From Bigelowiella natans CCMP2755 (lineage: Eukaryota > Protista > Cercozoa), in assembly GCA_000320545.1 (NCBI GenBank), contig ADNK01001071.1:1-64000 (forward strand): a stretch of 64,000 nt of DNA, read 5' to 3'. The translations under genes and the position numbers were made by a program. Shown in pieces: positions 1-64,000 of this stretch. The notes under the pieces are model-generated. The model saw only the letters and a list, made by a program, of their open reading frames with translations, was not told the DNA's origin and ran no database searches. How positions within the stretch are numbered: the stretch's first letter is position 1; every line of letters begins with the position of its first letter.

Positions 1-184
1 GAGAGAGAGAGAGAGAGAGTATAAAATGTGTGTTGCATGATTTGGCAGCACCGTGTTTTCGTTCTCATCCCCTCTCCTCCTGTTTTGCTGCTGAAATCAC
101 AGGAGGAATATGAGAGAATTGCACAACCAAAAGATGTACACATATAGATTTTCTCCAAAATTAAGCACTGGACGTGCAAAAGCA

Positions 185-222
<38 letters not shown>

Positions 223-948
223 TGAACTTCAGCTCCTACTCTGTCGAGATGGCCGAATGGCGTAACCCCCGCATCCTCGATCTACGAACAACAGCAAAGC
301 AACCATATTCAAAGAAGACAGCAATGTGGTCTTCAACGTTCGATTCGATTTATATCCATATGCATGAAGTGTAGTACACTTGGAAAACCTGCTTCATATC
401 GTTTCTCATGTCCTCATAGAGCACATCGAACTGGACAAATAGACACAATTTGGAGATGAATGATGAGCCTTGGTTTTGGTGGGAGGACTATAAATAACCA
501 AGCTCTCACGGCTCTCGCACGCACCTTATTCTGTGGTCGTTGCTGCATATCTGTTGGATTCCTCTCGGAATTGAATTTCCCTGTTCCATACAGCTCCCCA
601 AGTTTTGGCTTCGCCCCACCTTTCGTATGGATGGAGCAGCTCAAATTTGGAAGACGGGTTGTTCACCACGAATCATAGTGTGTGAAGAGACAAAAGCAAT
701 AAACAGGGAGTACAGGCTCATATACATGTAGAACATGATATTGAATGGTGATCAAACAAACAGCTGTTGAGAGTTCGAAGATTGACAGGCTATTCATATC
801 GTCTGGCTCCTCATTCTTGGAGGACGCTCGCGTGCGAGTTGTCGGTCACAACTACACTAAATAAGCAGAATCCACCTCTGTTCCCCAAAGATTTGTCCCG
901 CTTTCCTCCACAAACTAGTCCGAAGTTCTTGCGAAGGGAGTCGAACAT
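1..948 (-). CDS. Probable 5' part of a multi-exon gene of unknown function, running off the left edge
   Basis: Short open segments flanked by GT/AG (MFDSLRKNFGLVCGGKRDKSLGNR; FDVLYEDMRNDMKQ; IEDAGVTPFGHLDRVGAE), lying head-to-head with the next gene. No family recognised. Confidence 0.3.
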
Positions 949-1324
949 AATTTCCGCAGGGAGAGGGGGCAGAGTTGATGAGGACCGGGGGGGGACGCAG
1001 CCAGGTTTGGTATTGCAGTCTGTGATGATCGTGGTAGGGGTACATCAAACGGCCTTTATTTTCTTCATAATATGACAAATATTGTTGTCGCACGCAACCA
1101 TTCCTCCCTTTGAATCATTCGAACACAGCGATATTTCTCTGAAGAGTCGTCGACACAATCTCGAAAGATCTTAAAAAATTTGACACAAAGCCAACCAGAA
1201 TGTTGTTTTAGTTGTGGCATTCCGGAACTTGGAATTCCGGCGAATTCAAGCCTGCGACAAGATTTCCCGTTGTCGTTAATAAATCTCACCACACCACCAA
1301 CCCTTCCGAACCGACGAAGCCCAC

Positions 1325-2963
1325 ATGGGCGGCCTGCGCTGTTTGGACGGGCTGTGCCTCTTGGCCTGCGTAGCTGGCATCCTGCTTGCTATTCAGAACG
1401 AGGGTTCCGTATCGTTTGTACACGTCTGGTACCATCCTCTCGATGCGAGCTCTTTCAGCAACGGGTCTACTTCTTCCACACACACTAACGACAATAACAA
1501 CGTCACCATCGCAGCAGATAGATCACCTCATCAGGCACGCAGCTTCGCTGAAGCATTATAATAGAATCACACGAGAATACCAACAGATATGGCTGCTTAA
1601 CTACCTTTGTAGGGTTTTTCCATCCTCATCTGAACGCGTTGATCCATTGATTCGGGACTTAGACGGCGATGGTCGCATCACCATCACCATCGTCATCATC
1701 ATCATCATCATCATTATCGTTATCGTCGTCCTCATCATCATCATAATGTCTAGCTCATAGGCCAAGTTAAGTAAGAAGGGCCACATTTCTTTGAGCTGCT
1801 TATGATATTTCAATATTTGGTGACACATGCCCCCTCACCCTCAAAAGGCGGTCCGGAGATCATCGTCGCCACTCGTGAGCCAAAGCTACGCATCTTGCAA
1901 GTGTCGATCATAGGTAACAGCACTAACACCCCAGCTGGTATCGATGCCTCCGCTATTCAATCCTAAAGAAATTAACACAACGAAGATGTAACCTATACGA
2001 TCTCGTCCTCGGCATCATCATCGTCGTCGTAATCGTCACCTATCAGGCTCTGGTGATGAGGCGGAGACGAAAGACCTCAAATCTGTTGAATCCAAAGATG
2101 CTGCAGCTGAGAGCCTTGCCGCTCACAAAGAGAGGATAACACGCGGCCATCTCGACACCGTGTCCAAAGTCGACCCTAATTGGGCTCAAGTTCGGGTAAA
2201 TAGTAGCTGGTGATGATTCGTGTAATGGTTGCTGTGAGTGGCGGTTGCACGCAAGTCACAGAAACAGAATACAATAGCTATGCACGTTAGCGCTATTCTC
2301 TTAATAACAAACGTATCCTCCCAATTACTATAATGCTTAGGTTATATCGGAGGTGTCGATGTCAGGTATTTGCTCATACAGAAAATGAAAACAACGTTTC
2401 CAACCAGTCGGCTATTTCTGGGGTGCAAATACAGTGTTTGTGTGTCGAAGCGTAGCAACCGTCAGCGACTTTGTTCATATTTTGGTTCAATGGGATTACT
2501 GGGCGTGTTTCTGTTGGCTGATGGTCCGGTAGGCAAGTTGAAAGTGAAGACAGGACGATATCCTGTAGCTGTTGGAACGGGTAGTAAAGGAAGCTCTTGT
2601 AATAATATTACAGAGTTGTTTCAAATGGCTCATCGCTCAGCTTCGGGTTGACGCTTTCCCCCCCATTCTTCCTTGCGAATTAGGCTATGTTGACGGTTAT
2701 AGCGAGGAGACCAATCGAAAGCAAATTATCGTTGTTGTCACCGACGGATGCAAGGTCAGGGAGCAACACTGTGCTGCTATTCTCAGCAGCTGCTTACTAC
2801 TCTGCTGCCTCTGCTACGTGCTACAACTCGATATGATATCAGGTCCTCTGCTACACTTCGGAGCTTCAATTGATGTGGGAGCAGGTAGTAGCTGCTGTTG
2901 TGGATGATGATCATCGCAGCGATGATAATCATGAATGAAACTACGAGGTTTATGGTGCGTGCA

Positions 2964-3008
<45 letters not shown>

Positions 3009-3213
3009 TTTGGTGCTTGTGCACAAATAATCGTTGAGGTAAAATATGTAGCAGCAGCAGCAGCAGCAGCATTATGGTTGTGTCGAAGGTAAAGAGTATG
3101 AGTGTGTGATTTCAAATCCTTGTAATTGTACTGTCTCCCAACTTAGAATCTTCACTGCGACTTGCTGGAGAATTACGTCTCCGAAGTTTCCATTTTCGTA
3201 ACTAGGTTAATCT

Positions 3214-3268
<55 letters not shown>

Positions 3269-3497
3269 TGTGTCTGTGTGTGTTGGGAGTGAATTCTCCG
3301 TTGTTGTTGTATGTATCTGAATCTCCATCATGATCCAACAGTCCTGTAGTGGTAGTCGTTTCTATGGACTAATAATGATAGCTGAATAGATAACAATAAA
3401 TGCAGCCACTCGATAATGAAGGGAGATCGTGGGATGGTGATTGTGGGTGCCAGGTTCTTGTCATCACCATCATCACTAGTATTAGTCACATTCCTAC

Positions 3498-3538
<41 letters not shown>

Positions 3539-3551
3539 TATACAAAATATA

Positions 3552-3590
<39 letters not shown>

Positions 3591-4175
3591 CATATTCCAA
3601 GGACGATGGTGGTCACTACTCGCTCTACTGCTTTGAAGGAAACACCGGACAAGTAAGCCGATGAGACCAAATATGGAGATGATAATTCGAATTATTGTCA
3701 TGCTCTAGACAAGGAAGATGATGATGATGATAATCATAAATACCAACTGACGTAATAATATATCCGAAATATCATGCTTGCTGTCACCTCTCTCTCTCTC
3801 TCTCTTTCTCTCTCTCCCCCTCCCTCTGTTTCTCTCTCTTTCTTGTTAAGGAACGATGGACGCATGTGGCGGGAGATTTTGAGCCAGAATTAGACCCGGT
3901 AATGACTGACGATAGGCACATCGATGAGAAGGAAGAAGAAGAAGAAGAAGATGATGATGATGATTATACAATAGAGGAGAGAGGCCACAGACATGTGCGG
4001 AGCGAGGACAACGACAGCTAGTGATTGATGTATTTGCCTTGTTTGTTGCTGTTGTTGTTGTTGTTCATTCATATCGTGCATAGGCTGAAGACTTATCGCC
4101 AATTCCTCAAGTACATAATATTGCTCAGCGTGAAACATGCTCAATTCATGCATTTATACCGTTCCTATAGACACG

Positions 4176-4215
<40 letters not shown>

Positions 4216-5310
4216 ACACATATATTCCATTGAAACGTTCATACGTACACACACATACCATACACGTCTACTATATAAGCACATTTCTGACCCCACAGCA
4301 GCATTGATGATGGCGATGATGATGATGATGATGATGATTGTCTCCATTGCTATGGTAAGGGATGCGCCTTCATCGGCTTTTGCTACTACCTACCACGATT
4401 CATCTTTTTCTCAAAAATAGGTGCATGACCACTCAGGGGAACTCGAATGGCAGGTGGTGTGAGCTCATCATGTTTCCAAAGTGTTCTTCTATTTCTTCTT
4501 CTTCTTCTTCTTCTTCTTCTTCTTCTTCTAATACGAGGAGAAACAGCGAGTATTTCACCGTCTCCACCCTACCTTGAAGGGACTGTCGTTGTCTTCGATG
4601 AAGCTCTCGATGTTGTTGTTGTTGTTGCTGTGACGTTGGGTGCTACGTGCACGCATAATAGGCGTTCCGATCTTCTTTCCTGAACACATTGCCACACGCG
4701 TGGTTCGGGTAGGCTGCTGATGATGACGGATGATGATGATGATGACGGATGATGATGATGATGATAGTGATGATGATCTTCTACTATCTTCTCCAACAAC
4801 GAAGGCAATCGGCGTGACGTGTACGTTTCGTGTTGGGCGTGTTGTGTATGTGTGTGTGCGTGTGTGTGTGCGAATGGCTCGTCGTTCACGATTGTGGTCA
4901 GTTCTGAAGACACGCAAATCGCCATATCTCATTTCGCAAAGCGTCGATCCGGTTATTATATCCGTCATCATCACCACCACCGCCACCATAATCATCATCA
5001 TCATCATCCTTATGGCCTTTATCATCATCACTATTCGTCGTCGTTATAGCCATCGTCATACTCTTCTTCTTCTCCTTCTTCTTCATCAGCTTTCTCTACT
5101 TCGAGCCCTTGTCGCCAATCATCACCATCACCAACCCCTCCAAGCCCGATGATGTCCCATTCTAATCCAAGAAGATCTGGCCCAATTTTTCAGGTAAATC
5201 CCGGGTCGGGAAACAGAAGGATAGGGAGAAGAAGGCGGCGCAGATGCAGCATCAGGTCAGTTGTGCTTGCAGATCTCTCCGCGTATTTGTGGTTGCGTAT
5301 CGTCATTGTG

Positions 5311-5351
<41 letters not shown>

Positions 5352-5394
5352 GTGTGTGTTTAATGACTGTGATTATGCTATCACCACCACTACG

Positions 5395-5428
<34 letters not shown>

Positions 5429-5616
5429 TTACTACTACTGTGTTGATCTTTCCTGATGGTTGCTTACTGTAAATGCTGTTGTAATGATGATGTTAATGGT
5501 GTGTAATAAATGCTAGCTGCCCGGCACTGAGCTACGGTCCGTCTCGAAGTTTCTCCGACCACATTTGGAAAGTGAGCATATCAAGGTCCTTGCTTGTGTA
5601 TGCCCTTCTGCTCTCC

Positions 5617-5658
<42 letters not shown>

Positions 5659-5768
5659 TTTCGTATGTATGTGTGTACGCGCGTTCCGCGTTCCACAGTA
5701 TTGTCACAATGTATGCGGTTGGGTAGCATAGTTTCCTTTTATAGCATCGTTGTGGGCATTATATATTT

Positions 5769-5806
<38 letters not shown>

Positions 5807-6332
5807 CTCTCTCTCTCTCTCTCCAATCAAATTATCAGAAACCAAACGTACTAGTAGTACACCTCCGCGACGGAATTCAAGCCATTCATCTATACTCAGG
5901 TCTCCTCCTCCCCCCCCCCCCCCCTCCCCTCCTCCTCCTTCTCCCCCTCCTCTAATTTTGACTTCATTTGTGAATTCTTCTCTTCCTCTTAAACTGACCT
6001 TTTCTCTCCCTTTCCTGCTGCTTCTTCTTCCTCCTTTTCTTCTTCTTCTTGTTCTTGTTCTTCTTCTTCTTCCTCCCACTCTCACAGGACGCATGGTCGC
6101 CAGTATGACTCTCAAGGCGGGCTCTGTAATACATGAAGATGATCATGATGATGATGACGATGACTGTTAATAACACATACAAGGAGATGATGCTAGAGCA
6201 TGCATGAATGAAGCAGAGTGAGCGTGATGAGCCACATATGCACATTAGAATGACATATTTATATGTAGCGTGATGAGCCACATATGCACATTAGAATGAC
6301 ATATTTATATGTATATAATGCAATTTCATAGC

Positions 6333-6371
<39 letters not shown>

Positions 6372-6405
6372 CTACAACTCTGACTTTTTTAAGTAGTATT
6401 TCATC

Positions 6406-6442
<37 letters not shown>

Positions 6443-6507
6443 TATGGAACTGTCCGCGTAAAAAGGTTCACGTTGATGTAAATTCTGACGGAGTTGTGGT
6501 GAGAGAG

Positions 6508-6550
<43 letters not shown>

Positions 6551-7466
6551 GAGAGAAAGAGAGAGGGGGAGGAAGATATGGAAGGAAGCATAGGGAGGGA
6601 GGGGGGGAGGGAGCGAGGGAGGGGGTAGAAGGGAAAAGTGTGAAAAGTGTATTTCTAATTTAAAACTTAAAAAGAAAAAGCAGAGATGAAATCATTTTTA
6701 TCACGGTGACACATATTATGTCAGGACCACATCGAAGCCATCGCAGGATGGGTAATGCCCTTTATCCTCTCCCCTCCCCCCCCCTTCTCGAAAAGCTACA
6801 CCAATGCGAACAACGCGCACGCGGCTTCCGTAGCGCTGGATCGGACGAGCATTGAATTGCTTAATGCGAGAGCATCGTTGACATCGTGACTGCCATCAGG
6901 AGGAAGAGAATAGATCCTGAAATATATTTGACCTTTTGTGGTGCTGTGACCTTTTGCGTTGGGAGTGTATTGTATGTGTGAGGGTCATCATCATTTATCA
7001 ACAGGTGTCACCTTGGTATTCTAGCGCCTCATCCATGGTCACCCCGAATTGCTATATAGGGAGGGGAGGGGGGGGGGGGGTGGCTGGCATAATTTTCTCC
7101 TCATTATGCCTTGTTGTCCCGCCATCCTAACAACATCTTCGCTATACCCTTTCCTATGGCGATGATCGTTTGACAATTTAAATGTCTTCGTGTACGCAGA
7201 TCCACGTACAAAAGCACATTCCGAAGTCCCTCCCAAGGTGCCTTGTCCTGGTCACAACCGGTAATAATAATAGCAGCAGCAGCAGCAGCAGCAGCAGTAT
7301 GAATCTTGAAATAGATTCGTACGCCTTCATTAGTTTTTCCCCCAAAAAACAGAGAAACAACCCTTTAGGCGTGCCTACTCGCGGCCGGCTGTTAAATACA
7401 ACAATTTGCCCCAAGGAACGAAGGGGGAGGCCCAGGAATAAACACGATTTCAGGTACTTCTACAAA

Positions 7467-7499
<33 letters not shown>

Positions 7500-7553
7500 C
7501 ATGAAAGGAGGAAGAAGAAACTGGCGGAGCAAAAGCAGCTCAGCTCCAACGAT

Positions 7554-7590
<37 letters not shown>

Positions 7591-7822
7591 TTATCGATGC
7601 TGCTATAATGATGCCAGATTCACAGCATTCGAGAAGGCTGGGGTGACGGTGACGAGGCCCATTGTCATCCCAAAAGTCTCCACAAAGGTGTGTGAGGAGG
7701 AGGGGGAGAACTATAAGTGCTACGCAGGGTTGGCCATATACCTTGAGCAAAAATGTGATGGTGATAGTGTGTGTTTTAAACGTAAGTACGTCTTCTTGAG
7801 TCATCATCGCGCCATCATCAAC

Positions 7823-7864
<42 letters not shown>

Positions 7865-8382
7865 GTGCAGCGTCGAGGGGAGGGGTGGAGTATGAGATGA
7901 TATTCGCTGCTAGCACCGGCCACGTCACCAGGTCACGTTGATTATGTACTACAATGATATAGGATATAATATAACATACCTGGCGGAAGGAGACACGAAG
8001 GAGAGCGAAATCATCGTAATTCATTGATTCACTTGCTGTTTCGTTGTTTGGTTCTCCATCGTGCATCCACTCATCAGTGTGCGTGCCGATGGCACCCGTA
8101 ACTGGCAAACGCGCACGGATTCGGGGTGGTCCAGCAAGCTGGGCTCTCTCTCAGAAGGAGGGGGGGGGGAGGACGGTGGAGAGGGGCTGCAGGTCGTCGT
8201 CGTCGTCGTGTTGTAGAGGAAGTTGGTATTCGTGGTTGTAGTAGTTGTTGTTGGGCATGTTGGAACAGACCGCAGCAGTGTGCGTGGCGATATACCATAC
8301 ACATGCATACGAAGAATCGTGTCTGTGTGAGAGTGTGTGTGTGCTACAAGTAGTGCGTGGTCGTTATATATTATACATTATT

Positions 8383-8417
<35 letters not shown>

Positions 8418-8614
8418 CTTCCCTTAGGCCGGTACGAATGCCGACAGCGAGCTTAAAAAGGCAGCGTTTCTGCCTTCTACACGCATCCTCCCGCTCAGGA
8501 GCAGTGATGACTCAGATACCACCACCAGCACTAGCAGCAGCAGCAGCAACTACATACTCCTTGTTGGAGAGAAGACGCTATCTGTGCTCTCTCAGAAAGG
8601 TGAAAGCAGTAGTG

Positions 8615-8646
<32 letters not shown>

Positions 8647-9296
8647 TGTAGTTGTGGTTGTGATCACGGTTTTAAATCAAAGAAATCACTCCAGCAAGAA
8701 CAGAGGATATATAATGACGCTGCAGAAGCTTAGTTGTCTTTCCACCAATCGCTTCTTCTCCTTCTTCTTCTTCTCCCCCCTCGGCTGATGCACATAATCT
8801 TTATGTATGGCGGTGAATGGTGGATCTTCAGGCAGCGTTCGCACTGAAATGGATCTTCCAGACTTACCTATTGGGCCTGTTGTGCTAGGTGATGGGAGAA
8901 CGAAGCGAAGAATGATGATGATGATGAGGAGGAGGAGGAGGAGGAGGGGGGGGGGGGGGGAAGAAAGAGTCTCATGTTGTCTGTTTCTGTATTACCGCTC
9001 AATTGCTAACAGTATTCATCATCTACTAGACTTGATCATTGTCTCACAAATAGTGTTTGAAGAGCCCTGTGTTGCTGCTGTTACTGCTGTTGTTGCTGCT
9101 GCTGCTGCTGCTTCCAGAAATACGATTGATTGATTGATCGATTGATTGTGTGTGTATGTGTGCGTGTGTGTGTATTTCTCCTCTTACCTCTTCTTTTCTT
9201 TTCGCCTTAAATCCCTCGTCGTCGTCGGTCTTCAGGCGATTTCAGTGGGGACGGATACACAGATGTGATCATCAGAACGCAAGATGGATTTCATGG

Positions 9297-9329
<33 letters not shown>

Positions 9330-9560
9330 TCAGTAGTATAGATAGCTTGGTGGTGACTTGGAATAGTTCGACGTCGCTGTGGTCAATCGATCGTTGTTTA
9401 ATCGTCGTTGTTGCCGTGGTGAACCAGGTTCGTTATGAGGACTCGTCTGGCCACGCATCTCTTCACTCTCTTGATGGGAACAATGATCGTCGCGTTGGGG
9501 TTTGCATTAGCATTTGCAAGCGCTGGATCGTCTGATGACAGCAGTTATTCGGGGCGTTGA
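1325..9560 (+). CDS. FG-GAP-repeat membrane protein, similar to Arabidopsis At3g51050 (NERD1); many exons with SSR-rich introns
   Basis: N-terminal MGGLRCLDGLCLLACVAGILLAIQNEGSVSFVHVWYH; FG-GAP-type loops PLIRDLDGDG|GPEIIVAT, VDVNSDGVV|DHI and GDFSGDGYTDVII; blocks KQIIVVVTDG, HYSLYCFEGNTG and PNVLVVHLRDGIQAIHLYSG; C-terminal TM segment LFTLLMGTMIVALGFALAF followed by TGA at 9558-9560. Family match is from recalled motif order, not a search. Confidence 0.75.
2960..9330. repeat. Dense di- and trinucleotide microsatellites in introns (same pattern at 31650-36670 and 39000-41100)
   Basis: Numerous (TA)n, (CA)n, (CT)n, (GAT)n, (TAG)n, (CTT)n and (CAG)n tracts of roughly 25-45 bp. Confidence 0.9.
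6221..6312. repeat. Exact 46-bp tandem duplication (2 copies) in an intron
   Basis: agcgtgatgagccacatatgcacattagaatgacatatttatatgt at 6221-6266 and 6267-6312. Confidence 0.9.
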
Positions 9561-10470
9561 TAAGCCTAATATTGTCAGCCCTCTTTCTTGCATCACGAAT
9601 GTAGGCTTTTAGGTAGAGCGCTGGCGTTAAAAGCCGGAATGCTAATTCGCATGCATGTATTTATTGATGTGGCTGAATGCGAGTAGCAGTTTTTGCAGTA
9701 TGCATCGCGGCCGTGCTAGTGTGCATGTGTGTGCGTGTGTGTTACCCGCTTGTTGTTGTGATCGATCAAAGCCCTACATTTTTTATGTGTATGCATTCCC
9801 AGGCTGCTAGCAAGCAGGATGCGATGCAATGCGATTTGTTGCAACAACAGTGTGCTTTCAAGCCGCTGCGATGGCAAGCTGTGCGCACGCACAGCTAGAC
9901 AGTCAAACTATCTACCCATTGTCGCTGGATCTTACTATCTAGCTATGTGCAGCCCTGCGCTCAGAGTTTTGTGCAAGATCGATTCTGCTCTGCATGCACT
10001 GACATGTGTGCTGTCTCAATTGGCACGACGACATAACAGTGCGATTATGAGAATGCTATATAAGCTGCTGCAGTTTGATTCGTTTGCATGGGATGCCATA
10101 TCACACATCGAAGCGTAAGCACTGTTACAATATTATAATCAAATTAATAGAAGCTTCATGGATTGATGCATGTGAATTTATATTTCGCATGCATATGTAC
10201 ACACATACTTGCATACATACTTACATACTTACATACAGACATACAGACATTGGGATGACAATTGGAAAAATGTGATAATTTCATTACATCCGTCTCATAC
10301 ATACAGACATCATATCACGTATGAATATATACCTATTGCTTGTGTTTATTTTAGTTGTGCTGCCATGTGGTTGGTTGTCAGCAGTTAGTCCCTTGGCAGC
10401 GCATCGTTCGTCGCGCAGTTCAGGAGCTGCATTCAGACACACATATCCCCGAATTTTATCTCCTCGATGA

Positions 10471-12607
10471 CTACATCTTTGCGGCGGGCCGGAGCGCTTC
10501 GGTAGCACCCTTTTTGATAATCTGTGCAGCCCGAGCAACCACCTGTGAAGTAATTACTCCTCAGTGCAAACAAGCCAACGAAAGTATTTATATTCAGGCT
10601 TCAAGAGCCTGTACAAATCTCTCTAATATCGGCTGTTATCGAAAAGGCGTATATCTTTCCATGGTCTCTTTCTACCCTAAACTAGCTACAATGCGGAGTT
10701 GTTTATAACGTGGCAATTCCTTATCGTAGCAATGAGTAGGAGGAAGGTCAGAAGACTCTTACCCCTTTCTTGGTCAGAATTATACATAAGGATAGAACAT
10801 TGAGAGAGGATAAGTAATAGTATGGGTTGTTTTAGGTAGCCGCGATAGTTCATGATTGTCGCTGCCGTCTCGAATAAACAACACCTGTTCTTCCGAGCTT
10901 TTCAGTTGGAGAGGAATTAGCTTGATGATGCCCTTCGATCCAACCAGAGAGGGCCAGCTCAAGTAGCAGCCGTACTTATCCGACCACACAGACAACTGGA
11001 ATACGCCCCGCCTATCCTGCATCATGCCTTGAACAATGCGTGACACCATTGTCATGATAGAGAGCAATGAGCTGCTGGCAAAGTAGTATTCTGATTGCTA
11101 TTTTGAATTAGCGTGCAAATACAAACCGCGACTCAGCTTCGCCACGCACGCCCCAATGCTATAGTATGTGGATCCCTTGGCTTGGAGGAACATCGTGTAC
11201 AACAAAACGAACATTTTTATCAGTTATGCGAAATAAGCAGGAAAATGCGCAACAAGAAGCACTAGGTTTTTCCGCCGTCATCACAAACGCTTTATACGAC
11301 ATCGTCTCGTCACTCAGCAACCTTTAATAATTTTGTAGGCTTTGTCGCGCGTATCGTCTGCGATCTGCTTGAGATCTTTTTCTTTAAGTTTTCCGTACTC
11401 CGAGACACTCACGCCTGCAATTTGTGCGTTGCTAAAAAGCGCCACCTTCAACGAAGATAGCACAATATAGCCAGTTTCAAATAAAAAGAAACGACGGAAA
11501 AGTTCTGAGAATATTATCACATCTTGCCACTAGTCAATACTTCTTTTTAATCTCCCTATTTTCCTCCCATTTTTGACAAATGTTTTATTATTCCTGATGA
11601 TAAGGATACACAGTACAATGCTGCCATCATGGTTGTGACTACTACCTGACAGTCCCCATGCATGCCGACGACATAAGCGTGAACGTGCGAGACCGCAACA
11701 TCAAGTCGCCTCGAGATATCAGTGCGCAATCGCATTGAGTCTAGAAAGGTTCCTGACCCAATGACACGCGTCTTTGGGATACCACTGATTTCCTGAAACA
11801 CCTAAAGAGAAGAACGGTTATTCGAATCATGATGGAGAGAAGAAGCGAATACTACTCATTTCCATGGATGGTGATGATGGGAAAGAGAATAGGTAATAGA
11901 GGTACATATAAAAGGCATGCCTGGTGGAGGCATTAATACATCGGAGGCATCCTTTTAATAATTATGCCGTGCATAAGGCCAAGGTTTTGTCTTTCTTTGA
12001 AAAGACTAATGTTGCATCACTACGGTGTTCCCACGTCGCCACGGAGCAGAGCCGTCATCATAATGCGCGGTAAATTTCACAATAATTTCGACAACCTGCG
12101 TGAGGATATCTACCGGATTTGCAACCAAGAGCACAATTGTATGCTCGGAGACGGTCCCCATTGAGTTTGAAATTGCCCGAAGGATCTTCACGTTCCGCTT
12201 CAGAAGTTTCTCCCTTGTCTCTACAACAATACAACCAGAACGTGATGTGAATCAAGACAACACATTCATATAACAGCAACAACGACACCTCCTTTTCTTT
12301 GTTTAGCGCCTGCAGTAATAATGACAATATTTGCGTTGGCTGCGTCCTGGAACGAGCCAACTCGGACAGCTGTGTCAGTGAGGAAAGAAGCATCCGAAAG
12401 ATCCATTACTTGGCCCTTGCATAGCTCCATATCAATATCAACCATCAAGACCTCCTCGAACACCCCCTCTGGTAAATCATGGCAAATTGAAATGTTTAAG
12501 AGAATACTCACATCGTAGCATAGTCAGAACATACCCCACATAAGGAAGCTTGCAATCGTCGATCCAACCGATCCGGCCCCTATAATTGCTACGTTGTGCG
12601 GCGGCAT
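10471..12607 (-). CDS. LDH: L-lactate dehydrogenase (multi-exon)
   Basis: MPPHNVAIIGAGSVG Rossmann motif; IITAGAKQRKG|ETR with Gln at the specificity position (LDH rather than MDH); VANPVD, VIGSGTFLDSMRLR, VVGMHGD, KGSTYYSIG; last exon VVARAAQIIKKG...AKM* with stop at 10471-10473. Confidence 0.9.
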
Positions 12608-13232
12608 ATCTATATAAGCATAATTCGTGTCAGTAGTGACTACAACAACAACAACGAGTATGATTTCCAAAAAATGGTTGTTTTTTTGGCCCTCCCCATG
12701 ATTTTAATGCACACCTCTCACACGCGTGTTTGCACCTGGGTTGTGGTAGTCTTTCACGATTATGTTGAATTATTTGCCTCAAAAACCAATCCAATTTCAT
12801 ATAGCGACAACCTAAAAAGTGAAGAACACACAAGAATCTCATGCCAGTCTCTGTCGTCACAATTAAATCTCCTCTGTTTTCCGTCTCCATGGATCCAAGG
12901 AGAGAAAATCTGCTCAACGTTGGTGTTGAAGTGTTGAACAAGGTTTGACCAAAAACAGATGAAACGGCCTCCATTTTTCAGATGTCACAGCCCAAAAAAT
13001 CAAAATCTATTTGAATCACAGGTTAAGTTTATTCAGATACACACATGAAGTTGTCCTTGCGTATTTTGAGGAGATTTCCAGGATTTCATGGCAATAAATG
13101 CCATCTTTGCTGCTTTTCTAGTCCATATTCCCTTCGATTAGCACATGAACGACAACGAATTGTGTGCTTTTTCTTTGGCATTCCAAAACTCTGAAACAAA
13201 ACAGAAAGAGCTCCAATGATGTCGCCGACTCC

Positions 13233-14371
13233 ATGTCAGAACCCCCTTCCTCCCTCGCCGACGCTATCTCGAAGGTAGCTTTTGCTGTGCGGCTTTTGCA
13301 ACAAACCTTGTACCTTTAATTTCGATGGGATTTTTTATCTGCTCTCGAAGGCGCCATATCGAATGCAAACCACTAGTTCATTGCTTCAATCTGCGATGAT
13401 CGATTTTATATTCCATCATTCGATTAAAAATGTGTTCTCGGTAGAAAAGGTTGGGTAAATAGAGAGGATATTCCTTTTGGACTTACTGCGTCCGAATCTC
13501 CGTAATGATAACGTTTTTTATCATTTTTTATGCGAACATAACTCCATCATTATGACGGCCTTTTTTGTCATTTTAAGGAAGCTTTGGCCCAATCAAAATC
13601 GTAAGCATACACTCGAAAGCAGGCCTTATCAATTGAGAAATTCAGAGGACAAACGCCCGAGACAAAAGTCTGACCGAGACGAAAAGCACCCAATGTTCTC
13701 GTTATGCATCATGTAAGCCTCGCATGTGGAACGTGTCCATCACAATACTAAATTTAAAATGTGGTCACAAAATTACTAAATTACTAAATAACTTACTGCT
13801 TTCCGCATTATCTAGCTGCAAAGAAGGCGAGGAAAAGGGCACAGAAAATGTAGAAAATAAAAGGAAAACTGTAGAGAGTGAAGATGGATGCGCAGAAAAG
13901 GAGGAATCTATCTCGAACGAGGGTCGCTTCGATAGACAGAACGTGGACAGAGGAACTGAGGACAGAGAGGATATTCAGTCTAATTTTCAATCAGAGCAAG
14001 AGGACGACGATTCAGATAATGATGATGACAACCCACATCCTGTAAGTTCATTCCCAAAATAGGAAATAAGAGGAAGACAAATATCAACCACTTACTCTCT
14101 CTCTCACACACACACGCACTCATTCACTCACCTACTGCATGTATGACAGAAATTTGCGTTTTTCAGATAGATTTTCCCGTCGCCGATGTAGATGTTGAAG
14201 AGGCCATCTGCAGCGGCGATGTTGTGGAAGTGGCTCGGCTATTAGAATCTGGGTATGAAGCTAACACGAGTTGCGGTGAAGACGATGAACCAATGATACA
14301 GGTACCGAAGCAGCATATGGATGAGGAGGACAGAACAATTCTGAGAGCTAAGCCACATTTGAAGGGCGTGA

Positions 14372-14423
<52 letters not shown>

Positions 14424-15039
14424 TGAAAATATCATATTGATTTGGTGGTTCGTCATGTAGGTCGCTGCGGCGGAGTTCCAGCTCGATGTGGTGAAGCTTT
14501 TAGTTGAGAAAGGAGCCGTTTTGAACTCGAAGGTTCTATCAGCGGCTTGCCAGTCAATTGGAAACACCGAGAGTGATTACGACCGGATAGACATTGTTCG
14601 GTAAATATAATATCATGATCGAGAGGGGAGGAGTCGGCGAGAGTTGTATCAAGCACTTTCTCATCTAATTTTTATAAATGAGAGGGGTAACCGCGAACGA
14701 GCATTTATGATCGTCGGCACATAAATGTACATTTCAGGCGCTCCAACATACGTTAAGCGCTCTCTCTAGATGCAGCCATTTAAGAGAGGCCTTTTTGTTA
14801 CCATCTTCGTTCTTTCTCATGCATGTACTGCTTGCTCCAACAGGTATCTTGTCGATGCTAAAGCAGAGGTCACAACACGATGTTTGTGGGAAGTTGCTTC
14901 CATGGAGGATCCTTCGCTGGACGTCGTAGATTTTCTTATGGAGAAATTACAACCAAATGCAGCAGTTCAGATTCTCAAGGATGCTCGCAATGCCTGGAAA
15001 GATGCTGTTGACAACCTTCGATGCAATCTCAATAGTTAG
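13233..15039 (+). CDS. Ankyrin-repeat protein with acidic N-terminal region (5' exons uncertain)
   Basis: AICSGDVVEVARLLESGYEAN, AAAEFQLDVVKLLVEKGA and IVR|YLVDAKAEV ankyrin-like helices joined by GT-AG introns; D/E-rich exon near 13815-14040. Confidence 0.7.
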
Positions 15040-16389
15040 GCCAACGGCTACTATCTTCTATATTCTAGAGGATAGGATGCGTCATTCAATCTTAATGATT
15101 TTTGATACACATATACACTACCGGGGTGTCGAGGTGATGACTTGCCCCCCAGAGCTAGAGCACAAATAACTTGGTTGCTATACTAGTATACTAAGCTTGC
15201 AGTTGCCATTATTGCTAGCCCGCTAGCTTAAATAAGTACAGCAGCATACGTATATGATCCTCGTATCGTATGTCTAGATATCAGGGCGTATTGCACGGCT
15301 CTCAGTCCATGATAATAAGCCATATATAATTGGAGGTATCTAATCTAGCAGTATATAGCACTTTGCACATATCACGCATGCTAGCATGACACATACATAT
15401 ACGCTAGCAAATGCATGTCAGCAGTAACTGTGTATATCTAGCCACTTGGAAATTGTAATATTGTTCGGCTATATCGATCCATATGAGCACACATTGCTAT
15501 GGATCATCATGATGCATCCCTAGATCTTTATTTAGGATGTTCTAGTATATATGTAGGGCAAATGGCGCACATCTAGGCATGCGCGATGCAATGTTTCTCA
15601 TAAGTGTACGCAAAGCTCCTGCTAGCCTGTTTGACAGTAGACATTTATGCAAATTACGTGCACAGCATGCGCTAGTGCGCTATACAGGTATGCCGCTCGA
15701 CATGCTGGCTACAGGCTCGAGAAATTAACTCTCGTGTATCGAAGAGCATTGCTGCATTCATACGAAAAGCTACAACTACATGTTGCATTCGAACTCTGCG
15801 ATGCTATTGCTAACTCAAACATTCATTAAAGCATCGTGGTATGTTCTTTCTAGATCCACAAAACTTTTGGAAAGTTTTTAAGATTGTTAGATAAAAATTT
15901 GAAAATCATTGTAAATCTGCGGTAATATTCCTCGTGTGCCGGGTGAAAGTGTCCACACGACGTTATTCGTGAAGGCAAATGAGGAGATAATTGAGAATGT
16001 GTAGTTGTAAATTGGATGTGGTTTGGAGGAGAGCTAGCATCTCATGAGAGAAGCATAGAGATACGGGGAAGGTAGGGGAAGGGAGCTAGCATATATATGG
16101 GGCAATAATAGAAATTGAAGACCGAATTTTTTGTTGATCGATTAAAATAATAATAAGCTGAGACTGAAACATTGAAAACGGAGAATGAGTATGGTCCAAG
16201 TTTGTAACACCAGCAACTATTTTCAAATTCGGACGTTCTGATTTGGAAGGATGTGTCTGAATCGTGGTCACTAACTAGACATCAAATCTGAGCAGTTGTC
16301 TTTGCCCTCGCCCCACTTCGCTTGCATGTTGATTTTAATTTGTAAGTTAAATGGCACCCGCTATTCTGATTCTAATAATGTAAGATGGG

Positions 16390-19382
16390 TTACAATTGGT
16401 TCGTCGTTATTTTGCTATAATCCCTGTCTTGGGCAAGCAATGCCGACACCTAGTTGCAAGGGGTAGGAGGAGGAAAAGATGAGAGTAGAGCAGAAGGGGG
16501 AAATAGGAAGATTGTAAGCAACAAACGATCCTTATCGTCTTCGGTCGTCATAATCAAGATTGATCAGGATCTCCCCGTTATGATGTGCTAACGCCTACAT
16601 CCTGGCATTCATCCCGCCCCCCCGCCCCCCCGCCCCCCCTAGTTCTTTCCGTTAATACATATATGGTAGTAGGTTAGCGCTTTGATTCTCAGTCTTATTC
16701 TACTACCTGATAAGCAAGCTCAATACTCTGTCCGTAGTTAAGTCTCGGGTCGCATGCGGATTTCCAGTTCTTGGGCAAATCTTCGTCGCAAACCACCATG
16801 TCCCTGGTAGTAGCGCCACCGCCCACGCATTCAGTAACGTCCTCCCCGCACAGCTCTAAATGCATTCCTCCTAGGTGCTGGTCTGAGAAATCATTGACGA
16901 ACAAATTCAGTTTTTACTTGCGTGGCCAGTCACCACTACCAAAGGCCGCACACCCTGCTACTACTCATCATACCGTATTTCTTGAGCAGGGCATGCGTTT
17001 GCTCGATCTCTGAGAAAATTCGATGAAAGTCCCTGGTTTTCTGGCCGTTCTTCGTTTTCCGTGTGTTGCCATGCATGGGATCCACGAACCATACCACATG
17101 CAGGTTCTCCCGCTGAATCGCCTGCAAAAGGACATGAGGACGGTCATGAGAGGCGGGGAATACATGATGTTGCTGGGGATAGGTACGCACTGGAGACGAT
17201 GATGAACGAACATGGCGACAAGAACAACAACAACAACATGCTGTCCATATTCCGAGTAGTGTGTGCATTTATGTCAAACCTTTGCCAGCTTCGATAATCC
17301 GCTGTTGACGTCATCAGCACCAAAGCGGGAGATGAGAACGATCTTTCAGGGAGAGGAATATAAAATGAGATAGCTTTTCCAGACTGTGACGACAGCACTG
17401 CGATTTATAGAGCAGCAGTAGTCGAAGTAATAATGAAAATAGTAGTGTAGTAGTAACAGTAGCACCTTTCCGGGTTGATTGTCTGGGTCGACTCTTTTCA
17501 CTAGCGCGACGGCGGTTTCAGGGTCAATATCTGACCCAACCTGGGCAAATGTGTACAAAAACAATTTAGGTGAATATGCGTATATCACATTATAGTTTAA
17601 AGATTTAAGTGGTGTAACAGCTCCACCATCCCCCCACCCACAAACACAAGCAGCAGATGAACTGACCTTTATACCGACAGGATTGTCAATTCCCCTGAAA
17701 TACTCTGTGTGTGCTCCATCGAGTTGCTTGGTCCGTGTACCAATCCATAAGAAGTGGGCACCAGAGTTGTAGTAGGAGGAGGATGATGATGACGCTGATG
17801 CTGATGATGAAGTCGCTTTGCTGTCCTCGGCCTCCTGCACCCTCTCTGCGGGGACCGGGCGGGTCATGGCCTCCTCAAGGTTTAGGAGAAGCCCCTCGTG
17901 TGATGTGTAAACCTCTCGTTCATGCAGATCATTCACCGCTGCGCTACTAGTTGGATCAGCGCTTTTTCTCCCTTCCCCTTCACCCGGAGAATCATCATCA
18001 TCATTATCATTATCAAAATCTCCACAACGAAGTGCTTGCCGAACTCCTTGCGCAGCGTCAGGGCTGAGGGATGCTGTCTGCCAGTGTTTGATGCTCTGCG
18101 TATACTCAAAGAGGCCATTAGGCGAGCCAAGCCGGCTGCGTAGGTAGTTCATCGTGCATTGAGCACGAAGACAGCCTTCCACCAGACGCTCCGGTTTGGG
18201 CATGCGGGCCGATGGCTCCGCCTCCAAAGCATTCACGTTATCGCCCTACGAAATGGATAGCAATAATAACACCACGTATAAGCTCGTGAATGAAACTAGT
18301 TGACGATGGTTCGATGACGTGCATGGCCTAGCTGCTTGCTCATCTTTGCATAGGCAAGAAGACAATTTTGTGTATATGAACGCATTCACGATGTTTTTGA
18401 CTGAGCTTCTGGAACAACGCCGCCGCACCCAAATATACTATCAGTCACACAGGTACGTGCTATATATGAACTATCCACACCTTAAAAGCCACCATTTTCA
18501 GACCTCCCACCTCCTCGTAGTTTGAGCTCCTTGGCTTGCCGTATTGGCCAGCAGCGCGTCGGATAACAGTTACAGGTAGTTTAGGTCGGTCTTTGTCTTC
18601 AGACAGGATCCTCGGTACACGCTCCAAGAGAAAACGCATTTGTTCAAGTACTTTCACTCGTGATTCGAGACCTTTTGGACAGCAGTCCTTAAATTGCTCG
18701 GCACAATCCCCGGCCTTTCGCATGGAGAATAGAATAATGAGGCTATAGTCAGGAGTAGCAAGATCTGCATGGTTGACCTGGAGGACGAATCGTTTCTTAT
18801 GAAACACTTCTGCGAGACGATGCCTAAGCTGCTTTGTTTCCCAGTGCTGAACTAATGGCGGAAGCGAAGATATCGTCTGTGCGAGAAGGAAATGGCAAAA
18901 GCAATTAATAAGATTGGACAAATGTGATGCGACGATCTCACACTATGCCTTATTACCTGTATGGCCTCTTCTAGGGCTTCAAGATGTTGAGAAGCATAAG
19001 GAGGTTGCTGTTCTGCCTTAAGGTTTTTTCTTCGCCATGAGTCTGGAGTCCAACAATCTTTTGAATCATGATCATCTGCAGGTAGCAATCTCCCGTTGTC
19101 CTTCCTCAAATCTTCCTCCAGGACTAATGTGGCCTTTTTCGGGGATCTAAGAGCGCGTCGAAAACTATTTTTCCCGAAGAGCGGTAGCCTAAATCGAAGC
19201 GGGCTAGTGCCCTGCCTCACACTCGATGTGGTCCTCTTAACCAATACGGTACCCCCCAGAAGTCCTTTTTTATTCCACGAAAGCCATCTTGTCTCCAAAC
19301 TCATCCCCAACAGGACAATCTGGATGAAACATATTGTCAGTATCCAGCTCCTGGCTTGCTGAGTCTGTGAGCGGAGGCCCAT
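16390..19382 (-). CDS. Class II DAHP synthase (3-deoxy-7-phosphoheptulonate synthase), probably plastid-targeted
   Basis: WTPDSWR, QQPPY, LPPLV, Q|AGDCAEQF, RAAGQYGKPRS, YTSHEGLLL..EEAMTR, SGAHFLWIGTRT.QLDGAH, NPVGIK, DPMHGNT, GGMHLELCGEDVTECVGG, CDPRLN. The N-terminus is a hydrophobic segment followed by an Arg/Ser-rich stretch. Last exon (VSALLAQ...NQL*) is inferred. Confidence 0.92.
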
Positions 19383-19982
19383 GGCACTCTTCTCTAAAAA
19401 CGGGGCCTCTGCTCTTTAATGAATCCGGATCCCATCGGCCGCCATTCCTTAACAAATTTATTTTTTCGGATATCGAATGGTGAGAGCTGTTGAGCATATT
19501 TTTGCTACGACAACAAAAATAGAGTGAAATAATTCTCTTTCCAAACTCAGGTCGATTGTGGAAAAATCTTCTTTATTTTCGTACAAATACACATAAACCC
19601 GGAATCTCCGTGAGTGACGGAACGGTCCGTATTTTTTCTTGTCGGATGAATTCTTGTGAGCTGAGGAACAAATCCACAGAAATTACACATTCATTCATCG
19701 ACGCAGTACGAATTTCTCCTGCTTTTTGGTACAGAACTTGCTTCCTTGAACCAAAAGATTGGGAACGAGGTTGTCTATTGCTGGATAAGATGCAGGACAT
19801 ATCTATTTTACGACAACATCTTCGAAGATCGTACAAATAGAAATGCACGTACGTTCTCGAAAGAAAAGAGACACTGTTGAAGTTGTCGCAGGTGGCTGAT
19901 GCTTTTTAGTTCGAAAAGTCTGAAGAATTTATGTCGTCAATAAAGAATCTCATGTATTTGCTAACTTTGTCACAAATAAAAA

Positions 19983-20738
19983 ATGGCTGCTCCCTCCTTT
20001 GCCCCCCTGGTTTCTGTCCTCGTCGTCGCCCTTGTCTTATCCGGTGCCTCAGCAAGGCCAGGGCACAGAGTTGCAACGGGATCCTTGAGATCGCGTTCAA
20101 CCTCTGCTGCTGCGAGGATGATGGGTTCCCCTAGATACTTGCCAAAGTTCCCAAGGGAACGTAGGTCACTCATCGCAAGGGCTGAAGGTTTGGAGCAAAT
20201 CCCCGAGCCTGAGGTATCAACTTATGTTTCCTCGGCGGAATCATCCTACTAGATCATACAATACCTGATGATTTTCTTTTGTGGTTCAGCGACCCGATGA
20301 TGTTACGGGATACACCGCACGTGACTCTGCTGGACAATCAAACATCTTCGGTCGCGAGACGAAGTCTTATGTTGGTAATTTGCTCTACGTGAAGTATTCA
20401 ACTTTATTATGACGCATTGATAATATAAGGTGAATCTGTGAGCGGCAGTGGAATCAGAACTGGAGGATACGTTCTCGCTGCAATGGCTGCTGTAAGTCTA
20501 TTAAAAAAGGGCTTAATTACGTCGTCTGATCCCATCTCTTCATTTACTTTGCTTTCAAGGGTGGAGCTCTTATCTTCCCTAATTTGGACTTTAAGGAAGA
20601 TTTTTCGAAGCCAAGATACAGTGAGGTAGGAAGATCCTAAGATGATGAGTCTAGCGCCCTGACAAGAGTACTTTCATTCAGGTTGTTGAATTCAACAAAC
20701 AGTTTGCCAAAGACCTTGGAATCGAAACCGTAATATAA
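19983..20738 (+). CDS. Small plastid-targeted thylakoid protein with an MPH1/Psb34-like motif
   Basis: Bipartite leader (MAAPSFAPLVSVLVVALVLSGASA + Arg/Ser-rich ...LIARAE); exon TGYTARDSAGQSNIFGRETKSYV; short hydrophobic segment GGYVLAAMAA|GGALIFP; clean GT-AG introns. End is 20640 or 20738 depending on the last intron. Confidence 0.55.
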
Positions 20739-21645
20739 TCTCAATATTGTATTGCCTTTTTCTAATTTTGATATGTATCACTTTTAGTCTGTAGCCCCAG
20801 CTCTCACTGGTACTATGAACGATGCAAACTCAGCCTAATCTGTAAAAGCTGGTGATAGTGATTACAAAGAGAAACATGATTAGAGTTGAAGATGTCAAGC
20901 ATAGTAAAGTACATCATTGTTGACATATACTAGCTTTCAAACTTCAATAGAATAAATATATTCTCTTACATAGAGTAATTGTAATGTTTTTGCATGATGT
21001 CTGATGTGAATATTGAAAGCAACTTTGCATTTTGCTCGACATAGATTCACTGTTCATTGCGACTCTGTGCAACAATTATTGTGTGTATATGTATAGCTAT
21101 ATAAGTAAGTGCACATTGCACGCTACTAGGCTACATCGCAATGCTTTCGCTGCTAACAAATGTGTGCACCTGTGGGCCACACACACTTACACGTAATTGT
21201 GACGATGAATGGCGACAATCACTCACTATCGCCACCATATATACGTGTAGCTGCGGCAACGTCGTCATTCACTTAGCTCAACTATATCTTGATGACGTAC
21301 ATGGTGCACCTAAAGGCATTAGCGTATGGATGTGCGCTTAACCTCATCGTTATTGTGTCTATGTTTAGACCGTTGTTCTTAAATTGTTATTTACACACAT
21401 TGTGATATTTCTTGAATGTGTGCACTAAACACATTTATTGTCACTGTAACAACAGGAAGGCGCTGTAGCTATTCCTCAATCATTATCGATGTACCTTGCA
21501 TTTTATCAACAGCTTGAATTCGAGGGTGGCGAAGTGATATTTGTAAAAATATTTGTAAAATGTCCACATCTGGACAAATTTTAGAAAGTGTTGACGAGAA
21601 GCAAGCACGAAATTCACTGTTTCTTCCATGATGTTATCTACAAAT

Positions 21646-23182
21646 CTATGCCTTAAGTTCAATCGTTGAACTCTTTCCTCCATCTAAAGACTTATCCATT
21701 GTTGCGCCACTTACAGACTGGTCCATGACGACGGAATCTTTACGATGGGAGGTGTCTTCGATATAGATGGTGAAGATTCCTGTGAGGCCGACAGCCACCA
21801 CAATGAAGCCGAGAATCAGATATCCAGTAGCAAAGTTACCAACCGCCAAGAACACGAATCCCCAGATAACCGCGCCGATGTTTCCACCAGCTCCAACGAA
21901 ACCACACACGCCGCCAGTGTTCTTAGGGTCAACATATGGAACAATCCCGAAAGTTGATCCTTCAGCACTTTGCACGAACAGTGAGAAGATGATCATCATG
22001 AAGATGGCAGATCCAAGGTTGGGCATTCGAGAAAAAATGACGAGGAAGATTCCCTCACCGCAGGTGATAATGATGTGCGCGTACTTGCGACCAGTCATGC
22101 CCCATCGCGTGTAGGACCAATCAGAGATCATTCCTCCCCAAGCACGAGCGAAAAGATTCATGAGACCGAAGAGAGATGCAATGAGACCGGCGGTAGTAAT
22201 GCTGAGGTCAAATCTATCAAAGTAGTATAACGCGATAGTGTTGTTGACATGTAATTCCATCCCGAAGCATACAGCGTACTGTAACACCAGTACCCACACA
22301 TTCCAGTTCTTAGCGACATCAACCGCACTGGCTTTCTTCTCCCCACGGGTTGATGAGGTGTCTACTGGTGGAACGTATTTGCCTTGTGGGCAGTCATCAC
22401 CCAAGGTGTAGACGAGAACAGAGATAAACATCAATGCAAACGCAGGTATGAAGAAGGCGTTACGCCATCCGCACTCTGCGTCGCAACTTGGCGATGAAGT
22501 GTTCATTGCGTAGATGCCAACCATAATAGCCTGTGTCAGGCCTCCTCCAAGGTTACCCCACCCACCAGCGATAGCATTCATGGTTCCAGCGATCTCCTTC
22601 TCGAACATCAATGTGCACCAAAATTGACAGCCAACGAAGGTAGCACCGACAATACCGATCAGACCGCGAACAATGCATAAACCAACAACGCCCTGGATAA
22701 GACCTGCGAACCAAGTTGGGATGGCTGCAAACATGAGGAGGAAGGCCTGACCCTTACGAGGACCGATGTGGTCCATAATAGGCCCAACAGCGAATCGAGC
22801 AAAGACTGTGGAGAGGACAGAGGCTATATTACCCCACAGGAGGTCAGACCTCTTCAATCCGAGGGTCTTCTTGACCGCAGGTCCGAGAGGTGCAAACGAA
22901 AACCAAGCAATAAAAGCTGACGGTTAAACATAAACACGCAATCGATCAATAAAACTATTTTTCCACATAGATGTAGATGTTTCCAATCATGATAGCAAAT
23001 TTACCGATGAGAAAGGAAGTCCAAGCAAGATGGAAGGCTCTCATGTGGGGGCGAGCGCAGGATCTTATGTTGTACTCAACAGCCTTAAGAGTGTATGGGT
23101 CGTAGTCAAGGTCGAACTCAAATGGGGGAGTTAGCTTCTTCAAGCCCATCTCCATCTTCCGCTCTTCTTTGGTGGCTGCCAT
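21646..23182 (-). CDS. NRT2: High-affinity nitrate transporter, NRT2/NNP family (MFS); 2 exons, intron about 22919-23003
   Basis: ARPHMRAFHLAW, AFIAWFSFAPL, nitrate signature AGGWGNLGGG, FGLMNLFARAWGG, AEGSTFGIVPYV, VGAGGNIGAV. Confidence 0.95.
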
Positions 23183-24078
23183 CGTTGTGAGGTGTGTTAC
23201 AGGTAAACTCTTTGAACTACGAAGGAAACGTGGGATGGGCTGGTAGCTGTGAGGGCATTGCAGAGAGTGCTCGCAGAAGAGGAGCAGCGAGAGTTTAATT
23301 ACTGCATTTTATCATGTTGCGACAAAGGTTTTACGACAATTTCGGTCATTTTTCACGCCCCTTCGCAACGATTCCAAGCATGCCGCAAACACTTCGTGAA
23401 AAGGCAGATCAATTACACCACTCTTCTCACAGGAACTTCCCGACAGATAGGCTCTCCAAGAATCGCCAGATGTTCTTTCCAAAACCGGCTGCGTTTTCAC
23501 AAAATCGAGCTTGATCGAGAGACTTTCTTCTTCGCGAACCGATGTTTTGCCGGGAAAAACTTCTTTGTTTGCACGCAATGAGAAAATGCAGGGTGTCTGG
23601 AGGAAATTTGAGGCAAAATTCACGCCTTTGTTCTTCTTCTTGAAAGGCACGAAGGACACGCAAAAGATGCGAGCTCGCTTTTCAAGTTTTGCGCTTTTCA
23701 TTGCAACAGCCACAGTTGGACACCTGAACAAAACTTTCAAAACTTTTCCTGTTCGTCGTCGAACCTCTCAACGTGCATGAATGTGGAAAGAAAGAAAGAA
23801 ACGAGTGTGATCCACACAAAGTGAAATGGTCGAGGCGATGCAGCACAGCGTGTTGTCTGTGAATCATTCGTTCGTTCATGCAGTTGAACGACGTCCAATC
23901 GCATCGCAATCAAAGCCAGCCGTCTCGACAGTTTTCAGCCCAGCCAGCCAGCAGGTGCAAGTCCCAGCTAGCCAGCTGTGTTGGCTAGCTGGTGCGTTCG
24001 ATTGCATGGCCTGCAGTCGTTTGAGGTGCGTCCGTGAAGCTGACTTGTGGTCGATCTGCAACAGATCTAGCGATGTGC

Positions 24079-24404
24079 TGTAGCGCGTACCACTACGCGG
24101 GCACAAGTCACGTGCGACAACAAAGGGGTTGTCGCGGATATAGAATATAGATAACGTAGATATTAATACAGCATAGGCACGTGGGTTCCGGCGGGACTCA
24201 TGGCAGCACACCGGAAGTGTGCTGCCCCACGTGCGGCGGCATTCGCGAAAGCTTCGCGAATGATTACGCAGTGCACGATTTAATAAAAATATAATCTTTA
24301 ATAAAAATAAACACAACTCTTCAAAAGGAAGCAAACGTGCCTTTCCCCCCCCCTGCCTACTTGTGCACGTAGCGCCTCGGCCTGTGAACACCTTACGCGC
24401 AACA
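24079..24404 (+). repeat. 5' LTR (326 bp)
   Basis: TGTAGCGCGTA...TACGCGCAACA termini form an 11-bp inverted repeat with one mismatch; matches the 3' LTR. Confidence 0.97.
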
Positions 24405-24409
24405 ACCTT

Positions 24410-24465
24410 TGGCTTCCACGCGGGGAATCGAACCCCGATCTTGGGAGTGAAAATCCCATATCCTA
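24410..24465 (-). tRNA. Reverse-transcribed 3' 56 nt of mature tRNA-Glu(UUC) including CCA; not a complete tRNA gene
   Basis: Minus strand reads TAGGATA TGGGA TTTTCAC TCCCA AGAT CGGGG TTCGATT CCCCG CGTGGAA G CCA: anticodon stem-loop (TTC), T stem-loop, acceptor 3' strand, discriminator and CCA. The 5' ~19 nt are absent. Confidence 0.93.
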
Positions 24466-24774
24466 CGCGGGCACAAGTCACGTGCGACAACAAAGGGGTT
24501 GTCGCGGATATAGAATATAGATAACGTAGATATTAATACAGCATAGGCACGTGGGTTCCGGCGGGACTCATGGCAGCACACCGGAAGTGTGCTGCCCCAC
24601 GTGCGGCGGCATTCGCGAAAGCTTCGCGAATGATTACGCAGTGCACGATTTAATAAAAATATAATCTTTAATAAAAATAAACACAACTCTTCAAAAGGAA
24701 GCAAACGTGCCTTTCCCCCCCCCTGCCTACTTGTGCACGTAGCGCCTCGGCCTGTGAACACCTTACGCGCAACA
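24463..24774 (+). repeat. Second, internal LTR copy lacking the first 14 bp (312 bp)
   Basis: Matches LTR positions 15-326; joined to the tRNA copy through a shared CTA (24463-24465). Confidence 0.95.
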
Positions 24775-24779
24775 ACCTT

Positions 24780-24802
24780 TGGCTTCCACACACGGGAAAC
24801 GA
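24780..24802 (+). promoter_or_regulatory. Native primer-binding site for tRNA-Glu
   Basis: TGGCTTCCAC is a 10-nt perfect complement of the tRNA 3' end, followed by imperfect ACACGGGAAACGA; begins 5 nt (ACCTT) after the LTR end. Confidence 0.9.
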
Positions 24803-24813
24803 TTTGACTAACA

Positions 24814-27800
24814 ATGTCACAGCAGCTAGAAGAACAGCAGGACTTTGGCTCGCAGGCCGTGCAAGGGCACGAGCAGAAACAGGAAAGGAAGGGCGATACG
24901 GACGCTAAGGAAGGAGGAGGAACACCTCCACAGGCACCGCCGGGACCAGCACCCGGGATTAAGAAAGCAGATGCAGCAGCAGAGGCACTGGAGAACTTCT
25001 ACGAGGCGGACGACGAGGACGTGGCCGCCGAAAGCAAGAAGGTCGTAATGGCATTACGAGCCTTGCGACCCAGGGCGAGCAACTACGCCAAACTGAAAGT
25101 ATCGATAGAATACAAGTATCAGACACATGATGTTTGGGCAGCTATCATGCAGGACATCATGGATTACGAAGCAGACTTACCTCCAGAGTGGGCAGCTTTG
25201 TTTAGGAACGACGGGGGTCTGGGCGCCTCGCGGGGGACGACCCAGAGCACCGTCAAGCAGCAGCAGCCGGTACAGCGGAACACCCAGTTCATGTCTGTTA
25301 AAACAGCACCGGTTATGATAACGAAATACAACGGGAAAAGAGGTGAGGCAAGGAGGTGGTGGAAGAACGCTAGGAGTATACTCTGCGACTTTACCCCTAA
25401 CCCCACCGAAAACGACAAGCTCAAATGGCTAGCTATAATAAAGCAAGCCATGGACCTTTACGAGACAGGCAGGACCCGGATCAGGCAGCTAGAGAAAATA
25501 CACACTACAGTTAGTGGGCTACGAGACGTTGAGGCGATAATGAAGGCTTTTGTAAATGAACAGGATGCTAACTCCCTACCCCAGGCTATTAGAAAATACA
25601 GAGCAATGATGCAGCATGAGAGAGAACCTGTTAGAGACTTTGCCACGCGCTTCCAGGATATGATCGACGAACTACATGATTTTAATTACAACACAGGTGA
25701 TGATCAGGCAAGGTTTGAAGAGTTCAAGTTAAAGATAAAGGAATCCACTTACGTTACGGAGAAAGGCTACACCACGATGGAGGCAGCAGTGCAGGCTATA
25801 TCCCTACGCGAGCAGGAGCAGGACCGCAAGTTTACCAGCCCTAAGGTACCTGGCATAGGAAACATTAACGCTATTAAGCCGCAGCGAGACTGGTACAAGG
25901 ACAGGGAAGGTAACCGACGTTGCGGATACTGCTCACGTAAAGGGAAACACACCGCTAAAGACTGCAGAGACAGGAAAGAAGGACGACCCAGGATGACGAT
26001 CAGGCAGCTCAACGAACACTACGAGAAGTTAAAGAGAAAGAAAGGCAGAGGACAAGGATATAACAACAGCAAATGGCAAGGCAGCAACAACGGGAAGAAC
26101 AATAAATATAAGAACAAAAAGCAGAACAGTATCAATGCTATACAGCAGCAGATAAACGGAATATTAGATCACCTTAAGCAGGCGCCGACGAAGACAGCAG
26201 TACCAGCAACGCAGGACCAAGACAAGCCCATGACCCTAGACGACATAAAGAACTTAGGAGTATGCAACATTAATGACGAAGACGCTAACAGGACTATCAA
26301 AGTTGCTATGACCAAGGTTAAAGTTAAAGACAGCTACGGAGACTACAAGAAACTACCTGCCCTTTGGGATAGTGGCAGCATGCCGAAGTCCTTCATAAGC
26401 CTAAGCACAGTAAGAAGGTTAGGACTATTGGATCAAGTGACTAAGAAAGAACGTAAATATGCTCAAGCAGACGGAAGCTCTTCCATGAAGACCGTCGGTG
26501 AGCTAATGCTAAAGCTACAGATACCTGGCAGCGACGCGGAGACCCAAATCAAGACCCGAGTAGCCATGACTTTATCCATGGAACTACTCCTCGGACAGGA
26601 TGCCCTAGAAAAATTAGGGGGGATCATATCATTCTACAATCACAAGATATACTTTGCTAAGTTGCCAAAGAAGTCAGGCAGGACCATCAGCCAGAACATG
26701 ATACGGCTTGACGAGTGGACCTCTGAGTCAAGCGTTAATGCGTTAGAGTTTATGGACCTAGCGGACAACAAGCTACCTACACCTACCGAGCTACGGAAGA
26801 AGAACCCCGGCAAGACCATCCGACAGATAACGGAGCTACTGGACAAGACCCCCCCAGCTGATGATTGGGATATCGACAAAGGCAAAAAGTACATTAATAA
26901 AATATTAAACGAGAAGTACTCTGACATCACCAAGCCGACGACGAAGCCCTCCAGCAAGCTTACCCCAGTAAAGATCGAGCTAAAGAAGGGATACGAAGAG
27001 TGCATCATCAATGACCCAGAACATAGGCGACCGGAAGCGGACTGGGAAAAGATAGAGTGGCAGATCAATGAATGGGCAAAGGAAGGGAAGATAGAGCCAA
27101 GCAACTCACCATGGAACGTGAGACATGTGCTAGCTAAGAAACCTACTTACCCTTTCTTCCGCCTGGCGCACAACTTCATCCGCCACAACCGAGTAATAAA
27201 GAGGATCCAGACACCTACACCAAGGATAGATGACGTTATTGAACACGTCATAGGATACAAATACTACTCTTCCCTAGATAAAAATGAATCATACATGCAG
27301 ACACCCATCCACAAAACCTCCCGCCCCATTACCGCGTTCTCCAGCAGGCACAGGAAGTGGCACTTCGTCGTATTCCCTTACGGCCTAAGCATATCAGGGG
27401 ATGCGTTCAGTAGTCAGAACTACAGGGCATACACACATGATGGGATGGCGTCTGTGTTGTGGGTGTTTGTGTTTGTGTATGTGGATGATGACATAATATG
27501 TACCAACACAGTCGTCGCTCAGATCTTCCTCCTGGAAAATATATTTATTAGGTTTGCACACTTCGGTTTTACTATTAGACTGCAGAAGTGTACATTCCTA
27601 GCTACAAGAATCAAGTGGTGTGGATATTACCTGGAGCAAGGCCGCATCACCCCAAACCCCGAGAAAGTAGCAGCACTACAGCAAGCCCCTAAACCTAAGA
27701 ATGCAAAGGAGTTAAAGTCATTCTTGCAGACTGCAGCTTGGATACTACGTAGGTTCTCCCCTACCTACGCTAGGACTGCAGCTGCTTTTACTACTGCTTA

Positions 27801-29787
27801 CCGGAAGGAGAACTCTGTAGGCCTCAGCTTCGCTAAGGTGTGGGCCAAGGCTGGCCTTGATGCCCACTTCGATAACCTAATAAAGTTATGCAGCAACACC
27901 CTATTGAATGCTAAGCTAGACACTACTAGACCAGCTACCCTATGGACAGACTGGTCTAAGCTAGGTATGGCTGCTGTACTTACCCAAGACCAGCAGATCA
28001 TACGGGTGTGGGGCAGGGCCTGCACAGCAGCTGAGGCCAAGTACAGCCCTACAAAAGGAGAGTATAAAGCCATGACTGAGGCGCAGAGGAAACTAAGATA
28101 CTACCTGCTGTCGGTGCCCAGCTTCACCTTAATGACTGACCACAAGCCCCTCCTAGGCATCGACCGCAAGCTCGAAGCGCCTAACGATGAGTATGCAGCT
28201 ATGAGGGCGGACACGGAAGAGTTTAGGGACAAGAGGACAGTGGTCTACGCACCAGGAGACAAGCAGCTTGCTGACTATTTCAGCAGGCTGTTCGAAAAGA
28301 AAGTCCCTACCCAGGTCACCCCTATGGTTAACGCGATTACCTTCGAGGACGGCGACTTCCTGCCTGAGCCAGAGGAGCTCCAGCACCTTCAAGAACACCT
28401 GGATAAATACAAACACAAGCATGAGGTACTTAGTGATAGGATATATGTATACACTAATAATGTTAGGCGTACCTACGTGCCACGGCGGACCAGGGGAGCC
28501 CTTCTCTTTACCGCCCATGGACCTGCACACGTAGGAGAAAACCATATCACTGCTCTACTCTACCATTACTACTGGCCCTACAAGCTAAAAGAGATAAGGA
28601 CATACCTGCGTGGCTGCAGGTGCTCCAGCTTGAAGGCGGCAGGCGTCGCCACCAAGGAGTCCAGCAAGAGCCGTGCATCTAAGAAAATCAAAGCAAGGAA
28701 CTTCTTAGATATCGTGCAAATTGATGTTTATAAGTACGATGGCTATCACTACCTTACCTTCGTTGATGTGGCCACTGGAAAGTGCTGGGTTAAAAAGATT
28801 ATCAAGGTCAACGTTGCTAAGAAGAACAAAGGCTTATATAAGCAGAGGCTTACTAACTGCTACCGTACCTGGGAGTCTGAGCTCCAGGCTATCCCTGATG
28901 AAGTTAGCATAAACAAGATACCAAAGAAGTTACATGTGGATAATGAGACCTCTCTTCTACAGCTACCACACCCTAATATTGATGCCTCACCTGTATACTA
29001 TGCCCAGTCCAACTCCAAGGTAGAGCGACTCCACCGCACCTTGGCCAACCTAAGCAGGATAAATAGCACCACACCAGACAAGATACAAGGGTTAGTAAAC
29101 GACACCTTCACGTCTGGGGGAGGTATCAAGGATAAGGAGAGGGAAGAAGGCGACGACAACGACGACGATACCGAGAGCGAAGACGAGAAGGTCCCGTACG
29201 ATGGCCGAGTTCTAAAGGAAGGACAGTATGTTAGGGCCAAGGTAAATCTGAGATCGAGAAATAAACAAGACCCCTTCTGGGGTGGCGTTGCAAAGGTTAC
29301 CGAGAGGAAGGGGAGGAAGCAGTACTACATCTATGATGGGAACAGGGTCACCTTGCGCCACATCAGTCACCTAAAGAATTATGATATCGGTGAGAAGCTC
29401 CTAGAGGATGTTAAAGTAAACCCTACTGTGTGGGAGCGAGCAATGCCTTGTTTAGGACCCCGACCTAAGTTCGATGTGGAATATGGAAACAATAAGGTCA
29501 GGGTGAACGACGATTGGCGCATGAAGATTGTCTATCTAGGCTACCCTGGATTACGAAATATGGAGAGGGTAGCTATGAAAATAAAGGACGGAAAATATCA
29601 GCTACTCTACCTAGCTGTTCCCGACTTACCCTTTGAGCACTGGTATAAGGTCCTGGGGGACCTTGATGCAGAGGGCTGGTATGGACACGAACCTAAGGAC
29701 GAAGGTGAGTTCTGGGTAAGCGACAAAGGAGATAAGGTTAGAGAGGAATCTATTACCTGGTGGTTGGTGAAGTTCCGAAAGCGATGA
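24814..29787 (+). CDS. Gag-Pol polyprotein, 1657 aa: Gag, Zn knuckle, aspartic protease, RT, RNase H, integrase and a C-terminal methyltransferase-like extension
   Basis: CGYCSRKGKHTAKDC; ALWDSGS; SPWN, YSSLD, FPYGL, YVDD; LWTDWS...YSPTKGE...TDHKPL...LADYFSR; H-x3-H...CRC, QIDV, VDNE, SNSKVERLHRTL. Uninterrupted frame. Confidence 0.96.
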   Translation: MSQQLEEQQDFGSQAVQGHEQKQERKGDTDAKEGGGTPPQAPPGPAPGIKKADAAAEALENFYEADDEDVAAESKKVVMALRALRPRASNYAKLKVSIEYKYQTHDVWAAIMQDIMDYEADLPPEWAALFRNDGGLGASRGTTQSTVKQQQPVQRNTQFMSVKTAPVMITKYNGKRGEARRWWKNARSILCDFTPNPTENDKLKWLAIIKQAMDLYETGRTRIRQLEKIHTTVSGLRDVEAIMKAFVNEQDANSLPQAIRKYRAMMQHEREPVRDFATRFQDMIDELHDFNYNTGDDQARFEEFKLKIKESTYVTEKGYTTMEAAVQAISLREQEQDRKFTSPKVPGIGNINAIKPQRDWYKDREGNRRCGYCSRKGKHTAKDCRDRKEGRPRMTIRQLNEHYEKLKRKKGRGQGYNNSKWQGSNNGKNNKYKNKKQNSINAIQQQINGILDHLKQAPTKTAVPATQDQDKPMTLDDIKNLGVCNINDEDANRTIKVAMTKVKVKDSYGDYKKLPALWDSGSMPKSFISLSTVRRLGLLDQVTKKERKYAQADGSSSMKTVGELMLKLQIPGSDAETQIKTRVAMTLSMELLLGQDALEKLGGIISFYNHKIYFAKLPKKSGRTISQNMIRLDEWTSESSVNALEFMDLADNKLPTPTELRKKNPGKTIRQITELLDKTPPADDWDIDKGKKYINKILNEKYSDITKPTTKPSSKLTPVKIELKKGYEECIINDPEHRRPEADWEKIEWQINEWAKEGKIEPSNSPWNVRHVLAKKPTYPFFRLAHNFIRHNRVIKRIQTPTPRIDDVIEHVIGYKYYSSLDKNESYMQTPIHKTSRPITAFSSRHRKWHFVVFPYGLSISGDAFSSQNYRAYTHDGMASVLWVFVFVYVDDDIICTNTVVAQIFLLENIFIRFAHFGFTIRLQKCTFLATRIKWCGYYLEQGRITPNPEKVAALQQAPKPKNAKELKSFLQTAAWILRRFSPTYARTAAAFTTAYRKENSVGLSFAKVWAKAGLDAHFDNLIKLCSNTLLNAKLDTTRPATLWTDWSKLGMAAVLTQDQQIIRVWGRACTAAEAKYSPTKGEYKAMTEAQRKLRYYLLSVPSFTLMTDHKPLLGIDRKLEAPNDEYAAMRADTEEFRDKRTVVYAPGDKQLADYFSRLFEKKVPTQVTPMVNAITFEDGDFLPEPEELQHLQEHLDKYKHKHEVLSDRIYVYTNNVRRTYVPRRTRGALLFTAHGPAHVGENHITALLYHYYWPYKLKEIRTYLRGCRCSSLKAAGVATKESSKSRASKKIKARNFLDIVQIDVYKYDGYHYLTFVDVATGKCWVKKIIKVNVAKKNKGLYKQRLTNCYRTWESELQAIPDEVSINKIPKKLHVDNETSLLQLPHPNIDASPVYYAQSNSKVERLHRTLANLSRINSTTPDKIQGLVNDTFTSGGGIKDKEREEGDDNDDDTESEDEKVPYDGRVLKEGQYVRAKVNLRSRNKQDPFWGGVAKVTERKGRKQYYIYDGNRVTLRHISHLKNYDIGEKLLEDVKVNPTVWERAMPCLGPRPKFDVEYGNNKVRVNDDWRMKIVYLGYPGLRNMERVAMKIKDGKYQLLYLAVPDLPFEHWYKVLGDLDAEGWYGHEPKDEGEFWVSDKGDKVREESITWWLVKFRKR

Positions 29788-29830
29788 AGGTCTAAGGGAA
29801 TAAGGAAGGAAGGAAGGAGCAACGTGACTT

Positions 29831-29838
29831 GGGGGAGG
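29831..29838 (+). promoter_or_regulatory. Polypurine tract abutting the 3' LTR
   Basis: GGGGGAGG immediately before TG at 29839; a longer purine-rich run lies at about 29794-29819. Confidence 0.8.
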
Positions 29839-30164
29839 TGTAGCGCGTACCACTACGCGGGCACAAGTCACGTGCGACAACAAAGGGGTTGTCGCGGATA
29901 TAGAATATAGATAACGTAGATATTAATACAGCATAGGCACGTGGGTTCCGGCGGGACTCATGGCAGCACACCGGAAGTGTGCTGCCCCACGTGCGGCGGC
30001 ATTCGCGAAAGCTTCGCGAATGATTACGCAGTGCACGATTTAATAAAAATATAATCTTTAATAAAAATAAACACAACTCTTCAAAAGGAAGCAAACGTGC
30101 CTTTCCCCCCCCCTGCCTACTTGTGCACGTAGCGCCTCGGCCTGTGAACACCTTACGCGCAACA
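29839..30164 (+). repeat. 3' LTR (326 bp)
   Basis: Same sequence as 24079-24404; followed by the GTGC duplication. Confidence 0.97.
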
Positions 30165-31200
30165 GTGCTGGCATCGCTGTTGCCGAATGTGCGTTGTGTG
30201 ACGTGTGCACATCGTCACAGCGTTGTTTCTGCATGGACGATTCAGCTGGCTGGCGATGTGCGCGTGCACTGGAATCACTTGCTCAGTCGATCGTGTCCGA
30301 ATTGCGACCCAAGTCTGCAATGTTGGCTTGCTAGCTTGCTGCCTGCCACTGAACCAAACCAGCAAAGTGACACGCAAGCGCATCACTCACGCGCAAGTCT
30401 GGGTGTTCGGGCGTTGCTGATCCAATGACAACATCTGAACGCACGCAGCGTGCATGGACTCATCCATGCCAGCATGGCCACTGGGCTAGCTGGTGCGTTC
30501 CAGCACGACTGGACATGGACAGACACACCAGCTAGCCAGCGTGTCCACGATGTGCATGCTAGCATGCTCGCGTGTCGATGTCAAGTTTTCATTGGGTCAA
30601 ACCTGGACACGTCTAGACATGTGTGTGCGTGTGGGCACACACCTAGACACGGCACATGCTACTTGCACGTGCATGCGCATCAACTTTCAATTGAGCCACG
30701 CTAGCACGCATCTGACAAGCTAGCTAGCTAGCAAGGCCAGGAGTGACAATGTTTTCCGATGGACACGGCAACTAGTCTGCCATTTAGCCATGTCCATTGA
30801 GCATGCCATGCATGAGCTAAGTGATTTTTTTTGTGCACGAACTCTGCATTGGAATTCATCTGTTCATCATGAAACAATTGCTCTTGGTGTGGGACAGTCT
30901 AGCAGTTCAGATTTGGTCTCATTGGAAGAATGAAGCGTCGTTCACTACCCAGCATGAAATGTGGTTTTTTCATTGAGCCAATTAGTGACAAAAGCACTTG
31001 AAAGCAGTGCCGCTCCAACGGCTGCAAAATGTAGAGATGCACACATGTGAGTAGGTTCCAAGCGATGGCTTTTAGTGAAGTGAACTGTGAATCGTATTCG
31101 CAACATGCGAGCATTTCGGATTGGAAAATAACTTGAAATTAATTTTCCATGAAATTTCCAATGTTATTGAAAGCATTCGAAGGTTTTTGCCCTCGCCGAA

Positions 31201-31644
31201 TCAGCTGTTAAGTGTTGGAAAAAGAAATGATGTGGAAGCCGTACCAAAGTGGAATGATAAGTTGAGCATATTTGCAACCTGTGTAATCAATCACACATTA
31301 AAGCAGCCAGAACTCAGTGTTGCACTGCAAGTTCATGTGATCAATCATCTTCATCAGTACTATCACCACCTCACCATCGTACACAGAGTCATCCTTCTGT
31401 ATAACTACAACCACTTCTAGTACTTGTGTTTTTTCGAATGAGGAGTCGAATTGAGCTGGAGCGAATTGGTACGCCGATGTTCCCTTTGGCGAGTGGTGAA
31501 GGAGCGGTCGAGGAGGGGGGGGAAATAGAGGAGGAGGAGGAGGAAACCAGTCATTCATCGGTAGTAAGTATTGGTAGTATTGGTAGTTTTAACGGTAGTA
31601 GCAATGCCCTCAAAATACAATATGAGCAAGTGAACAACTACATC

Positions 31645-31725
<81 letters not shown>

Positions 31726-32642
31726 TCATAATCTTTTCTCGCCACTACTACAATCTCCCACTAGCTTAAATTACCACGAATCCTGACGCAAGAGAGAAAA
31801 CCCCGACGCACAACACCGTACTGAGCGCGTCCCAATCAAGGTATCTGAAGTAGTAGTAGTGGTAGTAGTAGTAGTAGTAGAAGTAGTGGTAGAAGCAGAA
31901 AATGGCCTCATTAGTCTCAAAGGAGCAAAGACAGAGCTAAGGAAAACGATCAAGATGATGATGATGATGATGAACATATATTTCTTGTATGTTAAAAAAC
32001 ATAGGGCTATTTCTTTTCTCTTTTTTTTTGGTTCTCCCCCGTGTCTTTGTCGTGTGTACCCAAGCATATCGAGAAAGAAGACGAACAAGCTGCCCACCCG
32101 CAGCACGCTCAGTCTGTTTGCAAACGCACAGTTGTATAGACAGGCACAGAACAACCAGGGTACACATACACACACACACACACATACACATACACACATC
32201 CAACGGGGAAAGCTTCTTAATAATGATTACATTAAGATGGCAATCTGGTTTCTTAAGGGGAAAATAAGTGTCAGGGGCCTGTTGTGAAAACACACGCATA
32301 CACACATTTCGGGAGGGGTGTCATCAAAATGGTTGACTGAGCCAAATTTGTCAGCATTGTGGTCATTATCCTGCCTTTCTTTCTTCAATACTAGTGCTTC
32401 TTTTCATTTCCCCTCTCTCTCCTTTGCTGCTGGGAACAGCTCTATCTACAAAGCAGCCCCACTAAGCCACACACACACAAGCACAAGCACATCACCTTCC
32501 TAACGTATCGCAAACCAACTTGGTGAAGAACAGAATTTGGGGAAGCTGGAGAGAAAGTAGGAGAGAGTAAATCAAATGCCTTCCGAATACAAACCACGTG
32601 TGATGATGCTGATGAGGATGCTGCTGCTGCTGCTGCTGCCAC

Positions 32643-32677
<35 letters not shown>

Positions 32678-33843
32678 GCAGAGATATCGAAAATCATGAA
32701 TAGATGATGAAGGGTAATGAGGAAGATAACGGCGATGTTTGAAAGCAATGGTGAAGCCGACATTACCCTTTGCCATGCGGACGGGAAGAAAGGGTAGAAT
32801 GGGAGCAAGAACACAGAGGCGAAGATGTTCAGGAATCTAAGAAAGGGTAGAATGGGAGCAAGAACACAGAGGCGAAGATGTTGAGGAATCTAGAGTATCA
32901 TCACATATATCATCACATATATCATCACATATATCATCATCATCATCATCATTCCTCCTCATCCTCCTCCTCTTTCTCCAACTGTATTCATATCTCCCTC
33001 CCTTGGAGACATATTCGAAATGAGCAAACGCAGGAATGACAGATACTCTATCATGATCATTGTACATTGCTATGACGCAGGGAGCCACTTGCTTGAATAT
33101 CATCCAGTCCTTCTCACTAAGCACAAAAATCAATGCTGTTAGCTCGTCAGGAGTATGGTCATGTCTGAACAACTCGAGGAGAAAACCGAAGGGAGGAGGA
33201 GGAGGTGTAAGAAGAAAAACTTGGAACAGTGATCGAGAAAACGTTTCCTTAAAATAAGAGATGTGATATTCCTTCTCCAGCCAGAACACACATGCATGCA
33301 CGACTATGGCGGTGTGGCAATCCATCGCAAACAATTACAGTTCGGAGGGCTCTTCTTCGTACGACTGCGGTTGGAGGCTGCTCTCTGCATGGTTGTGAGA
33401 AATCATCATTTAACAATATCTTTGTCCGTTGTGGCAGTAGCATCGTTTTTCCGTCATCGTCATCGTCATCATCATCGTCATCATCATCATCGTCATCGTC
33501 ATCATCATCATTCTCCCCGTTTGTGTCTGTCGCTGTTCCTGCCAACCCTCACTCACAATCCTCCCCCTCCTCCTTGCACTAATTAAGTACCTTTTCTTTC
33601 TTTGCCCATGCTGCTTCTTCCTCCTCCACGGGAGGTGGACCTTCCTGATGGCGGTCGCATGCTCATTAGGACGACGAGGGCAAGAAAATGCGCGCGCTTG
33701 CAAAAGTGCTGCTTTAGCTTTTTAGGTCAGGCAAATTAGTCTTTAAACAACAACAACCGCTATTGCTGCGGTTCATTCCGTCCCCTGGCGGAGAGATACA
33801 AACGTATTATGGAAGAGACCATATATTGGTGATGACGATAGTA

Positions 33844-33879
<36 letters not shown>

Positions 33880-34449
33880 GTGATTGTAGACAAGAAGAGA
33901 AAATGATGATCCCATGGTTAAGCTCCCTTCTATTCTATCACGTCTCCTATCTACCTCCACTCCGGCTTCGCGATCTGCCATTGGCTGACACTAACCTGGA
34001 CAGAGTATTAACGTCGAATTGTCGGGTTGATCATACACTATTCGGCGAATATGCCGCGCAATGGTACTTCTACACCATCAAGCTGCTTTTTCCACGTTCG
34101 GTGACACATATGTAGTTTCATATGTTACACATACACTTATAAGATACACAAGCAAACAAACTATATGCAGCAGTAGCGATGTCTACATTCACTTGCTGCT
34201 GGCTGCTGCTACCTTGTAGTTTCTGCAGAACTTGAATCTGGCGTGTACGCGGAGAAGGTGGTGTTGATCTTGGGTAAGGGAATGTCTCCGTAGCTTCTCT
34301 GCACCGCACTTTTGGGTATCCTTGCGTCCATACACCACGGCCAGGAGGGCATATGCAGAGAAGAAAACGAAGAGGAAGAACAGGAATAAGAGCAAGAATA
34401 AGAAGAGAACCCTCAATAACGATGCACAGTTTAAAAGAGGGAAGTCGAG

Positions 34450-34529
<80 letters not shown>

Positions 34530-35383
34530 TGTAAAAACCACAATTCGAGTAGAATTTGAAATTCGTTACTTTGGCGTGACTGATCTCTGCGTACGTGACA
34601 ACGATAGATAATTGGCATATCCAGCAGCAGCGGCGGCAGCAGGAGCAGCATACGATGTCCAAAGAATAACGATAGCACGTGGGAAAGAGAAAGTCAAAAG
34701 AGCGAAAGGATGTGGGGAGGATTATGATGAAGCCCGTCGCATGTGAGATGGATGTGGATCACAAGATGATGACAGGGCGATCGACATCATTATTCTTCAT
34801 GCTGACATTTGTGTTATAGCAACCAACGATATCATGAATATCGTTGCCACCAGTACTCGCGAGTTCCGCTCGTGTAAAGTATTTTTAATGGGCAGGATTG
34901 GAGGTTACAGGGGGTAAATTATCTAACCGAAGCCTGGCGTGATAGGTACTCTGTCGCTTCCTGATCATAAAGAATATGCGTATCATCATCATGCTTGCAT
35001 TGTATGTGCAGTCACCTTGATGACGTACAATAAGGCAAGAGGGAGAATGGAGACGCATACAGCAGCCGAAGCATCGTCCACGACACGCAATACAGCAAAT
35101 GAGACCAGATATCCATCATGTTCTATACAAATCCACCACTTGCTCGTGGATGTGCACGTGGGCATGGTTTTCGTAGGTATTGTCTCGATCTATCTATCTA
35201 TCTATTTATCAGCGCAATCATGAGAATCGAAATATATATCGACCTCATCCCTTGCCGTGATTGCGTAGAGAAAGATGTCGGATTTCAGTGCAAGGATGTA
35301 GTATGCAAACCCTTAAATCACCAAATCCAAATTATATTCGTTTCAATGTATACGTGCGCGCGCGCGCACGCGCACGCTTGTGT

Positions 35384-35461
<78 letters not shown>

Positions 35462-35710
35462 TCGCATGAGGTATGCGTGTGCAGTGTGTGCGTTGTCCCC
35501 GAGTTAAAATCAAGGCAACCTGCAAAGAACTCGAAGAATGCTGCTCCCCAGAAAAACGCCTTTGTCTATTTGCGTAGTAGCGAACATAGGAGTGAGCGAC
35601 GTCACACACACGCGTTTCAGAAAATAGCCAAGGTGTATTCGTGGAATCTCATTCTGTTTCTCTAAAATATGGTAGTATTCTATCTGGAGACAATTCCTCC
35701 ACGAGAGCCT

Positions 35711-35741
<31 letters not shown>

Positions 35742-35957
35742 AAAGAAGTGATTGCGTGGTAGCGTGAGTAGGTGTTGGCCACCAACCTGCAGTTGGGAAG
35801 GGTTCGTCTTGAAGTCGGTCCAAAACGACAGAAACATCGCAATGATGCCGGCTCCCTGAAAGTAGTCATTCGGAAAATACATGGTGTATAATAAATATGA
35901 TGGATACGAGCTATTTTGAATTTGTGTATGCAGGAAGATATAGCAGTAGTAGGTAGC

Positions 35958-36002
<45 letters not shown>

Positions 36003-36635
36003 TTTTTCCGTCCGTCCCCCAACCACCACAATCAGCACACAACAATCATCGCAAGCATCATCACAACCTGGTACCCCATTGAGAAGATCGCCGTACATAT
36101 TTTCTTCTCCCCTTTTTGGTCCAAGATACTGACCAGCTGGAAGAAGCTACCATAGGCCAATGCCGAGAAGAACCTGTCGGTACATCACCACAAGGGCGAG
36201 GGGAGGGGTAGGTAGGTGTAGCAGCACACGCAGATTTGCGGCGGAGAGTTGGGTGTTAAATCTGTTGTTAATTCTTTGGTCAATGCAATGTTGGTATGCT
36301 TGCGTTGTTCTGACCCGAGAATTGTGACGGCTATGAGGAGATGAGGCTGGCGGTGCCAACCAGGATCACCTATCCGCCTCTTTGCTGGTCCAAGAGGCAA
36401 ATATACCATGATTGAACCTACGTCATGAAACAACACGCCACTTCAGTCTGGAGCCATCTTTACAGACGGAGACAACGAAGAATATACGGAGCTATATGCT
36501 GCACAAGACGCTGCTCTACCCATCGTGAGGAAATAAACGAACGAGCGGAGTCCGTAGGACATTTTACTGCCAATCTGCAACAACACAAAGAAGGCATGAT
36601 GATGGGTAATAATATCACTCCGAGGTCCAGTCCGA

Positions 36636-36677
<42 letters not shown>

Positions 36678-37216
36678 GGCTTACCGCACGGTCGACAGTT
36701 CTGTCGCACATGAATTGAAGGACAGTTGCCGGAATCGAAGGGAGGTATACGGCACAACAGAGGTATCTGATCATTCATTTCATCAAAAATCACAGTATGA
36801 GCAGACCACTGGAAATGTAGCTAGAATATAGGCAATGCCTTCGAACCTAATCATGACTACATTTTTCATCGTATGCTGCTATCTAGGGCGCGATCAATTA
36901 TCACAATCTATCCAAAGACATACAAGAACTCCATCCGGTTATGGAACAACGTTATTGAGAAGTAGTTGACCGCTGATAGGACACAAGTGAAGCCGATGCT
37001 AACCCCAACCTAACAAACCCAAAAACCACATCTTTAGATACTTTCCGCTGCATTTTTCGAAGGTTTTGGAAGCTATTGAAAAGGGATCGTGAAAGCCATT
37101 CGCTTTTCATTTTTCAGTTGGAAAAGTAGCATCCATCCTCCTACCGCAATAAAGAAGACGCAGACGTGTTCCAGGGTGGTCGTAGATCCGCCGACACGAA
37201 CAGTGAACGAGCGCAT
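31201..37216 (-). CDS. Equilibrative nucleoside transporter (ENT/SLC29)-like membrane protein; many exons, both ends approximate
   Basis: Exon peptides VCVFFIA|VGVSIGFTCVLSAVNYF, AVYLPSIPATVLQ, FSALAYGSFFQL, TAIFSMGYQ|GAGII, IFKQVAPCVIA, LPQILFFTKLVCDTLGR|PL, LSVLRVGSLFVFF, GVFSLASGFV, SAYQFAP, VANMLNLSFHFG occur in ENT order (D..GR motif). Confidence 0.75.
32786..32891. repeat. 53-bp tandem duplication (2 copies, 1 mismatch), probably intronic
   Basis: aagaaagggtagaatgggagcaagaacacagaggcgaagatgtt[c/g]aggaatct repeated. Confidence 0.85.
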
Positions 37217-37728
37217 CTCCGGGTTATGCCGCCTATATGGGGGAACGTTATCACCATCTTGTAAGCAAACAATGTACGTTTTCCCTAAGCACTGTGGCGT
37301 GTGCCTTTATCCTTTTCTGTAACAGATGATCTATCGCCTGCAACCCGCATTTCGCACGTATCATCAAAACTGGCCCCTTTCCCTCGCTTCCGGTTTCAAA
37401 GCACTACCGATGCCGATTTCCGAGGAATATTTCAACTAGGAGGAAAGGTGGCTAGGGCAGGGTCGTGTTCGCTGCGCCCGATAACGGAAAGAAAGAAGGC
37501 TAGTGAACGGGGGGGGTGTGAGGAAGGGTGAAGAACGTTGAATTTTTTCATACACCGTCAATATGTAAAAAATACAGGCCATTTTTAGCTTTTTTGGTCA
37601 AAATCATCGACGCCCGGGATTAAAACCGGGATCCCACCGGGATTGGAGATGGATCCCGGCCCCTTTCTCTCATGACAAAATTAATGACCAACACACAGCC
37701 GTGATGCATGCCTGACTGACTGACAACG

Positions 37729-39831
37729 ATGGAGAAGGGTGAGGGCGGGTCTGAGTCTCTCGTCAGTTGTGTTCTCGGGGGAGGTGCTAAGCAGGAGCTC
37801 ATTCGGGCAGGCGGGGCTCAGTTGATCTCCCTCTTGAGAAAGCTCCTTTCTGTTGCAGAAGGGGAGGAGAAGGAAGGTGACGACATGACTAGGATCGCCA
37901 AAAGTGTCCCCTATGTTCATCATGCAGTAAAAGAGTGTTGTGAAGTGTGAGTAACAGGGATGCCGTTGCTGTGGTACTCCTACGAGAATTAGGAACTTAC
38001 CACTAGAGTCAGTTTTCCGGCAGCATGACTCATACACATGACTTTACACGATGGATAAATGAACAGACCGCTCGTTAGATCTTCGAAGATCTGTTGCATT
38101 TTCTGCACGGGAATTGTGCTGGGAAAAATTGCACACGGGGCCATGGCACGAGGTCCTGCCCTTCGTCAATCTTCGGAGCTCGACGAGCTTTTTTGTAGCG
38201 AATATTCCAATGTACTGATGGTTGGCCCTCTTTGGCATAAGGTGGAGGATATCTGGAGGGAGATGTTTGCGTTGACTACCAGTCTCCTCGGTTAAGATAC
38301 TCATTCACATCTTGCATCAACCTATCTCATCACACGCTTGCATTTACTTTCAGTGGAGCTCGAAGAGAGGCGGTCGGTACTGCTCCGACCCGAGGCGGCA
38401 ATCGACTTATCACTGCGACCAAAACGTTCCTCGACTTCCAGCAGTGCTACCAATCCACATCCGAAACGGCCCAAGTTGGGTTCTGCAGTGAGTGATAAGC
38501 TCGCGGAAGGATCATTGCCCTCAAAATCGTCTGCGTTGGGCCATCATCTTGGAGAGAAGAAGCAAAATATAAAGGAACATGGCTACTCTCCTTCATCCAT
38601 GGTATATCCCGAGCAACACAAACGGGAGCTAAAGAAAAGATGTTTGTTTTGGATCGATCAAGCGCTCATGATGACCCCGCCGCACTCACGCCCGCCTCTC
38701 CACCTCATTGCAAATCGACTACACCTGCAGCTGGTACTTATGAATTAATATTCCGAATCATGCATGATTCTACATGTTTCGATGGAGATGTGTGTTCCAA
38801 CGTCATCCTCCTGTCGTTGTCGCTCAATCATCATCTCCAAAGTCGTTCGTTCGTCCCTGACCTTTATGTGAACGAACTTTTTGCAACAGGCAGAGTCTGA
38901 CCGAAGGGATGGGAAAATAGATACTAACACAAGTTTGCCTGGCCCTTCAAAAATCTCTTGGGGAGAATTTTCATTACCAGCAAAAGCAATGATGGCACTT
39001 ACCTCTTCATCTTTTTCCTCTTCGAGCTCCTCCTCCTCCTCCTCCTCGGCTTCCACAGCACAATTACCACCACCACAATCATCCTACTCCCTATCATCAT
39101 CATCATCATCATTATCGCCATCCGTATTAGCCGATTACTTACCGCAAGCCGTAGTCGCGAAGATCAAGCAGCCCTCTCTCTTCGATTTTACAAGGTGGGT
39201 AGCAAGGAATCACAACATGAGAACAGAGCGCAGCAGCATTGCCCCTCCTCCTCCTCCTCCTCCTCCTCCTCCCCCTCCCTGCCGTCAGCTTGCTTGAGGA
39301 CTACCAGCAATGTGATTCATGCATAGGGGATCGTTTGCCGCCACAGTTTTCATCATCACCACCACCATCTCTCATAACGACCGCCTCTCATCGCCCTCTC
39401 ATGCTTTTACTTCAGGTTAGCGCAACAGCGACGACCCTTTATCATAACGGGCGCTATCGGACATTGGCCGGCTTTGAAGAAGTGGGGGGATATAGCCTAC
39501 ATCCGAGAGGTGGTGATAGTGATAGTGGTGGTGGCGGTGGTGGCAATGGGTATCAAGGAAACGGGTGCATGAAGGGGGGAGACTAAAGTGCGGTGAGGAT
39601 TAGTAAGAGGGCCTTAATTGATGTCTAGAGCTGCTCCATCCGTAATATTTCTCGTCGTCGGTGTTGCTATGACCAACGACTTGTTTGCATCGTGTCTATC
39701 TCTTAAAAACGCGCTAATTCATGAATCCTGGCAGACATGTGGGTACCGCAGCGTCCCTGTTGAGATTGGTAGCTCCTACCTCGACGAGGAATGGTCGCAG
39801 GTGCTATAGAGCATGCTGCTACAACAACAGT

Positions 39832-39864
<33 letters not shown>

Positions 39865-40446
39865 TTCATCATCATGGTCATCACCATCATCATATAACAA
39901 CACATCACGAATGCATAGAGAACCCCACCTTGCTGATCAAGATCGCAACCCCCCCCTCCCCCCTCACACACGCACACACAGCGAATCATGACTGTGAACG
40001 AGTTCCTGGACAGATATGTCTTATCTTCAACGAGAACCAAAGATAAAGAAGAAGAAGAAGAAGAAGAAGAAGAGGAGAAGGAGGAGAAGGAAATACCAGC
40101 AGCTGAACATCTCCGATCGCAACCATCCAGCTACGATATAGAACAAAAATGCAGCCCAAACAGATCATCGGAATGCGAGAGATTAAAGCAGCGAAAATGC
40201 CAAGTCAAGTTGCGGGAGGGCAGCAAAACCAAGAGCAGTGTGCAGGAAAGCAACGGAAAGACAAAGGTGGTCGCTGAAGGAGGGAGGACGAGGCGGAGGA
40301 GGAGGAGGAGGACTCAAGGGGGAGGGAGGAGGAGGAAGAGGAGATATAAGCTGCATATGTGTTGCTGTATTCTTTGTTGTGAGGATAATGCTTGGATGAT
40401 AGTAATTATGATGCACGGGCGTGCTGTGTGATTGTGAAAGCGAGCG

Positions 40447-40490
<44 letters not shown>

Positions 40491-40829
40491 GGAGAGAGAA
40501 CATTTCTTTTCCCTCTCCAGTCTCTTCTCTATCGTCTCATCATCGATATGGTTCTATCGTAGAATATAGGCTATCTGGCCCAACACGCCTTGTTCGAGCA
40601 AATCCCTGTCTTGTCGCGGGACATCATAACCCCAGACTATTGCCACTGCGACTTGCAGGATGGTGCTGATGAAGAAGAAGATGAAGCACCTAAGATAAAT
40701 GCGTGGTTCGGGCCTGAAGGTGCTATAGCTTGATGATCATACTATTCAACTCGGGACATGGCTACATAGATCATCTTCTTCATTTTCCCGACCATAGCTA
40801 AATATAACATATAACATATAATATATATA

Positions 40830-40864
<35 letters not shown>

Positions 40865-41929
40865 ACATTATACGGCTTGCTGCTGACCGTAACCGTTCCC
40901 GGTGGCCCATCATTCATCATTCTCTCCGTATTTCCCCACTTATCTCAGGCACCGTGTCTCCCCTTCATTTTGACCCTCAACACAATCTTCTAGCACAAGT
41001 AAGGAGACAGTCGACAACAACTGCTACTGCTACTACTGCTACTACTACTACTGCTAATACTACGACTACTACGACTACTACTGTGGATCTTAACTGCAAC
41101 TTGCTGCTGTCGTCTCAGAAAACCAAAAATAAAATTCTCTGTTCTGGAGCAGCTTTTCCTTTCGAATCGCAAACGTGCATCCTTGTAAACTGCCACACGA
41201 CGACAACAACAACTGTCAATAATATCAGGTCGTCGGGTACAAACTCATTACGATGTACAGCGCGGAGGATTCGCCTTCTTTGTATCCCTCTCCAACGTCG
41301 ATGCTACATAATACGAGGTGGTGGTAGTGGTGGTGATGTTTAGAAGCTGGTGCTGTGGTAGTATTACGCAGTTGGTTTCCAGTTACGATTACCGAATTTC
41401 CCCATCCTTTCTGTTCTTCTTCTTCTCCTCCTTCTTCGTTCTCAAAGTATTCACCTCCTGTCCCACTTGGGTAAGGGGAGCTGAGGCTGCAGAATCTTCT
41501 TGTTCTAGCTATGTAGCCCTAATGCAATGAATACGCACAATAGCCAAGTGGACGTCGAGAACCCAGATCTGGAGAAATATCCCAAGTTTGTAGATGCGAA
41601 GCTCGTAAAATGTGTCCTCAGGTAAGACGTGCAATAAGTACAGGAGACATATGGGAGAGACAGTTTGATGGTAACCTGGGCGCAGGAGAGGGAACTGCAC
41701 AGAGATATTAACTTGCAAGAATAGTTTTACCGTGCTCATAACTATGGCTTTCCACTCCTTTTGATTTTTTATGTTCGCCCTTGACACCGGAAACAGCCCT
41801 GGTGAAATGTTGTACATACCACCTGGAGTTTGGCATCATATTCGATCGCTGTCGGGAAGCTTCTCTGTTAGCTTTTGGTTTGGACCTTCCTCTGCTCCGC
41901 AATTGATGAAGAAAAAATCAAGTAGATAA
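37729..41929 (+). CDS. JMJD5: JmjC-domain 2-oxoglutarate oxygenase, JMJD5/KDM8-like (multi-exon)
   Basis: RPFIITGAIGHWPALKKW, GYRSVPVEIGSSYLDEEWSQ, GYLAQHALFEQIP, INAWFGPEG|TVSPLHFDPQHNLLAQ|VVGYK, SQVDVENPD, PGEMLYIPPGVWHHIRSLS.SFSVSFWF. HxD...H triad intact; TAA at 41927-41929. Confidence 0.9.
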
Positions 41930-42940
41930 TTGTTCCGCATGCGACCACCTATTCGCATCAGCTTTTTCGTCCTTTCGATGCGCTGAACAGTTTCACACCA
42001 TTCTTACCTTACCATCTCCCGTGCTTCCGAGACTCGTAGCTCTAGACCAGGCTATGGTATGCAGCCTGACAATCTTGCATTGTAGCATAGTAGTGCAGAG
42101 TGCGTTATACACACCCAAGTGTGAGACGGATGTAATGATTAAATTAAATTTGTTCAATTGTCATCCTGATGTAGCCCTGATGTAGCTGTGCAAAGCAGCG
42201 GCTACAGCGCTTATGTTGAATCTATTTTGTTTTTTTGTTATGTGCTTTAAGTGCAGTGCACGGGCTATGCTGCTAGGACCATGCTATCCTACTGCTCATA
42301 ACACTTAGTCGACCACCACATCATTATTGCATGCGCAGCTACCTACCGCCTGGCAGCCCTGCATATACTGCAGTTGATGACTGACGCCTTTATTATTTGA
42401 CTTCTTATGTTGCCGCATAAAGCTAAAACCAATGCAAGTTGAAAGCCATAGCATGCGATGAGTCTTATTGTGCAGACTTGCCGTCCCACTCGATCTGCTT
42501 GCGCGTTAGCTAGACAGCGGCTGCACGTGCCGTATTTGCTACAATATACAGCTACGCTATGCAAAGCTCTAGAGTAGTCACATGCTTTTAGACAATTTTG
42601 TAGCAAGGTTGTATTACACTACACAAAGATTATATGTGGCGGAAAAAGCAAAAGCTCGCCTTTAACGCAACACACATAGCATGTATATGGTCCAGCCGCA
42701 CCTTCAATGTCCACACGTTACTAGTCATGTACGTACATATATGTCTTTCTGTGTGTATATACACAAAAAAATGAGATATTCTTACTTCACCGAGAAATAA
42801 ACCTAACATCCTTGTTCGATGACCATGCTAGAAAATAATTCACTAGTCGTCGACAATGCCATCGCGCAGGGCAATAATTACTTATGTCAAATGTAGCGAT
42901 GTAAGATTTAAACATATTACTTTATATTGCACCATAAGGT

Positions 42941-43871
42941 TTAATCTTTCCTCGTTTCTTCATTTCCTTCGATTTCTTCAGCTGCTTCCACATGATCATC
43001 AGCTTGTTCTATTCCGTCTGCCTCCTCATAAGAAGCTTCTTGCTCGATGAGTACTTCATCAGGAATTTCACCCATCTCCGGCACAACTCCCTCCACAATA
43101 GGCATAGTGGATCCACTCAACTCATTTTTCAACCTTTCACGTAAAGCCTGCTTCTCTGCTTCAGTTTTCGGCGGTCGGGGAGCCCTAATCTCCCCCTCCC
43201 TAAAAACAAACATCCTGATCAGTGTGTTAACCTTTAGGTTAAGGCTCAGAGTTAAGTGGATTATTGTGACCGATCGATGTATTCTATGTATGCCAGCTGA
43301 GCATCATCTCCCTGGCGCTTTCGCGTCCGCAGTACCCTTGTGTAACCTCCATCGCGTGCCCTAAGCATAAAATGCACCAGCGGTCTTAGTTATGATGAGG
43401 ATAGAAATAGGACAGAAATTGTCCTGTTTCATCTGTCTTGGACATAAGAAACGGTAACCTCACCGATATCGCTCAGCAAATTCACCGAACAGTTTGTCCA
43501 CCACTTTCCGATCCCGAACGAAGGAGCAAGCTTGGTTGTAATGATTTTTGGTGCCTGCCAAAAGGAGCGAAGATGATTCGACGAAAGTGGATCTTATTCA
43601 AAATCTATTTTCAAAATGAAATGATTTGTCTTTACCCTTTTTGGCTAGTGTGACCATTTTGTCCGCGAAGCGCTTGAGGAGTTTTGCTTTGGGTAGGGTT
43701 GTTTCTATTCGTTCGTGCTGAATGAGTTGGGTCACTTGCGTCCTGGTGTACAGAAACATCTCAAAAACTCCTTTTGAATTCTTGCATGAGCACTTCGAAT
43801 TACCTCAACACAGATTTGAGGTGTTGCGCATCCTTTCCCTTGATCTTGAAGCCGCGAAACCGGCTTGGCAT
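42941..43871 (-). CDS. MRPL17: Ribosomal protein bL17, probably mitochondrial, with an acidic C-terminal extension (5 exons)
   Basis: [71 protein letters not shown]. No bipartite plastid leader. Confidence 0.9.
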
Positions 43872-44505
43872 GATCGAATTGTGGTCTTCTACTCTGCGTG
43901 GGGCCCCACCGTGCCGAGAGATTGACCAATTTGTCTCAACCGACAATAATTTGTATCTGTCGCATCTCTAATACTTACTTGGATTAATCTATTTTGAAAC
44001 CATTAAAATTCTATGTTACGACAATTATTCTTGCGTTTCAGAGTTTATGAACGTAATGTGTTCTAAATCTGAAAAACATTTCAAAAATTGAGGTCGCATT
44101 TCGAATAGAGCATACATTTATGTTGGCCGAGGAAATATTTTAGTGCACTGAAAATTTATATCCCAGCCGTTGGGTGGCAGATCACCAGTCTGAAATGCTG
44201 CTCCATACAAACTATTGCAATATAATTGAAGACTACGACAACTTTTTATCCTTGTTTCCCTTATAATTTAGACTGATTTATGGTGGTCTGGTGAGGGAAA
44301 TCACGCAACTGTAATCTTAATAATTTAACCCGGGAAGGAGTATCTCACCGCTCCAACTTTTGGGAGGTGGGTAGAATGCTGATAGAGGAGCTACTTTTAC
44401 AAATTTTCATATAGTAAAGGCGGATTAGGCGGAGGATAGAGACATTTTTAATCGCTTTCTCTTTCGTTAGCTTTCACCTGTCCAAAGGGCATCCTTCAAA
44501 AGCAG

Positions 44506-45490
44506 ATGAGGAGAACACGGTCCCAAGCCTCCAGATCGGTGGAAAATGAATCCACAACCTCAGAACAGAACCATCACCAGCTTCGTCGTGAGGAGAGGGC
44601 TCGACGTAGGATGGCTCGAAAGCGGAATGCAGATGTAAACATGAAAGAGAATGTGGTTCCTACCAAGAAGAAAGCTTTACGTCGATCACGTCGTACTAAA
44701 GCACAGGATGCTGAATCTTCTCGCTCGACGAAGATGGGACTTTCACGATTAGGGACTTCGGATAAGGTCCCCGTAATACAACAAATTTTGTGAAATGTTG
44801 TTTATAATAAACAAAATAGGTGCAAACGAGGCACCAATTTCCAAAGGAGAATGTGGAAAATTGCGCCACCTCCTCAACGAAGGATTCCATTGTATGATCT
44901 CAAATACGAATTCTGCAAGGAGAACAATTTCTAATGGTGGTTTTCTATGTAAAGGCAACACCATCAAAGGTTGAGGATGCAAATGGCAGTTTCATGTTTT
45001 CACCTATCCCGATCGCACATGAGCATTCGGTGAGCACTACATCTTGATACTAAAAGAAAAATTAGAATTGCCCTACTCACATTGCTATTTCTCTTAAAGC
45101 GTGGGCAAGGTGTTTCGCTACCTGTTGAGGATGTGAAGGTAAACTTGACTCCGCAGGAAGACAGGAGCCAAAACGATATTACCGCAGAAATTGGAAAGTC
45201 CAGAAGTCAACAAATTGAGCTATGTGACGAAGACCCATATGATGACGATGACAAAAGGGACTCTGGTCGATTTAGGCCGATGAAAAGGGTGAATAAAGAT
45301 AAAATTAGCCCGAAGACGCTCAAGGTCGTAATATTGAACATTTATAATCTGAAGAAAAACTCCCAATCATAATTGGTGAAAATTCATTACTTTGTTTCTC
45401 AGCGGGTCGACGATCAAGCCAGAAAAACATTTGAAAATGCCAAAGCCTTCTTTGAAGAGCTAGACGGGGAAGACACTGAAGACTTAATTG
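44506..45490 (+). CDS. Hypothetical hydrophilic protein with Arg/Lys-rich N-terminus; exon structure and end uncertain
   Basis: ORFs 44506-44793 and 45082-45372 with plausible GT/AG junctions; head-to-head with bL17. No domain recognised. Confidence 0.5.
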
Positions 45491-46206
45491 AATTTGTCTA
45501 GGCAGGACAGCATAAAATGAATAAAAAATGGTCAACGATCGCGGCGTGTACGTTTAGTTTTGCATAGAAGCAATTAGTTTAGCAACGAGGTAGCAACGTC
45601 TCTTCGATTCAGATGTATGCATCTGCATTCTTATGCCGCATCTACCTTTCACATAAGAAACTATCTAAGTTGCTGCCTTCCTTGTTCGATATGCAATGCG
45701 AGGCGCACTAAAATCGCAGGCAACCAGCAATGCGTCCGACGACTCGCGCCTGCTGCTGGTGTGTCGTACAATACGTACTACTAGCGCTAGTTATCTCTTT
45801 CAGCCATGCAGTGCACAACAGCGCGAAACTTACGTAACTAACTTGTGCGCAGATGAAGTGCTTCCAAATATACATAGCTTATATACGATCCAACGTGCTA
45901 TAGCGTGCAATGCAGCGCCTGTCTAGCTGTGCTAATCGCATGCTAGCATGCTCTTCAAACATGAAACATTTAGGCTTCAATTCGGAAATATCGATGTGAA
46001 TGTTACAATGAAGAATCGAACCGAGTGGTAGGAAAACTATTTAGAGGGAAAATTGGCGCTCTAGCACCGCTATATATGGTGCGATCGCCGCCTCATTACT
46101 TTATGTACGTCTTGGTGTTTGCTGTATCGTTTTGGTATACTACTGTACTATGTATGTGTATCGCTTGAATATAGATGAAGAAGCGATTGGAAAATACTTT
46201 CAAAAG

Positions 46207-47529
46207 TTATTCTGGTCTTCTAGCGTAGACAGGACATGTTCCTTGTCCTCTTCCAGAATTGTCTGTCGAGTGGTGAATGCAGGGATGGAAATCGGGGTGG
46301 AAGTTGAGCACAGCTCCGACCTTGGTAGGCGCAAATGTTGGCCCCCTCGTCGTAGGACAAACCGTGGGCGAAGGCGTGGGACCGGTGTCGGCGATATATC
46401 GGATTGAATGCGCGTTGTAATCAGCCACATAGAGCCGGTTCGTGTAAACGTTGTACGCCATTTCCCATAGCGATCGGAACCTTGCGCCCGTTCCAGCACC
46501 GTCAATCGTTCCGGAGGTTCCCGATCCTGCATAGGTGTGGACTGAGTTGTCCGATAGGTCTACAAGCCGCACTTTCTGGATGCTCTGCAACACATACAGC
46601 TGAGGCGGTTGGTAGCGCTTGTTGACCAGGACGCTATGCGGGGTATGGAATCTCGCCGATAGTGCTGAACCATCAACGCTTGCCGCGCTACCCGCTCCAG
46701 CTACTGTCGTCACGATCTGGCTTTGCAAGTTGAGAGCACGAATCCTGTGGTTGCCAGAGTCCGCAATGTAGAGAACCGGTCCGGAACTAGCACCTTCGTC
46801 GATGTCGATACCGATTGGGTTGTTAAACTTGGATGTGGCCGCGGATCCGTCAGCGATCGATCTTGCTCCTGTACCGGCGATCGTCTTCACTTCCATTCCC
46901 AACTAAATAAGAAAAACACACAGAAACATATTTTAATGGCTGGAAATTGCGGAGAAGTGAAGAAGGAAAATTTGAACCATCATAATTTCTATAAATGGTA
47001 GTGCTTGTTTTTGTCAATCACCTGATCGCGATGTAGAGCGCGGATTCGGTGGTTGAGCTGGTCTGTGATGAAGAGAATAGGGAACCCAGCCTTTCTACCC
47101 TTGGTCTGCACGCACACGCCTCCGGGACTATTGAATCTGGACTGCAGGAAGTCACCGTCCGTGTGCCCGCTCGATCCGCTGCCCGCGACAGTATCAACCA
47201 CGTTGGTGTTCACTTCAACCTCGCGAATCTTATTATAGGCGTAGTCGACCATGTATAATACTTCACCACGAGGATCTGTGAGATCAAGCACTAGATTCTT
47301 GATGACACCGAATTGCGCATTGGAGAACGCGCCATCGACATTGCCACAGCCTGGCTTGACCGGGAGCTTTACGACCGTGTTATTTAACATGTTGATTTTA
47401 CTGAGACTGCAGTCGGCACCCTGAAAATAGTAGACGATGGAAGTGATGATGATATGAATGTTACAGTGAAGAACATAATGGGTTTTCTTCGTGTTCTGCT
47501 AGACAAAAATGAACAAGCACCAGCAACTA

Positions 47530-47601
<72 letters not shown>

Positions 47602-49052
47602 CACATACACTCACACACGCATCCATATCAACTCTCGACTATAAGCTACACATATTCGTTACCGCGTTTACCGTGAAATATAGCCATTTGGAGATTGTGT
47701 TTGCCACCATCGCAGTAGGCTTTGCAATGCTTCCGAGCACGTTGGTGGCCATTGTGTACACTTCAGTCGTATCATGTACCATACGCTTGAACCGCTGGCT
47801 AGGTGATGAGGTTGGCCGAGGAGTCAGTGTTGGCGTGGCTGTCTGAGGAGATGGCGTGGGCCCACCCAAGACGGACACGCCACTTTGAGAATTGTCTTCG
47901 TCTTGCTTGATCATACGGACTGCTTTGTTGCTCCTGTCTATCACGTACAGCTTGCGCTCGCTGCCGCTGTGTGAGAATGCAACTCCGAACGGCATGTTGA
48001 AGCGTGCATTAGTTCCACGACCGTCTCGCCTCGCAGCCCCAGATCCAATGCCTGTAATGATTGCAAGAACATTTTGTTATTAGTTTTAAGCCCATAAGGA
48101 TTTGAGCTTGCTAGAAACCATGAGCATGTATGTGAGCAGGTACACGCACCTGCCATTCGAACTATTCCCTTCTCATAGAGCTCGACAGAGCGTAGATTGT
48201 CCGTTTCAGACACGACCAGCATTGGTGGATCACGTGTGCTGTCCACAGCAACGAAGTATGGGTTATTTAACAAAGCAACGGGGAGGTTTCCATCTATTTG
48301 GCCTGAAAGGCCAATCCTTCCGGCTACCGTCTTGACACGCTTGGACGCGATGTCAAGACTGCGCACTGTGTTGTCTGCGTCTGTGACGTAGAGAACGCCC
48401 TTTGTGTCCACGTCAATGCCGTATGGCTTGTTAAACCGGGAGTTCTGGAAGGCACCGTCTTGATGAGCGGCTGATCCAGTGCCTGGGGGTGAAGAGGGGA
48501 TTAATTTCGATGATGAATGAAACACACCAAAAAACGAAGATGAAATTCTTTGTTTCTAGGCACGGGATTCTTCTTACCGGCGACATGAAAGACTTTCATG
48601 GTCATCGCCTCGATCCTAATCTCTCGGATCACGTGGTTGAATTGATCGGTGATGTAGATGCTTGGATAGCGCACGTCGTTGCCTGTGTACACGACCAGGT
48701 CTGCAGGTGCGTAGAATTTCGACCTGATGAATGCGCCATCCACGCGCCCCGATGAAGTACTAAGGACGCCGCCTATTGTGTCCACCGTTCGCTCCTTGAG
48801 GTTGATGGACCTGATCTTATTATTATTTTGGTCGGCAACGTAGACGTAACCAGTTCCTGTCCGAGCATCGTTCCAGAATGCCAACCTGTAAAGGGAGAGA
48901 AAGGCTAAGGAGAAAAGAAGGAGGACGACAAGCATACTCTCTTCTTCCTTAATCTCCTATCCCCCCTACCCAAACCCAAACCCCTCCCTCCTCCGCACCC
49001 GCACCCGCACCCGCACCCGCACCCGCACCCGCACCCGCACCCGCTATATATA

Positions 49053-49095
<43 letters not shown>

Positions 49096-52000
49096 GCTTC
49101 TCTATATGCGCTGCTGCTGCTGCCAGTATTTCTACCCGTTTGGATTGTTGAATTTCGCTGTGGTGAGGGCACCGTCAGCGTGCGACTGGCTACTTCCAGC
49201 CAACACTGACATTTGCATGCCCAAGCTGCCATTGAGAACACGAATCTTGTCATCGTCTGATGAGAAGGCAACAGAATCATCGCTCGTGATGCAAGTCACA
49301 CCACGAGGACCACCCATTGAAGCGCTTTCGAAAACGGTGGTGACGTTCGTGAGGTCTGCTCTGAACGGTACACCACGGAGAGTTGGCGATGAGCTTGGAC
49401 GCAGAACGGCCAGCGTAGGCGCCTGCGTGATGGGATCATCGTGGAATGCAACTTGACGGACTTTGTGGTTCCCGCTGTCCATCACCACTATTCGTGCAGG
49501 ATTACTATTCTCGTCGACCACCTAGGAGAAACAGATAATAAGAAGAGCAAAAAAATACGTAACTATCAGCTAGGATACGGTTTATGAATAGTAGCATACC
49601 CTCAACATCCTACCCTACTCCATGCATGAAAACGAGCTAATTCGCGAAATATTGATTCTTTTATCATAATAAAGTGTCATGCTCTCTTTGCTATTAATTT
49701 ACCAGTCCCGCCAGATTGCTGAATTGAGCAATGGACCCTGACCCGTCCCGAGGCGCTGCTTGCGCCCCTACTCCCGCTGTGAGCGTGACCGTATCAACTG
49801 CGAAGTCAACAACGCGAATGTTGAAAGTGCTGTCCTCAGTAACGTATAGCATCGGCGGATCCTTGTAGAAATCAGAGGCAACGTAATTGGGCTTGTTGAA
49901 CCGGGCAGTCGTGACTGCGCCGTCGTTGTTGCCAAGAGAGTTGTACACTCCGGCAACTGTCTTGACATATCCCGTCGTGATATCGATTTCACGGATAACC
50001 GCGTTATTATAATCAGCCACGAACAACTTTGGAGCAAAGAGCGAATCCCTGTGGAGTGCAATGCCTCTTGGGTTGTTGAACCGAGCACTAAATCGTAGCC
50101 CGTCTTTGTAGCTAGCTTGGCCAGGATATCCTGCCAGCGTCGTGACCGTACTCGTCAGCATGTCAACGATACGCACGCGGTGACCGTTTTCAGTAACATA
50201 GATGAGCGGCTTCTCGGGGCTACGCTGGTATGTGTCAACAGCGACGTCCCACGGATAAACAAAGCGTGCGTTTGATACAGCACCATCTTCATACCCACTG
50301 CCGCTTTTCGTGTTGACAGAGAAGGTGCTCGAGCGACCTACGTCAACCTTCCTAATTCGGTGGTTGTACGAGTCGGCAACGTAAAGAATAACGCCACTTC
50401 CTGAACGATCAATGTCCACTCCTCGTGGTCGATAGTACCTCGCGTTCGCTAGAGTTCCGTCCCTCCACGCAGCGTGACCGGTGGATCCGGAGATGAGCGA
50501 CGCGGAGGTAGCGCCGAAAGCCAGCTTGTAGATCGCATGGTTGTAAGAAATGACATACAAGTCTTTGTTCGTGGTGTCGTATGTGACACCCTCAGCCTTA
50601 GACACGTGCGCCAAAGTCTTTGTTACATCACTGTGCGCAACAAGGGCTGGTCCCCTCACAGTAGGCGCTGTAGTTGGATTCCTGGTATCAGTAGGGTTTT
50701 TAGTAGGAGATACGGTGGGAGTAGAGGTTGGCGATGCGGTCCCGTAGTACAGTTCCCGTACGCGCCCATTGTTGTAGTCTGCTACGTAGAAGGTCTTTTG
50801 TCCTCTAGTTGGATCAAGAGCGATGCCGTACGGATTGTTCATGCGTGCCACGGTGCTGGTTCCATCAACGTTGCCAGACGAAGTCCCCCCAGCGATGTTG
50901 AGGACCACGTTGTTCTTCAAGTCTACCCCGCGTATGCGGTGCCGGTCCATGACGTACAACCACGGGGGATGTGTCGCAGGATCCATAACCAAATCTACGG
51001 GGTACTGAAATTGGGAGGCGAGGAGATTCGAGGTAGAAGTACCCGCAGAGCCGCTACCTGCTATCGTGTAGACTTGACCCCCAGTAATATCCACTTCTCG
51101 AATGCGATAATTCGTCGCATCGGCAACATATAATTTCTCGATACCCATGTGTGCGTAGTACTGCACCGCGCTCGGGTACTTAAACCTCGCACCCGTGAGA
51201 GGGCCGTCCGCGTGAGCTGCAGATGCTGGAATCCTTCCAGCCAGAGTGGTTACCTCCCTGCTTTGAGCTAGTGAGTGAATGACACGAATGAGGAAGTTAC
51301 CAGTGTCAGCCACGTAGACAGTGGGGTGGCCCTCAATCTCCGAATACACAGCAACGCCTTCCGGACTGTTGAATTGAGCACTTAGGAAGGCTCCGTCTCT
51401 TAGACCTCGCGTTCCCGATCCAGCAAAGGTGTCGACGGCCCCAGTGTTAGCATCGACTACTTTGATCTTGTCGTTGTCGTCGTCAGCCACGTACAGCTTT
51501 GGGCTGTTGCCGAACCGATTATCGACGTCAAGACGTTTCGGATTATTGAATTTGGCCAAACTTCCAGACCCGTCTTTATCTCCACCCCCGCTGCCAGCAA
51601 TAGGCTTGATGGTACGATCGCCGGCGCTGAATTCGAAGATTTTGTCGCTGACGGTATCTGTAAGGAAGCTGCGGCCGCTTTTCTCGTCCACGACGATGCC
51701 ATAGCTTTTGGTGGCAAACAAGGTCCGGACTTCATTGCTCGTTGGATTTGGAGGCACAAGACCCCCCGTGTAGTCATAAGGTGTTGTTGGTGCGGGGGTT
51801 GGTAGATCTGGCGAGGTAATCTTTCGAATCCCCTTTTGTCCGAGAACCCAGACAGTTCTGTTGAGCGCGTTCCTATCGATTGCAAGACCGCGTGGCTCGT
51901 AGAACCGTGCAACAGAACCCATGCCGTCGCGAATCTGTGTCGTGCGAGTGCCAATACCGGCGACTCGAGACACCCTCATTGTGCTGAGGTCTAGCGAGCG

Positions 52001-55000
52001 GATCACGCCACTGCTTTCTTCCCCAATAAATAATACGTGGGGATTTCGCGTCGAGTCAACCTTGAGCGACTCTGGATGTTGGAAGGTGGCCATCAGAGCA
52101 GCGCCGTCCACGTATGGATGACTCAAGCTCTTTCGACCAGCGATTGTAGTCACCTCGCCGTGCACAACTTGGATCTGACGGATCAACTGGTTGGTGCGGT
52201 CGCATACGTATAGGATTTTTCCGTCGTCAGAAATATCGAGACCATAAGGATTATAAAACCGTGCTGTTAGAGCAGAGCCATCCCTCTGACCCGCGCTGGC
52301 AGACCCAGCGATAGTCTCGACTAAGATATTGGCAGCCTCGAAACGTACAACCCGGATGAGATGGTATCCAGTGTCGGCGACGTAGAGATCCTTTAACTTA
52401 GGATTGGTCTCGTCGACATGTAGAGCGACATCGCGAGGGTAGTAGAATCTGGCAACCAGCGCCGGTCCGTCGATCCTGCCATAGCTGCCGCCTATCCCGG
52501 CAACTGTATCAACTGACTCAGATATTGTGTCAATCATACGAATCTTGTGGTTGTATGTGTCGGCGACGTAAAGGCTCGATTTGTCCTTCATAGCAAGCCC
52601 CTCAGGCTTGTTAAACCGCGCACTGCTACGTGGTCCGTCCTCCCTGCCACTCGACGACTGGCCAGCATAAAGCCGGTAGGTTCCGTGCATTGGACTTGTC
52701 TGCCAGATTTCGTTTTTGAGAGTGGATACGTAAAGGAATTCCGAATCGGAATCGAACGCGCCTCCTACTCCCCCATAAGACGCGAAATCCTCGAATGGTA
52801 TAGGACTTTCAACGTATGTCTTATCCGCCGTCCACTGTCCGCCCCTGGCAGTCGGCGCAGAAGATGGTTTAGCCACTTCACTGATTGGCGTGGCAGTTGG
52901 GGAGATCGTCGCCTTTATCATCCTACGGATGGCCTTGTTGCTTGTTTCTGCAATGTACAGGGTCTTCCTTCCGTAACTGTCGTCCATTGCCATTAACTCT
53001 GGCGAATTAAAACGCGCGATTGAACCAATGCCGTCACGAATCTCCGCGGAGGTGCCAATCCCAGCAACCTGCCATGTTTCCACAGTTGCGAGGTCAAGTC
53101 CACGAATGCGGTGATTGTTGACGTCGCTAATGTATAAGATGGGAGGCATCCTCGAGTCATCAAAAGCCAGGCCCGTTGGTCGATTGAAAAGAGCGGTGTT
53201 AGCTCTTCCATCGCGACTGCCACGCACATTAACAGTGCCAGCCACTGTGCGAAGGACATTTCCTTGCAGATCGGCCACACGTATCGTGTGTCGGTCAGGC
53301 TCGGTGAAATACACTTTAGTAGCAGTTCCAGATGTATAGCAGGCAATCCCAACTGGGTATCTTAAGCGTGCAACACTGAATGGACCGTCGACGTAGCCGT
53401 TTGAGTTTGTCATCGGCGACGACACCATGGTTGAAGAAGCCTCCCAAATATCGACGACGCGGATCTTATGGTTGTTATAGTCCGCGACGTAGATCGACGT
53501 AAGCTGGGGCGAGTGCTCAATCAAGGTGATGTCCCATGGTCTATAAAACAAGGCCTGTAGAGCCGCACCATTCCTATATCCGGCACCACCTGTGCCTGCT
53601 AGGGTGTCGACCATCTTGTTTGTTAGATCGATTTTTCGGATTTTGTGATTGTTGTAGTCTGCAACGTATAGAATCTCAATTTTGCCCTTGACTTGTCGCG
53701 CCAAACCTCTTGGTGTAGAGAATAGCGCATGGGTCGTGGAACCGTCACGGTTACCGCTGCTGCTGCCTGTTGTCGGGCCAGCGGAAATCGCAGAGCTTTG
53801 GTCAATCATGTTAAACTTGCGAATCTTGTGGTCAGAACACGAGACGTAGGTAAAATCCTTGCCTCGGACGTCGACCACTCCTCGGGGCGTACATGGGCTG
53901 GTAATTCGTGTGCTGAGGACTTGGTCGATATCGTTCCGGTAGCCCATCTCCCTCACTGTGGGGCTACGCGTCGGATATCTTGTGAAAATGGGAGATCTGG
54001 TCGTTGGGTGGGCTGTGGGCGCTGGAGAGGTCTTTCTGATAACCCGGATTGCCCTGTTGTTGTAGTCGGTCACATATGTAGCACGGCCGTCTAGACTGAG
54101 GGAGTCTTTGACAATCGCTATACCCATAGGATAATTGAACTGCGCTTGCCAACCGATGCCGTCGCGTATTGGCTTGTTGGTGCCAACACCTGCGATGAAG
54201 TCAACGCGCTGGGTTGCAAGGTCCAGGATCCTTATTTTGGACGTTTCGCGGTCACTCACGAGGATCATTGGAGGATTTCTTGTCCGATCGACGGCAAGAT
54301 GCCATGGTTGCTGGAACTTTGCTGTCAGGAACGCACCATCCTGCGACCCCATCGAATTATATGTTCCGGCCAAAAGCTTGACTGTCCGACTATCGACATC
54401 GATCTCGCGAATTATATACCTGCGGTGGTTATAGTATACATGTGAAATAGCACGTACATCTTACACTTGGCAGTTTTGTTCTCACCCTCCCATCTCTTTC
54501 TCATACTCACAGAATTATATTTACTGCTATAATCTGTGACATAAATGGTAGTCTTGCCGTTGTCGACATTATAGTGGTAGTCGATGCCCGTCATTCGATC
54601 GAATCGTGCGTTCGTACATGGCCCATCGCGAAGTCCAGACGATCTAGTATTAGGTCCGCACAGTGTTACCACACTCTGAATGCCGTTAGTTTTATCGTCG
54701 TTGATCTGCCGCACTGCGTAGTTGTACTGATCCGCAACCCAAATCTTACTGGTTTTACCATCTGCAGAGTTTTGGACAACCACCCCGGACGGCTGGTAGA
54801 AGCGTGCTGATCTAGCATTGTTTGAGTTGACGTAGCCGTATGAGTTCACCACGCCTGCAATCGTCGTCACCTGGCCCAGCCCAAGATCCATCATACGGAC
54901 AACGTCGTACGTCGACTCTGCGATGTATAACCGCCTCTTACCGAACGTCTTAGCAAAGTAGATTGCATTTATCGTGTGAAATCGAGCGTTTGTAGCTTTT

Positions 55001-58000
55001 CCGTCCATTACGCTCGCGGATCCGCTCCCAGCGATGATGCTCACTGCCTTAGAATTAAGATTGAGTCGACGGATACGGTAGTCACTGCAAGCGATAAAAG
55101 CTTCGTTGGTTTCGGTGTCAATCGTTACGTCCCTTGGGTTCCCGATGGAAGTGTCTTTGACAGTGTCAACTACAGCGAACGCCGCGCGCAACGGTTGCCC
55201 GCGCAACGTTGGAGTTGAGGTGGGGTTATATGTCATCGTTGGTGTCACCTTTAAGGAAAAACAAATACCACAACGCCGACAAACACACACAAAAATGCGA
55301 AAACATTAGCATCGCACACATGAGCACCCATGAGCACAACAATAAGGGAGGTAAACCAAAAAAACGTTTGACTGTTCATTTATATTTTTTCATGCGGTCA
55401 TCGCCTATTATTTACCGTCACAGGATTTCTCGTCGGCGAGACTGTACCCGCACCGATCATGCGGATGGCGTTGTTGTTTGTATCAAGGACCCAGAGGTTG
55501 TCCGACCCACTCGTGTCGAATACAATTGCCCGTGGGTTGTTGAAAAGAGTCGTTGTTCCCTTACCGTCCTTGAGCCCTGCTGTAGCGCCACCACCGATTG
55601 TATGAACCGCCATACCCTGCATATCGATCTGACGAATTCGGTTGTTGCTCATATCGGCAACGTAAAGCAACGGAGGATAAGCGATAGGGTCGACAGCAAT
55701 GCCCCTCGGATTGTAGAAACGTGTGTTGAGCCCCACGCCATCCAAAAATCCTTGACTGTAGCTGCCGGCTATAGTCAAGACCTCACTGGTGTTGAGGTTG
55801 ACTTCCCGCACACTGTCATGGCCATATTGGACGATGAATAGCCGCTTCTGCTTGGCGCCAAACTGTTCCGTGTAGATGCAGATAGACGCCGGGTAGTTGA
55901 AATACGCATAGTTCACAGGGCCATCACGGACCGATCCGGTGCCGGTCCCGGCTGTGCGATACACCTCCGTAGCTCCAGGCTCTACCACAATCTTACGAAT
56001 GCGGTGATTATATGTATCAGCGACGTAAATGTTGAGCTTAGTTGGTGACTCACGGTCTAGCGCCAAATCCATGGGATAGTAAAACCTCGCATTGAGACTT
56101 CGTCCATCTCGGTAAGAAGCGCTATTCCTTGTCCCTGCGACGGTGTCGGTCACGTCGACGGAAAGGTCGATGCTACGGATTGTGTGGGTACCATAGTCCG
56201 CAATGTAAACGAACTCACGCTTGACCCCAAGATCATCAAACCTCTCAAACTCAATGCCGTGAGGCGAGCTGAATCGCGCAACTGCTCGAGTTCCGTCCAG
56301 GTGGCCGGCGGAGCCTGAAAGCGAGAGCATCTTCACAGAACGATCCAACAGATTATAGCGCCTGATGCGGTGGTCGTTTGCGGTCACGTAAAGATAGTTC
56401 TTCTCTGCATCGATGCCACCACCGAAGTACTGAATTGCCGTGTCGCGGATTCGTGTTGTAGCCTCAGTGGATAAAGGATTGAATGGCAGGCTCCTTGTAC
56501 TCGGAGAGACTGTTGGGTATGCCGTCTTTGTTGGCATGGCTGTTGTCGGTGTGGAGGTCGGCGCAGCAGTTGCTTGAAGAATTTTCCGTATTATTTTGTT
56601 GTTGAAGTCGGACAAGTAAAGCGGTCTAGCCCCGCGTGGATCCACGATACCGAAATATGGGAAGTTAAATCGAGCGATGTGCCCGTAGCCGTCACGAGCC
56701 ACAGCTGCGACACCGATACCTGCGATGCTCTGTACAATCTGCGTCTGCAGATCTATCGCCCTGATTTTGTTGTTGTTGCTATCCATCACGTAGAGCAACG
56801 GCGGCTCGCGACTCGGGTCGACAATCACATCATTTGGGCCCCAGAACACAGCAGAGCTAATACTCCCGTCTGTGTAAGCGCTGCCAGCTCCAGGCAAGCC
56901 AGTAATTGTCGTGACTTCCTTGGTTAATAGATTGATCTTACGGATCGCGTGATTGTCTCGGTCCGCAACATACAGGGTCCTCGTACCGTACGATGTCTTG
57001 TGGTAGCCAAGGCCGACAGGATCGTTCCAGCGAGTATTTGAAGCAGCCCCGTCTCGATATCCGGAAGACGTGCTACCGGCCAATACACCGGTATAGAACT
57101 GTCCTGCATACGTCCCCACCCCTGCTACAACCTCTCGGATTAAGTGATTGCTTTGGTCCGCGACGTAAATCTTGGTTATGGAGTTGACATCCTCAACAAC
57201 GCAGTCCCGAGGGTTCCTCAGGCGTGAGGCCGTGCCGTAGCCATTCGAACTTCCGTAGCTGCCGGTAGGATGGCCGGCGATCGTTGTGACTTCCATGGCA
57301 AAGAAGTTAAGCTTGCGGATTTTGTGGTTGTCACCGTCCACAACGAAGAGATTCTTTGTCACCTTCTCGTAGCAAACTCCCACTGGATCATTAAACTGCG
57401 CAGTTGCAAAAGGGCCGTCGCGGTAGCCAGAGCTTGATCCACCAGCGAGCAAGAAGTTCGCCATGGTGTCCAACCTGAGATAGGTGCATGTGAGAAATGT
57501 TAAAACTTGCTATTCACACTGGGAGATTGACGGAAACACAAGGAACAGGAGAGAGGAAAGCAAAGAGAAACTAGGGGGATTATACGAACATTACAAAAAA
57601 CACCCCTATATACGCAGAAAGAAGTGAAAGTGACCGTGTTTGGTAGATCTTATGGGCTGCAGTGTAGTATAAGTAGCCCGTAGCGACGTTGATATCCATT
57701 CCTCGTGGCTTATCCGAACCCAGGTTGATCACTGAAGTGACCATAGCATTTGAAAGAGTTATCGGGGAACCACGGTTGGTGGGCCCGCCGGTTGGGGATT
57801 GGGTCATTGTCGGTACAAGGGTTGTCGGGTTCGCAGTGGGAGAAAGTGTTGCGGATGACAGCACTCGGATTGCTTTGTTACTGTAGTCTAGGTAGAAGAC
57901 GGAGCGAAGACCCTTGGGGTTGAATACCAGGTCCCTGGCGTTGTCCATCCTAACAAGATTACCCTTTCCGTCTATAATCCCCCCACTCGACGAGCCCAAA

Positions 58001-60390
58001 ATCGAATATACTTTGTCGGTCAACGAGTCGTACAAGCGAATCTTATCACCAGTATTTTCCCCCACGAAGACGTAGGGCGGGCTTCGAGTGTTGTCGACCG
58101 CGACACTAATCGGTCGATTAAAGCGCGCGACGCGGCCTGGACCATCTCTCTGGCCATGACTGTTGACTGTCCCCGCAACTGTTTTCACCTCCATAGTCTG
58201 CGTGTCAATCTGGCGCAGCAGCGAGTATTGGTAATCAGCAACATATAAAACGGGATAGCCCTTGCTGACGTCAACTGTGACGTCATATGGGGAGTAGAAG
58301 CGGCAATGTGTGCCCACGCCGTCGCGGACCCCGGCATTTCTATCCCCAGCGATAGTGTCGACGACGGTTCCCATACTAGAAATGTCGATAACTCGTATTT
58401 TGTGGTAGCCGCGGTCGGCGACATACAGCATTGTACGCCCCATGCTCGGCTTGTACATTGCCATGCCCTCCGGATAGTAGAACCTCGCTTGGAAGGCGGC
58501 TCCATCATTGTAACCGCTGCCTCCCCCCGCAAGGATTTTCACAACCTTTCGGTCTAGATCAACGACGCGAATCCTGTGGTTGTAGTTATCAACCACGTAC
58601 ACATATCGTTCACCAGGCCTACGTTTTTCATAAACCAAGCCTCGTGGAGAATAGAAACGGGCTATGGATAGCTGCCCATCCATGAGCGCAGCAGACCCAC
58701 TCCCGGCGACTCTCGCAACTGATTGGTCCACAAGGTTGACGCGCCGAATTATGTGATCACTGCAGCTGACGTACATCATCTCGTTCTCCTTGTCGTAATC
58801 CATTTGGAACATTGTGAATGTTGCATGGAACTTCGTTGTTGATTCTGCAGATTCGAATGGCCGGCCTGATTAACATACAAGAATGGGGAAAGAGTGGGAG
58901 GAGAAAATATAAGCATAGGAAATATAACTAGGATGGATACTTTTGATCACCACCACCACCTCACTCTTTTTCGTGAGGACTACTTTCATTCTCACTGTCA
59001 TTTCATACAACCTCTGGCAGTCGGCGTTGTTGTAGGTGTCCGAGTAATTGTGGGGACGGATGTCGGAGAAGCGGTTACATTCCGATAAACTAAAGTCCTG
59101 ACAGCTTGGTTGGTACAATCAGTAACGTAAAGCTTCCGTTCCCCTCGTTTGTCAAAGGCCATTCCCCATAGATAACCAAACTGGGCAGTGCCTCCAAACC
59201 CGTCCATCTGCGGCATATTCGATCCGACGCCAGCAACACTGTTGACCTCGTTAGTCAGAAGATCTAGAGAACGGACCTTGTAATTGCCGTACTCGCTCAC
59301 GTACAACAGGGGTGGATTCCGGGTTGGATCGATCTCGAGGAAATGAGGCTTGGAGAACAGTGCAATGGTTCCAATGCCATCTCGGCCCCCAACAACACTG
59401 CGTCGGCCTGCGATCGTCGTAACCTGTTGATTTGCCAAGTTGACCCGCCGTATCCGGTGGTAGGTGTAGCCGGTGACATAGACACTGTTCTCATAGTGAA
59501 CGATACCCGTTGGGTAGTGGAAGCGTGCATGTGTGGTATGCCCGTCAAAGTAGCCGCAGGATCCCGAACCCGCCACGCGACTCACGATCACACCGTACAG
59601 GTTGATAGTGAGGACCCTCACAAGACAATTGGTTCGATCCGCTACGTACACATATTTCGCTGTCGGCGCCACCTTGACGGAGACATCGTTAGGATTGCGG
59701 GAATCCTGAGGTGATCCCCGGGCCATCACCGTTACCATAACTTCCAGTTGGATGACCAGCTAGCGTGGTGACTGCACGATTGGTCAAATCTATAAGCCTG
59801 ATCTGATGCGAATTGTAGTCGGCAACGTACACTTGGTGCGCACTAGTTTCGGGGTCAACGACAAATTGCATCCCCGTAGGCTCGTTGAATCGCGCATTCT
59901 TAAGAGCGCCGTCAAAGTAGCCAGCCGTACCCGACCCAGCGACCACTACCACCTGTCCAGTCTTAAGGTCCATGCGCCGAATCCTGTCATCGACCGAGGA
60001 GATGTACAAGTTGTTTGAGGCCTCGTCAAGGGCCACGCCGCGAGGGCAGCCATTCGTCATCCCCCTTGTCGCTGTGTCAACGATTACGCGGTCTGCTCTC
60101 ATGGTTTTGCCTCTCACGGAAGGAGCGCTGGTGGGATGACAGGTGATTGTTGGTCCTATAGTGGTTGGGGTACGCGTGGGCGACACAGTACCTCCGTTTG
60201 CAAAACGAATTGTATTGGTAGATATATCTGTCCAATAGATTGCACGCCCGGCCGCAGTGTCGAAGGTGGGGAAATAGGGAGAGTATACCCTGTAAATGTA
60301 TGGCATGTGAGGTTTTGTTAAATGCATGTTTATCTATTCCAATTGAGGTGTATGCCAGGACAGAAACTAAATACGTACTCATAAAACCGA

Positions 60391-60433
<43 letters not shown>

Positions 60434-63400
60434 ATAAAATAATAATAATGAATATATTTGTAGATATATATGTATATTATACATATTAAAGAGAGAGAGA
60501 AAGAGAGGGGGGGGGGGGGTGGAGGAGTTGACTTTGCAATTTGGCCCTTGCCGTCGACTTGACCTCCCGATCCTGTTCCTGCAACAAGCCCGACCATTTG
60601 TGTCTTCAAATCGAGCGCTCTCACTCTATGACCACTGTAATCACAGATGTACAAGACCGGCGGATTGCGCGTCTTATCCGCGGTGATGCCCCATGGATAG
60701 TAAAAGCGCGCCGTTGTCGCTCTGCCATCCCAATTGCCCCCGCTGCGAGCCTTGTTTGCAATGGTGGTGACCTGGCGAGCCTCGAGATTGATGGCCCTAA
60801 TGTTGGAGTACTGGTAGTTTGTCACGTATACCCACGTGGTGCCACCGATTTCTGCAGAAGTTACTCCCACAGGATTGTAGAATCGTGAGTAGTCCGACGT
60901 ACCGTCATAGTAACCAGCATTCCTGTTGCCCCCAATCCTGTGCACATACTTGCCATTTTTACCGATTTCAATCATTCTTATTTGGTGGTAGCTGCGATCG
61001 GTAACGAAGATGAGCGTGTTGCCTTTCGTTGATCCCTGTGTGGAGTGGAGCACGTCAACATCATGTGGATAGTTGAACTGGGCGTGCATAGCATGGCCGT
61101 CGCGATAGCCCCGGCCTCCGTCCCCTGCGACAATGTCTACGATGCCTTTTTGCAGGTCGATGACGCGAACCTTGCTGTTGTACGAATCGGCCAAATACAG
61201 CTTCTGCCCGCCCCCGTAGTTGTCGTAGCACATACCCAAGGGGGTGTAAAACCTCGAATTTGTCATCACTCCATCGACAGATCCGCTTGCTATGCCACCA
61301 ATGCGCTTAATAGAACCGTCTTTCATGCTGATCCGGCGAATTGAATGGTCTGACATAGTCGCATAGATATACCTATTGACTGGGTCCATCGCGAGACCCT
61401 TGAACTGTGTGCTGTCCTTGATCAGTGTACCAGTCTGAGAATAGGGTACCCACAACGGCATCGCTCGGTTCGTAGGCACTCTCGTGGGAGAGATGGTTTG
61501 TGTTGGAGCCAGGGTTGATGGAGAAGAGGTCGGGATGGACATGTTTCCGTATCCAACGGAACGAATCTTGTAATTACTGTAGTCCACGAAGAATAGCGTC
61601 CCAAGATTGTAGCTGGGGGAATAGACCATGCCCCATGGCCTATTCATGCGGGCGGAATGCGATGGTCCGTCGACGGCCTGGCCTATGACTCCAATGCCAG
61701 CGACTCTGCCAGACGACCTGTCCTTCATGTCGATCACTCTTATTATGCTGTTTGAGTAATCGCTGACGTACACAAACGGAGGACTTACTGAATCATCAAC
61801 AGCTACCCCACGTGGATAATTGAACCGAGAATTGGTACCAATCCCATCTCTATTGCTGGCGCTGTTGCGGTATCCCCCAATTGTAGTTACCTGTCCGTTC
61901 GCCATGTTGATGGCGCGGACGCAGTCGTAAGATCCCTCTGCAATAAACAGCATGCCAGTGCCTTGCTTGCTAAGCGCAATAGCCTGGGGATGATAGAAGT
62001 AGGCGCTATTCCTATGTCCGTCCCTAAAGCTACGGCTACTTCCAGCATATGTCGACACGATGCTTCCCATTGCTCCCTCCGTTATCAAACGAATTCGGTA
62101 GTTACTAAGGTCAGCGATATACAACTCCAAATCTCCAGTAGACTTTCGCCAGCCCACGATATCATAGGGGTTATAGAACAGTGCCGTCCGTGGCGACCCG
62201 TCCCTATACCCATAGCTTCCAGTGGGGTGCCCTGCAGCCTTCACCACAGTGCCACTGTTTAGGTTTACCTCTCGGATGTTGTGATATGAATCGCACACGT
62301 ACAGTATTGGCTGCGCAAACGAATCGTCAACCCAAATACCCCTCGGGTTGTTAAAGCGCGCTGTCATGAGTGGCCCGTCATAATAGTGAGCACTTCCGTA
62401 TCCGGCAATGTGTGTTCTTGTTCCGGTTTTAATATTGACCTTATAGATTTTGTCGTCGGCGTTGCCGTAGTAAATCTCATGTCGCTTATCAGATATTCCA
62501 ATGTTGTATGTATAACCAGAGTAGGAATTCACTGCGTTGACGTAACTGTTTGGGAGATTAAAGGGCTCCTTGCGCTCGGTGGGGGCAGAGGTCGGGTTAA
62601 CAGTGAAAATCGGCCCTTGTGTCGACGGGGTCATCGTTGGAGAAAGTGTCAACTCGGATATCATACGCACGGCTCGGTTGTTATACTCGAAGATGTAAAT
62701 CTTAGTGCCGTCTGGTGACACCTGCACACCCTGTGGATTGTAGAAGGCTGCTTTGGTACCCGGTCCATCGAAGTAGCCCGTAGCTCCTACGCCAGCTACA
62801 GTACCGACGGTCTGTGTGCTAAGGTCGATTGCACGAACCCAATGTGTGTTATAGTCGTTCACGTACAAAATGGGAGGGTTAACACTCCTGTCGATTCCTA
62901 TCCCCCATGGTCTAGAGAACCTCGCCGAAAGCGCGCTCCCATCCCTTTTGGAGTGGCTGTTGTAATACCCAGCAATGGTGTAGACTCTGTTGTTGTTGGT
63001 GTCAAGTTTGCGCACAATTGCCCCGTAGTAGTCGGTAATGTACAGCACTTCCTTAGCCTGCGATTCATCAATTGCGATAGAGGTCGGGTAGTAAAAATAT
63101 GAGCTCAATGCAGGCCCGTCACGGCGACTTGCACTTCCAGTACCTGCAGCTCTTGTGACATCGACACCAAAGGGCGTCATCGTGATCTTGCGGATCATGT
63201 GGGATTGGTAGTCTGTGACCCAGACGTGCGTCACACCGTTTGGCCGCACACTGACCGCAACTTCTTTTGGATTGTAAAACCTGCATGACCATGGTTTTCC
63301 GTCAGTACTCCCTGCATTCCTACTTCCTGCGACGTGGTGTACAGTTTGGTCGGTCAAGTCGATGCGGCGAATCTGGTGGTAGGATTCATCAACCACGTAC

Positions 63401-64000
63401 AACCATTTCTTGCTGTTCCTTTCCGATAGTGCGAGTCCTCTTGGGTTGTAGAAGCGTGCATACGTGGCAGCACCATCATAGTAGCCGGCAGTTCCACTCC
63501 CAGCCAACCTTGTGGATAGTCCAGTGCCCATGTTGACCTCATGGATTCTATGGTCGCTCCCAGCGACATACATGATCTGCCTCTCAAAGTCGATTGCACC
63601 TTTACCTCTTACATAGAAACTCGTAGTCTTGAAGACGGTGGAAACGCTCGAACGTCGTCCCCAAACTGGTAGCCTTCGGATAGTTGGCGGACCTATAGGA
63701 ACTCCCGTAGGGCTTTGCGTTGCGACCCTCGTTGGGATATAGATCTTCCGGATACAATTATTTGAGTAGTCAGCGACGTACAGGACAGTTGAGCGGTTTC
63801 GTGTGTCGCAGATGATTCCCCTCGGTCGGTAAAACGAACTGTACAGAGCAGGTCCATCCCTCATTGTCACATAGCGACCTTCCCCTGCGACAGTATTGAC
63901 GATTCCAGTCTTTTGATCGAGCATGCGAATATCATGGTTACTGTACTCGGTGGTGTATAGGTCGGGTGGATTTCTCGTCTTGTCTAGAGCAATTCCCCAC
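46207..64000 (-). CDS. Giant NHL-repeat beta-propeller array protein with Pro/Thr-rich linkers; 5' end lies outside the window
   Basis: About 12 exons, roughly 16 kb coding, made of repeats of type AGSG..G..DG....ARF..P.G+.+D.....LYVAD..N..IR.+D, grouped into ~360-aa units separated by SPT..PT...PT linkers. One apparent frameshift near 59700. Confidence 0.92.
48993..49043. repeat. (CCGCAC)n hexanucleotide repeat next to (TA)n/(CT)n in an intron
   Basis: About 8 direct copies visible. Confidence 0.9.

Follow-up and report, generated by a model that had tools for sequence, protein, structure and literature searches.

In a stretch of 64,000 nucleotides from the genome of the chlorarachniophyte alga Bigelowiella natans CCMP2755 (contig ADNK01001071.1, positions 1 to 64,000; hereafter the window), we find an integrated retrotransposon that carries three LTRs, the first two of which are separated by a copy of part of its own primer tRNA. 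We think it probable that this three-LTR copy is a one-off, faulty product of reverse transcription, in which synthesis read through the primer as far as the D loop, re-primed on an LTR at the trinucleotide CTA, and gave a molecule that was then integrated.

The three-LTR copy and its family

The unit lies at 24075-30168 of the window, enclosed by a 4-bp target-site duplication, GTGC, at 24075-24078 and again at 30165-30168. LTR1 (24079-24404, plus strand) is full length, with 326 nt of the form TG...CA, and shares 100% identity with LTR3 as well as with dozens of copies elsewhere in the genome. It is followed by the spacer ACCTT (24405-24409, plus strand), the same 5 nt that lead from the end of U5 to the PBS in 315 normal copies. 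At the PBS position itself, mature tRNA-Glu(UUC, G73) is copied over its 3'-terminal 53-56 nt, CCA included (24410-24465, tRNA sense on the minus strand), a tract that sequence comparison places at tRNA positions 76 down to 21/20a. A match of 56/56 exactly at this position is far beyond chance. LTR2 (24463-24774, plus strand) lacks LTR nt 1-14 and otherwise shows 100% identity to LTR1 (nt 15-326) and LTR3; at the junction, CTA (24463-24465, plus strand) can be read either as the end of the tRNA copy (positions 22-20a) or as LTR nt 15-17. A second ACCTT (24775-24779) and the native PBS TGGCTTCCAC (24780-24789) follow on the plus strand, and this stretch (24775-24789) has the same context as 315 genomic junctions. 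Beyond them lie an uninterrupted gag-pol ORF of 1657 aa with Pfam domains (24814-29787, plus strand), the PPT GGGGGAGG (29831-29838, plus strand) directly 5' of LTR3, and the full-length LTR3 (29839-30164, plus strand), 100% identical to LTR1. All three LTRs show 100% identity across their shared length, and the gap between LTR1 and LTR2 in the assembly is 61 nt, made up of ACCTT and the tRNA tract.

A preliminary description of this DNA had proposed the layout LTR(326)-ACCTT-56-nt tRNA complement-LTR without its first 14 nt-ACCTT-PBS-gag-pol, with CTA common to tRNA and LTR at the junction and a clean 4-bp target-site duplication. Reading 23600-25400 and 29700-30360 confirmed that order, and the duplication resembles those of two other copies (TGAT on contig C2143, GCAA on contig C3705), so that 4 bp is the length in all three. 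Both flanks of the insertion are strongly depleted in TpA (observed/expected 0.10 in 23600-24078 and 0.27 in 30165-30700) and enriched in TG/CA; the element itself, at 1.13, is not depleted.

Judged from its sequence, the family is a young, very abundant Ty3/gypsy (Metaviridae) LTR retrotransposon that is active now or was so recently. Its copies have direct LTRs bounded by TG...CA, a PBS and a PPT beside the LTRs, a short target-site duplication and an ordered set of pol domains. Along the ORF, Pfam matches run from gag-asp_proteas (513-599, weak) through RVT_1 (798-939) and RT_RNaseH (1036-1118) to Integrase_H2C2 (residues ~1222-1269, weak and below the cut-off), and this order of protease, RT, RNase H and integrase places the element in Ty3/gypsy. 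No Pfam match to the rve core was found in the 1657-aa ORF, and the C-terminal 130 aa of the pol ORF (29404-29787) gave no significant Pfam match. The exact window protein sits in a EukProt cluster of Bigelowiella natans (JGI Bigna1) proteins, to which an MMETSP transcript also belongs. A genome search with the LTR returned 685 candidates, and all 40 of the 40 that were scored are 100% identical; the 91-Mb assembly contains 315 exact instances of the pattern 'LTR end-ACCTT-native PBS'. Among the contigs of sequencing runs, the context of the PPT GGGGGAGG recurs as loose ends before LTR starts.

Two further arrangements were seen in the family. When run X1 was compared with 24078-24404, contigs of 2025 runs showed an LTR end joined through 8 nt (CACCGCAC) to an LTR start, along with other LTR-to-LTR arrangements; as these are absent from the assembly, they suggest new or polymorphic insertions and ongoing activity. 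At C2955:39292-40947 (L047) lies an internally deleted copy in which LTR-ACCTT-TGGCTTCCAC is fused directly to the interior at window 28740. In the intact element, the base just before this point belongs to TGGCTATCAC, which matches the PBS at 8/10 positions, and the deletion of ~3.9 kb resembles the outcome of plus-strand transfer to an ectopic sequence similar to the PBS.

A mature tRNA-Glu(UUC) as the source of the tract

Searching the genome with the tract led to tRNA-Glu(UUC) genes at C2833:164775-164827, C2811:11198-11249 and C2427:6925-7156. The gene on C2833 matches the tract at 53 of its 53 gene-encoded nt and then continues with ACCTGTCTTTTTT (beginning ACCTGTC), not CCA. Among the tRNA-Glu(UUC) genes found, it alone has a G73 discriminator; the others, which the PBS does not fit, have A73 with GTACAT or CATATG after it, and none of the genes encodes CCA. 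The tRNA-Glu(UUC) genes found thus fall into two isodecoders that split at the discriminator, with one G73 gene and several A73 genes, some of the latter in a tandem cluster, 180 bp apart. Because CCA is present in the tract and absent from the matching gene, the template was, as the preliminary description had supposed, the mature, CCA-tailed tRNA of the G73 isodecoder and not captured DNA. Consistent with this, the tract is contiguous with U5 and antisense to the mature tRNA, and its first three bases, at the PBS position, complement CCA.

The native PBS, TGGCTTCCAC, is complementary to the 10 nt at the 3' end of tRNA-Glu(UUC, G73)-CCA. Complementarity stops there, and the next bases (ACAC...) mismatch. 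A search as broad as one pattern, a T-loop plus TGTGGAAG, for an alternative tRNA with a fit to the native PBS longer than 10 nt gave four matches, compared with one in the control, and ARAGORN recognized none of them as a tRNA.

Certain LTR retrotransposon lineages target tRNA genes, and ARAGORN calls a tRNA gene at 24410-24487; both would speak for an event at the level of DNA, in which insertion took place next to a tRNA gene, or a piece of such a gene was captured. The 78-nt tRNA-Glu(UUC) call on the minus strand is, however, a false gene, since it borrows LTR bases as its acceptor strand, and the resemblance of LTR nt 14-22 to the complement of the tRNA 5' end accounts for it. Capture of DNA also sits badly with a tract that lacks tRNA nt 1-19, runs antisense, and is contiguous with U5 and ACCTT at the exact PBS position. 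With a CCA that no gene encodes, and with the flank of the matching Glu-TTC gene absent from the locus, we regard capture of a tRNA gene as ruled out for every practical purpose.

Recurrence of the tracts and origin of the junction

A pattern search of the whole assembly found tRNA-type bases after PBS nt 10 at five loci, four of which have long tracts. All four long tracts end 54-56 nt into the tRNA, in the D loop at A21/U20a, and the downstream junction differs in each. In the window, the tract ends in ..ATATCCTA and is joined, with CTA shared, to LTR nt 15-18 within the three-LTR unit and its GTGC duplication. On C197 it ends in ..ATATCCT and is joined, with no shared bases, to GGGAAACG at window 24794, 15 nt past the start of the native PBS. 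On C2143 it ends in ..ATATCC and is joined, with 1 nt shared, to GATTTG at window 24800. The C197 and C2143 copies therefore carry a 55-nt tRNA complement in place of the native 10-nt PBS. On C3228, where the contig ends inside the element, ..ATATCCT is joined, with TCCT shared, to inverted interior at window 29317. Since the C2143 copy is otherwise complete, 100% identical to the window copy and flanked by a TGAT duplication, products with tRNA tracts do integrate.

The D loop of this tRNA reads A14 A15 C16 G18 G19 U20 U20a A21, and the tracts run from A76 through G22 and A21, to U20a at most. By simple arithmetic, the chance that four junctions fall within a 3-nt span of ~57 possible endpoints is ~1.5e-4. 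Molecules with tRNA tails account for ~1.3% of the junctions in the assembly (4 of ~320). The fifth locus, C3705:47767-52913 (L056, L057), is an older copy with ~98% LTR identity, a GCAA duplication and an internal deletion corresponding to window 27329-27893. Three positions of its PBS depart from the native sequence, each in the direction of tRNA-Glu, which extends the tRNA match to 16 nt as opposed to 10; this PBS represents either the ancestral state or a short patch of tRNA sequence that was inherited.

Read-through thus recurs in three copies besides that of the window, and the exact tRNA-LTR junction does not: a 74-nt query across it matches the window only, once in the 91-Mb assembly, where the native junction occurs 315 times. 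A metagenome scan gave no match to the LTR-tRNA junction. We also aligned contigs of sequencing runs to 23700-24900. The junction of flank and LTR1 is present in contigs of runs X1, X13 and X5, whereas none of the contigs listed bridges the inner tRNA-LTR2 junction (24465/24466), for which the evidence is accordingly the assembly itself. A contig of run X5, which may be RNA, has 24464 joined to 24794 at a depth of 497; this is the C197-type junction, and it lends independent support to at least one of the events. One contig of run X13 (record 13) has, after the LTR end and ACCTT, 56 nt of tRNA and then 329 letters of dissimilar sequence, and represents either a graph path into a real tRNA gene or a longer read-through copy that is absent from the assembly.

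In the established scheme, plus-strand strong-stop DNA starts at the PPT and extends through the LTR into the primer tRNA, which is still attached and of which 18 nt are copied before m1A58 halts synthesis. In the origin that we favor, mature tRNA-Glu(UUC, G73) would prime minus-strand synthesis on the 10-nt PBS, and plus-strand strong-stop DNA would begin at the polypurine tract and copy the LTR and the ACCTT spacer. It would then copy ~55 nt of the attached tRNA, compared with the usual ~18 nt, passing A58, the T arm, the variable loop and the anticodon arm before stalling at A21/U20a in the D loop. The tailed DNA would be unable to pair past the 10-nt PBS, and its 3' end (..CTA) would re-prime on minus-strand LTR DNA at LTR nt 15-17 and copy the LTR again. 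Normal plus-strand transfer could then be completed, the minus strand would copy the composite end to give LTR-ACCTT-tRNA-deltaLTR-ACCTT-PBS, and integrase, acting on intact outer ends, would leave the 4-bp GTGC duplication. The course of read-through past A58, the T arm and the anticodon arm, with a stop near position 20, had been suggested before, and the end of the tract at A21/U20a agrees with it. Beyond the break come 8 nt, CTACGCGG, that agree with LTR nt 15-22 as well as with the complement of tRNA nt 3-10, which makes the exact path of the switch ambiguous; it may have taken two steps, with a skip in the D loop, a few more tRNA bases copied, and then a homology-guided switch to the LTR.

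The main competing account of the tRNA-LTR2 join is end-joining by the host, in which the tRNA-tailed right end of a cDNA was ligated through CTA to a left end resected by 14 nt. The product would be a 2-LTR circle or a head-to-tail dimer, and a dimer, once integrated, would have lost its first interior by LTR-LTR recombination or by collapse in the assembler. A circle or dimer junction would show its parts in the order LTR-tRNA-LTR, as here, and a passage of PMC12220202 puts on record a cloned MLV circle with tRNA between its LTRs. The identity of the copies would let collapse or recombination pass without trace, and a collapsed dimer of the form LTR-int-LTR-tRNA-deltaLTR-int-LTR is compatible with copies that are 100% identical. 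Against this, the other three tracts are joined to internal sites, two just past the PBS and one inverted in pol, and not to cDNA ends. Such joins fit template switching by a free 3' end and do not fit ligation of cDNA ends. Plain LTR-LTR junctions with a gap of 0-12 nt, sought as a sign of circle-derived insertions, number 0 in the assembly, a single clean 4-bp duplication surrounds the unit, and end-joining requires extra steps. We therefore consider host end-joining unlikely, and reverse transcriptase would have made the join. Two related structures do not agree with the assembly: a 2-LTR circle junction, as the unit sits in a chromosome between unique flanks and a duplicated target site, and a tandem LTR-int-LTR-int-LTR array from unequal recombination, as the assembly has 61 nt and no interior between LTR1 and LTR2.

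The tRNA-LTR2 junction could also stem from a chimeric read, or from a misjoin within a family that has hundreds of identical repeats. The repeat family is huge and identical, the inner junction is in none of the contigs listed, and two of the other contigs with tracts, C197 and C3228, are short and break off within the element. However, a 3-nt overlap is too little for an assembler to make a join, so that at least one read must carry the junction; moreover, three other contigs share the endpoint of the tract, one of the other tract junctions (that of C197 type) was found independently in X5, the flank-LTR1 junction appears in three runs, and the outer duplications match. An assembly or cloning artefact is thus very unlikely. 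The preliminary description had left room for either a frozen accident or a heritable two-PBS architecture. The latter would be a functional, three-LTR design whose transcript, with its long antisense-tRNA tract, might, for example, recruit the primer tRNA or contact tRNA fragments. The intact ORF and the three identical LTRs would suit it, as would the 55-nt tRNA complements that serve as PBSs in C197 and C2143 and the depth of 497 of the C197-type junction in X5, a run that may be RNA. Each of the four junctions is nevertheless found once in the assembly, against 315 native ones, with no visible propagation; we judge a heritable design more improbable still than an artefact, and of the two earlier proposals it is the frozen aberrant transfer, with its single junction in 91 Mb, that the data favor.

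If reverse transcription made these joins, a tRNA-tailed strand may be produced often or always and be rescued occasionally by 3'-end priming with 0-4 nt of homology. The sites of rescue would be minus-strand DNA just past the PBS (C197, C2143), a plus-sense pol template (C3228), and minus-strand DNA at LTR nt 15-17 (window). The most likely explanation for the passage of A58 is that A58 was unmethylated in the template tRNA. Because the correct T stands opposite A58 in 4/4 tracts, unmodified A58 is favored over error-prone bypass. The stop at 20a/21 could reflect a modified U20/U20a that blocks RT, or run-off at the 5' end of a tRNA fragment cleaved in the D loop. Homologues of TRM61 and of DTW-domain proteins are present in the genome, which is silent on the modification of this particular tRNA; given the TRM61 homologue, the absence of m1A58 is not to be taken for granted. 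These considerations give a testable prediction for the tRNA-Glu of B. natans, namely an unmethylated A58 together with either a block at U20/U20a or a primer cleaved in the D loop.

Rather doubtful, in our judgement, is the stronger proposal that plus-strand strong-stop DNA routinely runs 55 nt into tRNA-Glu(UUC), with no m1A58 block and a hard stop at U20/U20a. Were it true, normal replication would have to use a Ty1/Ty3-like route that discards the tRNA-bearing strand, and the integrated tracts would come from dead-end molecules that had been rescued, and would preserve a record of how an algal tRNA is modified. The C197 and C2143 copies, with a 55-nt tRNA complement as PBS, would then be natural 'super-PBS' variants whose fitness could be measured.

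Read-through of primer tRNA in known systems

In retroviruses, m1A58, backed by m5Um54, is needed for RT to stop (Fukuda et al., PMC8599865). Without the m1A58/m5Um54 stop, synthesis enters the tRNA and the DNA becomes non-complementary after transfer, so that it is said to be non-integrable (PMC8599865). The B. natans tracts resemble the case of HIV-1 with m1A58-deficient tRNA-Lys3, in which the plus strand likewise extends past the 18-nt PBS copy into the tRNA and becomes non-complementary (PMC8599865). However, the HIV-1 case is a defect seen in vitro and in cell culture, whereas B. natans has integrated copies with a tract of ~55 nt that ends in the D loop.

Ty1 and Ty3 also have short PBSs. 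As set out in passages of PMC5371799 and PMC7472051 on the Lauermann-Boeke model, their first, tRNA-bearing strong-stop DNA is displaced as a dead end, and it is a later strong-stop DNA, made after removal of the tRNA, that is transferred, so that the tRNA copy is not inherited. Because the B. natans family combines 315 unchanged 10-nt PBSs with a few rescued, tRNA-bearing exceptions, this model fits it. The likeness extends to the short PBS (10 nt), to a tRNA copy that is normally not inherited and, by these accounts, to a tRNA-bearing strong-stop DNA that is a displaced dead end; the tracts differ in length, since ~12 nt of tRNA are copied in Ty3 according to the same passages and ~55 nt in B. 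natans.

A possible second point of resemblance concerns the bipartite PBS of Ty3, in which U3 pairs with the primer. LTR nt 14-22 (ACTACGCGG; 24092-24100, 24462-24470 and 29852-29860), near the start of U3, are complementary to tRNA-Glu nt 3-11, the strand freed once the acceptor stem opens on the PBS. A tRNA match of at least 9 nt arises anywhere in the element in 65% of tRNA shuffles and within LTR nt 1-30 in ~1%, the latter for a location that was picked post hoc.

A structural counterpart is a circular Moloney MLV DNA cloned by Colicelli and Goff 1986 (J Virol 57:674), which, as a passage of PMC12220202 recounts, has tRNA between two LTRs. It shares the order LTR-tRNA copy-LTR, and its tRNA, too, was reverse-transcribed during viral DNA synthesis. 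As described there, however, the MLV circle was unintegrated and came from a mutant virus with a spurious tRNA-Gly primer, whereas the B. natans copy is chromosomal, carries its cognate primer, and has a truncated second LTR and a target-site duplication. The same source, in part of its text, reports the HITME recombinants of Konstantinova 2006, in which template switching brought 63-65 nt of cellular tRNA, including tRNA-Glu, into a retroviral genome (PMC12220202). There, by that account, the tRNA was not the primer and the insert replaced an engineered hairpin in nef; in B. natans it is the primer itself, at the PBS. We found no description of integrated LTR-tRNA-LTR copies or of this alga's retrotransposons in a literature whose older part was thinly covered, which makes this weak evidence of novelty.

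Read-through of primer tRNA and tRNA between LTRs are already known from retroviral work, and the B. natans copy does not represent a new class of mobile element. It is an ordinary element with unusually informative accidents of replication, of moderate interest, chiefly for the study of reverse transcription and tRNA modification. The four tracts would document the rescue, in nature, of tailed strong-stop DNA that re-primes through microhomology at sites of three kinds, and two of the elements that carry them have a 55-nt PBS (C197, C2143). Retroviral biochemistry treats read-through of the primer tRNA as a non-integrable dead end (PMC8599865); the genome of B. natans holds four integrated products of it.
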